Shown here piece by piece: positions 1 to 64,000 of a stretch of DNA of 64,000 bases. The notes beneath the pieces are model-generated. The model was not told the origin of the DNA. It was given only the letters and a program-made list of their open reading frames with translations, and did no database searches. Source of the DNA: a virus (Duplodnaviria > Caudoviricetes); the IMG/VR virus record IMGVR_UViG_3300018495_000076, positions 32,001 to 96,000 of that record. The stretch is one strand, 5' to 3'. Both the position numbers and the translations under genes were made by a program. Within the stretch, counting starts at the first letter, position 1. The number at the start of each line of letters is the position of its first letter.

Positions 1-68
1 ATTGTATCAATTTTCTGTTTGGTTTCTGTGTAGTTTTTCATAATTTATACCTCTACTTTCATATAAAA

Positions 69-263
69 TCACTCTTTTATGTGGTTGTTTAACTTCTCTG
101 CCTTATGCTCTGCTTGTTTCTTGAATAGATAGCACCACTTTAATCCTTTAAGTCCGTACCACTTCAAGCAACATTTCAAATGTCCTCGCAAATTATAAGG
201 CATTACATCATAATAGATATTATCGTTTCTATCGTAATACTTGTCTACTTTCCATAATGTCAT
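69..263 (-). CDS. hypothetical phage protein
   Basis: ORF with SD (AGAGGT), part of tightly packed minus-strand array. Confidence 0.7.
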   Translation of the reverse strand: MTLWKVDKYYDRNDNIYYDVMPYNLRGHLKCCLKWYGLKGLKWCYLFKKQAEHKAEKLNNHIKE

Positions 264-296
264 ATATCTTTACCTCTTAAAATCGTCATTTTATTA

Positions 297-512
297 TTAA
301 AGTTCCGTCAAATCAAAATCTTCAAACTCTGCAATGGATTCTCCAAGTTCCAATGTCAGCCAACCACCTTTGACAAAATAACCTTTAACATCCATTCCAT
401 CCAATTCTTCTTCTGGAATATTATCGTCAATCTCAATTCCGTTTTTGTCAAAGATTTCAACCACATCTGCGGTCTTATATATATCTAATCTCTTAAATTC
501 TGCATAAGTCAT
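297..512 (-). CDS. hypothetical acidic phage protein
   Basis: ORF with GGAGGT SD. Confidence 0.75.
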   Translation of the reverse strand: MTYAEFKRLDIYKTADVVEIFDKNGIEIDDNIPEEELDGMDVKGYFVKGGWLTLELGESIAEFEDFDLTEL

Positions 513-532
513 TTTGTTTACCTCCTATAAAA

Positions 533-802
533 TTATCCTTTTAATCTCCGTTCTAACAAATATTTTTTCAAAAGATACTGTTTATCTTTTTCAATTTGTT
601 CAATATGTTGATACAGATAAACAATATATTCATAAAGTTCTGTGGTAAGTTGTCTACTTTCTTCAAGAGCATAACCACGATGATTTGCTATTTCAAGAAA
701 AACTTGTGCATATCTAATATCATGTAGGCGATTTTCAGAACTTTTATCAATCTTTAATTTATCCATTGTTGGAGAAACGAAGTCTTTGCATCCATTTTTC
801 AT
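533..802 (-). CDS. hypothetical phage protein
   Basis: ORF with GGAGGT SD. Confidence 0.75.
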   Translation of the reverse strand: MKNGCKDFVSPTMDKLKIDKSSENRLHDIRYAQVFLEIANHRGYALEESRQLTTELYEYIVYLYQHIEQIEKDKQYLLKKYLLERRLKG

Positions 803-816
803 AACACAACCTCCTC

Positions 817-1503
817 TTAAAACACAATATTTGTTTCTGCCGTGATTTTTGCCACCAACTGATCCAACTCATCATATTTGGCAAGCAGATATTTCAGTTC
901 GTCAATGGTAATTTCTCTCTTTGCACTATCATAGAAACTATCACTATTTTCATAGACATAAATTGTACCATCACTGCATGTTGCAATGTGAACACCGAAT
1001 GTTGTGTTGTAATTCTTGTTTCTGAATTTTTCTTTCAGAACGGAGTATTCATCATGCTCCAGGAAGTATTTCTCCTCCTGATGTTTGCATTCCTTTAACT
1101 GACGATGGAATGCTTCATCAACCAAATCATCATAAGTGTCATAATCCCCCTTGTAACGATATGTGATATTTCTGTGCATTCCAAGAAGATAATACCTACC
1201 ATAGTTGTACATAATGTCAACAATAGGTCTGTTATACTTTGTGTCATTTCTTTTAACCCATGCTATCAGAGAAACCGTTTTGACATCTCCCCATTTGTCT
1301 TTTGGTAATGCGACTTTGTCCTCATTGAACTTTTCAATCAGCGCCAAGACATAACTCAATTTTCCATCTTGCATACGATCAACAAACTCAATCTTGTCTT
1401 CTCGTGATACCTGTGACTCACAAGCATATATTTTTTCTTTACCTACAATCAATCCTCTTCTTTCATTCAACAATGCCATTTCTTCAACTTTCCAATTAAA
1501 CAT
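817..1503 (-). CDS. hypothetical phage protein (228 aa)
   Basis: long ORF with AAGGAGG SD. Confidence 0.85.
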   Translation of the reverse strand: MFNWKVEEMALLNERRGLIVGKEKIYACESQVSREDKIEFVDRMQDGKLSYVLALIEKFNEDKVALPKDKWGDVKTVSLIAWVKRNDTKYNRPIVDIMYNYGRYYLLGMHRNITYRYKGDYDTYDDLVDEAFHRQLKECKHQEEKYFLEHDEYSVLKEKFRNKNYNTTFGVHIATCSDGTIYVYENSDSFYDSAKREITIDELKYLLAKYDELDQLVAKITAETNIVF

Positions 1504-1539
1504 AATTAAATCCTCCTTTAAAATAGTAGTTTTATATGC

Positions 1540-1710
1540 TTACATTTCCAATATTGTTTGTGCCACTCTCATTTTAATTTCTTCTATGCACTCTTTGGGC
1601 GTATCAAAACTTTCCATTGTTCCGTTATTTTTTGTTCCACCACCAACTGAAAAATATTTGCTACCATCATCAAGTTTAATAATTTCTATAAAAATTCTCT
1701 GCTCTTTCAT
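1540..1710 (-). CDS. small hypothetical protein (56 aa, MKEQRIFIEII...), not in ORF track
   Basis: GGAGG SD, fills the gap exactly, flanked by two TAAAA-N6-TTTTA sites. Confidence 0.7.
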   Translation of the reverse strand: MKEQRIFIEIIKLDDGSKYFSVGGGTKNNGTMESFDTPKECIEEIKMRVAQTILEM

Positions 1711-1740
1711 TTGTTAAATCCTCCGCTTAAAATGTGATTT

Positions 1741-1983
1741 TTATTGTACAACTTCGACTTCGTCTGTGTCTGCCTTGTTCAATGGATAAATTCCATATTC
1801 ACATTCACATGCTCGACCACTCGCAATCCATTTTTTGTTCGTTGCGTCTATTCCAAGTTCATTGTTTTCTGTCTTGTAGACCTTTTCGGTACGACCATCC
1901 TCGTATCGGATAACACATCCATCGGTAATTTCTGTTCCATTTTTGTCGAAATACGTTCTTGTTCCATTTTCTGTTTTAATCAT
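1741..1983 (-). CDS. hypothetical protein with YopX-like DKNGxEI motif
   Basis: TYFDKNGTEITDG motif; start chosen by SD spacing. Confidence 0.6.
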   Translation of the reverse strand: MIKTENGTRTYFDKNGTEITDGCVIRYEDGRTEKVYKTENNELGIDATNKKWIASGRACECEYGIYPLNKADTDEVEVVQ

Positions 1984-2092
1984 AATCATTTTCCTTTCTG
2001 CCACGGTATTATGAGCCGCCGTGGCCCGGCATAATTATTTTAAATCATTTTGTGTTGTAATGTGTTAATTCAGCGTTAACATTTTGCGAATT

Positions 2093-2362
2093 TTAAAGCA
2101 CTTCCCTTGCTTCAATAATTACTTCGGATACATAATCGCTAAACATATTGTCTACATAAACACCCCAATAATCAATGGTATCAAACAGTTCACAAGTTTG
2201 ATTTGCAAGTGCCTCCTCAACCCAATCAACTTTCTTTTCTTCTTCAACAAGTTCGTTGAATTTCACAACTGCGTCTGCATAATCTACATACAAGTAAGCG
2301 TCCGCATAGTCATCTTTTTCCTCACGGCGAATTCTTTTTACTTCATATAATACAAATTTCAT
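2093..2362 (-). CDS. hypothetical acidic phage protein
   Basis: ORF with SD. Confidence 0.7.
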   Translation of the reverse strand: MKFVLYEVKRIRREEKDDYADAYLYVDYADAVVKFNELVEEEKKVDWVEEALANQTCELFDTIDYWGVYVDNMFSDYVSEVIIEAREVL

Positions 2363-2706
2363 ATTATTCTTCCTCCCTCATCAATTTTGTTATCAAACTC
2401 ATTGGAAAACTTGCTCCATATTGTTCCTCAAGCAATTTCACAGAAAATTCGGTTATTTCTCTACCAACTTCCGTAACACCTTTTTTAAGGGCTACTTTAC
2501 GCTCTTTGTCATTCATATTTTCAATATCTTCATTTGTGTAACAAGACCCGTATAGATTAACTTCGGTCACACTACACTTCGCAAGTTTTTTAATATAGGT
2601 TTCAGTCAAGTAGTCAATCGCTTCCCAATATGCACTATTCGAAACATTATTCATAATTTCATTGGTACTAAATTTCACATTCATTGTATCCATTATCATT
2701 TCCTCC

Positions 2707-2961
2707 TTATTCCCATCCAAGGGCATAACCCTTAGTGACATCAAACATATGCACACCAAACCACTCTTCGAGCATAGTTAAAACCTCATTGTCGTATTCT
2801 TCAAGGTCTATGCCACGATCCTCTAAGAATTCATCCAATGTAAGTCTGTAATTATCAAGATAAACATCAAATGCCTTGAGAATGTTTGCCTTGCATTCCT
2901 TTTTTGTCTTGCCTATTGCATAAAGCTCATAACTTAAGTCTCTTACGATTCCAATATACAT
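2707..2961 (-). CDS. hypothetical phage protein
   Basis: GAGGAGG SD before MYIGIVR. Confidence 0.7.
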   Translation of the reverse strand: MYIGIVRDLSYELYAIGKTKKECKANILKAFDVYLDNYRLTLDEFLEDRGIDLEEYDNEVLTMLEEWFGVHMFDVTKGYALGWE

Positions 2962-2962
2962 A

Positions 2963-3280
2963 TTAATTTTCCTCCTCAATTTCATATATTGTAATGCAGT
3001 TATACTGCTCTTTACCAATTGTTTCAACTTCAAACTCGACTTCTATGTCATTGAACCACATTCCCCTTACTTGCACACTAACAAATGCGTCCAAACAAGG
3101 TATGCTCGTCCAATATCCACCAAGAGTTTGTATGGAGATATTAAAATCTTCTCCGTTGAACCTACTGTCATGTTCAAGCACATAAAGTAGCTCATTGATT
3201 GTGTGCTTGACTCTGTCCTTCATGAACATATGTGCTTTGAAAGCCCATGTAAGTTTGTTCTTAAATGTCTGCCGTGTCAT
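2963..3280 (-). CDS. hypothetical phage protein
   Basis: GGAGG SD before MTRQTFK. Confidence 0.65.
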   Translation of the reverse strand: MTRQTFKNKLTWAFKAHMFMKDRVKHTINELLYVLEHDSRFNGEDFNISIQTLGGYWTSIPCLDAFVSVQVRGMWFNDIEVEFEVETIGKEQYNCITIYEIEEEN

Positions 3281-3563
3281 CTTCTTCATCCTCCATATAA
3301 ATAGTAAATCCAATTCCCTGAATGCAATCGCATTCTTTTTCGATAAACTCTTCGGTAAGCATTGCAATATCAGCTTCGTCTGCTCTTTCAGATTCTCCAT
3401 CTCCAAAGCAGTAAATTCTAACATCGACATCAATTGTGCCAGTCATTTCCCCACCACAATCTGTGTTGAAAAAGTCATCCTCATCTTGCACAAAACCCGG
3501 TGCATAAAATTCATAGGATTTAAATCCGTCCGTTGCTATAACATGGCTAAAAATCTTACTCAT
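3261..3563 (-). CDS. hypothetical, very acidic protein
   Basis: SD AAGGAGG; D/E-rich. Confidence 0.7.
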   Translation of the reverse strand: MSKIFSHVIATDGFKSYEFYAPGFVQDEDDFFNTDCGGEMTGTIDVDVRIYCFGDGESERADEADIAMLTEEFIEKECDCIQGIGFTIYMEDEEDDTADI

Positions 3564-3565
3564 GA

Positions 3566-3787
3566 TTAAACCTCCTTGTTTTTGTTGATTTCAATAGTGT
3601 GTGTAGGTTCATCCTCGTTGTAGTTTGCATACACAATCAATCTTGTGCCACCTTCTGTAGGATGTTCCATAACATCAAGCATACAAACAATTTCTCCATC
3701 GAGTAGCAGTTCTACCCCTTTGGCAATGCCATCATCATAAGTTCGTACTTGAATTACTCCCGCTTTCGTTATGCATTCATTTTTCAT
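3566..3787 (-). CDS. hypothetical phage protein
   Basis: ORF with SD. Confidence 0.7.
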   Translation of the reverse strand: MKNECITKAGVIQVRTYDDGIAKGVELLLDGEIVCMLDVMEHPTEGGTRLIVYANYNEDEPTHTIEINKNKEV

Positions 3788-3789
3788 GC

Positions 3790-5031
3790 TTATTTCTCCT
3801 CTCCGAGCAATTTATTTTTATAAGTTTCAACAAGTTCGTTGATATATTGGGGGTCTTGATCACCATAGAACCAACCAATTAAATCACCACTCTGCTTAAT
3901 TGTGTAATCCATCACAAATGTAATATCAGAGCATTTGTGGTCGTTATCGTAGCCAACAAGCAGTTCCTTGTCGATACCAATAAGGCTTCTGATAACATTT
4001 CTTACCACTCTTGGGTTAATATTTCTCATGCTGTACATATTCAGATTACCAAAGTTGCAATGGTAGCACTCTGTGTAATGCTTCACATCTTTAAGAATCA
4101 CATTATACCAACAGATGATATCGGAAATATCCTCTTTGCCTTCAACGAATTGATTAATGAATTCACTCAAACTTCCGCATTTCCAACCCCAATCATTCCA
4201 ATCTTCTTGCAATGCAACACGGATGATATCCTTCAATTCAGCAGGTCTATACTCACTACCAACCGTATTACCAGTTGTGGGATTGCCATTTCCGTATTCC
4301 TCTTCGTACATCTCACGAAGAGCAAAGGCAATTTCATTCACGGAATCGGCATAGTAATCAATTTCAATCTCATGCTCACCAACGGAAATACGAATCTTAT
4401 GGTCTTCATACCACTGATTCTCGTCGATACTTCCATCCTCGAACTCCTCCACAGGTGGACAAACAAGCGCCTCTCTGCTGAATTCCTCATAGTTTTTCAG
4501 TGTGTACTTTTTCATTTTTGTTTCCTCCTCAAATTTAGGTTTAATAACTTCATCGTTGCCTTCGTATACAGTTGCCCAGTACGGATGTTCTGTTAAGTTA
4601 TGGATACTTTCATTGTTCAGCATTTCAATTTCTTCATCCGTATTGCCGTGAATTTTGTTATAATTATTTGCCACATCCCAAGCAAAATCGTAATTGTCTG
4701 TTTTTACAAGTGTAAGAATGCTGTTATAAGTTGTTTTGCTTCTAATATCTACACAATACATTGTTTTATTTTCCTCCTCTTTCATAGGTGCTTCGTACCA
4801 CATAACAACAACATGCTCGTTAGAATTGTCAAAATCTACAGCCTGCAAATCCTCATCAAGATTGCCTAAATCCCATAAGTGTTCAAGTACATCTTTTTGG
4901 CACTGCCTATTGGTTGGGTCAAAACTTTCAATATGCTCGTAAGGGATTACATAACTACAAGTTGTTGACTTCTTTGCCATCTGGATAATTTCCTTTGCCC
5001 ACTGTTTTACAAGTGCATTTGTGTGTTTCAT
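3790..5031 (-). CDS. hypothetical multi-module protein, apparent in-frame fusion of about 3 small genes
   Basis: internal in-frame SD+ATG at about 4761 and 4515. Confidence 0.75.
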   Translation of the reverse strand: MKHTNALVKQWAKEIIQMAKKSTTCSYVIPYEHIESFDPTNRQCQKDVLEHLWDLGNLDEDLQAVDFDNSNEHVVVMWYEAPMKEEENKTMYCVDIRSKTTYNSILTLVKTDNYDFAWDVANNYNKIHGNTDEEIEMLNNESIHNLTEHPYWATVYEGNDEVIKPKFEEETKMKKYTLKNYEEFSREALVCPPVEEFEDGSIDENQWYEDHKIRISVGEHEIEIDYYADSVNEIAFALREMYEEEYGNGNPTTGNTVGSEYRPAELKDIIRVALQEDWNDWGWKCGSLSEFINQFVEGKEDISDIICWYNVILKDVKHYTECYHCNFGNLNMYSMRNINPRVVRNVIRSLIGIDKELLVGYDNDHKCSDITFVMDYTIKQSGDLIGWFYGDQDPQYINELVETYKNKLLGEEK

Positions 5032-5294
5032 AATATTAATCCTCCATAAGATTTTTAAATATTTCAATGATTGTTGCTTCTGGGTTTTTGTATTCCTTCA
5101 AGTGTGCACGAATATCACACTTGGTAATTACATCCAATGGCTTTTCTGGGCACACTTGTTCAATGATAGCCTTAAACTCAATCTCATAAGTTTTCAATTT
5201 GACCACCCCCTTTCTTTGCAAAGCAATGTAACGATCAAACAATGCACAAACCAAAGCACTGCTTCGTGTCGAATTCATGTAGCGTTTTTCCATT

Positions 5295-5978
5295 TTAAGA
5301 ACCCTCCTCTTCATCAAACAATTCTCTTTCCCATTCATCGAACAATGTTTCTGGTGCCATCCAGTCAAGATGGTCAAACAAATCTTCGGCAAGTCTTTCG
5401 TTGCCGTTGCAGACGTCAAGCAAATCCTGTCTTGTGTATCCTTGTATTGCCACATACGGATTATTTACAAGTTCCGAAGCAAGGAATTCTTTGTCTGATA
5501 AATGGTCTAAGTCGTTACTAAATTCAAAACCATACTCATTGATGTAGCACACCCCCTCTCCTGTTTCAAATGCATGCCTATCTTTATAGACAACACCGTT
5601 ATTCTTGTAATTTCCAAACTGACCATACTCTCCAAAATAATAGGTTGTGCCACCAATAACCAATTTCCATCCAGCCGGATAAACTTTTTTAATTTTCATT
5701 TTCTCAAATCCTCCAATTCTTTTCAAATGGCTCTTAATAACTTTGTGAAAAGCTTCTTGCTCACAGTCAAAGATGGTATCGTTTTCACAAACCTCACATA
5801 TTACATCCAAAGCAATATCTGTGATATTAATGTTTGCCGTGCTTGGATCGATATTGTAATCTTCGGCAAGCTTTAAAGCAACCTCATCTTTGTAATTTCT
5901 AATTCTTACTTCGGTGTAGGTGTCACACATTTCTTGTTCTGTAAGTTCAATTTCTTTTCCGTCACGATAAATTTTCAT
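5295..5978 (-). CDS. hypothetical phage protein (possible fusion, internal SD+ATG near 5699)
   Basis: ORF with SD. Confidence 0.75.
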   Translation of the reverse strand: MKIYRDGKEIELTEQEMCDTYTEVRIRNYKDEVALKLAEDYNIDPSTANINITDIALDVICEVCENDTIFDCEQEAFHKVIKSHLKRIGGFEKMKIKKVYPAGWKLVIGGTTYYFGEYGQFGNYKNNGVVYKDRHAFETGEGVCYINEYGFEFSNDLDHLSDKEFLASELVNNPYVAIQGYTRQDLLDVCNGNERLAEDLFDHLDWMAPETLFDEWERELFDEEEGS

Positions 5979-5981
5979 GGC

Positions 5982-6263
5982 TTATACCTCCTTTCCAGAA
6001 AATCTAGGCAAGAACCAAGAATCATTGCTAAAATCAATGGGATATACTTCACGGTTAATTGCCTTATAGATACCAACGATGTCATGGACAAAGTTGAAAT
6101 CATCTGCTTCAAGCCAATCTTCAAGCCTCATGTTGAAATATCTTGTGGCATTCTGCACATCCAAATAGGCTGTAATACGGTTGTCCTCATACAACCCCAT
6201 GCTCTGTGCACGGTCTACAATTTTGTTGATAAGTTCATAGTCTTTCTTGGTAAGTTTTTTCAT
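5982..6263 (-). CDS. hypothetical phage protein
   Basis: ORF with SD. Confidence 0.75.
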   Translation of the reverse strand: MKKLTKKDYELINKIVDRAQSMGLYEDNRITAYLDVQNATRYFNMRLEDWLEADDFNFVHDIVGIYKAINREVYPIDFSNDSWFLPRFSGKEV

Positions 6264-6280
6264 TGTTCATTCCTCCAATA

Positions 6281-6493
6281 TTATTTTTCATTTTTGCCAA
6301 GTTCATATGCTGCTTTGAGTGCGGCTTCTAAACTCCACACTGATGTTTCGAAGAAGTCATCTGTGTCAGAGTAATATGTCTTGAGAGTTGTTCTGTCTTG
6401 CAATTCTGGGATATGTTTGTTGGCAATTGTGGTCAGTTTCTTTTCAAGAGCAGTTAACTGACATGAATTTCTGCTGTTGTTTACGAGTTTCAT
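6281..6493 (-). CDS. hypothetical phage protein
   Basis: ORF with SD; C-terminal DFFETSVWSLEAALKAAYELG motif. Confidence 0.7.
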   Translation of the reverse strand: MKLVNNSRNSCQLTALEKKLTTIANKHIPELQDRTTLKTYYSDTDDFFETSVWSLEAALKAAYELGKNEK

Positions 6494-7023
6494 TACTTAC
6501 CACCTCCTTTCCAACCATATACTGCAGCCACATCTTTGTAGAGTGACTTCGTATAATAGTTTAATTTGCTTCTGCTAATCTCTTCGCCGTTATAAATTGC
6601 GTCGAGAAGATTATTGATGTTTCTATCCTCACGGATTACCCTATATAAGTAGTGGTTGACTCCATCATGATGATGTTCAGTTCCTCGGATATCATATCCA
6701 TCTCCATAAAACTCTGCATACTCTTCATCACAATAAAGAATGTCTTTAATATTTCGGCTGTTGATGATTCTGTAACCGCTTTTTCTGCCATTCCACAAAC
6801 CGAGGTCGGCAATTAAAAGAATTCTGCCGTCAACTACTTTGTTGAGATTCACTCTCTCGTCACAGAGATACTCTTCATTTGTTTCAACCATCCACTCGTA
6901 GATTGCATCTTCATCATTAGGGTCAAGGTCTTCAATCTCGTTGATTTCGAGAAATTCTTTGTAGCCATCTTTCCAATCGTTAATGTCCAGATTTATACTG
7001 CTCCAAATTGTGTACTTTTTCAT
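6493..7023 (-). CDS. hypothetical phage protein
   Basis: AAGGAGG SD before MKKYTIWS. Confidence 0.8.
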   Translation of the reverse strand: MKKYTIWSSINLDINDWKDGYKEFLEINEIEDLDPNDEDAIYEWMVETNEEYLCDERVNLNKVVDGRILLIADLGLWNGRKSGYRIINSRNIKDILYCDEEYAEFYGDGYDIRGTEHHHDGVNHYLYRVIREDRNINNLLDAIYNGEEISRSKLNYYTKSLYKDVAAVYGWKGGGK

Positions 7024-7036
7024 TTTTGTATCCTCC

Positions 7037-7288
7037 TTAAAATTTCGGCGCATTTAAGTCTTCTTCTGTTACTCTCCAACCAATGGGTGTGTATCCCAGT
7101 GCGGATAAAAAAGCATAATATATGGTATTCAGCCACTCTATTCTCGTTTTGTCATTGCCTTTGATTTTATCAAAGACATCCATGTCAATAAATCGTTGTT
7201 GCTCCTCCTCGGTCATTTTTTCCCATGTCCATGATTTTTTGATAACATTTTGAAAATAATTTTCTACTGCGTTTGAGTATTTTTTCAT
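7037..7288 (-). CDS. hypothetical phage protein
   Basis: ORF with SD. Confidence 0.75.
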   Translation of the reverse strand: MKKYSNAVENYFQNVIKKSWTWEKMTEEEQQRFIDMDVFDKIKGNDKTRIEWLNTIYYAFLSALGYTPIGWRVTEEDLNAPKF

Positions 7289-7301
7289 AATTCATTCCTC
7301 C

Positions 7302-7598
7302 TTAAATTTTCTTGATTCCCGGTATTATTGCTTCGCCATCAAACATTACGCTCAACAAGTTTTGTGGTGTCCACCAATTGCGTCCATAGCCGTAGTAACC
7401 CTCAAAGTTTGCACCAAACTCTGTGTACACATCTCCGTCGCAATTCCAATCTGCCTCGACGGTATGGAACGGCTCAAGCTGTTTGCAAACCCTACCATTC
7501 TTCCAATGGATTTCATGGTCTGTACGAGTTATATCAATTTCGTACTTATCACAAAAGAAACCTCTTTCAATAGACCATCCAGAATGCTCCAATCTCAT
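7302..7598 (-). CDS. hypothetical phage protein
   Basis: AAGGAGGT SD before MRLEHSG. Confidence 0.7.
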   Translation of the reverse strand: MRLEHSGWSIERGFFCDKYEIDITRTDHEIHWKNGRVCKQLEPFHTVEADWNCDGDVYTEFGANFEGYYGYGRNWWTPQNLLSVMFDGEAIIPGIKKI

Positions 7599-7599
7599 T

Positions 7600-8163
7600 T
7601 TATTCCACCTCCTTTCTATACTCATCATACTCTGCCTTTGTTAGCAGTTGTTTCATATAATGCTTATCTTGGTATTCGTTGACGATAAACTCATCAAAGC
7701 ACACCCAGATTTCACTTCCGAAGCCATAATCAAATTCCCAAACATCAAACACAGTTTCAAGATCATCATTGGCTTCTTCCATACAGACAGACAACTCTCC
7801 AATCAACTGTGTCAATGTATATCCATGACGCAACATCCAGTCGAGTTGATACTTTTCGTAAGCAATTTGTTTGATATTCATCTTGCTTTCCTCCTTGAAA
7901 TTGGGATTAATAACACCCCATTCATTTATTATCCTGATACACTCAATTGATTCCTCTGTTACCTCACACTCTTCTACCCTAAGGTCGAGTTCATACACTT
8001 TTGGGGCATTTACGAAGAATGATTCTACACTTCTGCATTGAAGTTTTACAAACAGCTCATATGCCTCCGTATAAGTATCAAATCTTCCAAAACCAATTCC
8101 GTAGTCAGTAACTTCAAGGTCTTGGTTATAACCAAGACCACATACATAATATTTGATTGCCAT
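7600..8163 (-). CDS. hypothetical protein, probable two-gene fusion
   Basis: internal SD+ATG (FKEESK-MNIK). Confidence 0.75.
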   Translation of the reverse strand: MAIKYYVCGLGYNQDLEVTDYGIGFGRFDTYTEAYELFVKLQCRSVESFFVNAPKVYELDLRVEECEVTEESIECIRIINEWGVINPNFKEESKMNIKQIAYEKYQLDWMLRHGYTLTQLIGELSVCMEEANDDLETVFDVWEFDYGFGSEIWVCFDEFIVNEYQDKHYMKQLLTKAEYDEYRKEVE

Positions 8164-8399
8164 TATTCTTCATCCTCCTCTTCGTAGTCATCGTCGTAAT
8201 CTACCGCACCAATCTGTTCACCCTCTGTGATTACCACAGCTTTGAAATCTTTGCCATAGAACACTCGTACTTTATGCTCTTCCACATCATAGTTAATTTC
8301 CATTGCAAAATCACTGCCATACTTTTGTTTCATGCCAATTACAACCTCCATATCTTCGTCGAAGTTCTCAAGCATTTCAATTAAATCTCTTACTGTCAT
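8163..8399 (-). CDS. hypothetical acidic protein
   Basis: MTVRDLIEMLE start typical of small phage proteins. Confidence 0.75.
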   Translation of the reverse strand: MTVRDLIEMLENFDEDMEVVIGMKQKYGSDFAMEINYDVEEHKVRVFYGKDFKAVVITEGEQIGAVDYDDDYEEEDEE

Positions 8400-8430
8400 A
8401 GTTAATTCCTCCCTTAAATTATCGTTTTAT

Positions 8431-8730
8431 TTATACTAATTTTCCACAGTTATGCATATGCAACGAACCACAATGCATAACTGCTTTAACACCAAATCTG
8501 TGTACTGAATTATAGTTGTCGATCATATCCAATAATTCTTCTTTGCACAAGCAGTTGTAAGATTCGATAACCAATTCGGCATTGTCATTGTTGGATATGA
8601 GCCAACTTTGATGAACAAAAAATCCAGATGGACATTTCTCTTGATAAATGCCAAAGCCTTCGTATTCATCTCTAAGCACATATTTGTCCTGTGTTCCATA
8701 TACATTTTTAATTGTGATAATTCTTTTCAT
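8431..8730 (-). CDS. hypothetical phage protein
   Basis: ORF with SD. Confidence 0.7.
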   Translation of the reverse strand: MKRIITIKNVYGTQDKYVLRDEYEGFGIYQEKCPSGFFVHQSWLISNNDNAELVIESYNCLCKEELLDMIDNYNSVHRFGVKAVMHCGSLHMHNCGKLV

Positions 8731-8744
8731 ATCAATTTCCTCCA

Positions 8745-9266
8745 TTACCATTTTCGATTAAAGTCGTGATCCCAACTTGCACCATCGTAAGCATCGGTCA
8801 AATAATCTATTAATTCGGCCAATGTCCAATTAACTCTCATAAAAATCTCCTTGCCATCTGTAGAAAAATTGTAAATTTCTTCGTCCCACCAGAATCCCCA
8901 CAAGTCTTGATCTCTGTCGTAATGCTCAAAGAAATCATGCCATTCTGTCGGCTTCTCCTTGGGATAATTATAACCAGATAAAGGAAGACCATTATCGTAA
9001 TGAAGAGTTTCCATACAATCGCTAATCCTTGCAATAGCGTGTACCGAACCTGGACGAGTTCCCTTGAGTATTATATTGTCAGCACAACTCAAACAGTTGT
9101 TCAATACTTCATTGTCATCCAATTCTCTTAATAATTCTGTCGCCTCGCCAACAGTTACCCCCTTGAATATTTTTGTCAGAATAACACACGCCTCATTCAA
9201 ATCGTTCGACAATGCCTTTGTAAGTTCATCTGCGTATCTTTCAATCATTTTTTCAACATTCTTCAT
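8745..9266 (-). CDS. hypothetical phage protein
   Basis: AGGAGG SD before MKNVEKM. Confidence 0.75.
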   Translation of the reverse strand: MKNVEKMIERYADELTKALSNDLNEACVILTKIFKGVTVGEATELLRELDDNEVLNNCLSCADNIILKGTRPGSVHAIARISDCMETLHYDNGLPLSGYNYPKEKPTEWHDFFEHYDRDQDLWGFWWDEEIYNFSTDGKEIFMRVNWTLAELIDYLTDAYDGASWDHDFNRKW

Positions 9267-9286
9267 TTGTAATTTCCTCCTAAATA

Positions 9287-9688
9287 TCAAATCAATTCAT
9301 AAAGTGTATCAAATCCACATTCTTTACACCAATCACACTTGGACTCAACTGCGTCCATTTCATCCACATAATGTGTAAGTGTTGCTTGGTTTCCCTCATG
9401 GCACTCAATGCCCATAAGACAATGTTCACAGACCCACAAGGTTTCTCTTGGCTCGTAGTCATCTCCATAGGGAATAGATTCCCATCCCTCATAGAAAGGA
9501 ATGTTATAATCATCAAGCAGTTTGTTTACCATAAATTCCTCAAGGCAATTATCTTGGTCGGTATTATGCCACTCAATATAATACTCATCAAGAGATTTCA
9601 GCATTGCTTCTTTGGCAGATTCATACTTGTCATGCAACTCAATTTTCAAGGTGCGTTCAAAGCACACAACATCGTATTCAATAATCAT
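9287..9688 (-). CDS. hypothetical protein with CxxC...CxxC zinc motif
   Basis: CEHC and CDWC motifs. Confidence 0.7.
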   Translation of the reverse strand: MIIEYDVVCFERTLKIELHDKYESAKEAMLKSLDEYYIEWHNTDQDNCLEEFMVNKLLDDYNIPFYEGWESIPYGDDYEPRETLWVCEHCLMGIECHEGNQATLTHYVDEMDAVESKCDWCKECGFDTLYELI

Positions 9689-9689
9689 T

Positions 9690-9983
9690 TTATTTTACCT
9701 CCTCTAATTTTGTAATGGGCAACGGATTTTTCTCGAAACATCCATAATACCAATCACACAGTGTTTCAATGGTATCATAGTTCCAAATCTCATCCCAATA
9801 CTGTTTGTCGCTTGCATTAGGATGTTCTTCATAAAAGAGTTCGCTGATATAGCTCATATAGCCATCAAAAAATGCATAACAAATATGTTCGTCAATGCCC
9901 ATATTGTTATGATAATCGGATACATAGATGCTATTCAGCACCACTTGGTTTCTCAATCTTTGCAATTCATTTTTGTTCAACAT
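9690..9983 (-). CDS. hypothetical phage protein
   Basis: ORF with SD. Confidence 0.7.
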   Translation of the reverse strand: MLNKNELQRLRNQVVLNSIYVSDYHNNMGIDEHICYAFFDGYMSYISELFYEEHPNASDKQYWDEIWNYDTIETLCDWYYGCFEKNPLPITKLEEVK

Positions 9984-10422
9984 TTTATTTTTCCTCCAAG
10001 CCAAATATTTGTACAATATCCTCAAAACTGTTTACATACATAGGTACTCCATGAAACTCCATTTCTGTTACTGGATCATCTGATCCCGGACCAACATAAT
10101 CTTCTGCCCACCACATTTTTCTAAGTTCCTCGATGGAGTTAAAGTTCCATTCTCTGTATTCTCCGTCTATATTAATTGTTACAAATGTCAACATATTATT
10201 GCCTCCTTGAGGGGTAGGTTTTTGCCTACCCCTATTATAATCATTTTGCTTTGTGCTTACAACGACCAATTGCCAATGTTATTGCCGTTGATATCTTGAA
10301 TTTTACCTTCGGTTTCGCCATTCTTAATGCGTTGCAAAATTCTTTCGAATATGCATTCGATCTGATAGTCCATGCCATATTCTTCAAATGCCGCATTATC
10401 GGTGTTGAATTTAATTGTCATA

Positions 10423-10932
10423 TTACTTACCTCCTTTCTCAAGATAATCCATAAGCACCTTACCAGTTTTACAAGCGTGCTCATTTCTTCCGTCAAATCT
10501 GCCATCTTCATACATCTCTCTGCATTTCAGCAACCATTCAAGGCAAAGTGTAGTAAAATCAGACTGCAAGGTTCTGTGCTCACGGCTCATTTGCTCAACG
10601 AATGACTGATAGTTAAAAATGCAGTTGATTTCGTTTGTGATATGACTTGCAAGTTGTTTCTCCTTGGCAACTGTTGGCTCTTTGGTTGCCTCAAAGTAAC
10701 TTACATTTCCAAGTCGATCAACAGATTTCAGTCTTACCTTGGTGTCAGTTTCTCTATCGAGTGTGAACTTACGGAATAAATTCAAACTATTGAGCTTCGT
10801 CATCAGTTCATAACCTGTGGTGCTATCCTCAACTGCGTCTTCAATATGTGCAATAGAACACTCATCTCCATACCACAGATTGCTAAGTGCCTCACGAAGT
10901 CCATTTGAAGTTTTTAACGCTGGATGTTTCAT
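10423..10932 (-). CDS. hypothetical phage protein
   Basis: ORF with SD. Confidence 0.75.
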   Translation of the reverse strand: MKHPALKTSNGLREALSNLWYGDECSIAHIEDAVEDSTTGYELMTKLNSLNLFRKFTLDRETDTKVRLKSVDRLGNVSYFEATKEPTVAKEKQLASHITNEINCIFNYQSFVEQMSREHRTLQSDFTTLCLEWLLKCREMYEDGRFDGRNEHACKTGKVLMDYLEKGGK

Positions 10933-10933
10933 A

Positions 10934-11239
10934 TTAATTCTCCTCCTCATTGTATACTGTTTCTACAAAATCCCACATCATATCCCAATCGTGATTGAAT
11001 GCAGAATCACAACCAAGCCATTCACTGTAAAGGAACTGAAGTGGACGAGAGAAGCTGCTGAGCCATTCATATATATTCTCGTAATCCTCAAATTCATGAT
11101 AATTGCTCATGAACATTTCATAATAGGACTCGTAAAATCCTATTCTGTACCAATGTTCATAGGCATTTACACCAATGTTTGCCTTAAATTCCTCTCGTTC
11201 TCTTTTGATGTTGTTAATAAAAATTTCGTAGCAAGTCAT
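10934..11239 (-). CDS. hypothetical phage protein
   Basis: ORF with SD. Confidence 0.75.
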   Translation of the reverse strand: MTCYEIFINNIKREREEFKANIGVNAYEHWYRIGFYESYYEMFMSNYHEFEDYENIYEWLSSFSRPLQFLYSEWLGCDSAFNHDWDMMWDFVETVYNEEEN

Positions 11240-11240
11240 A

Positions 11241-11561
11241 TTAGTTTTCCTCCTTATTCAAATCTCTTACTCGTTCATTCAGCAATTGCAATGCAACTGT
11301 GAAACTTACATGATAATGTCCATAGTTCAAACTTACTCTGCCTCCAAACACACTTGCAGTCCATACTACATACTGACCATCAAAGTATTGACTCGGCTTG
11401 ATGTATTTGCCGACCACCATAAAGAGTTTATCTTCCTCATCAGGATGGTTATTCAGCTTGCATACAAAAATGGGTTTGCAGTTCAATTCCTCTACTTTTG
11501 CAGTGATTGCACAGTAAGTTTCTGCGGAAATGGTTGTGAAATCTTCGTTGTACTTTTTCAT
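11241..11561 (-). CDS. hypothetical phage protein
   Basis: ORF with SD. Confidence 0.75.
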   Translation of the reverse strand: MKKYNEDFTTISAETYCAITAKVEELNCKPIFVCKLNNHPDEEDKLFMVVGKYIKPSQYFDGQYVVWTASVFGGRVSLNYGHYHVSFTVALQLLNERVRDLNKEEN

Positions 11562-11626
11562 GGTTTATATCTCCAAGTATTTATATTCCCCGTATATCTC
11601 CGATAGGGCAGAGAATTTTGATTTAA

Positions 11627-12610
11627 TTAGCCGACCAACTGCTCCATGTAAATGCCATCATCATCTTCGGATGTCATGACATATTGCAAAACTTCTTCAC
11701 TGTCAGTGTCAACAAACTTGATATTGATATAAGTGTTGGGTACAAAATCGTCGAATATTTGCTTATCGACTTTTATTTTTCCCGTATTCATATCACATTC
11801 AAGTAATTCTGCCTTTTCAAGATCAATGTCTGCGTGAATATTATCAGATTCGTCCACTTCGATGTGATAGAAATTTTCATCACAATGATAACAGGTATAT
11901 GCATAACCTGCCACATCTGACGGAGCAAGGTCTTTGCCACATTTGGGGCATTTTCTGATACGATCACTTTCGTACTTGTCCACAAGAATTCTGTTAGGAT
12001 AATCCTCGTGGTAGTACAATTCCAACTCCGTAGAAGTAGTTGTGTTCAAGCAAATTGGAGTGCCGAGTTCAACGGCTTTTTCTTTAAGTTTGTTGAAAGC
12101 CTCAATGATATCTTCGTGTGTTGTGAGTTTGTTGAGATTGATTTCCTCCTTGTTCTTTAACATCTCTTCAAGTACCTCAAGATATGCTTTATAGTGCTCA
12201 ATATTTTTTTCTGCAAACTCAGAGATACCAAGCACAATTTCCTCGTTTGATATCGTGCCTTTGATGTCATAAATTTCTGCACGAACTTCGTCACAAGTTA
12301 ATTCATCGAGGTTGGCTTTGCCTGTCGCTTCCAACAATTGGTTAAGCCAACACTCGATAAATTCTTGTGTTTCGGCGTCATCCATCAAGCCTTGCAAAAA
12401 ATCATTGTCATCATCATATTCCTCCTCTTCATCTTCAAACCCCTCGTCAAAACACAGTAAGCCTGCCGGTTCATATCCATAAAACTCTGCAAGAGCAATA
12501 AGTGCTTGCTTGGGTTCGTAGGTTATCTTGTTAAAATTGCTTGTTTCTGTGTGTCTGCCGTCAGTTACAATTACGGTGTTGTCTTCAAATGTGATAGTAA
12601 TAGTTTTCAT
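11627..12610 (-). CDS. acidic multi-module protein with Zn ribbon
   Basis: CPKCG...CYHC motif; acidic tract. Confidence 0.8.
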   Translation of the reverse strand: MKTITITFEDNTVIVTDGRHTETSNFNKITYEPKQALIALAEFYGYEPAGLLCFDEGFEDEEEEYDDDNDFLQGLMDDAETQEFIECWLNQLLEATGKANLDELTCDEVRAEIYDIKGTISNEEIVLGISEFAEKNIEHYKAYLEVLEEMLKNKEEINLNKLTTHEDIIEAFNKLKEKAVELGTPICLNTTTSTELELYYHEDYPNRILVDKYESDRIRKCPKCGKDLAPSDVAGYAYTCYHCDENFYHIEVDESDNIHADIDLEKAELLECDMNTGKIKVDKQIFDDFVPNTYINIKFVDTDSEEVLQYVMTSEDDDGIYMEQLVG

Positions 12611-12834
12611 ATATAAATCCTTTCTGCTCGTTTATGTCCGTAATCGCCCAGACATTTTGTTTTGTTAATGCTTTTGAATCATATATCCCAAACCAAAGAA
12701 GTTCATTGCCGTATCAAGGCAACGGAATTGCCATGCTTCTTTTTCATTTTCAGTATGGATAGGATAGCCGTATTCATCTGTTCCAGATATGTACAGCCAT
12801 TTTCCCTTATTCCGTTTACATACAGTCCAATAAG

Positions 12835-13287
12835 TCAGAATTGCTTCCTCCTTGATCTCTCTGATCTATCCAAACATTCTTGCAGTCGTACCTTTTTGCC
12901 AAGTCTTTTATCTCGCTCCCCTTTCTGAATGCGAGTTGCCTTGCCTGTTTCTTGCAGACGGTTTGGCATATCGTACTTATATGCAAGGTGATGCATGTGC
13001 TTAGAGTAATTACTTTCTGTTGTTCGAGCATTGTTGCAGAGTTCAAATTTCTCTTTGTACTCTGCTATGCTCATATTGTGAAACTCTCTCACATGAGAAC
13101 CGAGCCGTTTGTATGCTCGTCCACACATATGGCAGATTACATAGCCACGGTGGTCATGCTCAATTTTACCTTTTGGTGGGATGGGATTATCAGTTCCTCC
13201 TTTGAGGTAGTAGAGATAACAGCCTTGGCATGTTGTCCCCGGGTAAACTTTGGTTGGAATTACTTTTCCGCATTTTGTGCATTGCAT
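12835..13287 (-). CDS. Ros/MucR-family zinc-finger DNA-binding protein with N-terminal Zn ribbon
   Basis: CHMCGRAYKRLGSHVREFHNMSIAEYKEKFEL fits the MucR C2H2 and EYKxKFGL-type signature. Confidence 0.7.
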   Translation of the reverse strand: MQCTKCGKVIPTKVYPGTTCQGCYLYYLKGGTDNPIPPKGKIEHDHRGYVICHMCGRAYKRLGSHVREFHNMSIAEYKEKFELCNNARTTESNYSKHMHHLAYKYDMPNRLQETGKATRIQKGERDKRLGKKVRLQECLDRSERSRRKQF

Positions 13288-14144
13288 TTTTGTGCCTCCT
13301 TGAAATCATCGACAATCTGCCATAGCCAAGCGGCAAATTTGTCGTAGTTTTTGATGGGTTCGTCGTAGGATTTGTGCTGTTTGGTTTTGTAGTCGTACTC
13401 ACATTTATGTTGAGTGAGTTTATCGACAACTTCGTAACCGATACTGTCTACAAGGATGAAGCGCTTGTTGTCTACATCCACATAGAATGTAAACGAGTTT
13501 CGTGCATTTCTCAGTATAAACCCATCACCACTATAATCCGACCTAAATCTGTAACTTCCAAATTCCTTATTGTGCTTAAAACTATTATCAATGGACAATT
13601 CCTCATTTTCCCAATAAGGCACAATTCCGTACTTCTTGGCATTGTCAATCATGAATTGCTTGAGTGGTTTCATATCAGGGATTCCTTGAGGATATTCACA
13701 GAAGAAGCAATCATTCTTTTCTCTGAAGAGAATAGGCTTTTCTTCGATGTCGTGAACACACTTCTTGTTGTACTTTGGTATATAAGCACAAGAAATTTGA
13801 TACACTCTCTTCTCATTGACAATGGAAATTTTCTTGTTGCCATCTTTAACTTCTTGCACATCACGGCTTGACTCCTCTTTGAGCAGAGTGTGTTCATGGA
13901 ACCACCAGCATCCATCACACTGATTGATTTTCGCTCTCTCCTCGGCAATTGCCTCAGCCACCTCGTCATAAGTGCCTTGCTTAACAGAAGAGCAATAAAA
14001 TGCTCCAAGACGAATGTCGTCAATGATGTATTTGACCTCTTTATCCATGATTCGTTTTCCGTCTGTTGTGTTGTATTGATTGCTGAAAATATGGGTTGTA
14101 TCAACCTCTTTAATTTCTCCGTTGCGCAGTACAAGTTTCATCAT
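13260..14144 (-). CDS. hypothetical phage protein (294 aa, Cys-containing)
   Basis: long ORF with SD. Confidence 0.8.
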   Translation of the reverse strand: MMKLVLRNGEIKEVDTTHIFSNQYNTTDGKRIMDKEVKYIIDDIRLGAFYCSSVKQGTYDEVAEAIAEERAKINQCDGCWWFHEHTLLKEESSRDVQEVKDGNKKISIVNEKRVYQISCAYIPKYNKKCVHDIEEKPILFREKNDCFFCEYPQGIPDMKPLKQFMIDNAKKYGIVPYWENEELSIDNSFKHNKEFGSYRFRSDYSGDGFILRNARNSFTFYVDVDNKRFILVDSIGYEVVDKLTQHKCEYDYKTKQHKSYDEPIKNYDKFAAWLWQIVDDFKEAQKCNAQNAEK

Positions 14145-14157
14145 TTTAATTCCTCCT

Positions 14158-14565
14158 TTACCAAATATCTCTCATTGCTTTAATCTGTTCCTCGGTAAAG
14201 CACCTACGAACATCATTGTATTCCTTGACGACAGCATTATATGTGTTGATAAGATTTGTCATATCCTCAACACAGTGGATTTCATATCCGAACTCATGCA
14301 TAAAATCATCTATACTTCCGACATCGTACTTTTCCAAGCATGAGAGTATGTCGTACTCAGTGGGTTTTATGTTTGCTTCCGTGTTATGTCGGCTATCATA
14401 AAAATTCCCAGTCATTTGACCTCTCTGTGTCTTGATGATAAATGTGTACATATTATGGTTGCCTTTGTCCCAAGTTACTTTGACTTTACCAATATATGTG
14501 ATACTCATTGTTGCAGGGCATGTGTTCAAAAATTCTCTTGCTTGGTTTTGATAATCAGTTGTCAT
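14158..14565 (-). CDS. hypothetical phage protein
   Basis: ORF with SD. Confidence 0.75.
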   Translation of the reverse strand: MTTDYQNQAREFLNTCPATMSITYIGKVKVTWDKGNHNMYTFIIKTQRGQMTGNFYDSRHNTEANIKPTEYDILSCLEKYDVGSIDDFMHEFGYEIHCVEDMTNLINTYNAVVKEYNDVRRCFTEEQIKAMRDIW

Positions 14566-14738
14566 TTTTTAATTCCTCCCGTTTTGTAACAAGTTTTGCT
14601 CTCAATTTAGTGAGCAATTGAATTGCGTCACATTGCTCATCCAATGTGTCGATATCATCCATTTCGATGATTGACAGCAATGCGTTATCAAGCAACTTGA
14701 TGTTTTTGTTCGTTGTCATGGTTGAGCTCCTCGCTTTC

Positions 14739-15014
14739 TTACAATGTGGCACAGAAGTTGGCTAATTTGTGCCACAAGTGGTATGTGTCCAAGGTCATCT
14801 TGATTTCCTCAGGCACACCGGTTCTCAGATACCAAGTGTAGGCTTGCTTGTGCAATCTGTAGCAAGCCTCAATCTCGGCTTCTGTGAATTGCTCCCTCAT
14901 GAGCCTTCTGCGCTTGCCAGTGTTCCATACGGCACGGCTCATTGTTTCGGCAACAACCGAATAAGGGATTTCCTTACGGATTTCGTCTGCATTAAAGCTG
15001 ATGTAAAGTTTCAT
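14739..15014 (-). CDS. hypothetical phage protein
   Basis: ORF with SD. Confidence 0.75.
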   Translation of the reverse strand: MKLYISFNADEIRKEIPYSVVAETMSRAVWNTGKRRRLMREQFTEAEIEACYRLHKQAYTWYLRTGVPEEIKMTLDTYHLWHKLANFCATL

Positions 15015-15016
15015 AA

Positions 15017-15364
15017 TTACACCTCCCTTCTTGCATTGTTGTCCACAATATCGTCAAACCAACGACTACCAACCTCAAAACGAGCCAAGGCAATTTTCAT
15101 GTGGTTGATGTTGGTTACGGATACGATTGTCAGATCGTTGGGATATGCATTGGCACCACGAAGACCGTAGGTTGCATTCATAAATTCTCCTGTGATGATG
15201 TGGAATGTTGGTTCTTGCCCATCGATTGTTGCCCCAAGATTAACAAGCCAATCCATTACGGCTTCAAAGTTTTCTTCTGCTGCAGTTAATCCCTCCCAAG
15301 TGAGGGCGCTCTGATTGTAGAGTGCCTCAAGTTGTGCTTTTGTGCATACATTAATTGTTTCCAT
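15017..15364 (-). CDS. hypothetical phage protein
   Basis: ORF with SD. Confidence 0.75.
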   Translation of the reverse strand: METINVCTKAQLEALYNQSALTWEGLTAAEENFEAVMDWLVNLGATIDGQEPTFHIITGEFMNATYGLRGANAYPNDLTIVSVTNINHMKIALARFEVGSRWFDDIVDNNARREV

Positions 15365-15378
15365 TGTTAAATTCCTCC

Positions 15379-15873
15379 TTAATTTTCAGATATCAGTTTG
15401 TTAAGTTCTTTTCGTGCTTCGTCTCGCAAGGCAATTGCTTCTTGCAATTTTTGTTGGAGTTCCTCCATACGAGCCTTGTGCTGAAATTCCTCAATGTAAA
15501 TATCGTTCCGAAGTTCCTCAATGTGAGCGTCCTGCTTGTTGATTTGCTCGTTAGCATTACGCATTTTATTTTGTTTTGCTATCAGTTCGTCATAAGCCCT
15601 TGCCTTTTCGGCATTAGCACGGTTGGTTTCGGCAATTTCTTGCATGAATTCAAGTATTTCATCTGCATAGCAGAAGCGAAGTCCCTTTACAGTTTTCATA
15701 CGCTTGGTCAGTACCCACGAGATTGCACCAGAAGTAACCCCAATTGCTTTTGCTGCTTCTGCTACCGAAGCATAGAATGTGTTGGTTGTAATGCAGAATA
15801 CTGCTCTGCAATTTCTGTTGGTTTTGATTCCGTTAGCATTAATGGTTGCGATGTTCTGAAGTGTGATAGTCAT
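15379..15873 (-). CDS. NUMOD1-like HTH DNA-binding protein with C-terminal coiled coil (no nuclease domain seen)
   Basis: RAVFCITTNTFYASVAEAAKAIGV...KTVKGLRFCY motif. Confidence 0.65.
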   Translation of the reverse strand: MTITLQNIATINANGIKTNRNCRAVFCITTNTFYASVAEAAKAIGVTSGAISWVLTKRMKTVKGLRFCYADEILEFMQEIAETNRANAEKARAYDELIAKQNKMRNANEQINKQDAHIEELRNDIYIEEFQHKARMEELQQKLQEAIALRDEARKELNKLISEN

Positions 15874-15928
15874 AGTTTTATACCTTCCTTTTGGCATTGT
15901 TGCCTTTTTTCTTTTGTGTTTTTTTGGT

Positions 15929-16150
15929 TTAGTTGCGAATAAGTTCGCTCGGTTCAATTGTTTCTTCGGTGAAGTCTTCAACATAAGCCCAATTGTGTTC
16001 ACCTCGTTCGTTATCAACGAGTTCACAATTGTATCCCTTTTGGCAGTTCTCCCATATGAAGTCTTGCACCTCATAGAAATTGTCGGTTTCAAGGCTGTCC
16101 ATAAGTCCAGCAAAGTTTGTGCACAGATACGCTTTAACGATGTATCTCAT
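15929..16150 (-). CDS. hypothetical phage protein
   Basis: ORF with SD. Confidence 0.7.
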   Translation of the reverse strand: MRYIVKAYLCTNFAGLMDSLETDNFYEVQDFIWENCQKGYNCELVDNERGEHNWAYVEDFTEETIEPSELIRN

Positions 16151-16168
16151 AGTCCGTTCCTCCTTTCA

Positions 16169-16876
16169 TTAATGATCCCATTCAGGGAAATATGCAGACC
16201 AAACGGGAATGCCGTCATGGTCAAGATATACCATATGCATTGCAGGTTTCCATCCTGCATAGTTGACAATTTGCCCTTGCCAACAAATGCAGGTTACTCT
16301 TTCGTCGGTAAGGTCATCAAATGCGATTTTGCGGCTGACTTCCGTGAAGAACTTGTCCTTGCTTGTTTGCAGATGTACGATGTGCTCTTCGCCCTCGCAG
16401 TCGGTGTAGATATAAAAGCACGGCTTGTTAATTCGAGAAGCATAGATATGAGTAATTAATCCTTCTAGACAATTCTCAATTTTTTCAAGTTTTATGGTGT
16501 TATGCAGACCAATATCTCCATCCATGATGTCGTGTGCTTTTTGGTATTCGGCAAATATTTCACTCACTTTGTCATGGATCAGTTCTTTCAAGTCAAATTC
16601 CCTTTTGGGGCAGTCTTGAAAATCCTCCCATTCAAGAACCGTATAGCCGTTTTCTTTAGCAGACTGGATATCGCCCACTCTGCCGTCATTGAAGTAGTAG
16701 ACGGTTCTCTCTTTGTAATACTTACTCCAATTGTCTTTTCTGACATAGCTATCACCACTATGCCAAATTCTGCCGTTTTCGTGAAGGAGTGCACAAAATT
16801 CTTGTGCTGCTTCTTCTGTTTTGGTATGCATAACGAACTTTCCGTTTCTGTAATTTTCAATGTTAAATTTTTTCAT
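16169..16876 (-). CDS. hypothetical phage protein
   Basis: ORF with SD. Confidence 0.8.
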   Translation of the reverse strand: MKKFNIENYRNGKFVMHTKTEEAAQEFCALLHENGRIWHSGDSYVRKDNWSKYYKERTVYYFNDGRVGDIQSAKENGYTVLEWEDFQDCPKREFDLKELIHDKVSEIFAEYQKAHDIMDGDIGLHNTIKLEKIENCLEGLITHIYASRINKPCFYIYTDCEGEEHIVHLQTSKDKFFTEVSRKIAFDDLTDERVTCICWQGQIVNYAGWKPAMHMVYLDHDGIPVWSAYFPEWDH

Positions 16877-16900
16877 TTTCTTAATTCCTTTCTTTAATGG

Positions 16901-16939
16901 TTTCCGTAACACACTTTGTTGTTCAATGTGTTACGGAAA
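16901..16939. repeat. perfect 13-bp inverted repeat TTTCCGTAACACA-N13-TGTGTTACGGAAA (operator or terminator)
   Basis: seen directly; half-sites recur at about 17171 and 17207. Confidence 0.7.
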
Positions 16940-16977
16940 TGTTTGTTGTTGGTGTTGTGTAATTTTTGGTGTGATAC

Positions 16978-17136
16978 TTAGAATCCGTTACGGTTGTATT
17001 TCCAACGGATATCGAGCACCTTGAACTGTGTCCAAGATTCCCATGCTTGCTTGAGTACATCTGTGCAGTTTTCAACGATATTACCCATTGTGAGTGATTT
17101 CCATCTGTAAATAATACCTTTTTGAGTGTTTTTCAT
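16978..17136 (-). CDS. small hypothetical protein (52 aa, MKNTQKG...), not in ORF track
   Basis: GGAGG SD, open frame. Confidence 0.65.
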   Translation of the reverse strand: MKNTQKGIIYRWKSLTMGNIVENCTDVLKQAWESWTQFKVLDIRWKYNRNGF

Positions 17137-17234
17137 TTGTAATTTCCTCCGTTTAAGTTGTTGTTAATTGTTTCCATAACCCATTATAAATCATTCTGTC
17201 GTGTAATGTGTTACGGAAATGTAAATTTTGTTTG

Positions 17235-17756
17235 TTACGCTATTGCTTTACCAAGCAGATCGTATCTCTGGTCCGCAGTCAGCTTGTCGTCGTTCATGAT
17301 CTCGTAGCATTTTACGAACACGATAAGATCATCAAATTCCTCACTGATATCGTTGATTAATTCTTCCTCATTGTTCACAACATCTCGATACTCATATGGA
17401 TCATAATCTTCCAAAAACTCATTGATTTGCTCGGCAAGATAACGTTTGTCGTTTTCCCTGAGTTCATCCCATATGTGGCTATAAGCGCCAATTCCGTAAA
17501 GATGTTGAACACCATCAATGGTTTTTATATCTTCGCCCTTCCAAATGTATGGCTCGTCGCAGTCATCATACTGGATGACGAATGCGTCAGCGTCCTCATC
17601 ATAAATCATTGGACTGTCATCGTTATGCCATTCGGACATAATTTTGAGTGCCTCATCAAATGTGAAGTACGGTGTCGCCCATCCATTCCACAAGTAGCCA
17701 CTTGTGTATCCGATGTATAAATGCCCTCCATCAATGTAGAATACTGATTTTTTCAT
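17235..17756 (-). CDS. hypothetical phage protein
   Basis: ORF with SD; WNGWATPYFT motif. Confidence 0.8.
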   Translation of the reverse strand: MKKSVFYIDGGHLYIGYTSGYLWNGWATPYFTFDEALKIMSEWHNDDSPMIYDEDADAFVIQYDDCDEPYIWKGEDIKTIDGVQHLYGIGAYSHIWDELRENDKRYLAEQINEFLEDYDPYEYRDVVNNEEELINDISEEFDDLIVFVKCYEIMNDDKLTADQRYDLLGKAIA

Positions 17757-17767
17757 AAAATTCCTCC

Positions 17768-17890
17768 TTATGCGACATTGCGCAGATTAAAAATGAAATT
17801 CAATGCGGCTTTACAAGTATCAAACAGATATATTGTGCCGTTTACGGTTACAAGATACTTGTTATCAACTTTCTTGAATGTGATTTTCAT
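17768..17890 (-). CDS. small hypothetical protein (40 aa)
   Basis: AAAGGA SD, open frame. Confidence 0.55.
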   Translation of the reverse strand: MKITFKKVDNKYLVTVNGTIYLFDTCKAALNFIFNLRNVA

Positions 17891-17937
17891 GGGTATAATT
17901 CCTTTCTCCCCGTATTGCCGATAGGTCAGCTTGTAAA

Positions 17938-18201
17938 TTAGTCTTCGTTGTGTTCTCTTTCTTGCAGTTCGTCCAAGATGTCGAGTGCCTTGTTACGGCA
18001 TTCACCTTTGCCTACCATAACAAGTTCTTTTTTTGCAGACTCATAAAAGCCTGCACGAGCAAGGTCATACCATGCATGACCCCATGTTCTGTGGGTGTTG
18101 CAAATGTCCCACAAGCAGTCCTTGAGGTGTTCTGTACCCCAATAACCACTGTCGGCCTTTCCCTTCACGTAACCTTTTACTCTTGCGGAAAGTCTTGCCA
18201 T
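17938..18201 (-). CDS. hypothetical early protein
   Basis: AAGGAGGT SD. Confidence 0.75.
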   Translation of the reverse strand: MARLSARVKGYVKGKADSGYWGTEHLKDCLWDICNTHRTWGHAWYDLARAGFYESAKKELVMVGKGECRNKALDILDELQEREHNED

Positions 18202-18352
18202 ATATATACCTCCTTGCCACGACCTTAACTGCCCAATCGAGTGGGTTCAGTGGTTTATGTGGCTGTGCTTTATATGACTTGTGTGCTTGTTTAAGCCCAC
18301 AATGAAGCCCTTGACCATTTGCACAGTCAAGAGCTCGATGTAGGTTTAAGCA

Positions 18353-18652
18353 TTACATGACGCGGCAAAGTGCATTGACACCGTTGTAAATCAAGCCGTC
18401 AATGCCGAGAAAATACTGTGTACCGTTCTTGTAGATGATGAACTTGTCAGGCTGACAAACAGAACCAAAGCCACACCATTCAATGCGACAATGTCTGCTT
18501 TTTGCAAGCTTGCACACTTTTGCGAACAATTCGTTGCATACAGCTTCTTGGGTACGCCAATTGCCATACATACGAACTTCATACAGTTCCTTGCAAAGTT
18601 CAATCATTTCGGTCGTTTTGTTGCCCATAAGAGCACGGATAGTTTTGTACAT
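18353..18652 (-). CDS. hypothetical early protein
   Basis: GGAGGT SD. Confidence 0.75.
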   Translation of the reverse strand: MYKTIRALMGNKTTEMIELCKELYEVRMYGNWRTQEAVCNELFAKVCKLAKSRHCRIEWCGFGSVCQPDKFIIYKNGTQYFLGIDGLIYNGVNALCRVM

Positions 18653-18693
18653 AAGTACCTCCGACAGTAGGTTGTCAGCCGTAAATTTTCACT

Positions 18694-18743
18694 GACAGTT
18701 TCGCTCTTGCTTGTCAGCGTCGGACTTTTACCGACGGACTGTC
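18694..18743 (-). ncRNA. type III hammerhead-like ribozyme with variant core CUGACAA
   Basis: GACAG-UC / CGUCGG UAAAAGU CCGACG / CUGACAA / GC AAGA GC / GAAA CUGUC. Confidence 0.65.
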
Positions 18744-18785
18744 GTCATAAAACGGCTACACAATTGTAGCCGTTGTAAGTTATGC

Positions 18786-19010
18786 TCAATTGATGACTTC
18801 GACCTTTTTGACGATTGTGTAAAAGCTTTCGTCATAATCAGCCGAACTAACATTACGGACAGTTCCGTAAGGGGTTGTAAATCTAAACCCTGTTGTGGTC
18901 AATTCAAACAGCCCCGTAACTCCGTGCTCATTGTTGGGTTTTGTGTTACCATACATGACAAACATTTTGCCATCGTAATTTTTGCGAACCAAATACCAAT
19001 AAAGTTTCAT
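18786..19010 (-). CDS. hypothetical early protein
   Basis: ORF with SD. Confidence 0.7.
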   Translation of the reverse strand: MKLYWYLVRKNYDGKMFVMYGNTKPNNEHGVTGLFELTTTGFRFTTPYGTVRNVSSADYDESFYTIVKKVEVIN

Positions 19011-19142
19011 AAATGACCTTTCTGCCCAAATGGACAATGCTCAATTTTTCTGCACGAGAGCTGGTGCAAATATTTAATGCCGTATGAGGGCTGGGATAGG
19101 GTTTGATTAACGGCTCAAACCCTTCAGAAAGCCGGTTACACA

Positions 19143-19310
19143 TTACACTTCCGTAACTTCAAAATCCATCGGCTCATCCACAATGCTTTGATGCGCCAAC
19201 GCCCATGCAATCAGTTTTTCGACTGCCTCGTCTTCGTCATGTGCCTCAACTACATGTGTGGTGCATTCGGGCATAGGTGCAAAACTCCAATAACCTCTAA
19301 ATCTTTTCAT
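19143..19310 (-). CDS. hypothetical early protein
   Basis: overlapping stop/start with the upstream gene, SD. Confidence 0.7.
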   Translation of the reverse strand: MKRFRGYWSFAPMPECTTHVVEAHDEDEAVEKLIAWALAHQSIVDEPMDFEVTEV

Positions 19311-19675
19311 GCTTGTACCTCCTTCAATTCCTTCTTTGCTTGTGCATATCTTGCTTCCCACTCTTTGCAGTAAGCAATTGTGTCTCGCAAATCTTGTGCC
19401 AATTCTGCGAGTTCGTCCGTGAAGTTTTCAGGTTCCCAGATTTCGGTGTCGAGCAATTTGCTCAGATCCCTATGTATACGAACACGAGTATCACGAGAAT
19501 TCATGATTGCCACGGTGTAGGCACACTTGAGGTGCATGAGTTCCTTTTCACGGCGGAGTTTGCCGTTGGGTGTGTCTTCAAGCACGAGTGCTTTGATGGC
19601 TTCACTTGCATAGAAGTAACATGTCGAAACTTCCAATTCCTCTGCCTTGCGAATTGCGTTCATAAATCTTTCCAT
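19307..19675 (-). CDS. hypothetical early protein
   Basis: AAGGAGG SD. Confidence 0.8.
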   Translation of the reverse strand: MERFMNAIRKAEELEVSTCYFYASEAIKALVLEDTPNGKLRREKELMHLKCAYTVAIMNSRDTRVRIHRDLSKLLDTEIWEPENFTDELAELAQDLRDTIAYCKEWEARYAQAKKELKEVQA

Positions 19676-19821
19676 AACTTCCTCCTTCTGCCCGGCTCTT
19701 TCGAGCGTATGGAATTGGGCTGTAAAATTTTAATTGCCTTGCGGCTGGTAGAGCCTCGTTTTCGGTCGTAGGCTCTTAGTACCGAGTGTTTTACGTGTTA
19801 TCGCCTCACTGCCAAGGGTTA

Positions 19822-20469
19822 TTAGCCGAGCATATCCTCGGTCAAGCCATAGGTTTCAACTGCCTTTTTCCACTTAGGGGACTTCAGCAGACCCTCTTTT
19901 GCCTTGGGCATGAAGTCTTTGAGTTCCTCAGCAGACTTGCCCAGAACAGTGAATGTGGTTGCCGCTCCTCCGTTAGCAATGCTGTATGCACTTGCTGCAC
20001 GGTTCAGCACGGACATTTTCATTTTGTCGAGTGCCTTCTGGGCGGAGGGAGTGAGTTCCACCTTGGTTGCTTTCACTTCCTTGACCTCGGTTGCCGCCTT
20101 TGTGGGTGCGTCATTTCCTTTGCCCTTACGAGCATTGGACTTCTTGCTTCCCTTTTCGGACTTGCCATTTCCCTTGCTGTCGGTCTTAGGCTTGCTTTCC
20201 TTCGCCTGCTTGCTTGCTTCCTCAGGCTTGGGCTTACGGTTTGCCTTGTACTCATCTTCGCTCACGGAAGTAATTGCCTGAGCAACGAACTTCTTGGCAA
20301 GAGCAACCTTAGGGAACTCGGCCTTGAATCCGCCTACACCCTTGAGCACTGTGCCACCAAGGCTTTCAACGATGGCTTTGTTGCGTACATACAGGTCATG
20401 TGCCACATAACGATCTGCGGTTACGATGGTCTTGTTCTGTGTGAAGTTGATAGGTGTAAAGTTTGTCAT
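19822..20469 (-). CDS. Lys/Ala-rich basic early protein
   Basis: SD; strongly biased codons; low-complexity basic linker. Confidence 0.85.
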   Translation of the reverse strand: MTNFTPINFTQNKTIVTADRYVAHDLYVRNKAIVESLGGTVLKGVGGFKAEFPKVALAKKFVAQAITSVSEDEYKANRKPKPEEASKQAKESKPKTDSKGNGKSEKGSKKSNARKGKGNDAPTKAATEVKEVKATKVELTPSAQKALDKMKMSVLNRAASAYSIANGGAATTFTVLGKSAEELKDFMPKAKEGLLKSPKWKKAVETYGLTEDMLG

Positions 20470-20545
20470 AATTAAACCTCCTTTGTGCCTTGTGCGCATA
20501 GGCTATGACATTGCGTGTACCTATGCAAGGCTATAATATTTTATT

Positions 20546-20612
20546 AGCCGTTAGCCGTGCTTATGCACGTTGCCCACCCTACACTATCGTGGAAGTCGGC
20601 TTGTTGTAGGGT
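20546..20612 (-). ncRNA. HDV-like ribozyme
   Basis: P1 ACCCUAC/GUAGGGU, P2 AGCCG/CGGCU, P3 ACU/AGU, L3 UCCACGAU, P1.1 CC/GG, P4 CGUGC-AUAA-GCACG, J4/2 GCUAA. Confidence 0.85.
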
Positions 20613-20613
20613 T

Positions 20614-20640
20614 AGGCAGTTTATACTCATACCCAGGAGT
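20614..20640 (-). ncRNA. 3'-UTR H-type pseudoknot, AUAAACUGC family copy 1
   Basis: ACUC-CUGGGUAU-GAGU-AUAAACU-GCCU. Confidence 0.65.
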
Positions 20641-20645
20641 GTGTG

Positions 20646-20933
20646 TTAACCAAGACAACGAACCATGCGTTTGAAGATGTCAATGTCCTTGAAGGACTTG
20701 ATGTAGCCACTATGGATGTAAGTATCGTTATCACGAATGGATACCCATAACACACCGTTTTTCATTCTGTCTACTACCACGATGATCTTGCGCTCGTCAT
20801 CTTGGCGCACACCAAAGAAGTCGAACCATAGACACTCTCCTTCACGCTTGAGTGTGCGTCTATCGTATGTGAAGTACCTATCCACATAAGATACGAGTTT
20901 ATTGGTGTTTGTTCTGGAAACTTTGAAAAACAT
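20646..20933 (-). CDS. hypothetical early protein
   Basis: AAGGAG SD. Confidence 0.75.
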   Translation of the reverse strand: MFFKVSRTNTNKLVSYVDRYFTYDRRTLKREGECLWFDFFGVRQDDERKIIVVVDRMKNGVLWVSIRDNDTYIHSGYIKSFKDIDIFKRMVRCLG

Positions 20934-20966
20934 AATCATTCTCCTTTTGCCTATTGGCGTTAATGT

Positions 20967-21013
20967 GGCAATTCGCATGCACCCTCGCCTCGTGAAGGCT
21001 TGCCCATGAGGGT
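20967..21013 (-). ncRNA. minimal HDV-like ribozyme lacking P4
   Basis: P1 ACCCUC/GAGGGU, P2 GGCAA/UUGCC, P3 GCC/GGC, L3 UUCACGA, J4/2 GCGAA. Confidence 0.8.
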
Positions 21014-21055
21014 ATCCATTTTTACGAGTTGGAATTTCAAGCTATCTCGTGTGTG

Positions 21056-21304
21056 CTATAAGTTAGCGCATAATTGGCAAAGCAACTTGTTGACATAGCC
21101 TTGTGGGTACAAGGTTAATGTGTATTTGTCCCTACAAGCACCAATCAGTTCCTCGACATCCATGTCGTCGAATGCCCACACAATCTCGTGATTGCGTGTA
21201 ATGATACCGTTAATTTCGTCGTATGCGTCTACCACATATGCGTCACCAAAGCACCAATATCTTGTGCCCCAATTGTAGTTGACTTTTGCTATTTGCTTGT
21301 ACAT
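21056..21304 (-). CDS. hypothetical early protein
   Basis: AAGGAG SD. Confidence 0.75.
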   Translation of the reverse strand: MYKQIAKVNYNWGTRYWCFGDAYVVDAYDEINGIITRNHEIVWAFDDMDVEELIGACRDKYTLTLYPQGYVNKLLCQLCANL

Positions 21305-21324
21305 AAATCATCTCTCCTTTGCAA

Positions 21325-21377
21325 TCCGTTTCGGCTCATGCCATCATCGGCTCATGGACTTTTACCACGAGGACGGA
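21325..21377 (-). ncRNA. type III hammerhead ribozyme (core CCGAUGA)
   Basis: UCCG-UC / CUCGUGG UAAAAGU CCAUGAG / CCGAUGA-U / GGC AUGA GCC / GAAA CGGA. Confidence 0.8.
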
Positions 21378-21404
21378 AGGCAGTTTATGCTCGTGCCTGG
21401 GAGC
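21378..21404 (-). ncRNA. 3'-UTR H-type pseudoknot, AUAAACUGC family copy 2
   Basis: GCUC-CCAGGCAC-GAGC-AUAAACU-GCCU. Confidence 0.7.
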
Positions 21405-21411
21405 GTAGGTG

Positions 21412-21729
21412 TTAGTGTGACACATGTGTGATAGTGTCGTCGGTAACATCGAATGTGTACTGCGTATCAAAGTACACGGTTACGAGTGTGCCGTTGTCAA
21501 GATTGGTGGTGTAGTCCCAAATGTGTCCATCAGCAGTGATTATTGTGCCGTCTTCGTAGTATGTGCCCTCTTGAGTGCGTTCGCCCATAAGCACACACCA
21601 ACAGTTCCAATCAGCATAGATGGGATTGTGGCGAGTGTTTTTGCATACCACCTCGATGGTGCTTACGAGCATCCATGCGAGGACGAGCACGAATACGAGT
21701 GTGAATGCGTTGCTGATAAATTTTTTCAT
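21412..21729 (-). CDS. membrane-anchored hypothetical protein
   Basis: N-terminal hydrophobic helix FTLVFVLVLAWMLV. Confidence 0.8.
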   Translation of the reverse strand: MKKFISNAFTLVFVLVLAWMLVSTIEVVCKNTRHNPIYADWNCWCVLMGERTQEGTYYEDGTIITADGHIWDYTTNLDNGTLVTVYFDTQYTFDVTDDTITHVSH

Positions 21730-21782
21730 GGTTTTTCTCCTTTGCCCACTCACGAAATGGGACTTGTGAATTTTGTTTTAGG

Positions 21783-21850
21783 CGTGACTTCGGATGCATA
21801 AGCACCCAAACGCACTTGGCTTAACACGGTTTAGCCTCCCCAAGTGGAGG
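21783..21850 (-). ncRNA. pistol ribozyme
   Basis: P1 CCUCC-ACUUGG-GGAGG, CUAAAC, P2 CGUG, UUAAG, pseudoknot CCAAGU, GCG, P3 UUUGGGUGC-UUAU-GCAUCCGAA, G/U cleavage site, CACG. Confidence 0.9.
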
Positions 21851-21877
21851 GAGCAGTTTATGCACTTGCTCAGGTGC
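21851..21877 (-). ncRNA. 3'-UTR H-type pseudoknot, AUAAACUGC family copy 3
   Basis: GCAC-CUGAGCAA-GUGC-AUAAACU-GCUC. Confidence 0.7.
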
Positions 21878-21884
21878 ATGGGTG

Positions 21885-22409
21885 TTAGCGAACACTCTCC
21901 CAGTATGTCCAACCTTCAGAGCCAATCTGTGCAGACATGTTGTGCTTGCGAAGGACGGAAGCAACTGCCTTATTGGCTTCTCTGCCTTTGCCTGCATAGG
22001 TATCAATCCCAATCTGCCACTCAGCCTTGGTAGGCTTGGGATCACCCTTGCCAGCGGGTCTGCGAGCACGAAGCTTTGCCTTAGGCTTTTCTGCTTTGGG
22101 TTGTTCATCGGTTTCACTCTTGGGTGCCTCTGTGTGCATAGGGTAAAGCAATCCATCACTGTCGAAATGCCCAATGGCAGTCCACTGGAAGGTCTTCTCC
22201 TTCGTGCATTCGAGAGCGCAAAGCGTGTTCTCGTACTTTACGAGATTCCACAAAGCAACCTTGTTGGCATCCTTGCCACCTTTGATGGTGCTTGTTATGC
22301 ACACACATGTCTGGGTGTAGTATGCTTCGTTTGTGAAGCGAACTGCACCTGCTTTTTCTGCGGCTGTGTATGCGCCTGCGAGTGTCTTGTAAGTCTTGTT
22401 GGTTTTCAT
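21885..22409 (-). CDS. basic early protein; C-terminal domain paralogous to 22573..23085
   Basis: AGKGREANK...WTYWESVR. Confidence 0.85.
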   Translation of the reverse strand: MKTNKTYKTLAGAYTAAEKAGAVRFTNEAYYTQTCVCITSTIKGGKDANKVALWNLVKYENTLCALECTKEKTFQWTAIGHFDSDGLLYPMHTEAPKSETDEQPKAEKPKAKLRARRPAGKGDPKPTKAEWQIGIDTYAGKGREANKAVASVLRKHNMSAQIGSEGWTYWESVR

Positions 22410-22473
22410 AGTACCTCCTTTGCCCATATGGGCGTGCTCGGTTTATGCACATGAACTGGTGCGTGAATTTTGT

Positions 22474-22543
22474 GTCCCGCTCTGCCTTGACAAGACGAAG
22501 TCTTGCCTCACGGACTTGCGACCGTCGTTGGTGGCATTAAGAC
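22474..22543 (-). ncRNA. twister ribozyme (type P1, with P5)
   Basis: GUCU-UAA-UGCC-AC...ACGG-UCGCAAGU-CCGU...P5...AA-GGCA-GAGCG-GGAC; both pseudoknots (AC/GU, CGC/GCG) are complementary. Confidence 0.88.
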
Positions 22544-22572
22544 GCCCCCACCCGAAGGTGAGGGCATGTGTG

Positions 22573-23085
22573 TTAGCGAATGGACTTCCAATAGTCCCAC
22601 TCTGCACCGTTGGGTTCAATGCCGAACTCGCGGATGATTGCGGCTGCCTGCTTGTTCGCGCTCTTGCCCTTGCCTGCGAGCTTGTCGAGTTTTTTCAGCA
22701 ACTTGGCATTGCCCTTGCCGTTTGTGCGCTTGGGTGCGTTCACGGGCATGAGCACGCAGCCGTCGCCGTTAGCCGTGCCTTGAATCGTGTATTCCTTGCC
22801 GTCCATCAAGTCCTCGTACTCACGAGCGGGATCGTATGCCTCGGCGCGCTCGGACTTGGGCACATACGCTGCGTGAGCCTCGGCATAGTCTGCTCTGAAC
22901 TTTTTTGCTACGGATTCTGCCGTTTTGACGGAGTCAAATGTTACGGCTACGAAGCCTTCGGCAGTTTTGGCGATTTCGGTGTTGTGGTCTTGGGCGAGCT
23001 GCACGAGCGCCTTGTATGCGCCGTACGGCAGGTACGCGGTTGCGGTAAGGGTGTTCTGGGTTCTCTTAATCAAATTCTTAGACAT
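22573..23085 (-). CDS. first gene of leftward early operon, basic protein
   Basis: AAGGAGG SD; AGKGKSANK...WDYWKSIR C-terminus. Confidence 0.85.
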   Translation of the reverse strand: MSKNLIKRTQNTLTATAYLPYGAYKALVQLAQDHNTEIAKTAEGFVAVTFDSVKTAESVAKKFRADYAEAHAAYVPKSERAEAYDPAREYEDLMDGKEYTIQGTANGDGCVLMPVNAPKRTNGKGNAKLLKKLDKLAGKGKSANKQAAAIIREFGIEPNGAEWDYWKSIR

Positions 23086-23175
23086 AAATGCCTCCTTCTG
23101 CGTGGATCACACGCTCATATATTGCGTATGTGCTATACACATACACTCACCAAGGGTATCCCTCGGAAATCTATG

Positions 23176-23203
23176 ACCATATCATACTCCATGCCTTATG
23201 CAA
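23176..23203 (-). promoter_or_regulatory. probable sigmaA-type promoter of the leftward operon
   Basis: TTGCAT-16-TATGGT with TGn extension and AT-rich UP region. Confidence 0.5.
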
Positions 23204-23911
23204 TAAAATTCTGAAAACTCATATTTTCTGTACTTTTTGAAAAAAATCACTGGGGGTAGATAAAACCACGACTTTTGAGTGCTTTTTGCTTTATTATGGA
23301 ACGAGGTCTACTTCTACACTGACTTCAAAATGTACGAAAAATATTTTCCAAAATCACACTCTCCAGCCCTAATAAATTACACCAATCCACTCCAACTTTA
23401 CCACCTTAAAACCACACCAAAATCACCATAGCCCATACCACAAAACAGTCTGGGCAAGATAATTTTTCTCCAAATAGCCACCTAATCCCGCAACTTATCA
23501 ATCAATACACCACTTCTCAAACACCTCACCTCTTTAAACTACAAGAAAAACCCTTATTATTTCCCCTAACCCCCATGTCATAAAACAAAATCGTCTTCCT
23601 GGCAACAAATTCCCACTATAACAATCGTTTTCAAAAATCACTCAACAAAAACAACAACATACCACACAAAACCACATATAATACAACATTTTCCTATATA
23701 CAACTCTTCCTGATCTCACAATCCTTAAAACCACCAATTTTCAGCCATCATAACCACTTCTCACAAGCAAAAACCCACTATAATCAATTAAAATAGGGGG
23801 TATCATTAAACTGCACACATATAACAACCCCATAATGTGATACAAAACCACACATATACAAAAAATATTTTCCATGATTGTTAAAAATATGTAAACATTG
23901 CTACACATCTA

Positions 23912-23960
23912 TTTACAATTCATTTAAATTAGTTTATACTATTTACAGTACAAAATGATT
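23912..23960 (+). promoter_or_regulatory. sigmaA-type promoter plus downstream TACAAAATGATT box
   Basis: TTTACA-17-TATACT, box 8 nt after the -10. Confidence 0.65.
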
Positions 23961-23977
23961 CATAAGGAGATACACAC

Positions 23978-24376
23978 ATGCCAAAAAACAAAATTCAAAC
24001 CTATGTACCCGGCAAAGGAGTATTAGATATTCAAGTTGCTGCCAACCAAAAAGTAATTGAGATCCACAAGGTCAACCCCAAAGGCAAATTCATCTTAGAC
24101 ATTGAAGCCAACAAGCAAGCAATGCAATCACTATCACCTCAAGCCTATATGCTCTATATGCATTTCATCTTAAATATCCCCGGCTACAAAGAAGCATTAA
24201 GTCTCAAGAACATTACAGAAACAACATCTCTTACAGAACGTACCTACTATAAAGCCGTTAACGAGCTTATAGAAAAAAAATATCTCGTCAAAGAAGACCA
24301 CTTAGACTTCTCTGACTATTATGGCTTTTACGAGAACCCTTTCAAGGGGTGCGACGAAGTCGAATCCCTAGTTTGA
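23978..24376 (+). CDS. winged-helix DNA-binding protein (replication-initiator-like)
   Basis: LSLKNITETTSLTERTYYKAVNELIEKKYL wHTH pattern; followed by AT tract and 24-bp repeats. Confidence 0.6.
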   Translation: MPKNKIQTYVPGKGVLDIQVAANQKVIEIHKVNPKGKFILDIEANKQAMQSLSPQAYMLYMHFILNIPGYKEALSLKNITETTSLTERTYYKAVNELIEKKYLVKEDHLDFSDYYGFYENPFKGCDEVESLV

Positions 24377-24438
24377 AATTACGAAGTATATTTCAAATTT
24401 ACTTTTTTATATTTATATATTTTATATTTATATATATA

Positions 24439-24498
24439 TGTTCCGACACGCTGTCGGAGGGGTGCTCTGACATTTTGTAGGGAGAGTGCTCCGACATT
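24439..24498. repeat. three iteron-like repeats TG(T/C)TC(C/T)GACA with a 24-bp period
   Basis: copies at 24439, 24463 and 24487; first copy is part of palindrome TCCGACA-CGC-TGTCGGA. Confidence 0.65.
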
Positions 24499-24522
24499 AA
24501 GAAAAAAGGAGCTTATAAATGT

Positions 24523-25017
24523 ATGGATAATCTTTTTCGTATAAATGGAAATGATTTAATTCAATATAATGCCGATACAGATTGGTATGGCAAATATTTC
24601 GACACATTCTCAAATAGTGCACAATTAAAAACATCCGCTGGCGTATACGCCTTTATATTATGTAATGAAATTGTATATATTGGTTCAAGTATTAATTTAT
24701 TTAGCAGGTTGCGAACACATATTATGAATATACAATGTGGTAACAAGTGCCATACACACAGCATTGGTGAAAGGAAATATTATTATTTTAATAAATACAT
24801 CACCAACATGCAATATACACTTTTGCAAGTCTGTGACAAGCATATATCTAAATCCGAATTAGAAGCATATGAATATGAATACATCAAAACACATGAACCA
24901 ATATTTAATGTTCAATATGGAAAGCAACGTAAAAAATGGAATGGAACCGACCAAGATATTAACAATTTTGTTAATGGAGTAATTGCTATCAACAAATTAA
25001 AAAGTAAATTAGATTAA
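24523..25017 (+). CDS. GIY-YIG nuclease-family protein
   Basis: GVYAF...VYIGSSINLFSRLRTH...E...FN motif set. Confidence 0.8.
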   Translation: MDNLFRINGNDLIQYNADTDWYGKYFDTFSNSAQLKTSAGVYAFILCNEIVYIGSSINLFSRLRTHIMNIQCGNKCHTHSIGERKYYYFNKYITNMQYTLLQVCDKHISKSELEAYEYEYIKTHEPIFNVQYGKQRKKWNGTDQDINNFVNGVIAINKLKSKLD

Positions 25018-25029
25018 GGAGAACCATCA

Positions 25030-25335
25030 ATGAACTGCCTAGACAACGAATGCCGTCATCAATATGTCGTGCTTGATGACTTTTACTGCAAACTTACCGG
25101 CAAACCAATTCCAGAAGATATAGATGTCACACAATGCAAAAACTATGTACAGGCACGCACTTGTACTAACTGTGTTTATGGTATCCCAACGATATATGAA
25201 ACTGGCACCATTGATGATATAGAATACAGGTGTTCACTTCAAAATAAAAAACTCATGTACGACGATTCAAATCCGTATTATAGGCATTATGCAGATGTGC
25301 CTGAATGCAACATTAATAAGTTCAAAGGAGTATAA
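25030..25335 (+). CDS. Cys-rich hypothetical protein
   Basis: ORF with SD. Confidence 0.7.
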   Translation: MNCLDNECRHQYVVLDDFYCKLTGKPIPEDIDVTQCKNYVQARTCTNCVYGIPTIYETGTIDDIEYRCSLQNKKLMYDDSNPYYRHYADVPECNINKFKGV

Positions 25336-25338
25336 CAA

Positions 25339-25530
25339 ATGAACCTACAAGAATTTCATGCTTACCAAAACCAGGACGGCACATATCGTATTGAGGCAAA
25401 TTCTACGGTTAAGTATGGTGAAATAGAACGCAATGGAAAACTAATCATCCCTCGTGCTAGACTCACCATGGAAGCATTAGTAGATTACGACACTTGTAAT
25501 GTAATGACATTTATAACGGAGGAAAATTAA
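25339..25530 (+). CDS. hypothetical protein
   Basis: ORF with SD. Confidence 0.7.
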   Translation: MNLQEFHAYQNQDGTYRIEANSTVKYGEIERNGKLIIPRARLTMEALVDYDTCNVMTFITEEN

Positions 25531-25531
25531 T

Positions 25532-25837
25532 ATGCTTGACAAATATCAGTATTTTAAACGGTCAAAATCCGAAATGAAGCAAGAAGAAATCGTAAATAAC
25601 ATTTGTAACAAACTATGGGATCAACATGGATACAATACAGCTTTTTATCTTGGTGGATTATTGGAATTAAAATGTATCGCAACAGTATTGAGAGATAAAG
25701 AATATTTTACTAAACAAGACATGCTGAAAGTTATTGATTATTATACAAAACAAAAAGACGTACCAGATGAAATTAAAGAATTAGCAAATATAATTTTAAA
25801 AGAATTTGATTATAAGGAGAAAGAAGATGGCAATTAA
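25532..25837 (+). CDS. hypothetical protein
   Basis: ORF with SD. Confidence 0.7.
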   Translation: MLDKYQYFKRSKSEMKQEEIVNNICNKLWDQHGYNTAFYLGGLLELKCIATVLRDKEYFTKQDMLKVIDYYTKQKDVPDEIKELANIILKEFDYKEKEDGN

Positions 25838-26243
25838 AATGCTTAAAGAGGCAACAAAAGTATTTTTAGCTGAGTGTGGCAAGTGTGATTGTGTGTTTCA
25901 GTATGATATTAGTGATGTATACACAGGATTCTCATACTCGTATGTGCATTGTCCACATTGTAATACAACAATACCTCACGAAAACAGAAAGAACCATAAA
26001 GAAAATGAGATTAAAAATGCACCCACAGTCAATCTATATGAATGGATTAGTGTTGAAGATAGGTTGCCTGACGAACTATTTACCGCAGTGCTTATTTATT
26101 GCCCAAAGAACCAAAATATTTATTGTGCATACTTAAATACTAGAAATGAATGGCATATTTTTGATTATGGTGTCGGACAACAAGTTGTTGAAAGTGTCAC
26201 TCACTGGATGCCATTGCCCAATTCACCAGCAACAAAGCAATAA
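25827..26243 (+). CDS. Zn-ribbon plus DUF551-like protein
   Basis: CGKC...CPHC; EWISVEDRLP...VTHWMPLP. Confidence 0.8.
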   Translation: MAIKMLKEATKVFLAECGKCDCVFQYDISDVYTGFSYSYVHCPHCNTTIPHENRKNHKENEIKNAPTVNLYEWISVEDRLPDELFTAVLIYCPKNQNIYCAYLNTRNEWHIFDYGVGQQVVESVTHWMPLPNSPATKQ

Positions 26244-26258
26244 GAAAGGAACAAAGAA

Positions 26259-26852
26259 ATGCAAAAAGCAAGAAAAACACCGACGGCAGAACAAAAACAA
26301 TGGATGAAAGAAAACGGCTATACCGAAAAGCAAATGGATGCGTTTTGGGAAGAAAATATTGAAAGCAATCCAATTGTACGAAATTTAAATAGCCATGGTA
26401 TGAGTTGGCGAGATATGAATATATCAGTCGTGTCTAAATTGCCCACACAAAAAGAACGAGATCTTGAAGCAAAAAAGAAAAAAGAAATTGAAGAACGGCA
26501 AAAAGCTGAAGCCGAAGCCAAGGCGAAAGCCGAAAAGGAATACTATCATGAGCATTTTGAAGAAATCATTGTAAAGAAAATTTTGGACGGCGAAAAACTG
26601 AGTGAAAAAGAGTTAATACGGATTAAAGACTTTGAAATTGACCGTGAAGACGGTGATAACCGTAGGTGGAGCAGAACTGTAACATCAATTCTGCATATGT
26701 GTGATCGTTACTTCGCATTGGTATGGGAAGAAGGGCTGACAGAATATCAAGACAACGAATATTATAACCAGCCATACGAAGTTGTGAAAAGAACTTACCA
26801 AAAGACTATAACCGTAACAGAATGGGTGGAGGCAAGCAATGAAGTGCAATAA
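26259..26852 (+). CDS. hypothetical phage protein
   Basis: ORF with SD. Confidence 0.8.
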   Translation: MQKARKTPTAEQKQWMKENGYTEKQMDAFWEENIESNPIVRNLNSHGMSWRDMNISVVSKLPTQKERDLEAKKKKEIEERQKAEAEAKAKAEKEYYHEHFEEIIVKKILDGEKLSEKELIRIKDFEIDREDGDNRRWSRTVTSILHMCDRYFALVWEEGLTEYQDNEYYNQPYEVVKRTYQKTITVTEWVEASNEVQ

Positions 26853-27165
26853 AAAACGCAAACCGACATATCCATGGTATCACATCGAAAAATGCCCAAT
26901 ATGTGGCTCGGACACATTTCAATATATGTCTGAGTCTATGTGGGGCTGGGGAACGGTCGAGCAGCACGGTGATTGCTTAAGGTGCGGCTACACTGTGGAG
27001 CAAGCATATTCTCCGGTCTATGAGGCATTTTGGGATGTGAAAAGAGGATATAAGCATCCTACATTGGGCTATATTGAAAAGAATGTCAAGCGGCACAAGA
27101 GGATTAGACGGAAGAAGAATATTAAGGATATTGAAGTTAATCCTTTATGGATCAAATACATATAA
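26839..27165 (+). CDS. Zn-ribbon protein
   Basis: CPICG...CLRCG. Confidence 0.75.
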   Translation: MKCNKKRKPTYPWYHIEKCPICGSDTFQYMSESMWGWGTVEQHGDCLRCGYTVEQAYSPVYEAFWDVKRGYKHPTLGYIEKNVKRHKRIRRKKNIKDIEVNPLWIKYI

Positions 27166-27189
27166 AAATAAAATTTTAAGGGGTAGAGT

Positions 27190-27360
27190 ATGACAAATTT
27201 TGAATATATTAAATCTATGACAGCCGAAGAGTTTTTTGATTTTGTATCTGATTTAGAGTTATATAAATGCAATGGCTGTCCTGCTAAGAGTAAATGTGGC
27301 GAATATTATTCTTGCCCAGATGCTTTTGTAGCGTGGTTAAACAAAGAGAAGGACGAATAA
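27190..27360 (+). CDS. small Cys-containing protein (MTNFEYIKSMT...), not in ORF track
   Basis: typical MTNFExIKxM start; flanked by two TAAAA-N6-TTTTA sites. Confidence 0.7.
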   Translation: MTNFEYIKSMTAEEFFDFVSDLELYKCNGCPAKSKCGEYYSCPDAFVAWLNKEKDE

Positions 27361-27384
27361 AAATAGAGTTTTAAAAGAGGAATT

Positions 27385-27615
27385 ATGAGGGTTTGGAAAG
27401 CAATTGATGATGAAAAGCCATCTAAATCAGTGGTCTATAGAGTCAAGCAAGATAGTGGGTGCTTTACATTTAAGTATGCATATTACGACTCGTTATACGA
27501 CATATGGAATTATGATGGTGATTGGCGGCCGATGATTGTTAATGGTTATGTAACACATTGGGTTGAATTGACTAAAAAACAACAAGAAAGGTTTAAGGTG
27601 GAAGATGAACGATAA
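27385..27615 (+). CDS. DUF551-like hypothetical protein
   Basis: W...KP...VTHW motif. Confidence 0.65.
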   Translation: MRVWKAIDDEKPSKSVVYRVKQDSGCFTFKYAYYDSLYDIWNYDGDWRPMIVNGYVTHWVELTKKQQERFKVEDER

Positions 27616-27985
27616 AACAAATTTAATTGATGACGAAATTCCCGCTTATAAAAAGAAATCAAATAAAAAGGGTCAACCTCGTTCAAATCATAAACATACT
27701 TATGAAACGGTTCTTCTGACTCGCAATTATCATACTACTGATTTTGCAACAGGCAAACCAAAGGTGAACCAAACTAGATTGCCAACAAAGGTATGTACTA
27801 TTTGTGGTAGGATTGATAAAGTTGATCGCGATCCGTCTTATTATGTTAAGAAACCTATTACATATCTACCTTTTGTTGGTTTTGAAAAGGCACTAAGTGA
27901 GCAAGCTTTAAGTCTACCAAAATGGCATGCAGAGGATTTTTGGGATAAGTTTGCAATAAAAACATCTGAAGAACAACAACATTAA
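27605..27985 (+). CDS. hypothetical protein
   Basis: HKH...CTICG motif. Confidence 0.75.
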   Translation: MNDKTNLIDDEIPAYKKKSNKKGQPRSNHKHTYETVLLTRNYHTTDFATGKPKVNQTRLPTKVCTICGRIDKVDRDPSYYVKKPITYLPFVGFEKALSEQALSLPKWHAEDFWDKFAIKTSEEQQH

Positions 27986-27995
27986 GAGGTGTATT

Positions 27996-28220
27996 ATGAA
28001 AATTTACAAAAGAGAAATTAAACCATATATTGAACCACCTTGTTTGCAAGGTTCTAATGATAAACCGTATCCAGTTCAGGGATATGATTGGATGCCAGAA
28101 GATATGGAAGAACAATTAAAACATGAAATTGTTGTAAGCGATCCTTGGTCTAAGTTAATTTTCAAAGAACGATATGTCGTAATAGGTGATGGGATTATCG
28201 GTGAATTTAAGAAGAGGTAA
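27996..28220 (+). CDS. hypothetical protein
   Basis: ORF with SD. Confidence 0.65.
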   Translation: MKIYKREIKPYIEPPCLQGSNDKPYPVQGYDWMPEDMEEQLKHEIVVSDPWSKLIFKERYVVIGDGIIGEFKKR

Positions 28221-28224
28221 TAAT

Positions 28225-28476
28225 ATGAATTTAGTACGTTATAGATTTAAGACAAAAGCCGTCGATGATTATAGACCACTGATTGACATGAAAGACATTA
28301 AAATGCCTTGGTGGTGTACTGGTTTGGCTGCAGATAACAGTTATGCAATTATTGTATGCTACTTGCCGAAAAGTGAAGATTTGTTTAAGTATTGGGACGA
28401 TGCTTACGATATGGAGTCTGAAGAAGTAGCAGAAATTGTATATACGGATAGATTTCATAAGACGGAATGGTTATAA
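28225..28476 (+). CDS. hypothetical protein
   Basis: ORF with SD. Confidence 0.75.
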   Translation: MNLVRYRFKTKAVDDYRPLIDMKDIKMPWWCTGLAADNSYAIIVCYLPKSEDLFKYWDDAYDMESEEVAEIVYTDRFHKTEWL

Positions 28477-28489
28477 AGAGGTGATATAT

Positions 28490-28876
28490 ATGGCAAAGAA
28501 ATTAATTTGTTTTCCGTTTGTTAACGGCAATCTTCAAGAATATTCGTTTAATAATTTAGATGATGCCGAAAGAGAGCGAGTATATAATGGTGAAGAAGTA
28601 GTAAAAGAGTTTACATATAACAAAGATAAGAAAGAAATATGGAAACCAAACACCGAAGTGGAACTGACACTTCATTATCTAGATTATGGTCGTGGTAGAA
28701 GTGCCGTGACATTTTATTGGGTAGATGATGATGGTCACGAATATCCAATGTTTATTAAAGATGTGGATGAGTTGCTAAGACAAGATATGGGAACATCAAG
28801 TGTGCATGCAATTTTTACTTATGTTAAGCGTGGTCAAAATTATGGCATTAAGTTTTTGAGAAAGATTGAGGAGTAA
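28490..28876 (+). CDS. hypothetical protein
   Basis: ORF with SD; GRGRSA...KRGQNYG. Confidence 0.75.
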   Translation: MAKKLICFPFVNGNLQEYSFNNLDDAERERVYNGEEVVKEFTYNKDKKEIWKPNTEVELTLHYLDYGRGRSAVTFYWVDDDGHEYPMFIKDVDELLRQDMGTSSVHAIFTYVKRGQNYGIKFLRKIEE

Positions 28877-28879
28877 ATT

Positions 28880-29236
28880 ATGTCAAACAAACTTACAAAA
28901 ATGGCAAGAGAGATTTTATCTATTGAAGAAGATTTACAGTTTAGATTTGATTACAAAGAAAAACCTTATCCAACATTTGATGATTTTGAAATGTATACCT
29001 TTGAACAAACGTGGGGTAGTACCGCACTTGGATTTGGTGGCATGGGTGGTCAAGCAATAACACATGCAAGAACTTATGTCTTTGTTCCCACTAGCTGCAA
29101 TCAAAAATGTTTTGTTTATTTTGCTGGCAGATTTGCATATGCAACAGATTATAGTCAAGAATTTATGGATGATGTATTAAAAGGTAATATGGCATCCGTA
29201 TCTGGCGCTGGGAAGTATGCAAAGAAAGATGGTTAA
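28880..29236 (+). CDS. hypothetical protein
   Basis: FEQTWGSTALGFGGMGGQA motif. Confidence 0.75.
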   Translation: MSNKLTKMAREILSIEEDLQFRFDYKEKPYPTFDDFEMYTFEQTWGSTALGFGGMGGQAITHARTYVFVPTSCNQKCFVYFAGRFAYATDYSQEFMDDVLKGNMASVSGAGKYAKKDG

Positions 29237-29239
29237 ACA

Positions 29240-29641
29240 ATGAAAAATAAAGAATTTATATATGAATATTGGAGCCGAACTGAGCATGGAAGGAAGATGA
29301 TTGCCTCAAACCATGTGTCAGAATCAGACTTGTTGTTTTTGATTCCGAACAATGTCAAGAGAATGCACGGCTTACCAACAACACGAATCGTCGGCAAGAA
29401 AAAGAGAAAACAGAAGGAACAAAGAAGAAAATTTATTTTTTCTTTTAGTCTTTTTGATCTTATCGAAGAGGTTATAGAAGATACGCTTGGTTCTATGTGG
29501 TCTCAAAACGAGTTCTTTCAACAGTTTGTAGATGTTAAAAATGTTACACATGGGTTTCAACCAAATTTTCAATTCGACAAATCTAAGATTGTAAATGTAC
29601 CGACATTGACTAAGCCGGTAAGATTGTATATTGATTATTGA
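29240..29641 (+). CDS. hypothetical protein
   Basis: ORF. Confidence 0.7.
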   Translation: MKNKEFIYEYWSRTEHGRKMIASNHVSESDLLFLIPNNVKRMHGLPTTRIVGKKKRKQKEQRRKFIFSFSLFDLIEEVIEDTLGSMWSQNEFFQQFVDVKNVTHGFQPNFQFDKSKIVNVPTLTKPVRLYIDY

Positions 29642-29828
29642 TTTGTGTAAAGATACTTTATTACATAGTGTTAAAATCAATTCTGAGCCTCAAAATCAAT
29701 AACTACTTAGGCAAAACTCAATTAAACATATCTACGCTAATCCAATTTTTCACCCCATTTAAACAACCCTTAAAAACGGCAACTATTTATGTATTTTTAA
29801 ATAAATTGTAAATAATAACTGTTATCTA

Positions 29829-29877
29829 TTGACAATTATTATTAATTATGTTAAAATATTAACACTACAGAATGATT
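29829..29877 (+). promoter_or_regulatory. sigmaA-type promoter plus TACAGAATGATT box
   Basis: TTGACA-17-TAAAAT (TG-extended), box 8 nt after the -10. Confidence 0.75.
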
Positions 29878-29890
29878 AAGGAGACTAAGT

Positions 29891-30103
29891 ATGCGTAAAA
29901 TGAAATTAAAACCATGTCCAAATTGCAGCAAAAGTGGCAAGAGTCTTTGGATATGCCGGGTTATTGGTGTGCCATTTTGGTATAAAAGATGGCACATCGA
30001 ATGCCCTAGTTGCCATTGGTGTGGAAAGTCAACGATGTTTGTTTGGAATGCCAAATTAGCATGGAATATGATGGCCAAAAGAAGGAGAAGAAATTATGGA
30101 TAA
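29891..30103 (+). CDS. Lar/restriction-alleviation-like Zn-ribbon protein
   Basis: LKPCPNC...IECPSC...AWN pattern. Confidence 0.6.
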   Translation: MRKMKLKPCPNCSKSGKSLWICRVIGVPFWYKRWHIECPSCHWCGKSTMFVWNAKLAWNMMAKRRRRNYG

Positions 30104-30419
30104 AGAAAATATTGAAAAAATGGCAAAAGTAATAAAATTCTGCAAGAATACATCAATTGATGAATGCAATACTAAGGTGGATTGCCACCATTGTATTGCT
30201 GAACAAATTTACAACGCAGGATACCGTAAGCAAGAGTGGATAAGTGTTGAGGATAGATTGCCGACATATAAAGACGGCAAGGTTTTGATATATACCGCAT
30301 ACGGAATCAGCATTGCCGAGATAACGGTAAGCGGCAGATGGAAAGGTGCAAATGCTATTCCCAAATTTATTACACATTGGAAGCCGCTTCCCGAACCGCC
30401 GAAGATGAAAGGAGAATAA
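30096..30419 (+). CDS. DUF551-like protein
   Basis: EWISVEDRLP...ITHWKPLPEPP. Confidence 0.8.
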   Translation: MDKENIEKMAKVIKFCKNTSIDECNTKVDCHHCIAEQIYNAGYRKQEWISVEDRLPTYKDGKVLIYTAYGISIAEITVSGRWKGANAIPKFITHWKPLPEPPKMKGE

Positions 30420-30420
30420 T

Positions 30421-30696
30421 ATGAAATGTGAAAAATGTTTATATAGGAAGAACTGTCAGTTTCTTGCCAAACATAAAAAAGCAGTCGTAGAAGGTTGTAC
30501 TGCTTTTGCAAGTGAAGCAGATTTAAAGAGAGAAACAGCAAAAGAAATTTTTGAGGAGATTGAAAACGCATTATTTAATAATCATTGCGTTGATGATGGA
30601 ACTGATTGCCCTACACCACATTACTTTGAAGAACTCAAGGATGATATTGCTGCACTCAAAAAGAAATATGAGGTGGCTAAAAATGACAAAGGCTAA
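30421..30696 (+). CDS. hypothetical protein
   Basis: ORF with SD. Confidence 0.7.
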   Translation: MKCEKCLYRKNCQFLAKHKKAVVEGCTAFASEADLKRETAKEIFEEIENALFNNHCVDDGTDCPTPHYFEELKDDIAALKKKYEVAKNDKG

Positions 30697-30961
30697 AAAA
30701 GCAGTATTAAACGAACTGTCTAAAGAACAGTTGATTTATTTGATTGAGCAGTTCTATCATAGTCAATTTTTAATTGGTGAAGTCTGTGTAGCTGAGTCTA
30801 AGCAGCATATTGATTCTGGTGACGCGGTAGACGAGATCCGTGATTGTCTTTACGATATGCCAAATATGAATAATGTGATCGAGTTAAAAGCCTACATAGA
30901 CATGAAAATGGGAAAGATTACAATCGCAGAATTCAGAAAGATAATGGGGCTGGACGAATGA
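30683..30961 (+). CDS. hypothetical protein
   Basis: ORF with SD. Confidence 0.7.
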   Translation: MTKAKKAVLNELSKEQLIYLIEQFYHSQFLIGEVCVAESKQHIDSGDAVDEIRDCLYDMPNMNNVIELKAYIDMKMGKITIAEFRKIMGLDE

Positions 30962-31263
30962 AGTTGTGGGTAGATGATACTAGACCTTGCCCGGACAGAT
31001 TCGAATACTTCTGGGCTACTACGGTTATACAAGCTATACAAATAATTCAAGATGAAGAAACGGTTGGAGATCCGTTGGAACTTTTGGATTTGGATCATGA
31101 CGCTGGTGATTATTATTTCGGTGGAGGAGATTATATTCGAATCTTAGACTGGCTTGAAGCAACGGGTCGCAACTACCCTATTCGCATACACAGTGCCAAT
31201 GCGGTAGGTAGGGAAAATATGCGCAGAATTATAGAGAAAAATGGTTGGAAGGAGGTAAGATAA
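30958..31263 (+). CDS. cyclic-phosphate-processing receiver-domain protein
   Basis: KLWVDDTRPCP...LDLDHDAG...IHSANAVG signature. Confidence 0.75.
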   Translation: MKLWVDDTRPCPDRFEYFWATTVIQAIQIIQDEETVGDPLELLDLDHDAGDYYFGGGDYIRILDWLEATGRNYPIRIHSANAVGRENMRRIIEKNGWKEVR

Positions 31264-31451
31264 TGTTTAAACGTAAAAAAACATACTGTGTACGATGGGC
31301 TTGGGCGGATGGCATTGCTCGTCAAGATATCGTGAGTGCAAAAGACATTGCTTATGCTTGGAGAGAACTAAAAAAAGAACATCCTTGTGCGGCATATTGC
31401 TTTAGAATTACTGAGATAAAGAATAACGAGTTTAAGGAGGACAGTGTATGA
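31263..31451 (+). CDS. hypothetical protein
   Basis: AAGGAGGT SD. Confidence 0.65.
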   Translation: MFKRKKTYCVRWAWADGIARQDIVSAKDIAYAWRELKKEHPCAAYCFRITEIKNNEFKEDSV

Positions 31452-31498
31452 CCGACACAGAATATATTGAAAGAACTTTTAGAACAGAGGGTGAATAA

Positions 31499-31786
31499 AT
31501 GAAATGTATAGATTGCGGTAGTTGTCATAAAACCGAACTCGTCAAATGGAATCCCTTGGTATTGAAGTTTGAAAATGTAACTGTATATCAATGCTGGGGA
31601 GTGCCAGAACCATTTGAGATTGCTGATTTAGATGTTGAATGTCCTGCATATCCAAAAAAATATGAATGCAAGTTTTGTCATGGTGGCATTTATGGTGGTG
31701 TATTTTCTTTTGTAAAGCGTTGTAGTCCGGAAATTAGCGTTCATAAATTGTACTGCCCTGTTTGTGGTAAAGAGTTAAAGAGGTGA
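31499..31786 (+). CDS. Cys-rich Zn-binding protein
   Basis: multiple CxxC, C-terminal YCPVCG. Confidence 0.7.
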   Translation: MKCIDCGSCHKTELVKWNPLVLKFENVTVYQCWGVPEPFEIADLDVECPAYPKKYECKFCHGGIYGGVFSFVKRCSPEISVHKLYCPVCGKELKR

Positions 31787-31790
31787 TAAA

Positions 31791-32561
31791 ATGAAATTTT
31801 TTGTAAGTTCAGATATACATAGTGCGTATACGCCCTGGATGGAAGCGTTGAATAAGGCCGGATTTGATGTAAATAATCCTGAACATAAAATTATATTGTG
31901 TGGAGATTTGTTCGATAGAATGGATGAATCTCAAAAAGTTTATAAGTTTGCAAAAGATATGCTTGAAAAAGACAAGTTAATATACATCAAGGGTAATCAC
32001 GAATCATTGTTGGTTGATTGTTGCAAACGAGGATATCCAATGAGCCATGATATTTCAAACGGCACTGCGGCGACTATTTATGATCTTGGTTATGGGTGGG
32101 AATTTGACGAGATGTGCAAATACACTCTTGTAAAAGTTCGTCCTCTTTTTGATAAAATGGTTAATTATTTTGAAACACAGAACTATATTTTTGTGCATTC
32201 TTGGATTCCGACAATAAGCAAGGATGGACTTCCGGCTCATTACACAAGAGGACGTAAGTTTGAATGGAATCCAGATTGGCGTAATGCAAGCCAAGAAGAA
32301 TGGGATGATGCGACCTGGGGTAACCCTTTTGATATGGCATGGAATGGATTGAATAAGACCGGCAAGGTAATTTGTTTTGGACATTGGCATTGTTCTACTG
32401 GATGGGCAAAATCAGAAGGGCGTAACGAATTTGGAAAAGGCGCCAAGTTTGAACCCTATTACGGATGCGGATTTATTGGGCTTGATGCTTGCACGGCTTA
32501 TAGTGGAAAAGTTAATGTAGTTGTTATTGAGGATGAACTTTTGGAGGATGACAATGAGTAA
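31791..32561 (+). CDS. calcineurin-like metallophosphoesterase
   Basis: SDIH, GDLFDR, GNHE, FVH, GHWH motifs. Confidence 0.9.
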   Translation: MKFFVSSDIHSAYTPWMEALNKAGFDVNNPEHKIILCGDLFDRMDESQKVYKFAKDMLEKDKLIYIKGNHESLLVDCCKRGYPMSHDISNGTAATIYDLGYGWEFDEMCKYTLVKVRPLFDKMVNYFETQNYIFVHSWIPTISKDGLPAHYTRGRKFEWNPDWRNASQEEWDDATWGNPFDMAWNGLNKTGKVICFGHWHCSTGWAKSEGRNEFGKGAKFEPYYGCGFIGLDACTAYSGKVNVVVIEDELLEDDNE

Positions 32562-33027
32562 TGAACTTAAAGACTGGATCGGTGATTTTACCGATGAACA
32601 GAAGAAAAATTACGAGCTGTGCATGCAATACCCCATTCTTATTCCAGATAATGATGACGAATATATGTACGAGTATTCCAAACTCGACTTTTTCCCTGCT
32701 GGTTGGAAGAAGGCTTTTGGTGAGCAATGGGCAAAAGAAGTGCAAGCAGCCATTAATAAAATGCCTATTGGTGTTCAAAAAGAGGCGTATATCACAGATA
32801 TTAAAGAAAAATGGGGTCAATTAATAGTATTTTTGAGTGTTTACTCTGAAGAATTGGACACAGTGCTCAAAAAATACGAACAACTTTCAGAAACTGTTTG
32901 TTGTCAGTGTGGCAAGTCTAAAACGGAAGTTTTTGATGGATGGTTTAGTTATTTGTGCGATGACTGTGAAAATGAATTAATGAAAAGACGTAAAAATTTT
33001 AGGGGTTGGTTGGATGCAGATTGTTAA
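32554..33027 (+). CDS. hypothetical phage protein
   Basis: GW...IKEKWGQL...CxxCG motif. Confidence 0.75.
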   Translation: MSNELKDWIGDFTDEQKKNYELCMQYPILIPDNDDEYMYEYSKLDFFPAGWKKAFGEQWAKEVQAAINKMPIGVQKEAYITDIKEKWGQLIVFLSVYSEELDTVLKKYEQLSETVCCQCGKSKTEVFDGWFSYLCDDCENELMKRRKNFRGWLDADC

Positions 33028-33307
33028 AATTAAAGAAAGATTGTCTTTGGAAGAAAAAGAGACTTTGTTGCTATATGATACAGCAGATAAACAGTGGATT
33101 ATGGATACAACTGTAATGAAACATTACAATAAGGCTAAGCGCCAAGGATGGGAGCAAATTAAAGAGTTTGTTTATGACGACGGAAGTGTTTGTGGAGGCA
33201 TATTTATTGCAACAGATAGAGCGGTTACAATTCGAAACGTAGAAGCAAAGCAGATGTCTGATAAACAAATGGGAAATTTGTTGCAGGATGAAGATGATGA
33301 ATTGTAA
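33014..33307 (+). CDS. hypothetical protein
   Basis: ORF with SD. Confidence 0.75.
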   Translation: MQIVKIKERLSLEEKETLLLYDTADKQWIMDTTVMKHYNKAKRQGWEQIKEFVYDDGSVCGGIFIATDRAVTIRNVEAKQMSDKQMGNLLQDEDDEL

Positions 33308-33336
33308 ATAATTTGCAAACAATGCACTATAATATA

Positions 33337-33384
33337 TTGACATTTTCTTAATTTATGGTATAATATATACAGTACAAAGTGATT
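33337..33384 (+). promoter_or_regulatory. sigmaA-type promoter upstream of the RNA polymerase gene, plus TACAAAGTGATT box
   Basis: TTGACA-16-TATAAT (TG-extended), box 8 nt after the -10. Confidence 0.75.
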
Positions 33385-33500
33385 AGGAGGATGTTAGTAT
33401 GTATGGTGCATTTTTTCTTGTACCTCTTTTTTGCGTTGGATTGTTTTTAATTAACAAGAGAAGAGACAAAATAGCATGACAACCAGGGTGGTGATTTATA

Positions 33501-36272
33501 TTGAAATTACAAAAAACACATATATACACATTAAAACTGCATAGCAGTTTATTAGATGGATATGGTTGGAATTATACTACAACCATCGAAGAATTAAGAA
33601 AAGATGTTTGCGCTATTGTTAGTTTAAATGATAGCCAAGTGCTTAGATGGCTTGCAAAAATTAACGGAACAGAAAATTCAGACCAAGTCGCAAAAGAAAT
33701 CAAAACTGAAATTAAGAGATTAAAAAAAGAACCTACTACGAAAAACAACAAAAAGGCAATTGCTGAAAAATATAAACAACTTTATAAAACTCGTTTTACA
33801 TCCGACTATATGATGATTGTTTTTGATAAAAAATCTCATTATGATAGGGCGAGAAAGGGCTTTTCTATCACAATTGATGGTGTTACTACACAATATAGGA
33901 GGTTTATTGGCACTGCAAATTCCATCAAAAAGAACACTATTATTTTTGTTAATATAAATGTGTACGACAAATTGATGTGGCATATGAATAACGGTCGTGA
34001 TATGAACAAACCCGCCGTGCCAGCAAAATTAGAAGCATATATGTCGTTGGCTTGTTCTGGTAGCATTCCTTTAAAAGAGTTTCCGCGCATTATGGTGGTT
34101 GATGATTGTATTACTCACGCCATTGTACCAGAAATGCTGCACTTAGACTATACCGATATGTCTCTTGATGAACCAGTAATTGAATTACGAAAAAATCAAG
34201 AGATTGAAATTAACGGGTCTGATGGCTTTGGGCTAATGACTCCGGAGTTCTCAAAGAGGGTTAATGCTCAACTAGGTGGAGATCCAACACAGTGTGTAAC
34301 ATTTAATTCTAGATGTGCGTTTACAAAGGGGATGTTAGTACCGTTTGATTTTGTGGATTTTGCAGAGCAAAAAGCGAATGGTAAATATATGATCAAGGAT
34401 GCTTGGGGTAATTTGCAGGATGTACGCGAGCACGATGTTATTCTTACGGTTTCCATGCTGAAACTATGGGATAGTTATTCTTCTTGCGAAGATTATGTGC
34501 AAAAATGTGTAGAACATGGATTTGATTTTTGCGTTGCAAAAACTGCACCTCATGAATTAGATTCTCAGCAGACTTCAAATTATCAGTTTTTACAAGATTT
34601 CATTAATTTAACAGATGAAGATATTGATGAACTAATAGAGCCTACTGTAAATCATATTAAAAATGCTCTTGGTTTAGACTGGAGAAAGCTTTTATTATAT
34701 ATGTGCGGCAAGGGTTTAGATGAAAAAACATACAAATATACTGAACCAATAGCAAGAGCAATTATGGCGTACCCTGAAATTATCAAAGATAAATATATAC
34801 GTTCTCGTATTGAGAAGATGATTGCAAAAAGCATCAAAGATGCAAAAATAGGAGTTCTTCAGCTTCATGGAAATTTTCAAATTATTTCTGGTGACCCTTA
34901 TTGTCTAGCTGAGTCTATTTTTGGACTTCCAAAAATCGGCTTACTCAAGGCTGGTGAAGCTTATAGTAGATATTGGATTGATAGAAAAGTTGACAAAGTA
35001 ACTGCATTTCGTGCCCCTATGATTGTTCAAAATAATGTAGCTCAATTAAATATTGTTCGTAATTTAGAAATAGATTATTGGTATCAATATATTAATAGCA
35101 CTATTGTTTTAAACAATTTTAGTGATATATGCATTAGGGAGTGTGGCTGCGACTTTGACGCTGATACATTTATGACGACCGATAATCCGGTTTTGTTGAG
35201 AAAGTATCGCCATTTGCCAGCAATAGATTGTGTGTCAGTCAGTCCAGAGAAAAAGATTCCCACCGAAAATGATTTTGTTATGAGTGAAAAGCGTGGTTTT
35301 AATGATCAGATTGGGTCTATTACTAACAAGGGAACTGGGCAAAAAAGTATGCAATCTGCATATGATATCGGTTCGGCAGAATACGAAGAACTTGGGAAAA
35401 GAGCAATTTGTTGTGTACAGCTACAGCAATCAGAAATTGATGCAGTGAAAGGTGCGTGGAGCCGTCCTGCTCCGAAACATTGGTTTGATTATAAGTCTAA
35501 TATTATTGAAGACGGCGATGATGACGAGGCAATACAAAGAAAGTTAATGAATCAAAAATTGGTTGTAAAAAAACCGTTTTTCTTTATTTTTAATTATGAA
35601 TATCTGTATAAAGATTATATGAAATATATGAAAAACGTTGATGCCAATTCACAATTAAGATTTGGTAAGACATTGTCTGAATTATTGAATTCAATGTCGC
35701 CCTCTGACGATGAGAAGGAGTTTATCGATAACTATTATAAATATCTTCCGGTTGATTGTTCTCCTGGTATTATTAATAGAATTTGTTGGAAGATTGAAGA
35801 TATATTTAAGAGTAAAGATATGCTTCCAGACGCAAATTTTGATTATCACATTCTTACATCAGACGCAACCTATAGTAAAGTGGAGTTTAACACAGTTGAA
35901 GAATTGTATGCGGAGTACATACGCACCATTCGTAATATCAAAAAGCAATACGTTCAAAAAAGCAATGATGTTGCGGATAATGATATGGTTGCGGATTTAT
36001 TTGTTGCAAGGGAGGCATGGAAAGAAAAGTGTTTATCTGTTTGCAATAACGAACAAGTATTAACGAATATTTTGCTTGAGGTTTGTTATAATTCCAATAA
36101 TTCAAAATCTATGGTATGGGATGTCTGCGGAGAACAAATTGTGAAAAATCTTTTAGAGAAAAATAATAATATACTTCGTTTCCCAAAGAGATGTGCCGAT
36201 GGAGATATTGAATTTGATGGAGAGATGTTTGCTATAAGTGAGGTGATAGTTAATGAAGAAGTTGACATTTAG
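33501..36272 (+). CDS. yonO: YonO-like single-subunit two-barrel RNA polymerase (cellular RdRP-related)
   Basis: DGFGLM, KGML, RAP and GCDFDAD catalytic loop; size and position ahead of SPbeta-like late genes. Confidence 0.85.
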   Translation: MKLQKTHIYTLKLHSSLLDGYGWNYTTTIEELRKDVCAIVSLNDSQVLRWLAKINGTENSDQVAKEIKTEIKRLKKEPTTKNNKKAIAEKYKQLYKTRFTSDYMMIVFDKKSHYDRARKGFSITIDGVTTQYRRFIGTANSIKKNTIIFVNINVYDKLMWHMNNGRDMNKPAVPAKLEAYMSLACSGSIPLKEFPRIMVVDDCITHAIVPEMLHLDYTDMSLDEPVIELRKNQEIEINGSDGFGLMTPEFSKRVNAQLGGDPTQCVTFNSRCAFTKGMLVPFDFVDFAEQKANGKYMIKDAWGNLQDVREHDVILTVSMLKLWDSYSSCEDYVQKCVEHGFDFCVAKTAPHELDSQQTSNYQFLQDFINLTDEDIDELIEPTVNHIKNALGLDWRKLLLYMCGKGLDEKTYKYTEPIARAIMAYPEIIKDKYIRSRIEKMIAKSIKDAKIGVLQLHGNFQIISGDPYCLAESIFGLPKIGLLKAGEAYSRYWIDRKVDKVTAFRAPMIVQNNVAQLNIVRNLEIDYWYQYINSTIVLNNFSDICIRECGCDFDADTFMTTDNPVLLRKYRHLPAIDCVSVSPEKKIPTENDFVMSEKRGFNDQIGSITNKGTGQKSMQSAYDIGSAEYEELGKRAICCVQLQQSEIDAVKGAWSRPAPKHWFDYKSNIIEDGDDDEAIQRKLMNQKLVVKKPFFFIFNYEYLYKDYMKYMKNVDANSQLRFGKTLSELLNSMSPSDDEKEFIDNYYKYLPVDCSPGIINRICWKIEDIFKSKDMLPDANFDYHILTSDATYSKVEFNTVEELYAEYIRTIRNIKKQYVQKSNDVADNDMVADLFVAREAWKEKCLSVCNNEQVLTNILLEVCYNSNNSKSMVWDVCGEQIVKNLLEKNNNILRFPKRCADGDIEFDGEMFAISEVIVNEEVDI

Positions 36273-37050
36273 TGAAAAAAGGGATATAGAAAAAGTTTTG
36301 GCATCTGGAGATGTGACTCAAGATAATGTTATACACGTTATTAGTGGTATAGCAAAATACAATTTTCGAGTAAAGCATATGAGCGATGAGGATAACTATT
36401 CTTACATTAAAAATTGGCTCTCTATACATTATCAATATTATGTTGAAACTGAATTATATGGCGTAATTACACAAAAAGTTGAGGCAGCCCATAATTATGA
36501 TTTGTTGGAGAGCGACTCTTTGGCAATATACCAGAGTGAATTGGATGTAATTTTGGCATCTGGAGATATTAGAACTGAGAAGGTTTTGTTTACTGTCTTG
36601 TGTATTGCAAAACTTCAAAAAAATATTTTTGGTTATCAAAATGGAAAATACAAGTATGCTTTAACAAATATTTTTAAGTTGGCTAGAGTTCACATTCCTT
36701 CAATTGATCGCAATCAATTTATGCACACTTTGTTAGATAAGGGATATATTAATGCACCTTTTAGAGTTGATGACGAGCAAAGATATGTTACATTTATGTC
36801 AGATGGAATCAACGATAAGGAAGTTATAATAGTTTCGGGTAGTGATTTTGACGAGTTAGCCTTTGTATATGAAGATTGGAAAAGCCAGGGTCAGAATTTT
36901 GATAGGTGTAAAAAATGTGGTATACTAATTAAGAAAAGTAAGACTAAACCAAAGAAATATTGTGAAGAGTGTGCGAAAAGTGTGCAAACTGAACAAAAAA
37001 AGCTTTGGGCAGAAGTTAATAGAAAAAATCTTACGCAACAAAATGATTAG
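36253..37050 (+). CDS. conserved protein downstream of the RNAP, with C-terminal Zn ribbon
   Basis: CKKCG...KYCEEC; overlaps RNAP stop. Confidence 0.8.
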   Translation: MKKLTFSEKRDIEKVLASGDVTQDNVIHVISGIAKYNFRVKHMSDEDNYSYIKNWLSIHYQYYVETELYGVITQKVEAAHNYDLLESDSLAIYQSELDVILASGDIRTEKVLFTVLCIAKLQKNIFGYQNGKYKYALTNIFKLARVHIPSIDRNQFMHTLLDKGYINAPFRVDDEQRYVTFMSDGINDKEVIIVSGSDFDELAFVYEDWKSQGQNFDRCKKCGILIKKSKTKPKKYCEECAKSVQTEQKKLWAEVNRKNLTQQND

Positions 37051-37161
37051 CAAATTCCTTATGGTTTATAGAACGATACTTTTTTTGTAGTTTAGGGTAG
37101 GATTTACATCAGTATTTTCCTATATCAAAATTATTATTCGATAACAAAGGAGAAAAAACAT

Positions 37162-37392
37162 ATGGCCGATAAAATTATGCGTAAATACAACGTTTCCGCT
37201 TCAGGCATTTTAACCATTGATAGAAACGGCAAACTTTACATCAGTTGTGAAGATGGTGCACAGGATGTAAGTCTTGCGAAGTTGCTTGAAGATTTCGATG
37301 GCAGACAGGTGAATGTATCGTGCAAGTATGAAGAAGAATATTCTACGGAAGATGAAATTGAAGTTGACGAAGAAACTGGTGAAGTAATGTAA
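37162..37392 (+). CDS. yonK: YonK-like protein
   Basis: LLEDFDGRQVNVSCKYEEE resembles SPbeta YonK; synteny. Confidence 0.6.
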   Translation: MADKIMRKYNVSASGILTIDRNGKLYISCEDGAQDVSLAKLLEDFDGRQVNVSCKYEEEYSTEDEIEVDEETGEVM

Positions 37393-37508
37393 GATGAACA
37401 TCTCTTATAGGCTTTGGTATCGACACAAAGCACACTTATAAACGTTCTGATATAAATATAGTGTGGTAACGGGGAGAGGCGCACTTAAATATCCCCTTTC
37501 CACCAAAT

Positions 37509-37583
37509 GGTCGGTTAGTGAAGTGGTTAACTCACAAGATTTTCATTCTTGTAGCACGAGTTCGAATCTCGTACCGACTACCA
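37509..37583 (+). tRNA. tRNA-Glu(TTC)
   Basis: cloverleaf; anticodon arm CAAGA-TTTTCAT-TCTTG; encoded CCA. Confidence 0.85.
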
Positions 37584-37586
37584 CAT

Positions 37587-37662
37587 GACACCATAGCTCA
37601 GTTGGTAGAGCAGCAGACTGTTAATCTGCGGGTCGTAGGTTCAAGCCCTACTGGTGTCGCCA
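37587..37662 (+). tRNA. tRNA-Asn(GTT)
   Basis: cloverleaf; loop CTGTTAA; CCA. Confidence 0.93.
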
Positions 37663-37666
37663 TTAT

Positions 37667-37742
37667 GGGGGTGTAGCTCAGTTGGGAGAGCACCTGCCCT
37701 GCAAGCAGGGGGTCAAGGGTTCGAATCCCTTCATCTCCACCA
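37667..37742 (+). tRNA. tRNA-Ala(TGC)
   Basis: cloverleaf; loop CCTGCAA; G3-U70; CCA. Confidence 0.93.
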
Positions 37743-37882
37743 TCGGGTAGATAAGATAACAAAATGCGCCACTACCTACAACATATTGGACAAGACGGTA
37801 GCCATCGTACTTAGTGCGGGGTCGTTAGTCGGTATGGTATCAAATTGGCAGATGTGTGGTTGACGGTACCTAACCGTTATTT

Positions 37883-37959
37883 GGCCCGGTAGTTCAGTTG
37901 GTTAGAACGCTAGCCTGTCACGCTAGAGGTCGTGGGTTCGAGTCCCATCCGGGTCGCCA
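37883..37959 (+). tRNA. tRNA-Asp(GTC)
   Basis: cloverleaf; loop CTGTCAC; CCA. Confidence 0.93.
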
Positions 37960-38011
37960 AGCAGTTTTTAGTAGGTTTCTGCTGCCACAGCTAAATAAAC
38001 TTACATTTTAT

Positions 38012-38096
38012 GGGAGAGTAGTAAATCGGCAACTACACGGGACTGTAAATCCCGCACCTTCGGGTACAGTGGGGTCGGCACCCACCTCTCCCACCA
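38012..38096 (+). tRNA. tRNA-Tyr(GTA)
   Basis: loop CTGTAAA, long variable arm, atypical T-loop; CCA. Confidence 0.85.
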
Positions 38097-38100
38097 ACAA

Positions 38101-38200
38101 AAGACACATACAGCAACTTTATCTGGTTGTCAAGCGGTTAAGACATTTCTCTCGAAAAGAAATAACACGGGTTCAAATCCCGTCCTACATAATGTGTCTT
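38101..38200 (+). ncRNA. tRNA-like RNA: D, anticodon (CGA) and T arms closed by a non-acceptor 9-bp stem (skipping-rope-like)
   Basis: AAGACACAT-ACAGCAA...ATGTGTCTT outer stem; no acceptor stem or CCA. Confidence 0.65.
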
Positions 38201-38207
38201 GTTTGAT

Positions 38208-38282
38208 GCTGGCGTAGCACAACGGTAGTGCCCCTCACTTGTAATGAGGATGTTGTAGGTTCGAATCCTATCGCCAGCTCCA
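38208..38282 (+). tRNA. tRNA-Thr(TGT)
   Basis: cloverleaf; loop CTTGTAA; CCA. Confidence 0.9.
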
Positions 38283-38288
38283 ATATAT

Positions 38289-38366
38289 TGCGGGGTAGAG
38301 CAGTCAGGTAGCTCGTTAGGCTCATAACCTAAAAGTCGGTGGTTCAAATCCACCCCTTCGCAACCA
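38289..38366 (+). tRNA. tRNA-Met(CAT), initiator-like body
   Basis: fMet-like D arm and T-loop; loop CTCATAA; one extra base on the 3' acceptor strand. Confidence 0.85.
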
Positions 38367-38372
38367 AACAGA

Positions 38373-38420
38373 ACCCGACACGCCTCTCAACGATGCGGAC
38401 CACGTCGGGTCGTTTTTTAT
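38373..38420 (+). terminator. hairpin with structured loop plus U-tract closing the tRNA cluster
   Basis: ACCCGAC...GTCGGGT followed by TTTTTT. Confidence 0.55.
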
Positions 38421-38445
38421 TAAAAAGAGAATGGAGGAGAAGATT

Positions 38446-38766
38446 ATGGTTGTAACACGAGAAATGATAATTAAAACACTTTCAGAAAAAAGTGGCTATT
38501 ATCAAAAAGATGTGAGATCGCTTTTACAATGTCTTGACGATGTTGTGCTTGAATATTTTAGTGCCGTAACTGACGAAGAAGATGTGTCAATACAACTAGT
38601 GCAGGGTGTGAAAATTGGTTGCAAAGTTGTGCCAGAAAGAGCACGTAAGGATCCTAGGGACCAGAGTGATATCGTATGTCTAGCCCAAACAAAGCCATTT
38701 GCGAAATTTTCACAAAATTTTAGAGATATTATTCAAAAACAATATGAATCTAGAAAGGACGGTTAA
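38446..38766 (+). CDS. HU/IHF-like DNA-binding protein
   Basis: MIIKTLSEKSG...ERARKDPR...KPFAKFS pattern. Confidence 0.75.
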   Translation: MVVTREMIIKTLSEKSGYYQKDVRSLLQCLDDVVLEYFSAVTDEEDVSIQLVQGVKIGCKVVPERARKDPRDQSDIVCLAQTKPFAKFSQNFRDIIQKQYESRKDG

Positions 38767-38784
38767 TGCCGTCTTTTTATTTTT
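38755..38784 (+). terminator. intrinsic terminator
   Basis: GACGG-TTAATG-CCGTC plus T-tract. Confidence 0.65.
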
Positions 38785-38805
38785 AAAAGAAGGGGAAGAA
38801 GAGTT

Positions 38806-40029
38806 ATGAATGATGTTTTGAAAAGATTAGACGGAGAAACTGAAAATCAAATGTTGTGGCGTCTTGGTAGAGCCAAAGCGTCAGGTGTTTTGGGTGCAAT
38901 CACATGGCCTGAAGTAGCAGCAGTTATGAATAAAGAGTTTCGAGATGGAGAGGAAAATTATTTTGATTCTTCTGCTTATCGTAAAAGGTATAAAAATTTT
39001 TCAGACGCATATGAAGAACTTTTTAGTAAAGAAAACTTTGCTAGTAAGGAAATTGTATCTCTTGTAGAGCATAAGCGTGAACTTGAAAAAGAAAAAATTA
39101 AACTTCGAGATGAGCGTATCGATTATCAAAAATCGTTAAGAGAGGACGCACGCAGAGAGTCTTTTATTGAACTCGTTGAAAGAGCCATGGCAAGCAATGT
39201 TGAATCGTTTGATTATAAACCATCAAGAATATCATATTATACGGATTCCGACGACATGGTTGTTTGTTTGAGCGATTTGCATGCAGGCATTGAGGTTCAA
39301 AATTGGTGGAACACATATGATGTTAAAATTTTAAAAAGTAGGTTGCATCGTTATCTTGATGAGATTATCAGAATTCAACACACACATCGTTGTAACACTT
39401 GTCATCTTGTTCTTGGTGGGGATAATATTTCAGGACTAATCCACTCTAACCTTAGATTACAAAACAACGAAAATGTTGTAGAGCAACTTAAAATTGCTGT
39501 AACTTATATCGGTGAGTTTATTAATGCATTACAAGTTTTTTTTGATGAAATTAAAGTGCACAGTGTATCTGGTAATCATTCAAGATTAAATCCAAACAAA
39601 GATGACCATCTAAAAGGTGAAGAACTTGATGATATGATTCCGTTTTGTTTGAGTTTACAGTTTGCAAAAAACGACAAAGTTAAAATTTGTGATGGTTATG
39701 CAGAAAAGATTGATAGCACTATGAGTGCGTTTGTTACTACTGGTGGAAAACGTTTTTATATTGTCCACGGTGATAAAGATGCCCCGTCCAATGTGGTGAA
39801 AAATCTTACACTTATATCTGGTACCAAGCCTGATGGTATTATTATGGGTCACAGACATCATAATGCTTTAGATACGGAGCATAATGTAAAAATTATTCAG
39901 TGTGGCTGTGTGGTCGGCATGGATGATTATTGTGTAGATAAACGTATTTCTGGTGAGCCAGAACAATGTGTATTTATCACAAGTAAAAATAGAACAGTCA
40001 AATGTTTATATGACATTGGATTAAATTAA
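38806..40029 (+). CDS. YonJ-like calcineurin-like phosphoesterase with N-terminal coiled coil
   Basis: SDLHAG, GGD, GNHSR, HGD, GHRHH motifs. Confidence 0.85.
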   Translation: MNDVLKRLDGETENQMLWRLGRAKASGVLGAITWPEVAAVMNKEFRDGEENYFDSSAYRKRYKNFSDAYEELFSKENFASKEIVSLVEHKRELEKEKIKLRDERIDYQKSLREDARRESFIELVERAMASNVESFDYKPSRISYYTDSDDMVVCLSDLHAGIEVQNWWNTYDVKILKSRLHRYLDEIIRIQHTHRCNTCHLVLGGDNISGLIHSNLRLQNNENVVEQLKIAVTYIGEFINALQVFFDEIKVHSVSGNHSRLNPNKDDHLKGEELDDMIPFCLSLQFAKNDKVKICDGYAEKIDSTMSAFVTTGGKRFYIVHGDKDAPSNVVKNLTLISGTKPDGIIMGHRHHNALDTEHNVKIIQCGCVVGMDDYCVDKRISGEPEQCVFITSKNRTVKCLYDIGLN

Positions 40030-40066
40030 TACAATACAAAATGATTTAGAAAGAGAGAAAATAATT

Positions 40067-40333
40067 ATGAATCTGAATGAAAAAGACACGAGAAAGAGTC
40101 GCCTTATTTTTGACGCAAAAATTGCGAGAAAATTGCTCAAACAAGGTTTTGTTGTAATTGATATTAAGCCAAATAGAGAAAATACCGATAAGAGTATTTT
40201 TGTGTTTGAGAACACGGAAGAGTTTAAGACGGCACTGACAAAAATTATGGAAGAGCTTAAAGAAAAAAAGGTAGAAGACAAAATTGAAGTTGATGTTGAT
40301 GTAAATTTTGAAGTCTCATATGAGATAAAATAA
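40067..40333 (+). CDS. DUF5659-like protein
   Basis: IARKLLKQGF...IKPNREN...FVFE motif. Confidence 0.65.
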   Translation: MNLNEKDTRKSRLIFDAKIARKLLKQGFVVIDIKPNRENTDKSIFVFENTEEFKTALTKIMEELKEKKVEDKIEVDVDVNFEVSYEIK

Positions 40334-40368
40334 TTACTCCTTAAATATATCAGAATGGAGTGATATCT

Positions 40369-41625
40369 ATGGCAAAAGCAATGGGCAGTAAAAAGCCAAT
40401 GACCATGGCAAAAGACCCTGTTCCAGAATATGTTTGTCCACATTGTGGAGAATCAAAAAAGAAAACTTCTTTTTATATGTCTTCTGACCCAGCAGTGTCA
40501 ATTGGAATTGCGTTTCCTTGCAAAGAGTGCTCCGAAAAAATTGCTCGCAGATATGACCCAAAGACAGGTTCTTATTCAGATGTAACTGAAAGTTCATTAA
40601 AGAATGCGCTGATGTATTTGGATAAACCGTTTATTAAAACCCTATGGGATACTGCATATAAAGAAGTGCATGACGAAACATTGAAGCAACCGAAGCACAA
40701 TATGTGGGCGTCGTACATTAAAAATGTGCAAATGAAAAATTACAAAACCATGCGATGGAGAGATGGCGACTTTGATGATGTAAATGTTAATGAGGAAATT
40801 CACTCCAATACAGTTGCTATGCCACAAAATCAAGAGGTATTAGATGAATTTGAAAAGAACCGCAAGGATGTTATTAGGTTGATTGGCTATGATCCATTTG
40901 ACAAAGAAGCGGAAGAAGATAAACCTCTTCTTTATGCACAGTTAATTGGTTATATAGACGGTGATGGTAATAACGATGACATGACTCGTATTCTTGACTG
41001 CATTGAAATTGTGCGTGGTTATTTACAATTGCAAAAAGTTAATGATATGTCTGCAAAAGCATTTGCTAACTTAGCAAAAACTGGACAATCTGGTGAAATT
41101 AAAAATTTGATGGATACCAAAAAGAAACTTGCCGATGTTATTAGTCAGCTTGCTGAACAAAGTTGTATTAGTCAGAAACATAATAAAAATGCCAAAAAAG
41201 GTGAAAACACTTGGACTGGTAAAATTAAAATGCTTCAAGATTTGAGTTTGCGAGAAGCTGAAAATAATGGTTTTGATATTGGCACATGTCGTGGCATGCA
41301 ACAAGTGTTAGAAATTAGTGACGCATCAATTATGAAGCAGTTAGCACTTGATGAATCTGAGTGGTCAGATATGGTTGCACAACAACGGCAAAAAATTGTT
41401 GACTTACAATCACAAAGAGATATATATAAAGAAATTAACAGAATTCTTTTAAGAGAAAATATTGATTTAAGAGATACTTTATCAGAAAACGACTTGCTTG
41501 ATGAATCAAATCTACAAAATTTAAAACAACTCTTCTCTGTTTTCTCAGAAATAGAAAAAGACAACGAAGAGGATGATGAAGATTTGTCAGAAGATACATC
41601 TAGTGAGGTGGATACTGATGAATGA
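40369..41625 (+). CDS. Zn-finger protein upstream of the terminase (putative small subunit or packaging factor)
   Basis: CPHCG...CKEC; overlaps terminase start; SPbeta-like synteny. Confidence 0.6.
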   Translation: MAKAMGSKKPMTMAKDPVPEYVCPHCGESKKKTSFYMSSDPAVSIGIAFPCKECSEKIARRYDPKTGSYSDVTESSLKNALMYLDKPFIKTLWDTAYKEVHDETLKQPKHNMWASYIKNVQMKNYKTMRWRDGDFDDVNVNEEIHSNTVAMPQNQEVLDEFEKNRKDVIRLIGYDPFDKEAEEDKPLLYAQLIGYIDGDGNNDDMTRILDCIEIVRGYLQLQKVNDMSAKAFANLAKTGQSGEIKNLMDTKKKLADVISQLAEQSCISQKHNKNAKKGENTWTGKIKMLQDLSLREAENNGFDIGTCRGMQQVLEISDASIMKQLALDESEWSDMVAQQRQKIVDLQSQRDIYKEINRILLRENIDLRDTLSENDLLDESNLQNLKQLFSVFSEIEKDNEEDDEDLSEDTSSEVDTDE

Positions 41626-43678
41626 TTTCAATATTAAAGATTATAAATTTAAGATTATAGAAAACATGGATGATGCAGATGTTATGCGTATGTTTTCAAG
41701 TGACAATGCTGTTTACGTCAAGCCTGGCGTGTACGCTATGTCCACAAGAAAGCTTGAGGCATTAATTAAAATATCATACATTCAGAAATATTATCAATGT
41801 AATCCTGTTAGATTTATTGATAATTTTTTTAATATTGAATTGTTAGACGCACAGGCTTATATTGTGCAAAGAACTTGGAATTGTCCAAATGTATTAGTGC
41901 TTGCTAGCCGTGGTTTTGGTAAAAGTACGGTTATAGATTTAATTCTGATGGCAAAGCATATGTTGTTTTCAAACATATGGACATATATTGCTTCTGGTAC
42001 AGGTGGACAGGCAGAGCAAACATTTACCAAATTGGAGCAAATCGCCAATGACGGCATTGATGAAATGAAAGGTTCTACTGGATATATCTTTAAGAACGAA
42101 GTTTCCATTAATAATGCTGCCGGAGATGGATTTAGCCATGGAAGTAATGGTTTTAAGTATACACTGTACAATGGATCGTTCACTCAAACATTGAACTCAA
42201 ATATCGACGCCAAACGTGGCGCTCGTGGTTCTGTAGTTTTCGACGAGTGTGGTTTTCTATCCGACGAAATGATTAACGTTTATGGCGCATTTGCTGCAGT
42301 TAACAAAAACTTTGCGTCAGGTAAAGATAGAGACGGTCATTCTATTGACCCAATTCGTTTAAGAACGTTTCCAACAAACATTCCTAACCAAAAATTTTAT
42401 ATCAGTTCTGCTTCGGATACTAGTACGAAGTTTTATAGGCTTTATAGAGAGTTTTCTAAAAAGCAAATCATGGGTGATAGAGATTATTGTGTGATTCAGG
42501 TTGACTGTGATGTTGTATTAAATCCGACAATACATGGTGAAGTTGTTAATGCACTTTTGTCTCGTAGTACGATTGAGTCTGAAATGCAGACAAACCCAGA
42601 AAAGGCACGTAGAGAATACTATTGCCAATTCACATCTGACGCCGGGGCGGCAGCCATTATCAAGCGTGGTGTTATTGCTAGAAATAGTGAAACAAGAGTG
42701 CCTTTGTTATATAATGACACAAATAAAAAGAAGTTTGTGCTTTGTTATGACCCGGCAAGAAGTCGAGATAATAGTATTATTTTGATAATGGAGATTTATA
42801 TAGATCCATCAACACAAGAGTACAAAGGAAGAATCGTAAACTGTGTCAATTTAATTGATATAGGTAAAAAACGAAAAACTCCTATGCAAACACCTGACCA
42901 GGTTCAATATTTAAAGGAACTTATCCTTGCATACAATGGAGATGCTCCTGATTATGAGAATATTGAAGCAGTTATGATAGATGCTGGTTCTGGTGGTGGC
43001 GGTGTTAATATTGCAGACTATTTGATGGAAGATTGGGTTGATGATAGAGGCAAAACTCATCGTGGTTTGATTGATAAAGAATATAGTGCGGACTATGTTA
43101 GTAAATATCCAAATGCCGTTGATAAGGTCAGACTTATGTCACCTTCTCAATTTAAATCAATGATGTGCGAAGCACTTATTGAAATGATGAATATGGATTT
43201 AATTAGTTTAACCACTGATTATGATAATAAGGGATATTTAACAATATTTGAAACCGACGAAAAGGAACTTAATAAAGAGAAAAAGAGAATTGAAGAAGAA
43301 TTAAAAAAACAAAAAGTTCCAGATGATGAAATTCCAACGAAAACACGAGAGTTGTTAAAAGAGGCTTCTTGTGTAAAAACAAAAATCGTTAAATTGGACT
43401 ACTATCAAGAAATTGCGCTCAGTAATATTGACGCTCTTAAAGAAGAGATGGTTAATATTGTTCGTAAAAAGCGTGATAGTGGTAAAGACTCTTTTGATCT
43501 AACACCCGAAAAACAAAATCAGTTACATGATGACCGTTTTTATTGCGCTTGTTTGGCAGCCTATTATTTGTCTGAGAAGCGCAGAGAAAATATTGTTAAA
43601 AGAAAACCAATAGAAGATTTTAATCAATTCTTTGAATTTAGGCGTCCTAAGGCGACGCATAGTTATTTTAATCGCTAA
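41618..43678 (+). CDS. terL: terminase large subunit
   Basis: Walker A ASRGFGKS, Walker B VVFDE, ISSA, nuclease YDPAR...D...HDDR. Confidence 0.92.
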   Translation: MNDFNIKDYKFKIIENMDDADVMRMFSSDNAVYVKPGVYAMSTRKLEALIKISYIQKYYQCNPVRFIDNFFNIELLDAQAYIVQRTWNCPNVLVLASRGFGKSTVIDLILMAKHMLFSNIWTYIASGTGGQAEQTFTKLEQIANDGIDEMKGSTGYIFKNEVSINNAAGDGFSHGSNGFKYTLYNGSFTQTLNSNIDAKRGARGSVVFDECGFLSDEMINVYGAFAAVNKNFASGKDRDGHSIDPIRLRTFPTNIPNQKFYISSASDTSTKFYRLYREFSKKQIMGDRDYCVIQVDCDVVLNPTIHGEVVNALLSRSTIESEMQTNPEKARREYYCQFTSDAGAAAIIKRGVIARNSETRVPLLYNDTNKKKFVLCYDPARSRDNSIILIMEIYIDPSTQEYKGRIVNCVNLIDIGKKRKTPMQTPDQVQYLKELILAYNGDAPDYENIEAVMIDAGSGGGGVNIADYLMEDWVDDRGKTHRGLIDKEYSADYVSKYPNAVDKVRLMSPSQFKSMMCEALIEMMNMDLISLTTDYDNKGYLTIFETDEKELNKEKKRIEEELKKQKVPDDEIPTKTRELLKEASCVKTKIVKLDYYQEIALSNIDALKEEMVNIVRKKRDSGKDSFDLTPEKQNQLHDDRFYCACLAAYYLSEKRRENIVKRKPIEDFNQFFEFRRPKATHSYFNR

Positions 43679-43696
43679 AGAAAGGAGGCAGATTAT

Positions 43697-45217
43697 ATGG
43701 CAGAAAAGCAAAAAGTAATCAAAGAGCAAAAGGAACAATTGAATTTTACCGAGATGGCAGAGAATATGAAGCAATTTGCCAAAGCGATGGATGACATCTT
43801 GCAGCTTACAGATTTGACAGCCAATGGTACAAAAACATGGACTGTATTTGATAAAGAAGCACTACGTTCCTATATGCAGAACCCATACGCAGCAAGTTCA
43901 CAAACTTCTCTGCGTAATTTAGCGAGATTTTTATATACACTATCATTCCCATTACGTAGAATTGTAAATTATTTTGCCAGCCTTCCTGACTTTAGTGCTT
44001 ACAAAGTAAATTTAGATTTTAGTCTAATTGAAGACAATGATGAAGAGTCTATGCTTCAAGACTACGAAAACGCATGTAGATTTATTCGTAAAATGAATCT
44101 AACACTTAATATGTTTAAACTGTTAGTTATAGCATGGCGTGAAGGAATTGTTTATTTTCAACCGTATCAGGACGATGATGGTACAATGCTATTGTTTCCA
44201 TTGGACTCACAATATTGCAAGGTGAGTTCGGTTGGATACAATGGATTACTTCATGTGGCTTTTGACTTTTCATTCTTCCGTGGAACAAATGCATTCTACT
44301 TGGAAGTATGGGACAAGGAATATAAACAAAAGTACAACAAATTCGAAGGTGACACTTCGTTGCGTTGGCAGGAACTTGAAACGGCAAGGGCGTTCAAGAT
44401 CGATATTGCAGATAGTGATTTGGTGATTAGTCCATTTGCGTCGTTATTTGAAGGCTTGATTGACCTTATTGACTTACAATCATTGATTGCAATTAAAGAT
44501 TCTTTGGATATTTACAAGTTGCTAGTTATGAAAATACCGTTGTTAAATAGTAAAAATCCAGACGACATGGCTATTAACTTAAATCTTGCAAAGAAGTTCT
44601 TTAACTTAGCACTTGAGAGTTTGCCACCAGAAATTGGACTTATTTTGTCACCGGGTATGGATGTTGATAGTATTTCGTTTGATAAAAACGCAACATCAGA
44701 TACAAATGCTATTGCAGATAGTTATCAGAACCTAATGGAACAGACTGGTATTAGTCAAATATTCGACTCAAGCCGTTTAACTGGTGCCTCATCGGTTATG
44801 ATGAGTATGCTATCCGACGCATTGATGGCAACAAAGGGAATTATGGAACAAGTTGCGGCATTTGTAAATGAACGCATACAAATGGAATTTCCTAACTCGA
44901 TGGCTTATATTAAGTTTATTGATGTTACCACATATGATAAAAAAGACAGAATTAATACTGTTAAGGAGGCAGCCTCACTTGGTTTGCCTGTTAAGCAAGA
45001 GTATATGACATTGCTTGGTTATGATCCGTTGGAGACTATGGCATCTGATTGGTTGGAAACAAAACTTAGTATGGCTGTAACGACATTCATACATCCTCTT
45101 GTTAGTTCTCATACACAGGGGGCAGGGTCTGACACAGGTGGAGCACCAACTAAAAAAGACGGTGATTTGTCCGATAGTGGTGCAGAGACAAAAGATAAAG
45201 AAAAGAATAAAAAATAA
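43697..45217 (+). CDS. portal protein
   Basis: 506 aa directly after the terminase; SPbeta-like layout. Confidence 0.8.
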   Translation: MAEKQKVIKEQKEQLNFTEMAENMKQFAKAMDDILQLTDLTANGTKTWTVFDKEALRSYMQNPYAASSQTSLRNLARFLYTLSFPLRRIVNYFASLPDFSAYKVNLDFSLIEDNDEESMLQDYENACRFIRKMNLTLNMFKLLVIAWREGIVYFQPYQDDDGTMLLFPLDSQYCKVSSVGYNGLLHVAFDFSFFRGTNAFYLEVWDKEYKQKYNKFEGDTSLRWQELETARAFKIDIADSDLVISPFASLFEGLIDLIDLQSLIAIKDSLDIYKLLVMKIPLLNSKNPDDMAINLNLAKKFFNLALESLPPEIGLILSPGMDVDSISFDKNATSDTNAIADSYQNLMEQTGISQIFDSSRLTGASSVMMSMLSDALMATKGIMEQVAAFVNERIQMEFPNSMAYIKFIDVTTYDKKDRINTVKEAASLGLPVKQEYMTLLGYDPLETMASDWLETKLSMAVTTFIHPLVSSHTQGAGSDTGGAPTKKDGDLSDSGAETKDKEKNKK

Positions 45218-45233
45218 TTATGGAGGAATAACC

Positions 45234-45416
45234 ATGAACCAAAAATTTATTATTGTGCAAGATGAAGCTACTGCTAACACATTAATTGCTAGTGGTTTTC
45301 AGTTAATTTCTCACATAAATGGAATATATACATTTATGAATATAACTCCTAAACATTTTAATTTTAATGATGTTAATGTTAAGAAGTTGGTGTACACCAA
45401 CATGTTAGCTATATAA
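45234..45416 (+). CDS. small conserved hypothetical protein
   Basis: GGAGG SD; KFIIVQDEATANTLIASGF. Confidence 0.7.
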   Translation: MNQKFIIVQDEATANTLIASGFQLISHINGIYTFMNITPKHFNFNDVNVKKLVYTNMLAI

Positions 45417-45468
45417 TCTCTTTTCCAGGGTTTAATATAGATATCTTAGTGGAAAGGAGGATGACATA

Positions 45469-47079
45469 ATGGCTAAACAAATTTTAACACTTGATAATTT
45501 ATATCAGTTTTATGTACAACAAGATAAAACTGTGAATTTTAGTTCCAAAGAATCTGGTATGCCCATTGTTGTTACGACAAATGGACTTTTTGATGCAAGT
45601 GAGAGTGATATGCCAGGCATGCTTAAATTATGTTTAAAAGTATGTCATATTGATACGAATCGTAATGGTTCTCATATTTCCAAGGAAAACATGGAAAAAG
45701 CAATGCCAACATTGAAGTATCGTCCTATTCTTGCCTACATTCATGAACTTGAAGATGGTACCAAAGATTTTTATGCTCATAATATGGAAATTGTTGAGAA
45801 CGAAAATGGCGAGACTGAAATGAAGTATATTGAAAAGCAGGTTGGATGCTTTACAGCAGACGCACCATGGTTAGAGTATGATACAGATATGGGTAAGACA
45901 TATGTGAGAGCATATGCTGTCATTCCAGAACAATATACAGAGACAGCAGATATTATTCGTAGAAAGAATGGTACCAAGGTTAGTTGCGAACTTGTAATTA
46001 ATGAACTTTCTTATAATGCCAAAGAAAAATATCTCGATTTGACAGATTTTTACTTTGGTGGAACAACTCTTCTTGGAGTTGACGAAGAAGGTAAAGAGAT
46101 AGGTGAGGGCATGCTAGGCTCAAGGGCAGATATAACTGATTTCTGCCACAAAGAACCTGTATTTACATATCAGGACAAAATGATTGAAGTATTAGAAAAG
46201 CTAAATACAACTTTATCTAATTTCAATACAAATACACAGAAAGGAGGAAATGAGAAGATGAATAAGTTTGAAGAGTTGCTTGCGCAATATAGCAAGACTG
46301 TCGAAGATGTAACATTTGAAATTGAAGGCCTTTCTGATGAAGAACTTGAAGCAAAGTTTGCTGAAGTATTTGGTAAACATATGGAAGGTACTGACAACTT
46401 TGCTAATGGCGGTTCAGACACCGATAATGGTGAGCCTGCAACACCAGTTGTAGAAAAATTTGTCAAGACATTTACTGTAGAACTTTCTCACGAAGATGTA
46501 AGATATGCTCTTTATAATCTAATTGACGTCTACGATGAAGAAGATAACGAATGGTATAGTATTAGATCTGTATATGATAACTATTTCTACATGTATGGAT
46601 GGCATACGAACAAATTGTACAAGGTTGGCTATTCTATTGATGGTGAAAATGTGTCTCTTACCGGAGATAAACAGGAAATGTTTGAAATTATAGTTTCAGA
46701 AGCAGAAAAGCAAGCCATTGAGAGCATGAGAGAAAATTATACATCTCTTGAAGAAAAGTATAAAGAACTCAAAGTATTTAAGGACAACTATGATGCTATG
46801 GAACTAAAAGCCAAGAAGGATGCAATCTTTGCAAGATCAGAATATTCTATTCTTGCTGAAGATGAGGCTTTCCAAACACTTATTTCTGAAGCAGATAAAT
46901 ATTCTGTGGATGAAATCGAAACAAAAGCAGATGTAATATTTGCAAAATTTGTTAAGGCAAACGGTGAATATTCTGCAAAGAATGAACCGAGCAAGCCAAA
47001 AACTGTTGGTTTTAATTTTAATGCAAAACCAAGCAAGAAGAAGACCGCATATGGTGGACTTTTTGCAGATGATGAATAA
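45469..47079 (+). CDS. prohead protease/scaffold fusion
   Basis: NRNGS...H...SCE protease-like N-terminus; acidic coiled-coil C-terminus; internal SD+ATG at 46258. Confidence 0.75.
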   Translation: MAKQILTLDNLYQFYVQQDKTVNFSSKESGMPIVVTTNGLFDASESDMPGMLKLCLKVCHIDTNRNGSHISKENMEKAMPTLKYRPILAYIHELEDGTKDFYAHNMEIVENENGETEMKYIEKQVGCFTADAPWLEYDTDMGKTYVRAYAVIPEQYTETADIIRRKNGTKVSCELVINELSYNAKEKYLDLTDFYFGGTTLLGVDEEGKEIGEGMLGSRADITDFCHKEPVFTYQDKMIEVLEKLNTTLSNFNTNTQKGGNEKMNKFEELLAQYSKTVEDVTFEIEGLSDEELEAKFAEVFGKHMEGTDNFANGGSDTDNGEPATPVVEKFVKTFTVELSHEDVRYALYNLIDVYDEEDNEWYSIRSVYDNYFYMYGWHTNKLYKVGYSIDGENVSLTGDKQEMFEIIVSEAEKQAIESMRENYTSLEEKYKELKVFKDNYDAMELKAKKDAIFARSEYSILAEDEAFQTLISEADKYSVDEIETKADVIFAKFVKANGEYSAKNEPSKPKTVGFNFNAKPSKKKTAYGGLFADDE

Positions 47080-47091
47080 CTTTAAACATTT

Positions 47092-47116
47092 AGCGGCGCT
47101 TAATGCCGTTTTTTTG
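47092..47116 (+). terminator. intrinsic terminator
   Basis: GCGGCG-CTTAA-TGCCGT plus T-tract. Confidence 0.6.
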
Positions 47117-47159
47117 TTATACAAACACTTTTAATTTAAGAAAGGAATGGATTTAAATT

Positions 47160-47666
47160 ATGGCTCAGGATATGAATTTAGATGTAAAGCATATTGTTGC
47201 TGAATCCACCAATATTTTAAGCACTAACTTTGGTGGCGGTCATATTTATAGTATCACTATTGGTGAAGACATGGATAATGGCCTTATTGTATGCAGAGAC
47301 GAGTATCTCGGTGATGAAACTTGGTCTGCTAAAGATTATGTTGCAGGTGAGGAACCTCTCTTCCTTCTTGCTCCCCCTATTGTTCCCTTTACTCAACTTA
47401 AGGGTTACGCAGATGAAGACAGATTTTACAACAAGAATGGCGACAGAGTTCGTGCATATACTCTTCGTGTAGGCGACAGAGTTTCTCTTTCTGAGAATGC
47501 TTTTGAGGTTGCTCCTTCTGTTGGTCAGTATGTAACTTATGATCCATCTGTAAAGCAGTATGCTGTTGGTGACGCAATTGACAGCACACAGTTATGTGCA
47601 CAGGTACTTACTAAGATTCCTCGTAGCAATCTTACTATGTACAAACTGCAGATTGTAAATCTTTAA
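47160..47666 (+). CDS. capsid decoration/cement-like protein
   Basis: between scaffold and capsid; high-expression codon bias. Confidence 0.6.
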   Translation: MAQDMNLDVKHIVAESTNILSTNFGGGHIYSITIGEDMDNGLIVCRDEYLGDETWSAKDYVAGEEPLFLLAPPIVPFTQLKGYADEDRFYNKNGDRVRAYTLRVGDRVSLSENAFEVAPSVGQYVTYDPSVKQYAVGDAIDSTQLCAQVLTKIPRSNLTMYKLQIVNL

Positions 47667-47693
47667 TTTTGTGGAAAAGGAGGATGAAATACT

Positions 47694-48809
47694 ATGGCTA
47701 AATTGATGAATTTTGACGCGCATGTTCGTGCAATTTTTGAAAACAACGAAGAAAAATTTGCTGGTTTTAATCAGCTTATGCTTAATGCGGCAGCAAACAA
47801 CTACGAAGAAGGCTTTACCGCTAAGGACGCTAATGAAAAAATTAGAAAGATTTTCAGACAGACAATCGGTGTTTCCGACACTGCTTCTAAACTTGAAGTG
47901 CGTAAGGCTATCAAGAAGAGAGAAAATGCAAACCGTCTTTTCGATCTTATTGAAGAACTTGTTCCTAACCTTCTTAAGACCGGTTGGGCAGAAAACCCTT
48001 TCTTCAGAGAATTTGTTGAAGAAAGATACCTTGATGAAGGTGACGAAAATATCTTCTATGCAGAAGACAACTCTGTTCTTACTGTAAGCAAGGTTTCTGG
48101 TTCTCACTGGGATCTTGACCGTCAGAGACTCGGTAAAGGCTCTAGCTTCTCTATCGAAACTTCTGAATACGGTATTGCTATTTACAGTGAATATGAAAAA
48201 CTTATCTGTGGTCTTGAAGACTTCTCTACATTTATTACCAAGATCTATGAAGCAATTGACAGATTCGTAAATGAAGCAATCTATCAGGCATTCCTTGATG
48301 CTGCAGAAAAACTTCCCGGTGGTGCGTCTGGTGCAGGTCAGTGGGTTAAGACTGGTCCGATCGATGACACAACTAGAAGCACTCTTGTTCAGCTCGTAGA
48401 AGATGTTCAGATGGCTACTGGCGCAAACGAAGTAGTTATTATGGGTACAAAGGCAGCACTTGCTAAAGTTACTGGTCTACAGAATGTAGAATGGATTTCC
48501 GAAGATATGAAGAAAGAACGTCACACAACTGGCAGAATTGGTATGTGGGAAGGCGTGCGTTTGGTGGAATTACGCAACGGATTCGTTCTTGGCGACACAA
48601 CTAAGAAACTTATCGACGATAAGATTCTATTCATTATGCCTGTTATGGACAACAAGTTCGTTAAACTTGTCAACAGAGGCGAAGATCAGCTTAGAGAAGT
48701 TCAGGATAAGACTCTTAACCAGGATATGACATATGATTACAGATATATGTTCCAGATGGGTGTTGGTGTTATTATCAACCTTATCTTCGGTGAATGGATT
48801 ATCGCGTAA
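47694..48809 (+). CDS. major capsid protein
   Basis: 371 aa, position, strongly biased codons. Confidence 0.82.
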   Translation: MAKLMNFDAHVRAIFENNEEKFAGFNQLMLNAAANNYEEGFTAKDANEKIRKIFRQTIGVSDTASKLEVRKAIKKRENANRLFDLIEELVPNLLKTGWAENPFFREFVEERYLDEGDENIFYAEDNSVLTVSKVSGSHWDLDRQRLGKGSSFSIETSEYGIAIYSEYEKLICGLEDFSTFITKIYEAIDRFVNEAIYQAFLDAAEKLPGGASGAGQWVKTGPIDDTTRSTLVQLVEDVQMATGANEVVIMGTKAALAKVTGLQNVEWISEDMKKERHTTGRIGMWEGVRLVELRNGFVLGDTTKKLIDDKILFIMPVMDNKFVKLVNRGEDQLREVQDKTLNQDMTYDYRYMFQMGVGVIINLIFGEWIIA

Positions 48810-48839
48810 TAAACATACAGATCAAAAGGAGAAATTATT

Positions 48840-49388
48840 ATGGCAAAAAACGATGTAGAAAAGATTGAATTAGATTTAGACGAAGAGAATGAAGTAAAAA
48901 TTGAAAAACCAAAGAAGTCTATTGCAAAGGCAATTAAAAAGTATGCGCCAAATGACATGATTTCTTGTCGTAGCATTACTTATGGTGAATTACTTCTTCC
49001 TGGTACGAAGTCCAAAATGTTATACACATGGGCTAACTACGGTGATAGAACGGATGTTGAGTTTCAAGATCTTCAGGCACTCAAGTCTACTAAATCTACT
49101 TATTTGTTTAAACCGAGATTTATTATCGAAGACGAAGAACTTGTTGAGCAGTGGCAAAATGATTTAGGTAAGATATACGATGATATTATTGCAACTGATG
49201 TTGAAGCATTGTTTAAACTTCCTACTGCACAGTTGAAAGCAAAACTTAAAAAAGCTCCAACTGGCATTCAGCAAGCAGTTAAAAATATTGCTGGCGAGAA
49301 AATTATGAATGGCACTCTTGATAGTTTGGCAAAAATTAAGGCAATTGACGAGATTTTAAATACGGATTTAAAACTTTACATTTCATAA
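48840..49388 (+). CDS. virion morphogenesis protein (hypothetical)
   Basis: synteny after the capsid gene. Confidence 0.6.
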   Translation: MAKNDVEKIELDLDEENEVKIEKPKKSIAKAIKKYAPNDMISCRSITYGELLLPGTKSKMLYTWANYGDRTDVEFQDLQALKSTKSTYLFKPRFIIEDEELVEQWQNDLGKIYDDIIATDVEALFKLPTAQLKAKLKKAPTGIQQAVKNIAGEKIMNGTLDSLAKIKAIDEILNTDLKLYIS

Positions 49389-49405
49389 TTTGGAGGTGAA
49401 CCTAT

Positions 49406-49828
49406 ATGGGTACTCCATATGAAAAACTGTATAATCGTGCGTTAGCACAGATTACGGATCCTCTGCTTGCACAATTGCCAGAAGAGGATTTGGAAAACAT
49501 GCTCCATGATTGGCTGATGGATGCAATTGTAGAACCTGTTATTGGTGAATATGATTTTTCAGATAGGGATGATAAATTAAAACAATTCAATTTTGATATC
49601 TCTGAACGAGATCAGAAAATCTTATCTATTCATATGGTAAGAGGATGGCTTGCTCCCCAGATCAGATCTGTTACATTAACAAGTCAAGTATTTGGTGGCA
49701 AAGAAGAAAAATTCTATGCCCAAGCCAACCAATTAGCAGAAATGAGAGCGCTTGACGCAGACCTTCAGCGTCAGGCGGACTTGCTTTTCTGTCGTGGAAC
49801 ATATTTGAAGAATGACTTTTTTGATTGA
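49406..49828 (+). CDS. head-tail adaptor-like protein
   Basis: MGTPYEKLY... start, size and position. Confidence 0.6.
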   Translation: MGTPYEKLYNRALAQITDPLLAQLPEEDLENMLHDWLMDAIVEPVIGEYDFSDRDDKLKQFNFDISERDQKILSIHMVRGWLAPQIRSVTLTSQVFGGKEEKFYAQANQLAEMRALDADLQRQADLLFCRGTYLKNDFFD

Positions 49829-49839
49829 GGTGCATTATA

Positions 49840-50142
49840 ATGGGAAATATTTATAAAAATGTACCGTCGAATCAGATTGAAAAACAAAAGTGCTACTTTT
49901 ATGGTAGCCTTGTAGATTTACTCTACAAAAGGGAGGAAGGCTATCCTATGATGGACGCCAGAATCCAAAGCTTGATAAATCAAATAATGGGCAGTAATGC
50001 TCTTTTTAACTTTCAAGCAGAAATTCTTACCATTGTAAGTAATTTGGAAACGGCTCGAAGAGACCCATCTCAGTTCCGTAAATGTATTCTAGACGCCGCA
50101 AATTTAGTGAACAAACTCAAGGGTGGTGCGTTGGATGTTTGA
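49840..50142 (+). CDS. hypothetical neck-region protein
   Basis: ORF with SD. Confidence 0.6.
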   Translation: MGNIYKNVPSNQIEKQKCYFYGSLVDLLYKREEGYPMMDARIQSLINQIMGSNALFNFQAEILTIVSNLETARRDPSQFRKCILDAANLVNKLKGGALDV

Positions 50143-51202
50143 GTCTTATAAAAATCGTATGACAATGCACGGAACTACTATGAGTGAAGTGTTGAGAAAA
50201 CAATCTCATAGCATAATTGAGTATACATGGGACAGAGATCCAAATTATCGGCAAGTTTATGTGGTAAAGGTTAACAGTGGTTTACCAGAAGTTACATCAG
50301 AACATAAGTTAATTGATGCAAAGTTTAATATTAAAACTTATTCTAATATCACATCAGACGAGCCATCTTATTTGTTACAATTTCGATATGGCGAAGAAAA
50401 GCGTCATTCAGAGATTGACATAGGAAGTTATGTTTATATACAAGATGAAGATGGTGAGTGGAAATGGTGGATGATTCAACATTTAGATGAACGTCCAGAT
50501 TTTAGACAGTATCAAATTTTAGAATGTAATTATACATTTAGGTGGGTTACTGATGGTAAGATTTATAGTTGTTTAGGTATACAACGAGTACAGCAAAGTT
50601 ACAATAGCGGCTCGTGGGATGGTGATAGATTCACATTTGTGGACAATATTACATCTGCTATCTTGCCAACTAATAACGACACTCTTACAATAGGTTATAA
50701 TCATAGATTTATGATTACAGACCCGAGACGAGTTGTACCTCTTGTGTGGACAGTTTCTAAAATTGAAGACTCGACACCAATTGGCATAACAGAGTTGAAG
50801 TTTACACAAGAAACATACTCACCCACGTTGGATAATAAAGAATTGATGTTGTGTAATTATTATAATTCGCCAATCGCACCAGAAATCATTGATGCGGATA
50901 CAGAATTAAAAACAAATGCAGCCATTACTTATAATGGAACTACTCCAACCATTAAAGTTGGAGGTAGTTGGAAAGTGTTTACACCTGTTTTTTATAATGA
51001 AGCTGTAACAGTTGATCGTTGGACAATTAGTGATGAAAACGGAGATATTTCTGCAGATACTACAAATTATACCGTTGAGAACGATGGCATAAAACTTAAA
51101 CTAAAGGTTGCTTGCAATTATTATCTCATTGGTAAAGTTTTAATTGTGCAAGTATTTGGCTCAGACGGCAGTATGGCCGAATTGAAAGTCGAGGTGGTCT
51201 AA
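50135..51202 (+). CDS. head-closure/stopper-like protein with C-terminal Ig-like extension
   Basis: synteny; beta-rich C-terminus. Confidence 0.55.
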   Translation: MFESYKNRMTMHGTTMSEVLRKQSHSIIEYTWDRDPNYRQVYVVKVNSGLPEVTSEHKLIDAKFNIKTYSNITSDEPSYLLQFRYGEEKRHSEIDIGSYVYIQDEDGEWKWWMIQHLDERPDFRQYQILECNYTFRWVTDGKIYSCLGIQRVQQSYNSGSWDGDRFTFVDNITSAILPTNNDTLTIGYNHRFMITDPRRVVPLVWTVSKIEDSTPIGITELKFTQETYSPTLDNKELMLCNYYNSPIAPEIIDADTELKTNAAITYNGTTPTIKVGGSWKVFTPVFYNEAVTVDRWTISDENGDISADTTNYTVENDGIKLKLKVACNYYLIGKVLIVQVFGSDGSMAELKVEVV

Positions 51203-51203
51203 T

Positions 51204-51737
51204 ATGGTACGTGATATACAAAAAATTGAAGATGATATCGTGAAAAAGAAACGTAAAATTGAACAAGTTTTATATTCAGATCCAGATATTATTGAAATTT
51301 TAGATAACACCGAACTAGATCCATCTTGCCCAGAGGATTATATTAATAAAAATATTTTTGGGTTTTTGAGAATACCTGGCACACAAGATGTATCTAAAAA
51401 TTTCATTACATTCACTGTTGACGATATTGAACTATCATCTAGCAATAGAGTAATGAAAAATCAATTTATTCAATTTGTTATTTTTGTTCACAAAGATTTG
51501 ATAAATACTAACTATGGAATATATAGACACGATTTGCTTGGATATTTAATTAGAGATATTTTTCATTTGTCAAATGTTCTTGGCCCTCAAATGGAACTAG
51601 TATCTAATCGTGAGGGTGTAACAGACTCTGATTATCATACTCGTACATTGAGGTTTGAACTTGTTGATGATAATTCTACTAAACCATTCCGTACAAATCA
51701 ATATGAATATGATTATATTGTAGGACATAGGAGATAA
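51204..51737 (+). CDS. tail terminator-like protein
   Basis: synteny; size. Confidence 0.55.
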   Translation: MVRDIQKIEDDIVKKKRKIEQVLYSDPDIIEILDNTELDPSCPEDYINKNIFGFLRIPGTQDVSKNFITFTVDDIELSSSNRVMKNQFIQFVIFVHKDLINTNYGIYRHDLLGYLIRDIFHLSNVLGPQMELVSNREGVTDSDYHTRTLRFELVDDNSTKPFRTNQYEYDYIVGHRR

Positions 51738-51740
51738 CTT

Positions 51741-52535
51741 ATGGAAGGTTATCAAGTAGATGAATTAAAATTATATCTTGGTTCTAATATTAAAATAGCC
51801 AATGGAATTACACTATATCAACCAACAATTGGTGAAATTGCAAATTACAATGAATCTGAATATTTTAGTATGGCTCAAACTTTATGTGCAACACCTTCTT
51901 CAATGAAGGTGGCATTGGATGATATGCATTTGGATTATATGGAAGTTAAAGATTTTCAATTGTTTCAAATGCTGTGTCAGTCATTGACTCCTGATAAAAC
52001 CAGACCTCTTCTCGGAGATTTAGATTTAACAAAGTTTAAACTTTATTCAGACAGAGAAACTGGAGAAATTTTTTTGTCTAACGGAGAGATTGATGAAAAT
52101 GGTAACCCTATTAAAATCAATGAAATCATCTATGAAATATTAGTCACTTATATTCGTAAGATGCATGGGTTTAAGAAACAGGTTGAAAAAGCAGGCAACG
52201 CAATTACACGTAAAGTTCTTATTGATGAAGATAGAAAGGCGGCGCAAAGAAATAAGGATAAACCTTATAAGTCGTTTTTAGTACCACTTATATCTTCATT
52301 ACAGGGACGACAATCATATACTAAAGATTATATTTGCAATATGGGTCTTTATGAATTTATGAATCAAATTGCTCGCACTCAAATAATTGTACAAGCCGAT
52401 GCCGCATTAGGTGGTATGTATTCTGGTTTTGTGGATACAAAAAAAATGGACAAAACCATTCTAGATTGGACTCGTGATATATCAGAAGAGTCCAAAACAA
52501 ACAATAAAACAGTTCTTAATGAAGGCGCTAATTAA
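51741..52535 (+). CDS. tail-region protein (possible assembly chaperone)
   Basis: synteny. Confidence 0.5.
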   Translation: MEGYQVDELKLYLGSNIKIANGITLYQPTIGEIANYNESEYFSMAQTLCATPSSMKVALDDMHLDYMEVKDFQLFQMLCQSLTPDKTRPLLGDLDLTKFKLYSDRETGEIFLSNGEIDENGNPIKINEIIYEILVTYIRKMHGFKKQVEKAGNAITRKVLIDEDRKAAQRNKDKPYKSFLVPLISSLQGRQSYTKDYICNMGLYEFMNQIARTQIIVQADAALGGMYSGFVDTKKMDKTILDWTRDISEESKTNNKTVLNEGAN

Positions 52536-52586
52536 TAGCGTTTTTTATATTAAAAAATAATTTTTATTTTAATGGAGGAAAATATT

Positions 52587-53321
52587 ATGGCTCAATACGC
52601 ACTTGATAGAGTACTTAGCGTAGCTGGTACTGAAGTAACAGAAGACAATACTGGTAAGGTTCTTTTTCTTGCTGATCAGATCGTTGACCCTAGCCTTTCT
52701 TTTACAAGCGAAACAGAAGACATCGTTGATGCAATGAACAACGTTGTTATGGTTCTTGAAAACGGTCGTGGTGCAACTTTCTCTGCAAGCAATGCTTTCT
52801 TTAACACATCCATTCTTGCCGCACAGGTTGGTAGCGAAGTTTCTAGTGAAGAAACCTCTATCACAAAATACGACATTGTTAAACTTACAGAAGATGGTAA
52901 AGCTAAAATTACAGCTACCGCAACAGGCACATCTGCACAGGTATATAAACTTACTACTGACGGAAGTTTGACAACTGCAGCACCCGTAAAAGCTACCGTT
53001 GCAGATAAGGTAGTTACTATTGAAGGTGGCAAAAAAGATGATAGATATCTTATTACTTACACTGCTACCATTACCCCTACGGAAAAAATTACAGCATTGG
53101 CTGACGCAAAAAACAAACTCATGAATATTACAGCTGAAGTTCTTCTCAAAGAACTTTGCCACGAAACTCTTCACTATGCTTATATCGTTATGAAGGGTAA
53201 ACTCTCTGGAGAAGCTGAATGGTCTATGACTCGTGACGGCAATCACGCTTTCGAAATTAGATGTTTCCCTGAATATTGCGGCGACAAGAAACTCGTTGAC
53301 ATAATTATTGTTAAGGGCTAA
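52587..53321 (+). CDS. major tail (tube) protein
   Basis: high-expression codon bias, Thr/Ala-rich, own terminator. Confidence 0.65.
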   Translation: MAQYALDRVLSVAGTEVTEDNTGKVLFLADQIVDPSLSFTSETEDIVDAMNNVVMVLENGRGATFSASNAFFNTSILAAQVGSEVSSEETSITKYDIVKLTEDGKAKITATATGTSAQVYKLTTDGSLTTAAPVKATVADKVVTIEGGKKDDRYLITYTATITPTEKITALADAKNKLMNITAEVLLKELCHETLHYAYIVMKGKLSGEAEWSMTRDGNHAFEIRCFPEYCGDKKLVDIIIVKG

Positions 53322-53340
53322 TAATTAAAAATAATGTGTT

Positions 53341-53363
53341 GGGCGGTTTATAAACCGCCCTTT
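53341..53363 (+). terminator. intrinsic terminator
   Basis: GGGCGGTTT-AT-AAACCGCCC-TTT. Confidence 0.65.
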
Positions 53364-53387
53364 GCATTTATATTAGGAGTGGGACAT

Positions 53388-53588
53388 ATGAAGAAATATA
53401 CGTGTAAACAATGTGGTTATGTATATGAATATTGCAGAGGATGTTTGCTGTCCCCTATTCCGTATAAAGAAAATGGATTCTGCAGCAAAACATGTGAGAA
53501 CACATTTAAAAATAAACAAAAAGAAGTTATCTCAACAAGAGATGTAGAAGTAGTTATTAAATATGATAAGGATATGACTATTTCATAA
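53388..53588 (+). CDS. small Cys-rich protein
   Basis: CKQCG..YCRGC...FCSKTC. Confidence 0.7.
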   Translation: MKKYTCKQCGYVYEYCRGCLLSPIPYKENGFCSKTCENTFKNKQKEVISTRDVEVVIKYDKDMTIS

Positions 53589-53639
53589 AACGAATTAGCA
53601 TATCCTTATTTTTTTTTCACAAAAGGAGAAGATTTTAAA

Positions 53640-53861
53640 ATGATAACAAGTAAAATTACAGGAAAAACATATGATCCTAGTACTGCTGTTTACATTACAA
53701 ATCCTATTCAATGCCAGCGATACTTTAAATTTCTTGGAGATGAATTGTTTTTAGATATATTATTTACGTCTAAGAAAAGAGAAGACGCATTAGTGTTTGT
53801 ATGGGAAAGATGTGAAGCAACAAAACAAGCAAAGTCCTTGTGGGATCAACATATACTATAA
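53640..53861 (+). CDS. hypothetical protein
   Basis: ORF with SD. Confidence 0.7.
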   Translation: MITSKITGKTYDPSTAVYITNPIQCQRYFKFLGDELFLDILFTSKKREDALVFVWERCEATKQAKSLWDQHIL

Positions 53862-53890
53862 ATAATTTTTACAGAAAGGAGATGACGGAT

Positions 53891-54640
53891 GTGCTGATAC
53901 TAGAATTCTCAGTTAAAAATCAACGTTTAAGTAGATATACATCTGGTATCGTAGCGTCAAACAGCTATGGTTACTTAAAATTTAAGTTTAATTTTACAAC
54001 TAACGATTGGCAAACTGCTTCTGTAAAAATGGCAAATTTTACTTATAATGGTCGCAATTATCCAGTTTTGATCGATGAAAATAATATTTGCTCAGTTCCA
54101 AGTGAAGTCATTAAAGTTCCAGAATTTAGAGTTAGTGTTTTTGGTGGTGGCATTACTACCAATACAGTTAAAATTCCAGTTGAAAATAGCAACGCTTCTG
54201 ATGAAGATGGCGAAAGCGTATCTGTTCAATATTATAACGAAATTATTAATAAACTTTCTGCGACAATTGATGAATTGAAAGAAACAAAAGCTGATAATAT
54301 TATTGTTGACGAATCAACGAATACAATTCAACTTTCCGCAAATGGAAATCCTATTGGAGATACGGTTGATTTGCATAGTTGCGGCATTAAGAGTTTTGAA
54401 GTTGATGATAATGATAATATTACTATTACTTTAATTGATGACAGAATTATTAATCTTGGACAAATTATTGGTGCGTCAAGTGTAACTTTTGTCCCTCATA
54501 TTGACGATCACAAGATTCTTACATGGACGAACAATGGCGGACTCGAAAACCCTGCACCTGTTGACCTTAATCCATATGATGAATGGTCTGAAACAGGCGA
54601 AGAGGTTACGTCTGAATATATTTGGGAATCCATGGCATAA
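53891..54640 (+). CDS. virion appendage/baseplate-upper-like protein
   Basis: beta-rich N-terminus; LTWTNNGGLENP motif; GTG start chosen by SD. Confidence 0.55.
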   Translation: MLILEFSVKNQRLSRYTSGIVASNSYGYLKFKFNFTTNDWQTASVKMANFTYNGRNYPVLIDENNICSVPSEVIKVPEFRVSVFGGGITTNTVKIPVENSNASDEDGESVSVQYYNEIINKLSATIDELKETKADNIIVDESTNTIQLSANGNPIGDTVDLHSCGIKSFEVDDNDNITITLIDDRIINLGQIIGASSVTFVPHIDDHKILTWTNNGGLENPAPVDLNPYDEWSETGEEVTSEYIWESMA

Positions 54641-54696
54641 TTTTTTGATATAGATATAGTTCTATATATAAATTATTAAAGAAAGGAGATGGTAAA

Positions 54697-56250
54697 ATGG
54701 CTCAGAATGTGAGATTTTTTAAAGGTACTAAGGCGCAATATTTATCATTAAGTACGCCTCGTAATCAAGACGCGCTTTATTTCTGTCTTGACACTCAAGA
54801 ACTGTACCTCGGTGATCTTTTGCTCTCAGACGGTATTCGTGTAATACCAACTAGAGACGATCTGCCAGACTTGTCTTGCGCAGCAGATGGTATTTTATAC
54901 TATGTACATGATAGTCATAACGGTTATATGGTTTCGCCAGATAGAACCGAATGGATTCAAACTATTTATGCACCAGCAATTGACGCATACGAAGTTCCAG
55001 ATGACGAAATTTATAATACCGTAACCACAGTTGGCGCAGTAAGAGACATCGAAGCGAAGATTTACAAGAGAATCGATGAAGTTACGAATAATGCTCTTAG
55101 TGCTTTAACACCTGTAGATGGCACTATTAAAATTGCAGATACTGAAAGCGGTGGCAAATCCATTGGTGTTGCGATTGCCCCAGTTGAGGGCAACTCTCTC
55201 GTTGCGGTCGAGGGTGGTCTTTTTGTACCCACTGTGGTTGTTCCTGAATATTCTATTGAAAAGCAGGACACAGCAGAAGCAGGATACTCAGCAAGCTACA
55301 GACTGAAAAAGACAGTCGGTGATGAAATTTCCTATGTTGGTGATACAATCAATATCGCCAAAGATATGGTTCTTCAAAGTGCTACACTTGAGACTGTTGA
55401 AGAAACAGATATGCCTTATGCTGGCGCAGTTGTAGGTGATCCTTACATTAAGATGGTTTTCAATGATGAAAATACATCGAATCTCTACATTCCTGTTAAA
55501 GGACTTGTAGATAAATTTGAAGCAGGCTCTGGCATTGAAATTATTGACAATGTAATTTCTGTTAAACTTGCCGCAAATACTCATGGTTTAGTTGCTGTTG
55601 ACGGTGCTTTGGCAATTAACCTTGCTACTAAAGATTCTGATGGTGCTATGTCTAAGGAAGATAAACGTATCCTTGACGCAATTCCTTCTGTTTATGTAGC
55701 ACGCAAGTATGATATTTCTGGCACTCCAAAGGGCACTCTTGTAAACTATGGTGAGAAAGAAATTCGCGTGATGTGTCCAGCCGACTCTAAGTTTGAAAAA
55801 CAGGCTGTTGGTGTAGGCGGTGACGCCAATACTTACTATATGACATTTAAGACTTATGCACCACAAGGTGCAGTTGGCTATAAAGAGCACCTTGGTAACC
55901 AGTCTGATAACGAAATTTTAACTGACTTAAAGACCGACGAACATGGTCGTAGATATCAGCCTACTTGGTTAGGTATTGCCAAGCTTGATGAGGTTACTAG
56001 CACCTGGTCTTATTATGGTAAAAATTCATCGGTTGAGAAGTATATCGGTTGGGATTATCGAATTGATTGGTTTGATGCGAATAATGTAATGATTGCGACA
56101 GATTCTATTCGCATTAATCTTAGTAATGAAGATTGTCACAATAATATTAAGCCTTATTATATGGCTAACTTTGCTACTTCTGAGGAAGTGGCTGCGCTTA
56201 AAGAATCTATTGCTAATGCAGAAGATTCATACACTTGGTGCGAAATGTAA
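54697..56250 (+). CDS. fibre/appendage protein 1
   Basis: shared N-terminal F.KG...ALYF..D module. Confidence 0.6.
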   Translation: MAQNVRFFKGTKAQYLSLSTPRNQDALYFCLDTQELYLGDLLLSDGIRVIPTRDDLPDLSCAADGILYYVHDSHNGYMVSPDRTEWIQTIYAPAIDAYEVPDDEIYNTVTTVGAVRDIEAKIYKRIDEVTNNALSALTPVDGTIKIADTESGGKSIGVAIAPVEGNSLVAVEGGLFVPTVVVPEYSIEKQDTAEAGYSASYRLKKTVGDEISYVGDTINIAKDMVLQSATLETVEETDMPYAGAVVGDPYIKMVFNDENTSNLYIPVKGLVDKFEAGSGIEIIDNVISVKLAANTHGLVAVDGALAINLATKDSDGAMSKEDKRILDAIPSVYVARKYDISGTPKGTLVNYGEKEIRVMCPADSKFEKQAVGVGGDANTYYMTFKTYAPQGAVGYKEHLGNQSDNEILTDLKTDEHGRRYQPTWLGIAKLDEVTSTWSYYGKNSSVEKYIGWDYRIDWFDANNVMIATDSIRINLSNEDCHNNIKPYYMANFATSEEVAALKESIANAEDSYTWCEM

Positions 56251-56313
56251 TAAGAAAAATATAAAAGATATATAAATAATAATTAAAATTTTTATTTCTA
56301 GGAGGAAATAATT

Positions 56314-58785
56314 ATGGCTGATATGATTAAATTTTATAAAGGTTTAGAAGCGTCTCTTCCTGCGTCTGGCGTTAATGGTGCTCTTTATATTACTACTGAC
56401 GAAGGTGCTATTTATCTCGGTACTGGCACTGGTATGAAGAGACTTGGCGACTTTGTTCAGGTTGCAAATGTTGCAGCTCTTCCCGCAAAAGCACATGAAA
56501 GCTGTCTCTACTACTGTGTTGCAGAAAACATTCTTGCTAAATGGAACGGTACTGAATGGAAACAGGTAAACAAACAGCCTACTGTTGAAGAACTTAAGAC
56601 TCTTCTTGGTCTTGGCGATCTGGCTTACAAGTCCGAAGTTGCAGAAAGTGATCTTAATGAAGCACTTGCAGAAAAGATCAATGCTTCTACCGCAGCAAAT
56701 CACTCTCACACAAATAAAGAAGTTCTTGACGGCATTACTGCTGATAAAGTAACTGCCTGGGATTCTGCTGAAAAGAATGCCAAAGACTATGCAGATGGTC
56801 TTGATAAGGCTATGGACGAAAGAGTTAAAGTTGTAGAAGGTACTTCTCACACTCATGACAACAAAGCTCTTCTTGACACTTACACACAGACAGAAGCAGA
56901 TCTTGCTGACGCTGTTGCAAAGAAACACTCTCACACATTTGTTGAATCTGAACTTAACAAAATTGCTGACGGAGATGTTGCTAAATGGAACGCTGCGGAA
57001 AAGAATGCTAAGGATTATGCTGATACTGAACTTGCCAAGAAAGTTGACAAAGTAGAAGGTAAATCTCTTGTTTCTGATACCGAAATCACTAAACTTGCTG
57101 GTGTTTCTGAAGGCGCTAATAAAGTAGAAAAATCTGAAACTAACGGCAATATTAAGATTGATGGCGTTGAAACAGTAGTATATACACACCCTGAAAAACA
57201 TGCTATCGCAGATGTTGATGGTCTTGGCGACGCACTTGCTGGCTTCCAGGTTAAAGGTGACTATGCCGTAGAAGATCACAAACACGTAAAAGCTGACATC
57301 ACTGACTTCGCACATACCCACACTGCTTCTGAAATCACTGACCTTGATGCTACAATCAAAGCATATGATTATGCTACCAAAACCGAAGCACAGGCAATGG
57401 CAGATGGCAAAGATGAAGCAATCGCTGCCGCTAAGAAAGCTGGCGACGATGCTCAGGACACAATCGACGCTTACATTGAATCTAACGACAAAGCACTTGC
57501 TGACGAAGTAAAAGCTCGTGAAGATGGTGACAAAGCAATCAATGATAAGATTGGTGAAGTCGCAGAAGGCTCCACTGTTGTTGGTATGATTAACAAGGTT
57601 GCTGGCGATCTCTCTACTCACGCTACTGAGGCTGGTAATACTTATGAAACCAAGACAGACGCATCTGCTAAACTTGCTGAAGCAAAGAAATATACTGACG
57701 ACAAGATTGCAGAAATCCCTGCTCAGACCGACTACACTGTAACCATCACAGAAAACACTGAGGATACATCTGTTGCTAAGACTTATGTATTCACACAGTG
57801 TGGCACTGAAATTGGTTCTATCAAGCTCGGCAAAGAACTCGTTGTAACCTCTGGTACTGTTAAGGAAGTAGAAACCGCTGACGTTCCTTATGCTGGTGCT
57901 AAAGTTGGCGAAAAATATATCGAACTTGTTATCGCTAACCAGGATACTCCTATCTATGTTCCTGCAAAGGATCTCGTAGATATCTATACTGCTAAAGATG
58001 GTGCTGCAGAAGTTCAGGTTGCTATCAGCAATCTTAACGAAATTTCTGCTACTCTCGTAAATGGTGGCGTTACCGAAGAAAAACTTGCTGAAGGTGTAAA
58101 GACCAAGCTTAACAAAGTATGGGAAGAAGTTGGCGTTGCTCAGGGTCTTGTTGATGGTCTTGCGAATGGTCAGGTAAAAGCTAACAAAGAAGCTATTGAA
58201 GCAATTAATAATACTGAAAATGGTATTCTTGCGCAAGCTAAGGCGGACGCTACATCTAAAGCAAACACTGCTGAAGCAAATGCTAAGAGCCATGCAGACA
58301 CTGAAATTGCTAAAGATAGAGCAAGACTTGACACTCTCGAAGGTAAAGTTGATGTTGAAAAAGTAAGCACCGCTATTAGTGCTGCTGTTGAAGTGGAAAC
58401 TAATCGTGCTACTGGCGTAGAAGAAGGCCTTGCTGGTCGTATCAAAGACCTTGAAGACAACAAGGCTGGCTATGCTACAACTGGCGAAGTTGCTACCGCT
58501 AAGGGCGAAGCAATTGCAGCAGCTGAAACAAAAGCAGGCGAACTTGACGAAGCTCTTAAGACTGAACTTCAGGCTGAAATTGAAGCTGCAAAAACTGATT
58601 CCAATAACAAAGACGCAGTTGTTCTTGCAGAAGCACAGGCTTATGCAGACCAAGCAGAAGCTGACGCCATCGCTTCCGCTGCAACTGACGCTACCAACAA
58701 GGTTAATGCACTTGCGGAAACCGTATACACCAAAGAAGAAGTTGAAGCAATGATTGAAGCTGCTCACACTTGGGGTTCTTTCTAA
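56314..58785 (+). CDS. long Ala-rich fibre protein with HxH repeats
   Basis: repeats H(S/T)H...W.AAEKNAKDYAD; coiled-coil; high-expression codons. Confidence 0.7.
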   Translation: MADMIKFYKGLEASLPASGVNGALYITTDEGAIYLGTGTGMKRLGDFVQVANVAALPAKAHESCLYYCVAENILAKWNGTEWKQVNKQPTVEELKTLLGLGDLAYKSEVAESDLNEALAEKINASTAANHSHTNKEVLDGITADKVTAWDSAEKNAKDYADGLDKAMDERVKVVEGTSHTHDNKALLDTYTQTEADLADAVAKKHSHTFVESELNKIADGDVAKWNAAEKNAKDYADTELAKKVDKVEGKSLVSDTEITKLAGVSEGANKVEKSETNGNIKIDGVETVVYTHPEKHAIADVDGLGDALAGFQVKGDYAVEDHKHVKADITDFAHTHTASEITDLDATIKAYDYATKTEAQAMADGKDEAIAAAKKAGDDAQDTIDAYIESNDKALADEVKAREDGDKAINDKIGEVAEGSTVVGMINKVAGDLSTHATEAGNTYETKTDASAKLAEAKKYTDDKIAEIPAQTDYTVTITENTEDTSVAKTYVFTQCGTEIGSIKLGKELVVTSGTVKEVETADVPYAGAKVGEKYIELVIANQDTPIYVPAKDLVDIYTAKDGAAEVQVAISNLNEISATLVNGGVTEEKLAEGVKTKLNKVWEEVGVAQGLVDGLANGQVKANKEAIEAINNTENGILAQAKADATSKANTAEANAKSHADTEIAKDRARLDTLEGKVDVEKVSTAISAAVEVETNRATGVEEGLAGRIKDLEDNKAGYATTGEVATAKGEAIAAAETKAGELDEALKTELQAEIEAAKTDSNNKDAVVLAEAQAYADQAEADAIASAATDATNKVNALAETVYTKEEVEAMIEAAHTWGSF

Positions 58786-58845
58786 TTATAATATAAACTG
58801 AGGATGGTAAGTTTTTATCATCCTCAGAAAATGGAGGAAAATTTA

Positions 58846-60930
58846 ATGGCAAATATTAAGATTTCTTTTAACGGAACCAAATATGCTGTTGATGAGTCTA
58901 ATGTTGCTCATGCTATCGATGGCTTAAAGACTCATCTTTCAACAAATATGAATGGTTCTGGTTCCACAATTAATTTTGGTGGAACTTCTTATAATATTGA
59001 TTCTACGAAATTATCAACATTTACTAATGACTTTGCTTCTTACCTTGCTACCATTGCCGGTGATGGGTTCAAAGTTGTCGTTAATGGTGTTGAATACGCT
59101 GTTGATATAACAAAAATGAACGACGCAATTTCTGGATTGGGCGTAATGTTCAATGAGATCGGAACTCAAGTTGAAGAAGAGGCAATCCCTGGTTTGTATG
59201 AAACTGGCTCTAATTATACAGTTCTTTTGAAATCGTGGGATGAGTTAGTGTCCGATGGTTATATTGTAGTTGAAAATGGAACTGTTTATCGTGGCAGCGT
59301 TGTTACTGGGTTGCCTAAGAAAAATGAGTACGGATTCTATTATGGTGTACAATATGTAGCTGATTCCTACGGCTACGTTTATAACGAAGATGGCTCTATT
59401 GACTGTTATTATAATGGATCACTAAACGGCAATATGCCTGCTGGGTCAGCTGTTTATGGTCCGTCTAGCATAACTGTTGATGAATGGGGTTCTGTATTTT
59501 CTGTATCTGCTGACGGGAAAAAACTCACCGATAGTTATGGTTCAATGGCTATACCTGGAACGCCTGCGGAACTTTGTGGTGATTTGCTGTTTTCTAAAGA
59601 TGACGCCGTTACATCTATTCCTGATTATGGGTTTGCTGGTTGCGAAAGTCTAACAGGCGTTAGATTTTCGGATAGTATTGTCGAAATTGGCGCATATGCT
59701 TTTAATAGTTGTAATAATTTGAAAACCGTTGTTATTTCTGAAAGCATCATAGACATTCGATATTACGCATTTTCTCAGTGTTCAAATATTTCCAATGTAG
59801 TTTACATGGGGCTTCGACCTCAGTTTATAAGCTCTGTGACATTAGGTTATCGTTGGAACGATGAAACATCGATAGATATGATTCATTGCAGTGATGGCGA
59901 TATGTATCTTGGAAGCATAGGGAGTCCTAATAATTTAGTTTTGAGCGATGACGCTATTTTGTCTTTTGAGCCTGTCAAAGGTGCTATAAAATATGAAATT
60001 CAGGTAGGAAATAATGAACCTTTTTATACCACAGCTACAACTATAGATCTTTCTGATAAAATATTTACAGGAGACAATGAATGTGGAACAATATATATTA
60101 TGGCTATTAGCGAAGAATACGCATTCTATGACTCTTATAACTATTCAATTGAATATGATTATGACTTTATAGGTGGACTTTACGATGAAAACAATGTTAG
60201 AATAGCAACATGGCATACGCTTGTTAATGTTTATGGTTTGAATGTTAGCAACAAATATACATCTAGCAGTTACGCTAGTGAGTCCTCATCTATATATTAT
60301 ATATTAGCAAATCATCCTGAATTAAGTGCGGCAACTAAAATTGTTGTCAGCGATCATGTAGGTTCTATAGGCGCATACGCCTTTTATAGAAGTACTCTTA
60401 AAGATGTTGTAATTGCTGATAACGTTAGTTATATTTATGACGATGCATTCGCACTGTCTAGTATCGAGAGCATATCTTTTGGCGGGCATAGTGAATTATC
60501 ACATATTGGTAGTTACGTATTCAGTAATTGTTCTAACCTAACCAGCATCAACATTCCTTCAGGACTAATGAGCATTGGCGAATACACTTTTAATGCATGC
60601 TCGAAATTAACAGACGTAACTTTTGCAGAAAATGCCGTGATTTATATGATTGGTGAAAATGCGTTCAGAACTTGTTCTAGTCTTAGTAGCATAGAACTAC
60701 CTGAGAGCATTAATAGGATTGAAAAACAGGCATTCTATGGTTGTCACAACATGGAGAGTATAACGGTTAGAGCTACGACACCTCCTACCCTTGGTTCAAG
60801 TGTGTTCTATACTAGCTATGGTTCTAAGTTCTCTGCCATATACGTTCCTGCCGAATCTGTAGAAGCTTACAAGACGGCTTCCGGTTGGAGTTCTTTCACA
60901 GATAAAATCCAAGCAATTCCAGAAAATTAA
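58846..60930 (+). CDS. BspA-type leucine-rich-repeat (LRR_5) adhesin-like protein
   Basis: multiple IGxxAFxxCxxLxxIxxP repeats; C-terminal IYVPAESVEAYKTASGW. Confidence 0.85.
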   Translation: MANIKISFNGTKYAVDESNVAHAIDGLKTHLSTNMNGSGSTINFGGTSYNIDSTKLSTFTNDFASYLATIAGDGFKVVVNGVEYAVDITKMNDAISGLGVMFNEIGTQVEEEAIPGLYETGSNYTVLLKSWDELVSDGYIVVENGTVYRGSVVTGLPKKNEYGFYYGVQYVADSYGYVYNEDGSIDCYYNGSLNGNMPAGSAVYGPSSITVDEWGSVFSVSADGKKLTDSYGSMAIPGTPAELCGDLLFSKDDAVTSIPDYGFAGCESLTGVRFSDSIVEIGAYAFNSCNNLKTVVISESIIDIRYYAFSQCSNISNVVYMGLRPQFISSVTLGYRWNDETSIDMIHCSDGDMYLGSIGSPNNLVLSDDAILSFEPVKGAIKYEIQVGNNEPFYTTATTIDLSDKIFTGDNECGTIYIMAISEEYAFYDSYNYSIEYDYDFIGGLYDENNVRIATWHTLVNVYGLNVSNKYTSSSYASESSSIYYILANHPELSAATKIVVSDHVGSIGAYAFYRSTLKDVVIADNVSYIYDDAFALSSIESISFGGHSELSHIGSYVFSNCSNLTSINIPSGLMSIGEYTFNACSKLTDVTFAENAVIYMIGENAFRTCSSLSSIELPESINRIEKQAFYGCHNMESITVRATTPPTLGSSVFYTSYGSKFSAIYVPAESVEAYKTASGWSSFTDKIQAIPEN

Positions 60931-60947
60931 TATAAAAAATATTACTT

Positions 60948-60978
60948 GGCTAGCGGGATGACTCGCTAGCCCTCTTTT
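60948..60978 (+). terminator. intrinsic terminator
   Basis: GGCTAGCGGG-ATGA-CTCGCTAGCC-CTCTTTT. Confidence 0.65.
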
Positions 60979-61005
60979 AAGTAAAACGAAAGAGAGGTAT
61001 CTCCA

Positions 61006-62862
61006 ATGGATTTATTACGTTTTTTGCGTGGAAAACGCAAATCGTTAAATAGCGCTCCGATGCAAGATGGCAACATTTATGTTTGCACTGATGATGGCAC
61101 CGCGCATTTTGATTATATCGACGATGATGGCAACACGCAAAGGCAACAATTTAATGCTGGTAATGCAGATAGCATTTCTGGTGCAACTTTATCAACATCT
61201 TTAAATCCAAGTGATCAAGAAATACCTACATCAAACGCTATTATTCAATATGGCTATGCAAAAATAGAGAATGTACCTACAAAAGTTAGTCAGTTAGAAA
61301 ATGACTCTAACTTTATAGCTGAAGACCAGGTTGAAGCTTACTTTAAAAGATTGAATTCTGATAACGTGTTAAGATTCTACTGTATTGAAGATGTAACAGT
61401 TGTTATTAACGGAGTTTCTACAGTATATCCTGCAAACTCTAATGTTGAAGTTAAATTTCTAGGTACTGACGTGTGGGAAATTATTCCAACATCTGATAAT
61501 TCTATTATGGCCTTGAACGCATTCCCTGGTGCGCTAGGAACTTACTATTCCTGGCTGGAAGGTGTTAAACAATTTTCTAATATCCTGTTTGATATGAATG
61601 ATGTGGATATGTATTCAAAGTGGAGTCAAGGTAATCAGGGGTCATATCAGGTACAATTTGCACAATACTTAAACTGCATTTTCTGGAGTGATAACCCTTT
61701 TATAAGTGATGTTGCTAAAAGAACAAACTACACGCTATACTACACGTCACAATTACCTTTGTGCTATTCATCTATACCAGACAATACATTTAAAGCCTTT
61801 TATTTAGCTTTTAACGTAAACAGCGACCCTAACTGGGGAAATAAGGCATATCGAGATAGTTTCGCAAAAGCAACGTGGGCAACTCAGGCATTCAGTTACT
61901 ACGGTGCCAGAACAATCGGTATCTTTGGACATGATGATCCTGACTTTAACATTGTATTACCTAAAGACTGTAGAGGTTTAATGTCTGCTGCAACGGCTAT
62001 TGAAAATGCTGGTACCTTTGATGCTATTAATACTACCAACTTCGGTGCAAAATCTGGAAGCTGGCGAGATGCTTTTGGATGGTGCAGTTCATTAAGAAAC
62101 TTATACATTAAAAATCTTAAGGTTAATTTAAATGTATCATGGTCTCCGCTAGAATACGATTCTATTTCTTACATCATTTCAGCAGCAGCAAATACAAATA
62201 GAATAACAATATCTGTTTCACCGTATACATATAACTTATTAAGTCAATCTGATTTTGAGTTAGCTACAAGTAAAAATATTAATATAGAATTAATTACTAG
62301 TAACTATGTTGAGGATAGACGTTTAAGTGCTATCACTAATAAAGCTGATAAAACAGAAGTTCTTTTAAAAACAGAACAAACTTTAACCGACGAAGAATTA
62401 ACCCAGGTTCGTAGGAATTTAAAATTCGTTGGTAAAGATGTTGAAGGTCAAACCTTCACTATTGATGGAACGGAAGTGGTAGCGTCTGCCAATGCTGAAA
62501 TTTTTGGTGATTATGAAAATAATATTGCAACTGGACAGTGGGCTATTGCGGAGGGTTCTAACACAGTAGCTAAAGGTATTGCGTCGCACGCTAAAGGTGA
62601 GGGAACTATTGCTGCTGGTAAAAATCAGACCGCAATGGGTAAGTATAATGTAGAAGATATCACTAGCCTTTTAATAGTTGGCAAAGGAACGAGCGACACT
62701 GATCGTAAAAATGCGTTCCTTGTTGATGGAAACGGAAACGGTTGGTTTTCCGGCAATATTCTGGTTGGCGGAACTGGATTTTCAGACGGAAAGAAAATAT
62801 ACACTCAAGAAGAGGTTGACGCGTTAATTGATGACACGGAAGTTTCTTGGGGAACATTTTAA
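61006..62862 (+). CDS. fibre/adhesin protein with YadA-head-like repeats
   Basis: AEGSNTVAKGIASHAKGEGTIAAG repeats, VGKG...RKNAF; shared N-terminal module. Confidence 0.7.
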   Translation: MDLLRFLRGKRKSLNSAPMQDGNIYVCTDDGTAHFDYIDDDGNTQRQQFNAGNADSISGATLSTSLNPSDQEIPTSNAIIQYGYAKIENVPTKVSQLENDSNFIAEDQVEAYFKRLNSDNVLRFYCIEDVTVVINGVSTVYPANSNVEVKFLGTDVWEIIPTSDNSIMALNAFPGALGTYYSWLEGVKQFSNILFDMNDVDMYSKWSQGNQGSYQVQFAQYLNCIFWSDNPFISDVAKRTNYTLYYTSQLPLCYSSIPDNTFKAFYLAFNVNSDPNWGNKAYRDSFAKATWATQAFSYYGARTIGIFGHDDPDFNIVLPKDCRGLMSAATAIENAGTFDAINTTNFGAKSGSWRDAFGWCSSLRNLYIKNLKVNLNVSWSPLEYDSISYIISAAANTNRITISVSPYTYNLLSQSDFELATSKNINIELITSNYVEDRRLSAITNKADKTEVLLKTEQTLTDEELTQVRRNLKFVGKDVEGQTFTIDGTEVVASANAEIFGDYENNIATGQWAIAEGSNTVAKGIASHAKGEGTIAAGKNQTAMGKYNVEDITSLLIVGKGTSDTDRKNAFLVDGNGNGWFSGNILVGGTGFSDGKKIYTQEEVDALIDDTEVSWGTF

Positions 62863-62919
62863 TATTAAACACAATAAATATTGTGCTAAATTTCTTACTC
62901 AGAGAGGAGATAAAATAAT

Positions 62920-64000
62920 ATGGCACTTTTTAAACCGTTTCGTGGAGCACGCGCAGACTTGCCTGCAGAAAAGCATGATGGTTATGCTTATTTTTGCACG
63001 GATGACGGCACTTTCCACATAGACTATATAGATGAAAATGGTGTTTTACAAAGAAAACAAGTGTGTGCTAATAGCACGCCTGGTGGTGGGATAAGTATTG
63101 ATGAAGTAAACAACCTCATTGATGTACATAATGTTGACACAGAAGCCCACAATGACATTCGAACATCTATGGACAATGTAAATGTACGTTTAGATGTTCA
63201 TGATGATATTATTGATAATTCAATAATGATTGATAAGAGTTTTGGTAATGGTCCAGACACCGTAGCAGAGGGCGACCATACCCATGGAAATCTTGAGCTA
63301 CAGATGCAGTCAATTGAAGACATTATTAATATTGATTATAACGACAAATCCGAGGCAGTTGAATTCTTTACTGATATAACCCCTTCTTACACTTTGTGGG
63401 AAGCAAGCGACCCATCCTTGGTTACCGATGTTGAAATTAGTGATGGTAAGTATGTATGTACCTCAAACACTGTTGAAGAAGGTATTAAAACTGGTTCAAT
63501 GTATGACATGGTTGACCTTGTAAAAGGTAAGACTATTGTTGCTGTGGCAAACATAAGCTCAGAAAATTATACCTTATATGTTAAGATGTATAATGGTACA
63601 GCATGGTCATTTGGTAGGGTAAAAAAGAACAACAAAGTAGTTTCTATAGATGTACCGGAAAACCTTGTAAATTTTAAATTAGGATTAGAGTGTAACGGTA
63701 CTGGAGAGACACCAGAAACTTGTGAAATGACTAACTTTGCATTGTATATCGTTAACGATGTTTCGATAACAAGTACTGCGCATATTCCTAATCGTAATTA
63801 TACTATTTGGTCATGGGGCGATGAAGGCATAAAAGACCCAGAAGGTTTTGCTGCTTTTTGCAAGTCTTACAGAATTAATCGTGTATATCAGAGCATGTAT
63901 GATGACTGGGTAACATATTCTATTAAAACTTTTGTAGGTACAATGCAAAAAAATAAGATACTTGTTAACTGGCTAGCAGGTGAGGCAAACTGGATATTGA
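62920..64000 (+). CDS. fibre/appendage protein (partial, runs off the window)
   Basis: SD GAGGAG; MALFKPFRG...YAYFCTDDG module; frame appears open to the window end. Confidence 0.75.
   Translation, partial: MALFKPFRGARADLPAEKHDGYAYFCTDDGTFHIDYIDENGVLQRKQVCANSTPGGGISIDEVNNLIDVHNVDTEAHNDIRTSMDNVNVRLDVHDDIIDNSIMIDKSFGNGPDTVAEGDHTHGNLELQMQSIEDIINIDYNDKSEAVEFFTDITPSYTLWEASDPSLVTDVEISDGKYVCTSNTVEEGIKTGSMYDMVDLVKGKTIVAVANISSENYTLYVKMYNGTAWSFGRVKKNNKVVSIDVPENLVNFKLGLECNGTGETPETCEMTNFALYIVNDVSITSTAHIPNRNYTIWSWGDEGIKDPEGFAAFCKSYRINRVYQSMYDDWVTYSIKTFVGTMQKNKILVNWLAGEANWIL

What the first reader, a model, noticed from the sequence alone, without database searches (positions are those of the whole stretch)
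19735..19818. Unassigned structured RNA in the ribozyme slot: candidate new self-cleaving motif A
This junction immediately follows five ribozyme-bearing junctions and has the same length and layout, but I cannot match it to hammerhead, twister, pistol, HDV, hatchet, twister-sister or hairpin consensus. The minus-strand sequence is CCUUGGCAGUGAGGCGAUAACACGUAAAACACUCGGUACUAAGAGCCUACGACCGAAAACGAGGCUCUACCAGCCGCAAGGC. It supports AGAGCCU/AGGCUCU, UCGGU/ACCGA (pseudoknotted with that stem), AGUG/CACU and a GCC-GCAA-GGC tetraloop. A ribozyme role is inferred from position only.
Basis: partly seen in the sequence, partly recalled or inferred. Interest (0 to 1): 0.82.

Follow-up and report, generated by a model that had tools for sequence, protein, structure and literature searches.

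The report
Orphan structured RNA in ribozyme slot
A folded RNA element of about 60 bases that fits no known family sits, in two diverged copies, between genes of a gut phage exactly where neighbouring gene junctions carry self-cleaving ribozymes, so it may be a new RNA-cutting element, but nothing yet shows that it cuts.

Summary
No Rfam family matches, even in a lax scan of 166 nt. The element occupies the same place as a pistol, a twister and an HDV-like ribozyme in junctions of one minus-strand operon of a 174.8-kb phage. Only 3 of the 5 preceding junctions have Rfam support.

New here: the core is probably the 3' ~60 nt (19786-19726), which folds far better than shuffles (z -4.5). The next junction (19135-19069) seems to hold a diverged second copy. 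All 12 of 12 pairs are kept and 5 changed on both sides. It shares a loop CCG facing an upstream CGG, a CCA and a GCC/GGC mini-hairpin. That likeness is suggestive, not proven (E 1.9 in 64 kb).

No other copy turned up in any collection open to me. Relatives carry a plain long hairpin at this junction.

Self-cleavage is untested. I rate it the likeliest single mechanism (about 0.33). Rivals are cutting in trans (RNase P or another RNase), a regulatory switch, or a relic.

The parts
19726..19786 (-). Core of the motif (junction J6): upstream CGG, hairpin B, N-CCA, mini-hairpin C and the start of the A/U tail
   Evidence: The 58-nt fold has z -4.48, 0 of 200 shuffles. It is the part shared with the second copy.
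19750..19776 (-). Hairpin B: 7-bp helix, bulged A, 2-bp inner helix, 8-nt loop (19759-19766)
   Evidence: Pairs listed. All 9 pairs are kept in the second copy and 5 changed on both sides.
19781..19785 (-). 5' strand of the pseudoknot (UCGGU) pairing with loop bases 19762-19766. Alternatively it pairs with 19742-19745 (helix P3) or 19747-19749.
   Evidence: The duplex energy is -6.6 kcal/mol. The partners exclude one another.
19746..19749 (-). A-CCA directly after the 7-bp helix
   Evidence: Read. CCA lies within 6 nt after the stem in 31 of 584 comparable hairpins of the genome.
19736..19745 (-). Mini-hairpin C: GCC-GCAA-GGC
   Evidence: The stem is identical in the second copy, which has a different 7-nt loop. 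A relative reads GUAA in the loop (19741 G>A on the plus strand).
19785..19810 (-). Hairpin A (AGUG/CACU with inner GCG/CGU). It is absent from the second copy and is probably the junction's upstream hairpin, not part of the core.
19813..19817 (-). CCUUG, which can close the whole element by pairing with 19737-19741 (helix P1). This excludes hairpin C.
   Evidence: MFE of the isolated 84-90 nt is -24.9 kcal/mol.
19676..19735 (-). A/U-rich spacer, 5'-UTR hairpin (19690-19720) and Shine-Dalgarno (19681-19687) of the downstream gene. Junctions J1, J2 and J5 have the same layout.
19069..19135 (-). Probable second, diverged copy of the core (junction J7a). It has CGGC at 19131-19134, hairpin B at 19098-19123 with loop 19107-19114, CCA at 19092-19094 and hairpin C at 19079-19091.
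   Evidence: It is the best non-self match of the core model R3 (12.1 bits; E 1.9 in 64 kb, 0.024 in 791 nt). It has the highest score of 583 other hairpins in the anchored test. Pairs are listed. The junction fold has z -3.19.
19822..20469 (-). Upstream gene, 215 aa, a conserved family of unknown function
   Evidence: 163 homologues, alignment A1, no PHROG or Pfam family.
19307..19675 (-). Downstream gene, 122 aa. Its stop overlaps the ATG of the next small gene (19143-19310).
20544..20612 (-). HDV-like ribozyme in the preceding junction (context, positive control)
   Evidence: Rfam RF02682 at 36.8 bits, E 7.7e-4. My descriptor recovers the double pseudoknot.
21783..21850 (-). Pistol ribozyme (context)
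   Evidence: Rfam RF02679 at 38.5 bits, above its gathering score of 34.5.
22474..22543 (-). Twister type P1 ribozyme (context)
   Evidence: Rfam RF03160 at 33.2 bits, E 5.6e-4, below its gathering score of 67.2.

Best explanation
The element is a cis-acting module of the polycistronic minus-strand transcript of a compositionally distinct block of small ORFan genes.

Its functional core is the 3' ~60 nt, not the whole 84 nt. The core has these parts:
- a 7-bp helix plus a 2-bp inner helix closed by an 8-nt loop (hairpin B);
- a loop CCG that can pair with a CGG a few bases upstream of the helix, giving an H-type pseudoknot;
- N-CCA directly after the helix;
- a 3-bp GCC/GGC mini-hairpin;
- an A/U-rich tail.

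A diverged second copy occupies the next junction.

I read it as the junction's punctuation device, the place where the operon RNA is cut between two genes. The cut is most likely made by the RNA itself, as at the twister, pistol and HDV-like junctions of the same operon. That would leave the downstream message with its own 5' hairpin and ribosome-binding site.

Shown: the sequence, the fold, the position, the absence from known families, and a second copy with compensatory changes.

Inferred: that it is transcribed as part of the operon RNA, that it is cut, and that the cut is autocatalytic. The cleavage site is unknown.
For: Position. It fills the same slot and has the same downstream layout as three junctions with Rfam-supported self-cleavers in one operon. 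No sigma-70-like promoter or intrinsic terminator was found at the junction. Only 4 promoter-like sites were found in 6.6 kb, against 10.5 expected.

Structure. The core z is -4.48, 0 of 200 shuffles.

Second copy. It is the best non-self hit of a model built from J6 alone. All 12 of 12 pairs are kept and 5 changed on both sides. Unpaired columns are more alike (20 of 28) than paired ones (14 of 24). None of 582 other genomic hairpins of the same class reaches its likeness score. A G/C-rich loop-to-5'-flank pairing at the same loop position occurs in only 5 of 584 such hairpins, these two included.

Relatives. One relative (X8) keeps the motif with 1 change in 84 nt, and both fold models tolerate that change. 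In another relative (X10) the replaced stretch ends at 19732, next to the motif's 3' edge at 19735. That fits an exchangeable module.

Precedent. Pistol, hatchet and twister-sister were found by searching for conserved RNAs near ribozyme-associated genes (passages read in PMC6154101 and PMC4604425).
Against: There is no evidence of cleavage of any kind.

No copy was found outside this phage lineage:
- 0 real hits in four pattern scans;
- 0 hits of models R1 and R3 in the 6-7 related phage records each was run on;
- no BLAST or tblastn match in 50,697 phage records.

The likeness to the second copy is not significant by Infernal's own E-value: 1.9 in 64 kb. With the longer model R2 it ranks 4th, below two chance hits inside coding sequence. 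It is also not significant by sequence alone: 447 of 5000 shuffles score as well.

X8's near-identity extends into the flanking downstream gene, so it shows no selection on the RNA itself.

All 6 of 6 relatives' loci that hold the 3' end of the upstream gene carry a plain long hairpin there instead.

Two of the three neighbouring ribozyme hits lie below Rfam's gathering scores. The two hammerhead-like junctions have altered cores, so the operon may also hold inactive relics.
Confidence: 0.33

Rival explanations
1. A site cut in trans by host RNase P. Hairpin B with its 3' N-CCA mimics a tRNA acceptor stem. In the pseudoknotted fold the 7-bp helix and the 4-5-bp loop helix could stack to about the length of a tRNA acceptor/T arm. 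RNase P would then cut at the 5' base of hairpin B.
For: In J6 a 7-bp helix is followed by A-CCA. The second copy also has CCA within 3 nt of the helix. CCA lies that close to the stem in 31 of 584 comparable hairpins. The phage encodes at least 16 tRNAs, and 6 of the 7 in the window have CCA encoded. So CCA-reading RNase P processing is in use. That RNase P cuts non-tRNA phage RNAs such as the C4 RNA of P1/P7 is recalled, not checked here.
Against: No tRNA, tmRNA or tRNA-like family matches. The 8-nt loop is not a T-loop. In the second copy the spacing between stem and CCA differs. In the best nested fold of the core the ACC of ACCA pairs with GGU. The CCA was noticed after the fact.
Confidence: 0.15
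2. A structure recognised or blocked by another RNase (RNase III, Y, J or E type). It would be a processing site or an end-protecting structure for the flanking messages, like the RNase III hairpins between T7 early genes (recalled).
For: At this same junction, relatives carry a long imperfect hairpin flanked by CUUAAAC words (6 of 6 loci). This phage has one of that type at 18295-18350. So non-ribozyme hairpins can fill the slot. In its extended fold the element is a long interrupted helix in both copies.
Against: The longest uninterrupted helix is 7-9 bp, which is short for RNase III. The conserved loop, CCA and mini-hairpin would not be needed for a plain duplex.
Confidence: 0.2
3. A regulatory switch or a protein-binding operator. 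Two mutually exclusive folds exist: pseudoknot plus hairpin C, or closing helix P1 plus P3. The 5' strand of P1 lies at or just after the upstream stop codon, so a terminating ribosome would open it. This could couple translation of the upstream gene to the fate of the downstream message.
For: Both copies keep both alternatives at similar energies. J6: -24.9 against about -23.4 for the nested part, plus -6.6 for the pseudoknot duplex. J7a: -23.2 against -16.7 plus -7.6. P1 of the second copy includes the stop codon itself.
Against: Four short G/C triplets that can all pair with one another could give such alternatives by chance. No ligand or protein partner is indicated. No riboswitch family matches.
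Confidence: 0.15
4. No present function: a chance fold, or the decayed remnant of a former junction module.
For: It is an orphan, with no family beyond this lineage. Neighbouring hammerhead-like modules have altered cores. The second-copy likeness is statistically weak by Infernal and Smith-Waterman.
Against: The core z is -4.48. Five double compensatory changes with no broken pair between the two copies, and better-kept unpaired bases, are not expected of decaying sequence.
Confidence: 0.15

Closest known systems
Small self-cleaving ribozymes in phage intergenic regions (pistol RF02679, twister RF03160, HDV-like RF02682)
   Same: Same operon, same strand, same place between stop codon and the next gene's 5' hairpin and Shine-Dalgarno. 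Similar size (about 60 nt). Pseudoknot-capable.
   Different: No consensus of any class is met. Catalysis is untested. No wide family is known.
HDV-like ribozymes
   Same: A 7-bp P1-like helix encloses a short inner helix with an 8-nt loop and is followed by a small hairpin in the place of P4. The loop cytosines pair with guanines outside the hairpin (compare junction J5).
   Different: There is no P2: only 1 nt lies where its 5' strand should be. There are no G's after P1 for P1.1. There is no J4/2 cytosine context. The loop's partner lies upstream of P1, a different topology. The descriptor search found the control but no convincing fold here.
tRNA-like RNase P substrates (hairpin plus 3' NCCA; recalled examples: precursor of C4 RNA of phages P1/P7, 4.5S RNA)
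   Same: A helix of acceptor-stem length followed by N-CCA. The phage's own tRNA genes encode CCA.
   Different: No T-loop and no tRNA-model match. The spacing is not conserved in the second copy.
RNase III processing hairpins between phage T7 early genes (recalled)
   Same: Intergenic structured punctuation of a polycistronic early transcript.
   Different: Helices are short and interrupted. Loop and linker bases are conserved.
RiboJ-type synthetic insulators (ribozyme followed by a hairpin before the ribosome-binding site; recalled)
   Same: The junction layout: module, spacer, hairpin, Shine-Dalgarno.
   Different: This one is natural, and the module is of unknown activity.

Membership tests
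Hammerhead (types I-III and non-circular permutations) | Core blocks CUGAnGA, GAAA and a UH cleavage site around three stems | tested here: not met
   No CUGAnGA anywhere in the junction (read). Block definition taken from section 13 of PMC10085705. No Rfam hammerhead hit at E up to 10. RF00008 finds nothing in the genome.
HDV-like ribozymes | Nested double pseudoknot: P1 (6-7 bp), P2 between J1/2 and the 3' end, P3 with L3, P1.1, P4, and J4/2 with a catalytic C | tested here: not met
   My descriptor script recovers the full fold in junction J5. For J6 it gives only 11 weak solutions, all with A/U-only P2 and a P1 that uses the downstream 5'-UTR hairpin. RF02682 hits J5 but not J6.
Twister, twister-sister, pistol, hatchet, hairpin ribozymes | Match to the family covariance model, which encodes the conserved core bases and stems | tested here: not met
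   A lax cmscan of 166 nt gave 4 matches, none to these families, best E 0.37. Hatchet's conserved segments and its 5' P1 hairpin plus three-base linker were read in PMC6561176. Twister-sister's L1 and SL4 signatures were read in PMC5660989. Neither can be laid on the sequence. Permuted forms of these classes were not searched systematically.
Self-cleaving ribozyme (any class) | Site-specific self-scission giving a 2',3'-cyclic phosphate and a 5'-OH | not testable with these tools
   No RNA run was listed for this stretch. The test needs in vitro transcription.
tRNA-like RNase P substrate | Acceptor-like helix with single-stranded 3' NCCA | tested here: inconclusive
   J6 has a 7-bp helix plus A-CCA. 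J7a has CCA 1-3 nt after the helix, depending on two extra pairs. ACC can also pair with GGU.
tRNA-like RNase P substrate | T-arm or T-loop mimic, or a match to tRNA/tmRNA models | tested here: not met
   ARAGORN finds 0 genes in 18900-19900. No tRNA-clan hit.
Intrinsic terminator | G+C-rich hairpin directly followed by a U run | tested here: not met
   The consensus scan lists no minus-strand site in 19676-19821. The first U run lies 9 nt after hairpin C.
Motif A itself (J6 plus J7a as one family) | Hairpin B (7+2 bp, 8-nt loop with CCG at loop positions 2-4), upstream CGG, CCA, GCC/GGC mini-hairpin, in this order | tested here: inconclusive
   All features are present in both copies. The rank tests favour kinship. 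The E-value (1.9 in 64 kb) and the sequence-only test (447 of 5000) do not. The features were defined after seeing both copies.

The most novel reading that the evidence does not exclude
[quoted passage not shown] The class would be a pseudoknotted 9-bp hairpin with an 8-nt CCG loop, a CCA linker and a GCC/GGC mini-hairpin. A rumen or gut phage would use it alongside twister, pistol and HDV-like ribozymes to cut an early operon transcript into single messages.
Probability: 0.28. Interest if true: 0.85.

Novelty: new variant of a known kind. Interest (0 to 1): 0.55.

Why it matters
Only about a dozen classes of natural self-cleaving ribozyme are known. The last bacterial and phage classes were found by exactly this guilt-by-association logic. 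A phage operon in which consecutive gene junctions carry different ribozymes is a natural test bed: an unassigned, structured, twice-occurring module in the same slot is a cheap and direct candidate, needing one transcription reaction per construct.

If it cleaves, it is a new catalytic fold and a new compact insulator part for synthetic operons. If RNase P or another host enzyme cuts it, it shows that phages mix autocatalytic and host-dependent punctuation within one transcript. If it does neither, it marks the limit of the slot argument.

Tried and rejected
Known families:
- Rfam at gathering score on the window.
- Rfam at E up to 10 on 14 kb and on 166 nt. Nothing for this element.
- Rfam on seven other junction stretches: 0 matches at E up to 5.
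- HDV-like descriptor: control found, J6 not.
- Hammerhead, including permuted block orders: no CUGAnGA.
- Hatchet and twister-sister signatures from the papers: no fit.
- tRNA/tmRNA: none.
- Promoter or terminator at the junction: none.

Relatives by DNA:
- blastn of 19300-20650 and of 18640-19330 against 50,697 phage records: no match.
- tblastn of the 215-aa protein: no match.
- BLAST in 5 related phage records: only chance words of 24 nt or less.

Relatives by flanking proteins:
- Viral contigs with single proteins: 0.
- With alignment A1: 1 locus in viral contigs and 8 in metagenome contigs. All are at 44-63 % identity and none holds the motif.

Pattern scans:
- Two loop-anchored patterns in viral contigs: 0 hits each.
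- One pattern in genome contigs: 1 hit whose 'stems' are not complementary.
- A pattern shared by both copies in viral contigs: 6 hits, none with hairpin B.

Covariance models from J6:
- R1 on 7 records: self only.
- R3 on 5 related records and on the own genome with filters: self only.
- R2's best non-self hits at 14605-14686 and 14236-14281 lie inside coding ORFs and were dismissed.

Other attempts:
- J4 as a third copy: RNAalifold on J4 plus J6 gives no shared structure, so I dropped the idea.
- Sequence-only Smith-Waterman of the two copies: not significant (447 of 5000).
- Sequencing runs: no RNA holder listed.
- Run X9: no contig laid.
- X10's 111 replacing letters were not shown, so it stays open whether they hold a diverged copy.
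- Weinberg et al. 2015 is not held. What I say of its candidate motifs near ribozyme-associated genes is recalled. Supplements of the papers read were not seen.

Full report
WHERE IT IS. The window is bases 32001-96000 of a 174,761-bp virus record with direct terminal repeats, rated complete. The record encodes a large terminase and a portal protein and at least 16 tRNAs. Runs that hold the stretch are animal faeces and bovine gut metagenomes.

The finding lies in a run of small minus-strand genes between about 23,085 and 17,000. These genes start from an A/T-rich divergent region. The block at 18-23 kb has 44-54 % G+C, against 33-41 % around it. None of the 10 proteins I tested has a PHROG family or a Pfam hit above cut-off. 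In 6.6 kb the consensus scan finds 4 promoter-like sites where shuffles give 10.5, and no promoter or terminator at this junction. I therefore treat the block as one polycistronic unit. That is an inference.

THE OBSERVATION. The quoted RNA is there, base for base, on the minus strand from 19818 to 19735. It starts three bases after the double stop codon of a 215-aa ORF. The fold is better than chance, and most clearly so for the 3' part:
- 141 nt: z -1.85;
- 90 nt: z -2.61;
- 3' 58 nt: z -4.48, with 0 of 200 shuffles folding as well.

Rfam gives nothing here. This holds at gathering score, at E up to 10 on 14 kb, and with the laxest filters on 166 nt, where the 4 matches all have E of 0.37 or worse and none is a ribozyme.

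THE NEIGHBOURS. Listing all junctions shows a common layout: stop codon, often a short hairpin, a module, an A/U-rich spacer, a hairpin, Shine-Dalgarno, ATG. The modules are:
- J1 (22411-22572): twister type P1, 33.2 bits, E 5.6e-4, below gathering.
- J2: pistol, 38.5 bits, above gathering.
- J5: HDV-like, 36.8 bits, E 7.7e-4, below gathering. My descriptor script recovers its P1, P2, P3 and L3.
- J3 (about 21376-21326) and J8 (about 18743-18694): by eye these read as type III hammerheads that share a stem-I loop. One has C in place of core U4 and the other A in place of G8. Rfam finds neither.
- J4: no match and no significant fold.
- J9: a long hairpin flanked by CUUAAAC words.

So 'five ribozyme-bearing junctions' is 3 of 5 by Rfam, 1 more by eye, and 1 unsupported. 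Outside this block the genome has no ribozyme at gathering score.

REVISED ANATOMY. The isolated 84-90 nt fold as a three-way junction at -24.9 kcal/mol. A closing helix P1 joins 19813-19817 to 19737-19741. Hairpin A lies at 19785-19810. A third arm is made of P3 (19781-19784 with 19742-19745), an internal loop and hairpin B.

Together those two give a second conformer of similar energy.

The start of the junction aligns with the upstream hairpins of other junctions rather than with any ribozyme.

A PROBABLE SECOND COPY. Searching the block with models made from J6 alone drew attention to the next junction, J7a. With the 88-nt model R2 it is only the 4th of 10 listed matches (5.7 bits). The two better non-self hits lie inside coding ORFs and are chance. 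With the 61-nt core model R3 it is the best non-self match in the 64-kb window, but at E 1.9. Within the 791 nt around the two junctions E is 0.024.

The alignment shows the following:
- The same hairpin B: 7 bp plus 2 bp with an 8-nt loop.
- All 12 of 12 modelled pairs are kept. 5 of the 9 pairs of hairpin B changed on both sides and none is broken (the alignment is fitted to the model).
- Unpaired columns are 20 of 28 identical, against 14 of 24 for paired ones.
- Both loops have CCG at positions 2-4 and end in AA.
- Both have CGG 4-7 nt upstream of the helix. The fourth pseudoknot pair is U-A in one copy and C-G in the other.
- Both continue with CCA and then GCC, a loop of 4 or 7 nt, and GGC.
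- Both end in a similar A/U tail (that pattern was written after seeing both).

Controls:
- Among 584 hairpins of the genome with an 8-nt loop and at least 9 pairs, J7a has the highest loop-plus-flank likeness to J6. The margin is small: 20 against 19, 19, 19.
- A G/C-rich pairing of at least 4 bp between loop positions 1-2 and the 5' flank occurs in 5 of 584, these two included.
- CCA within 6 nt after the stem occurs in 31 of 584.
- Plain Smith-Waterman likeness is not significant (447 of 5000 shuffles).

I conclude that the two are probably diverged copies of one module. I also conclude that its core is 19786-19726, without hairpin A, which J7a lacks. This is suggestive, not proven.

RELATIVES. 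The upstream protein belongs to a well-conserved family of unknown function, with 163 hits down to 44 % identity. The downstream protein has 7 relatives. Four or five short contigs seem to hold both, judged by equal contig lengths. They lie in collections from which I could not fetch DNA.

The loci I could fetch are 1 viral and 8 metagenomic, at 44-63 % protein identity. In all 6 of 6 that include the gene's end, this junction holds a long hairpin flanked by CUUAAAC words, not this motif. Ribozymes occur upstream of the gene there: a type II hammerhead above gathering in one locus and an HDV-like hit below gathering in another.

Laying contigs of four runs on 19560-19960 gave two informative relatives.
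- X8: its 1391-nt contig spans the stretch with 18 substitutions and 1 insertion. Only one substitution lies in the 84-nt motif (19741). It turns the GCAA loop into GUAA, or a G-C pair of P1 into G-U. But 19560-19845 as a whole is nearly identical and the differences start at 19846. So this is mosaic ancestry, not proof of constraint.
- X10: its 3944-nt contig replaces 19732-19867 by 111 other letters. The left end of the replaced block lies 3 nt from the 3' edge of the motif. That fits an exchangeable module. The replacement is about 25 nt shorter, roughly the size of hairpin A. Its letters were not shown.

SEARCH FOR A WIDER FAMILY. Four pattern scans of whole collections found nothing real. 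Models R1 and R3 found nothing in the related phage records they were run on: R1 on six, R3 on five. BLAST and tblastn against 50,697 phage records found nothing. So 'orphan' means orphan among what was open to me.

WHAT IT IS NOT.
- Not a hammerhead in any block order: no CUGAnGA.
- Not HDV-like: no room for P2, no P1.1 partner, and the descriptor is negative while its control is positive.
- Not hatchet or twister-sister by their published conserved segments or by Rfam.
- Not a tRNA or tmRNA.
- Not a terminator.

MECHANISM. The strongest argument is positional. In one operon the same slot, with the same downstream spacer, hairpin and ribosome-binding site, is filled by three different self-cleavers. 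The layout looks like a natural version of a ribozyme-plus-hairpin insulator. A compact, pseudoknot-capable module of about 60 nt, with conserved loop and linker bases and present twice, is the kind of object that proved catalytic when pistol, hatchet and twister-sister were found near ribozyme-associated genes (passages read in PMC6154101 and PMC4604425).

I put self-cleavage at about 0.33, the highest of the single mechanisms but well short of likely. My recollection is that most other candidate motifs from that earlier search did not cleave, and the slot also accepts plain hairpins.

The rivals are:
- RNase P: helix plus N-CCA in both copies, in a phage whose tRNA genes encode CCA in 6 of 7 cases.
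- Another RNase, or an end-protecting structure.
- A translation-coupled switch between the two near-isoenergetic folds that both copies retain.
- A relic.

VERDICT. The element belongs to no known family. The ribozyme reading is neither supported nor refuted by what could be computed. It is a good, cheap bench candidate.

Noticed in passing
window 21326-21376 (-) and 18694-18743 (-): Two junction modules read by eye as type III hammerheads with the same stem-I loop (UAAAAGU) but altered cores. One has C for U4 plus an extra U before stem II. The other has A for G8 and a 2-bp stem II. Rfam finds neither, even at E up to 5-10. They may be active variants, a sub-family, or relics.
   Followed up: partly
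window about 21861, 21388, 20624 and 22446 (-): A short hairpin with an 8-nt loop followed by AUAAACUGC(C/U) stands directly upstream of the pistol, hammerhead-like and HDV-like modules. A variant (AUAAACCG) stands after the twister. The 9-mer occurs 5 times in the genome where about 1.3 are expected, 3 of them here. Its function is unknown.
   Followed up: partly
window 18295-18350 (-); L025-L031 just after the homologue of the 215-aa gene: A junction module made of a long imperfect hairpin flanked on both sides by (G)CUUAAAC. The flanks are conserved across relatives while the inner hairpin differs and stays paired. Only 2 contigs in viral contigs match the flank pattern. It could be an RNase III-type site or a terminator-like element.
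   Followed up: partly
window 20934-21055 (-): Junction J4 has no Rfam match and no significant fold (z +0.2). Its outline is loosely like J6: a hairpin ending in CGU plus an A run, a 6-bp helix, and a small hairpin before AUUAA. RNAalifold finds no shared structure.
   Followed up: partly
window 19695-19700 and 19771-19776 (-): AGAGCC occurs twice in junction J6. The 3' strand of hairpin B could therefore also pair with the copy inside the downstream 5'-UTR hairpin, a possible alternative pairing.
   Followed up: no
window 18000-23000: The ribozyme-bearing gene block is a G+C-rich island (44-54 %) in a genome of 33-41 % around it. All 10 of its proteins tested lack PHROG or Pfam families.
   Followed up: partly
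window 38374-38410 (+): Rfam abiF RNA hit (39.6 bits, gathering 37) directly after a cluster of seven tRNA genes.
   Followed up: no
window 37509-38362 (+); G000:C1:4361-8906 (-): At least 16 tRNA genes in two clusters. 6 of the 7 in the window have CCA encoded after the discriminator base.
   Followed up: partly
G000:C1:113270-130390 (+), outside the window: A single open reading frame of 5706 codons.
   Followed up: no
window 18745-18775 (-): In junction J8, a G+C-rich hairpin followed by UUUUAU precedes the hammerhead-like module. It looks like a terminator by eye but is not listed by the consensus scan.
   Followed up: no

Follow-up and report, generated by a model that had tools for sequence, protein, structure and literature searches.

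The window analysed here, a stretch of 64,000 nucleotides, is part of a phage genome of 174,761 bp (~175 kb) with direct terminal repeats. An operon on its minus strand contains six small genes separated by structured spacers (Table 1). The spacers hold pistol, HDV-like, hammerhead-like and twister-like ribozymes and four copies of an H-type pseudoknot of 27 nt each. The junctions follow a regular layout: a stop codon, an interval of 5–12 nt, a compact structure, a ribozyme and a ribosome binding site. Searches of Pfam and PHROGs with ten operon proteins gave no informative match, relatives of two operon proteins were not found in the viral contigs searched, and the 3.4-kb operon had no match among cultured phages. 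Spacers at 17–20 kb produced two weak, unrelated matches in Rfam and no others. Self-cleaving ribozymes are known to cluster in phage operons, and the sections of PMC6765202 considered here describe their biological role there as still open.

Table 1. Operon features in the window, in the order of transcription after the gene row
Feature	Position	Strand	Sequence	Remarks
Six small genes	19822..23085	(-)		22573-23085, 21885-22409, 21412-21729, 21056-21304, 20646-20939, 19822-20469; without known family
9-bp UUCG hairpin	22544..22565	(-)		-17.5 kcal/mol; 7 nt past UAA 22575-22573; adjoins twister-like ribozyme
Twister-P1-like ribozyme	22474..22543	(-)		33.2 bits, under gathering score 67.2
Pseudoknot copy 4	22436..22462	(-)	GCAC CA GUUC AU GUGC AUAAACC GAGC	11 nt 3' of twister-like ribozyme; ATG at 22409, 26 nt further on
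Pseudoknot copy 3	21851..21877	(-)	GCAC CU GAGC AA GUGC AUAAACU GCUC	7 nt past UAA at 21887-21885
Pistol ribozyme	21783..21850	(-)		RF02679, 38.5 bits, gathering score 34.5
Pseudoknot copy 2	21378..21404	(-)	GCUC CC AGGC AC GAGC AUAAACU GCCU	7 nt past UAA at 21414-21412; followed by UCCGUC and a predicted hammerhead cleavage site
Type III hammerhead-like element	21325..21377	(-)	UCCGUC / stem I / CCGAUGA / stem II / GAAACGGA	By eye; C, not U, at core position 4; no Rfam call
Alternative pseudoknot	21015..21050	(-)	ACGAG/CUCGU + UCCA/UGGA, linker AAAAA	Before HDV-like candidate; single sequence
Pseudoknot copy 1	20614..20640	(-)	ACUC CU GGGU AU GAGU AUAAACU GCCU	5 nt past UAA at 20648-20646
HDV-like ribozyme	20544..20612	(-)		RF02682, 36.8 bits, under gathering score 44
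Variant knot, same layout, longer linker	19039..19067	(-)	GCAC CA GCUC UC GUGC AGAAAAAUU GAGC	Candidate, single sequence; 75 nt past a stop; ATG at 19010, 28 nt downstream

We confirmed that the 27-nt pseudoknot is a real element of the window. Among 66 ATAAAC sites both stems are fully paired at four, where ~0.03 are expected (0.375^8), and the pattern CCNNNNNANGNNNATAAAC has five matches against 0.09 expected, a number reached in 0 of 100 shuffles. A scan of the whole genome with relaxed loops returned the same four copies and no others; a generic scan for pseudoknots of any sequence was too permissive for use. The original prediction gave the positions of copies 1–3 correctly (on the minus strand), both stems of each having 4/4 pairs, as well as their start 5–7 nt after a stop codon (5, 7 and 7 nt past UAA). 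All three are present, but its count overlooked copy 4, which is likewise perfect. It had further placed the copies directly against ribozymes. This arrangement stands, with a gap of 0 nt to the pistol and of 1 nt to the HDV-like ribozyme and with the hammerhead-like element directly after copy 2, although of the four ribozymes and candidates the pistol alone exceeds its Rfam gathering score.

The slot held by the pseudoknot elsewhere is filled by the UUCG hairpin at the twister junction. For another junction a different pseudoknot had been proposed in the same role; it can be drawn as described and stands in the same slot, but has one sequence as its sole basis (Table 1). G001, a related phage, has a canonical copy ahead of a ribozyme candidate that is similar, by eye, to the one at this alternative knot, and the order of motif followed by ribozyme recurs in G001 and L049. 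An Rfam scan by E-value of 15 further motif loci found one hammerhead-like match, ~720 nt off, which suggests that adjacency to ribozymes is special to this phage group. At the gathering scores, a scan of 17 motif loci returned tRNAs and nothing else.

The motif consists of a 4-bp stem 1 closed by C-G, a loop 1 of CU, a 5-bp stem 2, a 1-nt junction and a loop 3 of NNAAAC. The four pairs previously assigned to stem 2 do form, but the actual stem has five, the loop-2 A pairing with the linker U in 149 of 150 aligned sequences from the matches listed. In this alignment, which includes chance matches, 86.1% of cells are paired (versus 71.3% in shuffles) and the covariation score is 0.371 (versus 0.141; 0/500 shuffles equal it). 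Controls slid along the sequence gave 22–36% pairing. Covariation across the aligned sequences thus supports both helices, in agreement with what had been read from the window. When stems were fixed and loops left free, loop 1 was CU in 96, loop 2 AU or AA in 97, and the linker NNAAACU in 84 of the 101 contexts among the matches listed, for a loop consensus of CU, A-W and NNAAAC-U. The AUAAACU linker, predicted to be invariant, is so in copies 1–3, but copy 4 has AUAAACC and the form outside the window is NNAAAC-U. The unpaired C5, U6, A21 and C22 are near-invariant and, with the fixed pairs C4-G13 and A11-U23, lie at the helical junction; we infer triplex contacts within the knot. Nearest-neighbour energies indicate weak stems (-2 to -5 and -0.6 to -4.3 kcal/mol, compared with -17.5 for the UUCG hairpin).

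Pattern scans found matches to the motif in more than 119 viral and more than 120 genome contigs, and both stems are perfectly paired in 138 of the 255 pattern matches listed. The contigs of the listed matches are labelled with many phyla. Carriers include the cultured Roseophage SIO1, a Celeribacter phage and three Lentibacter phages; the E. coli genomes scanned contained no match. Plasmids gave 10 weak matches. The motif is a highly conserved element, apparently new to the literature. An Rfam search, one of the checks proposed with the original prediction, assigned it to no family, and the parts of the literature searched, including PMC5737381, PMC10690425 and PMC10085705, do not describe it; the supplements of the 224-motif and 10,006-motif papers lay outside this search and may hold a code-named entry.

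We compared the positions of the motif with those of neighbouring genes. An upstream ORF stop lies at most 120 nt away for 145 of the 177 well-paired copies among the matches listed. None of these 145 starts 0–4 nt past the stop, while 75 start 5–10 nt past it (24, 17, 10, 11, 8 and 5 copies at 5, 6, 7, 8, 9 and 10 nt, respectively). All three stop codons occur before the listed copies, and the spacers are not conserved. A start at least 5 nt past the stop is just beyond the footprint of a terminating ribosome; the ribosomal helicase is located ~11 nt from the P site, equal to the stop codon plus 5 nt. Same-strand tRNAs were found downstream of nine listed copies, at distances of 3, 4, 5, 6, 6, 11, 66, 80 and 119 nt, and upstream of none. 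Of 73 evaluable stop-proximal copies in the list, the next ORF is convergent for 16, and for 13 there is none within 300 nt. Sixteen listed copies lie in true 5' UTRs, several of them behind clear promoters, as do copy 4 and the variant knot of the window. The families encoded upstream of listed matches include DUF932 (8/81), ribonucleotide reductase (6) and DUF7249 (4), with none assigned in 48; downstream, Zn_ribbon_8 accounts for 5/47 and the rest are mixed. At four loci TTGACA stands 18 nt ahead of the motif's TATAAA, as in a promoter. We rejected this reading because the TGA inside TTGACA, 5 nt from the start of the motif, closes a long ORF upstream.

From these positions we tentatively favour, with a probability of roughly 40%, a role of the knot at cistron boundaries, as a compact roadblock by which the upstream mRNA would gain a protective 3' end. 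In a phage polycistronic mRNA, the self-contained 27-nt H-type knot would be set at the least distance from the stop codon that a terminating ribosome permits, so that translation of the upstream gene would never unfold it. In the window, the RNA would then be cut just 3' of the knot by whichever ribozyme follows (HDV-like, hammerhead-like or pistol). Elsewhere RNase P acting at a tRNA, or ordinary decay, would make the cut. The upstream mRNA would thereby terminate in the knot plus ~0–11 nt of tail, and 3'-to-5' exonucleases would be halted before they reach the stop codon. Where the module sits in a 5' UTR, it would shield the ribosome binding site against events from upstream. Such a guard of mRNA ends would explain how ribozyme-cut phage messages survive and would represent a natural, very short RNA-stabilising part.

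The copies are placed as expected for a 3' stabiliser, on the 3' side of a cistron and upstream of the point where the RNA is cleaved or the transcript ends, with the sixteen 5'-UTR copies as exceptions. The original prediction of a 3'-exonuclease barrier is accordingly strengthened by the placement after stops and before ribozymes, tRNAs and convergent genes, but weakened by the small stem energies, by the restriction of ribozyme adjacency to this phage group and by the 5'-UTR copies, which a 3' cap leaves unexplained since no upstream cistron there needs one. RNase R and RNase II require several unpaired nt at the 3' end of their substrate. Cleavage sites are predicted ~0–6 nt 3' of the motif (6 nt at the hammerhead-like junction). 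Hence the expectation that the knot would lie at or near the new mRNA 3' end agrees with the HDV-like and hammerhead-like junctions, but not with the pistol junction, where the cut is ~60 nt 3' of the knot. A plain hairpin would be stronger than the knot, whose strictly conserved loops may therefore serve instead as features recognised by a partner. In the portions of the two sources considered, the pseudoknots evopreQ1 and mpknot, appended to pegRNA 3' ends, give protection from exonucleases (PMC13042712), a precedent for the guard, and known frameshift pseudoknots did not stall the 5'-to-3' exonuclease Xrn1 (PMC10321173), a point against it.

The downstream edge of the motif can also be read in another way. 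By tying up the bases 5' of a ribozyme, tRNA or ribosome binding site, the knot could insulate their folding and avert mispairing or disturbance by upstream coding sequence and ribosomes, similar to the hairpin of the synthetic RiboJ insulator. Ribozyme 5' edges are 0–1 nt from the motif, even at the pistol with its far-downstream cut, and tRNAs begin 3–11 nt downstream of it. Among the matches listed, 12 of the 16 5'-UTR copies have the end of the knot 17–20 nt ahead of the start codon, and G is scarce (4–11%) in the 8 nt 3' of the knot, a depletion that would also suit an insulator. However, where a convergent ORF or no ORF follows (16/73 and 13/73 listed copies), an insulator would have no unit to protect. 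A simple hairpin would also do equally well, which leaves the deeply conserved loops without an explanation. We regard insulation as a rather unlikely explanation.

The distance to the stop codon brings the ribosome itself into consideration. With the stop codon in the A site, the knot would stand at the mRNA entry channel and might act on termination or release, on sliding or on re-initiation, thereby uncoupling neighbouring cistrons. The hard minimum of 5 nt and the prevailing 5–10 nt past stops correspond to the spacing of recoding pseudoknots. The architecture also resembles the compact -1 frameshift knots of poleroviruses (BWYV, PLRV and ScYLV). Both are small H-type folds whose first loop is short and whose stems are nearly continuous; the last loop is rich in A, as suits minor-groove triples with stem 1, and both are placed 5–9 nt past the codon in the decoding site. 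The motif, in contrast, follows a stop codon with no slippery heptamer, has no evident overlapping frame and occurs in DNA phages and bacterial contigs. At 83 listed junctions inspected by eye, no common or recurrent heptamer was seen before the stop, which lies 5–12 nt upstream and is preceded by varying bases. Moreover, the distances peak at the limit and then fall (24, 17, 10, 11, 8, 5), which resembles placement as close as allowed and not an optimum; read-through in the window would add few residues before the next stop, and copies in 5' UTRs lack an upstream ribosome. Altogether, we consider a signal to the ribosome unlikely. If true, phages of many host phyla would share a counterpart of viral recoding pseudoknots that is tied to the stop codon, and the knot would determine how strongly neighbouring phage genes are expressed relative to one another. 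General features of the compact polerovirus knots are given in the parts of PMC5009743 considered here.

The near-invariant unpaired bases grouped at the helical junction might alternatively form the binding site of a conserved partner, either a ribosomal or decay protein or a small ligand, making the motif an operator or riboswitch-like element. Action on the ribosome or binding of a factor would, if true, make the knot a new kind of signal. The layout is like that of the preQ1-I aptamer and its derivative evopreQ1, an engineered 3' cap, which are also minimal H-type pseudoknots with an A-rich tail. PreQ1-I aptamers have a conserved C before the 3' strand of P1, and their P2 overlaps the Shine-Dalgarno sequence or a terminator. 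The motif differs from them in having the Shine-Dalgarno sequence downstream of the knot and not in stem 2, in its gene context, which is not related to queuosine, and in its junction base, U or A in 97/101 listed contexts versus the ligand-pairing C of preQ1-I. The preQ1-I model (RF00522) matched none of the motif sequences scanned at E up to 10. Since the Shine-Dalgarno sequence is outside stem 2 and a U-run follows just 14 of the 177 listed copies, no expression platform is visible. The genes on both sides are diverse, and contig labels from many phyla argue against a lineage-specific protein. A dedicated partner site is distinctly unlikely in our judgement.

Due to the resemblance between the motif and the 5' domain of the pistol ribozyme (RF02679), one could suspect a minimal self-cleaving relative of the pistol or its decayed remnant. 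Compared with the Rfam consensus, the motif has the pistol's P1 hairpin of 4 bp closed by C-G, its 8-nt loop engaged in a pseudoknot and its 7-nt A-rich linker of the AUAAA type ((A/C)UAAA in the pistol). It shares phage intergenic niches with pistols and other self-cleaving ribozymes, one pistol being directly 3' of copy 3, and it follows DUF932, DUF3768, DUF2958 and SpoVG genes, which we take to be ribozyme-associated. Unlike in the pistol, the pseudoknot partner comes straight after the linker and nothing of the conserved core follows the knot: the motif stops at the pseudoknot 3' strand, its flanks are unconserved, and P2, P3 and the G-U cleavage site are absent. The pistol model did not match 39 nt around copy 3 or 81 nt around an L054 copy (cmscan, E up to 10). 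A second cleaver would also be redundant beside the complete ribozymes that accompany the window copies, and hundreds of intact covarying copies are contrary to decay. Pistol ancestry or catalysis by the motif therefore appears highly improbable.

Other structures located behind cistrons offer a further comparison for the proposed guard of mRNA 3' ends. The motif does not look like an intrinsic terminator: at least six U occur in the 8 nt past the knot in 14/177 listed copies and in 0/4 window copies. REP hairpins in E. coli operons and the 3' hairpins that RNase III cleavage leaves on T7 early mRNAs are stable post-cistron structures, expected to shield the RNA upstream from 3' exonucleases. 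Like these intercistronic stabilisers, the motif stands directly after a cistron and ahead of a processing site. Unlike them, it is a sequence-conserved pseudoknot and not a long hairpin, it occurs on contigs labelled with many phyla, and its processing is proposed to be carried out by self-cleaving ribozymes or RNase P.

All three 27-nt H-type pseudoknots of the original prediction occupy exactly the positions claimed for them, with stems 1 and 2 complete in every one and gaps of 5, 7 and 7 nt from a UAA stop. The total of three was too low: a fourth perfect copy is present, and a relaxed-loop scan of the entire genome (a 174,761-bp record with direct terminal repeats) returned only these four. 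In the window, which spans bases 32001-96000 of that record, a degenerate pattern gave 5 matches versus 0.09 expected (5 reached in 0/100 shuffles); one variant has a longer A-rich linker. The minus strand encodes the genes around the knots. From an AT-rich, promoter-like gap near 23,250 to below 17,000 there follow small ORFs with no Pfam or PHROG family, and G+C is 45–47% in this ribozyme-rich operon (18,000–24,000) versus 33–38% for the remaining window sequence. The operon stops at a strand switch near 23,250–24,000. Within 20,470–23,090 (minus strand), CUAACAC surrounds the stop codon at three gene junctions and GGCA(A/G)AAGGAG precedes several start codons, shared short contexts which suggest that these junctions were assembled from repeated modules. 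Rfam returned nothing at E up to 5 for four further long structured spacers of the operon (17,900–19,830, minus strand); in one of them, a hammerhead-like element with a non-canonical core comes after a hairpin. Elsewhere, an abiF RNA motif lies directly 3' of a seven-tRNA array (Glu, Asn, Ala, Asp, Tyr, Thr, Met) with no suppressor tRNA among the seven.

With one stem-1 variant fixed, a viral scan found 44 loci, and stem 2 was complete in 12 (~1 expected). Fixing the conserved bases alone yielded at least 119 viral and at least 120 genome stretches; among 255 matches listed, both stems pair 4/4 in 138 and 3/4 + 4/4 in another 48. By chance, all five free pairs would be complete in <1%. For 150 distinct sequences, chance matches included, the structure ((((..[[[[[.))))......]]]]] has 86.1% of cells paired versus 71.3% in shuffles and a covariation score of 0.371 versus 0.141 (equalled in 0/500 shuffles). 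Slid controls gave 22–36% pairing, and the weakest pair, the outermost of stem 1, is open in 61/150. When stems were fixed and loops left free (101 contexts), loop 1 was CU in 96 and loop 2 AU or AA in 97, and the linker was NNAAACU in 84 and a near variant in 13 more; thus, the loops are conserved independently of the stems. The linker had been described as an invariant AUAAACU, but its first two bases vary across these contexts. The motif consensus is NNNC CU NNGC A W GNNN NN AAAC U GCNN.

No Rfam family matched the motif (E up to 10), and a literature search whose reach ended short of the supplements of large surveys found no description of it; it is apparently a phage RNA motif of wide distribution that has not been described. 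Among the matches listed, the contigs bearing a fully paired copy are labelled Saccharibacteria, other Patescibacteria, Bacillota, Bacteroidota, Pseudomonadota, Planctomycetota and Cyanobacteria, while a few carry an archaeal label; binned contigs may be phages, so these host assignments are uncertain. Cultured carriers are Roseophage SIO1, Celeribacter P12053L and Lentibacter ICBM1-3, besides a Clostridium tetani prophage. The SIO1 knot (linker CUAAAC) starts 9 nt past the stop codon of a ribonucleotide reductase gene. Escherichia phage flopper (Carltongylesvirus, E. coli K-12; stretch L286, about 600–1740) has a copy resembling the motif, with a single mismatch in stem 1, within >1 kb of noncoding DNA upstream of a tRNA; if real, it offers a tractable host in E. 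coli K-12. Upstream proteins (81 of 82 compared) include DUF932 (8), ribonucleotide reductase (6), DUF7249 (4) and HSP20, SpoVG and DUF3768 (2 each), with no family in 48; downstream ones (47 of 66) comprise Zn_ribbon_8 (5), Toprim (2) and mixed families. The conserved loops would suit a partner-binding site, yet these neighbours differ from a coherent riboswitch gene set, and we hold that reading quite unlikely.

Placement was assessed in 177 well-paired, non-redundant copies among the matches listed. A same-strand ORF ends within 120 nt upstream of 145; none of these has a gap of 0–4 nt after the stop, and gaps of 5, 6, 7, 8, 9 and 10 nt are found in 24, 17, 10, 11, 8 and 5 copies. Three ORFs overlap the motif. 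The 83 copies at 5–12 nt follow TAA (55), TAG (20) or TGA (8) across spacers showing no conservation; 3' of them lie a same-strand ORF (44), a convergent ORF (16), no ORF within 300 nt (13) or a nearby contig end (10). The next start codon is broadly 11–39 nt from the knot, with peaks at 18–20 and 28–30. In 55% an A directly follows the knot, and G is scarce over the 8 nt after it. At least six U within 8 nt past the knot occur in 14/177 copies, and a U-run follows immediately in four Patescibacteria-labelled contigs (L221, L239, L277, L279); at U-run copies the knot might take the place of a terminator hairpin. A ribosome with a stop codon in its A site reaches 5 nt past the stop. The 5-nt limit equals this reach; the knot is therefore sited just beyond the point at which translation would unfold it, at the shortest distance from the stop that this allows. 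A ribosome-directed signal, a reading that this spacing would also suit, is unlikely.

In this phage, the knots were said to abut ribozymes. Copy 3 indeed touches the pistol and copy 1 is 1 nt from P1 of the HDV-like ribozyme; the hammerhead is predicted to cut 6 nt past the end of copy 2. Copy 4 sits 3' of the twister-like ribozyme, with the next ATG 26 nt on. The different knot proposed at another junction (ACGAG/CUCGU plus UCCA/UGGA) is one that the RNA could form in that slot, judging from a single sequence. The junctions therefore share one order: a stop codon and 5–12 nt, next a compact structure, a ribozyme and a spacer, and finally the ribosome binding site. In the related 169-kb phage G001, one canonical knot lies 9 nt after a stop and immediately 5' of an HDV-like candidate resembling, by eye, that behind the window's alternative knot. 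The G001 operon, likewise rich in ribozymes, additionally carries a hammerhead as well as HDV-like and sub-threshold RAGATH-16-like matches.

Knots, ribozyme candidates and neighbouring elements (window coordinates; L292, DNA stretch of G001)
Feature	Position	Strand	Remarks
Knot copy 1	20614-20640	-	
Knot copy 2	21378-21404	-	
Knot copy 3	21851-21877	-	
Knot copy 4	22436-22462	-	
Knot variant	19067-19039		
Alternative knot	21050-21015		
Pistol ribozyme	21850-21783	-	Rfam, 38.5 bits, passes threshold
HDV-like ribozyme	20612-20544	-	Rfam 36.8 vs threshold 44, sub-threshold
Twister-P1-like element	22543-22474	-	Rfam 33.2 vs threshold 67.2, sub-threshold
Type III hammerhead-like element	21377-21325	-	by eye; C replaces core U; no Rfam call
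UUCG hairpin, 9 bp, -17.5 kcal/mol	twister junction	-	7 nt after stop, adjoins twister-like ribozyme
Structured spacers	19821-19676, 19142-19011, 18785-18653, 18352-18202	-	
Hammerhead-like element in spacer	18743-18694		
tRNA array	37509-38366		
abiF RNA motif (RF03085)	38374-38410	+	39.6 bits vs gathering score 37
RAGATH-16-like match, G001	L292 279-350	+	48 bits vs gathering score 65.6, sub-threshold; long operon leader
Canonical hammerhead, G001 operon	L292 about 1755-1810		by eye
HDV-like match, G001 operon	L292 2128-2200		

The knot is consistently 5' of cleavage sites, by about 0–6 nt for HDV-like and hammerhead-type ribozymes and by 3–11 nt for six of the nine same-strand tRNAs found downstream of the 177 copies (0 upstream); it is exchangeable with a hairpin and also found at operon ends. 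These features, together with placement, lead us to favour a 3'-end roadblock: the knot would act as a boundary roadblock in mRNA and would come to form the structured 3' end of the message upstream, protecting it. We give this tentative reading a probability of about 0.4. The 3'-exonuclease barrier originally proposed is plausible, partly supported by this anatomy and unproven. Engineered 3' pseudoknots protect pegRNAs in this way (PMC13042712). Against the roadblock, the knot stems are weak by nearest-neighbour energies, and frameshift knots failed to stop Xrn1 (PMC10321173). Moreover, a second class (n = 16) lies 50–98 nt after the previous stop and 17–30 nt before a start, and so in 5' UTRs, several with TATAAT or TTGACA boxes upstream; it calls for a further function, either insulation or the blocking of whatever arrives from the 5' side. 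That the knot is a folding insulator is possible, if doubtful.

The preQ1-I aptamer approaches the knot in size and loop layout. Compact polerovirus frameshift knots, for which PMC5009743 gives the general features, are likewise similar in both. A catalytic relative of pistol is highly improbable: the knot, unlike pistol, is without P2, P3 and the cleavage site, although it has in common with the pistol 5' domain a 4-bp P1, an 8-nt loop and an AUAAA-type linker.
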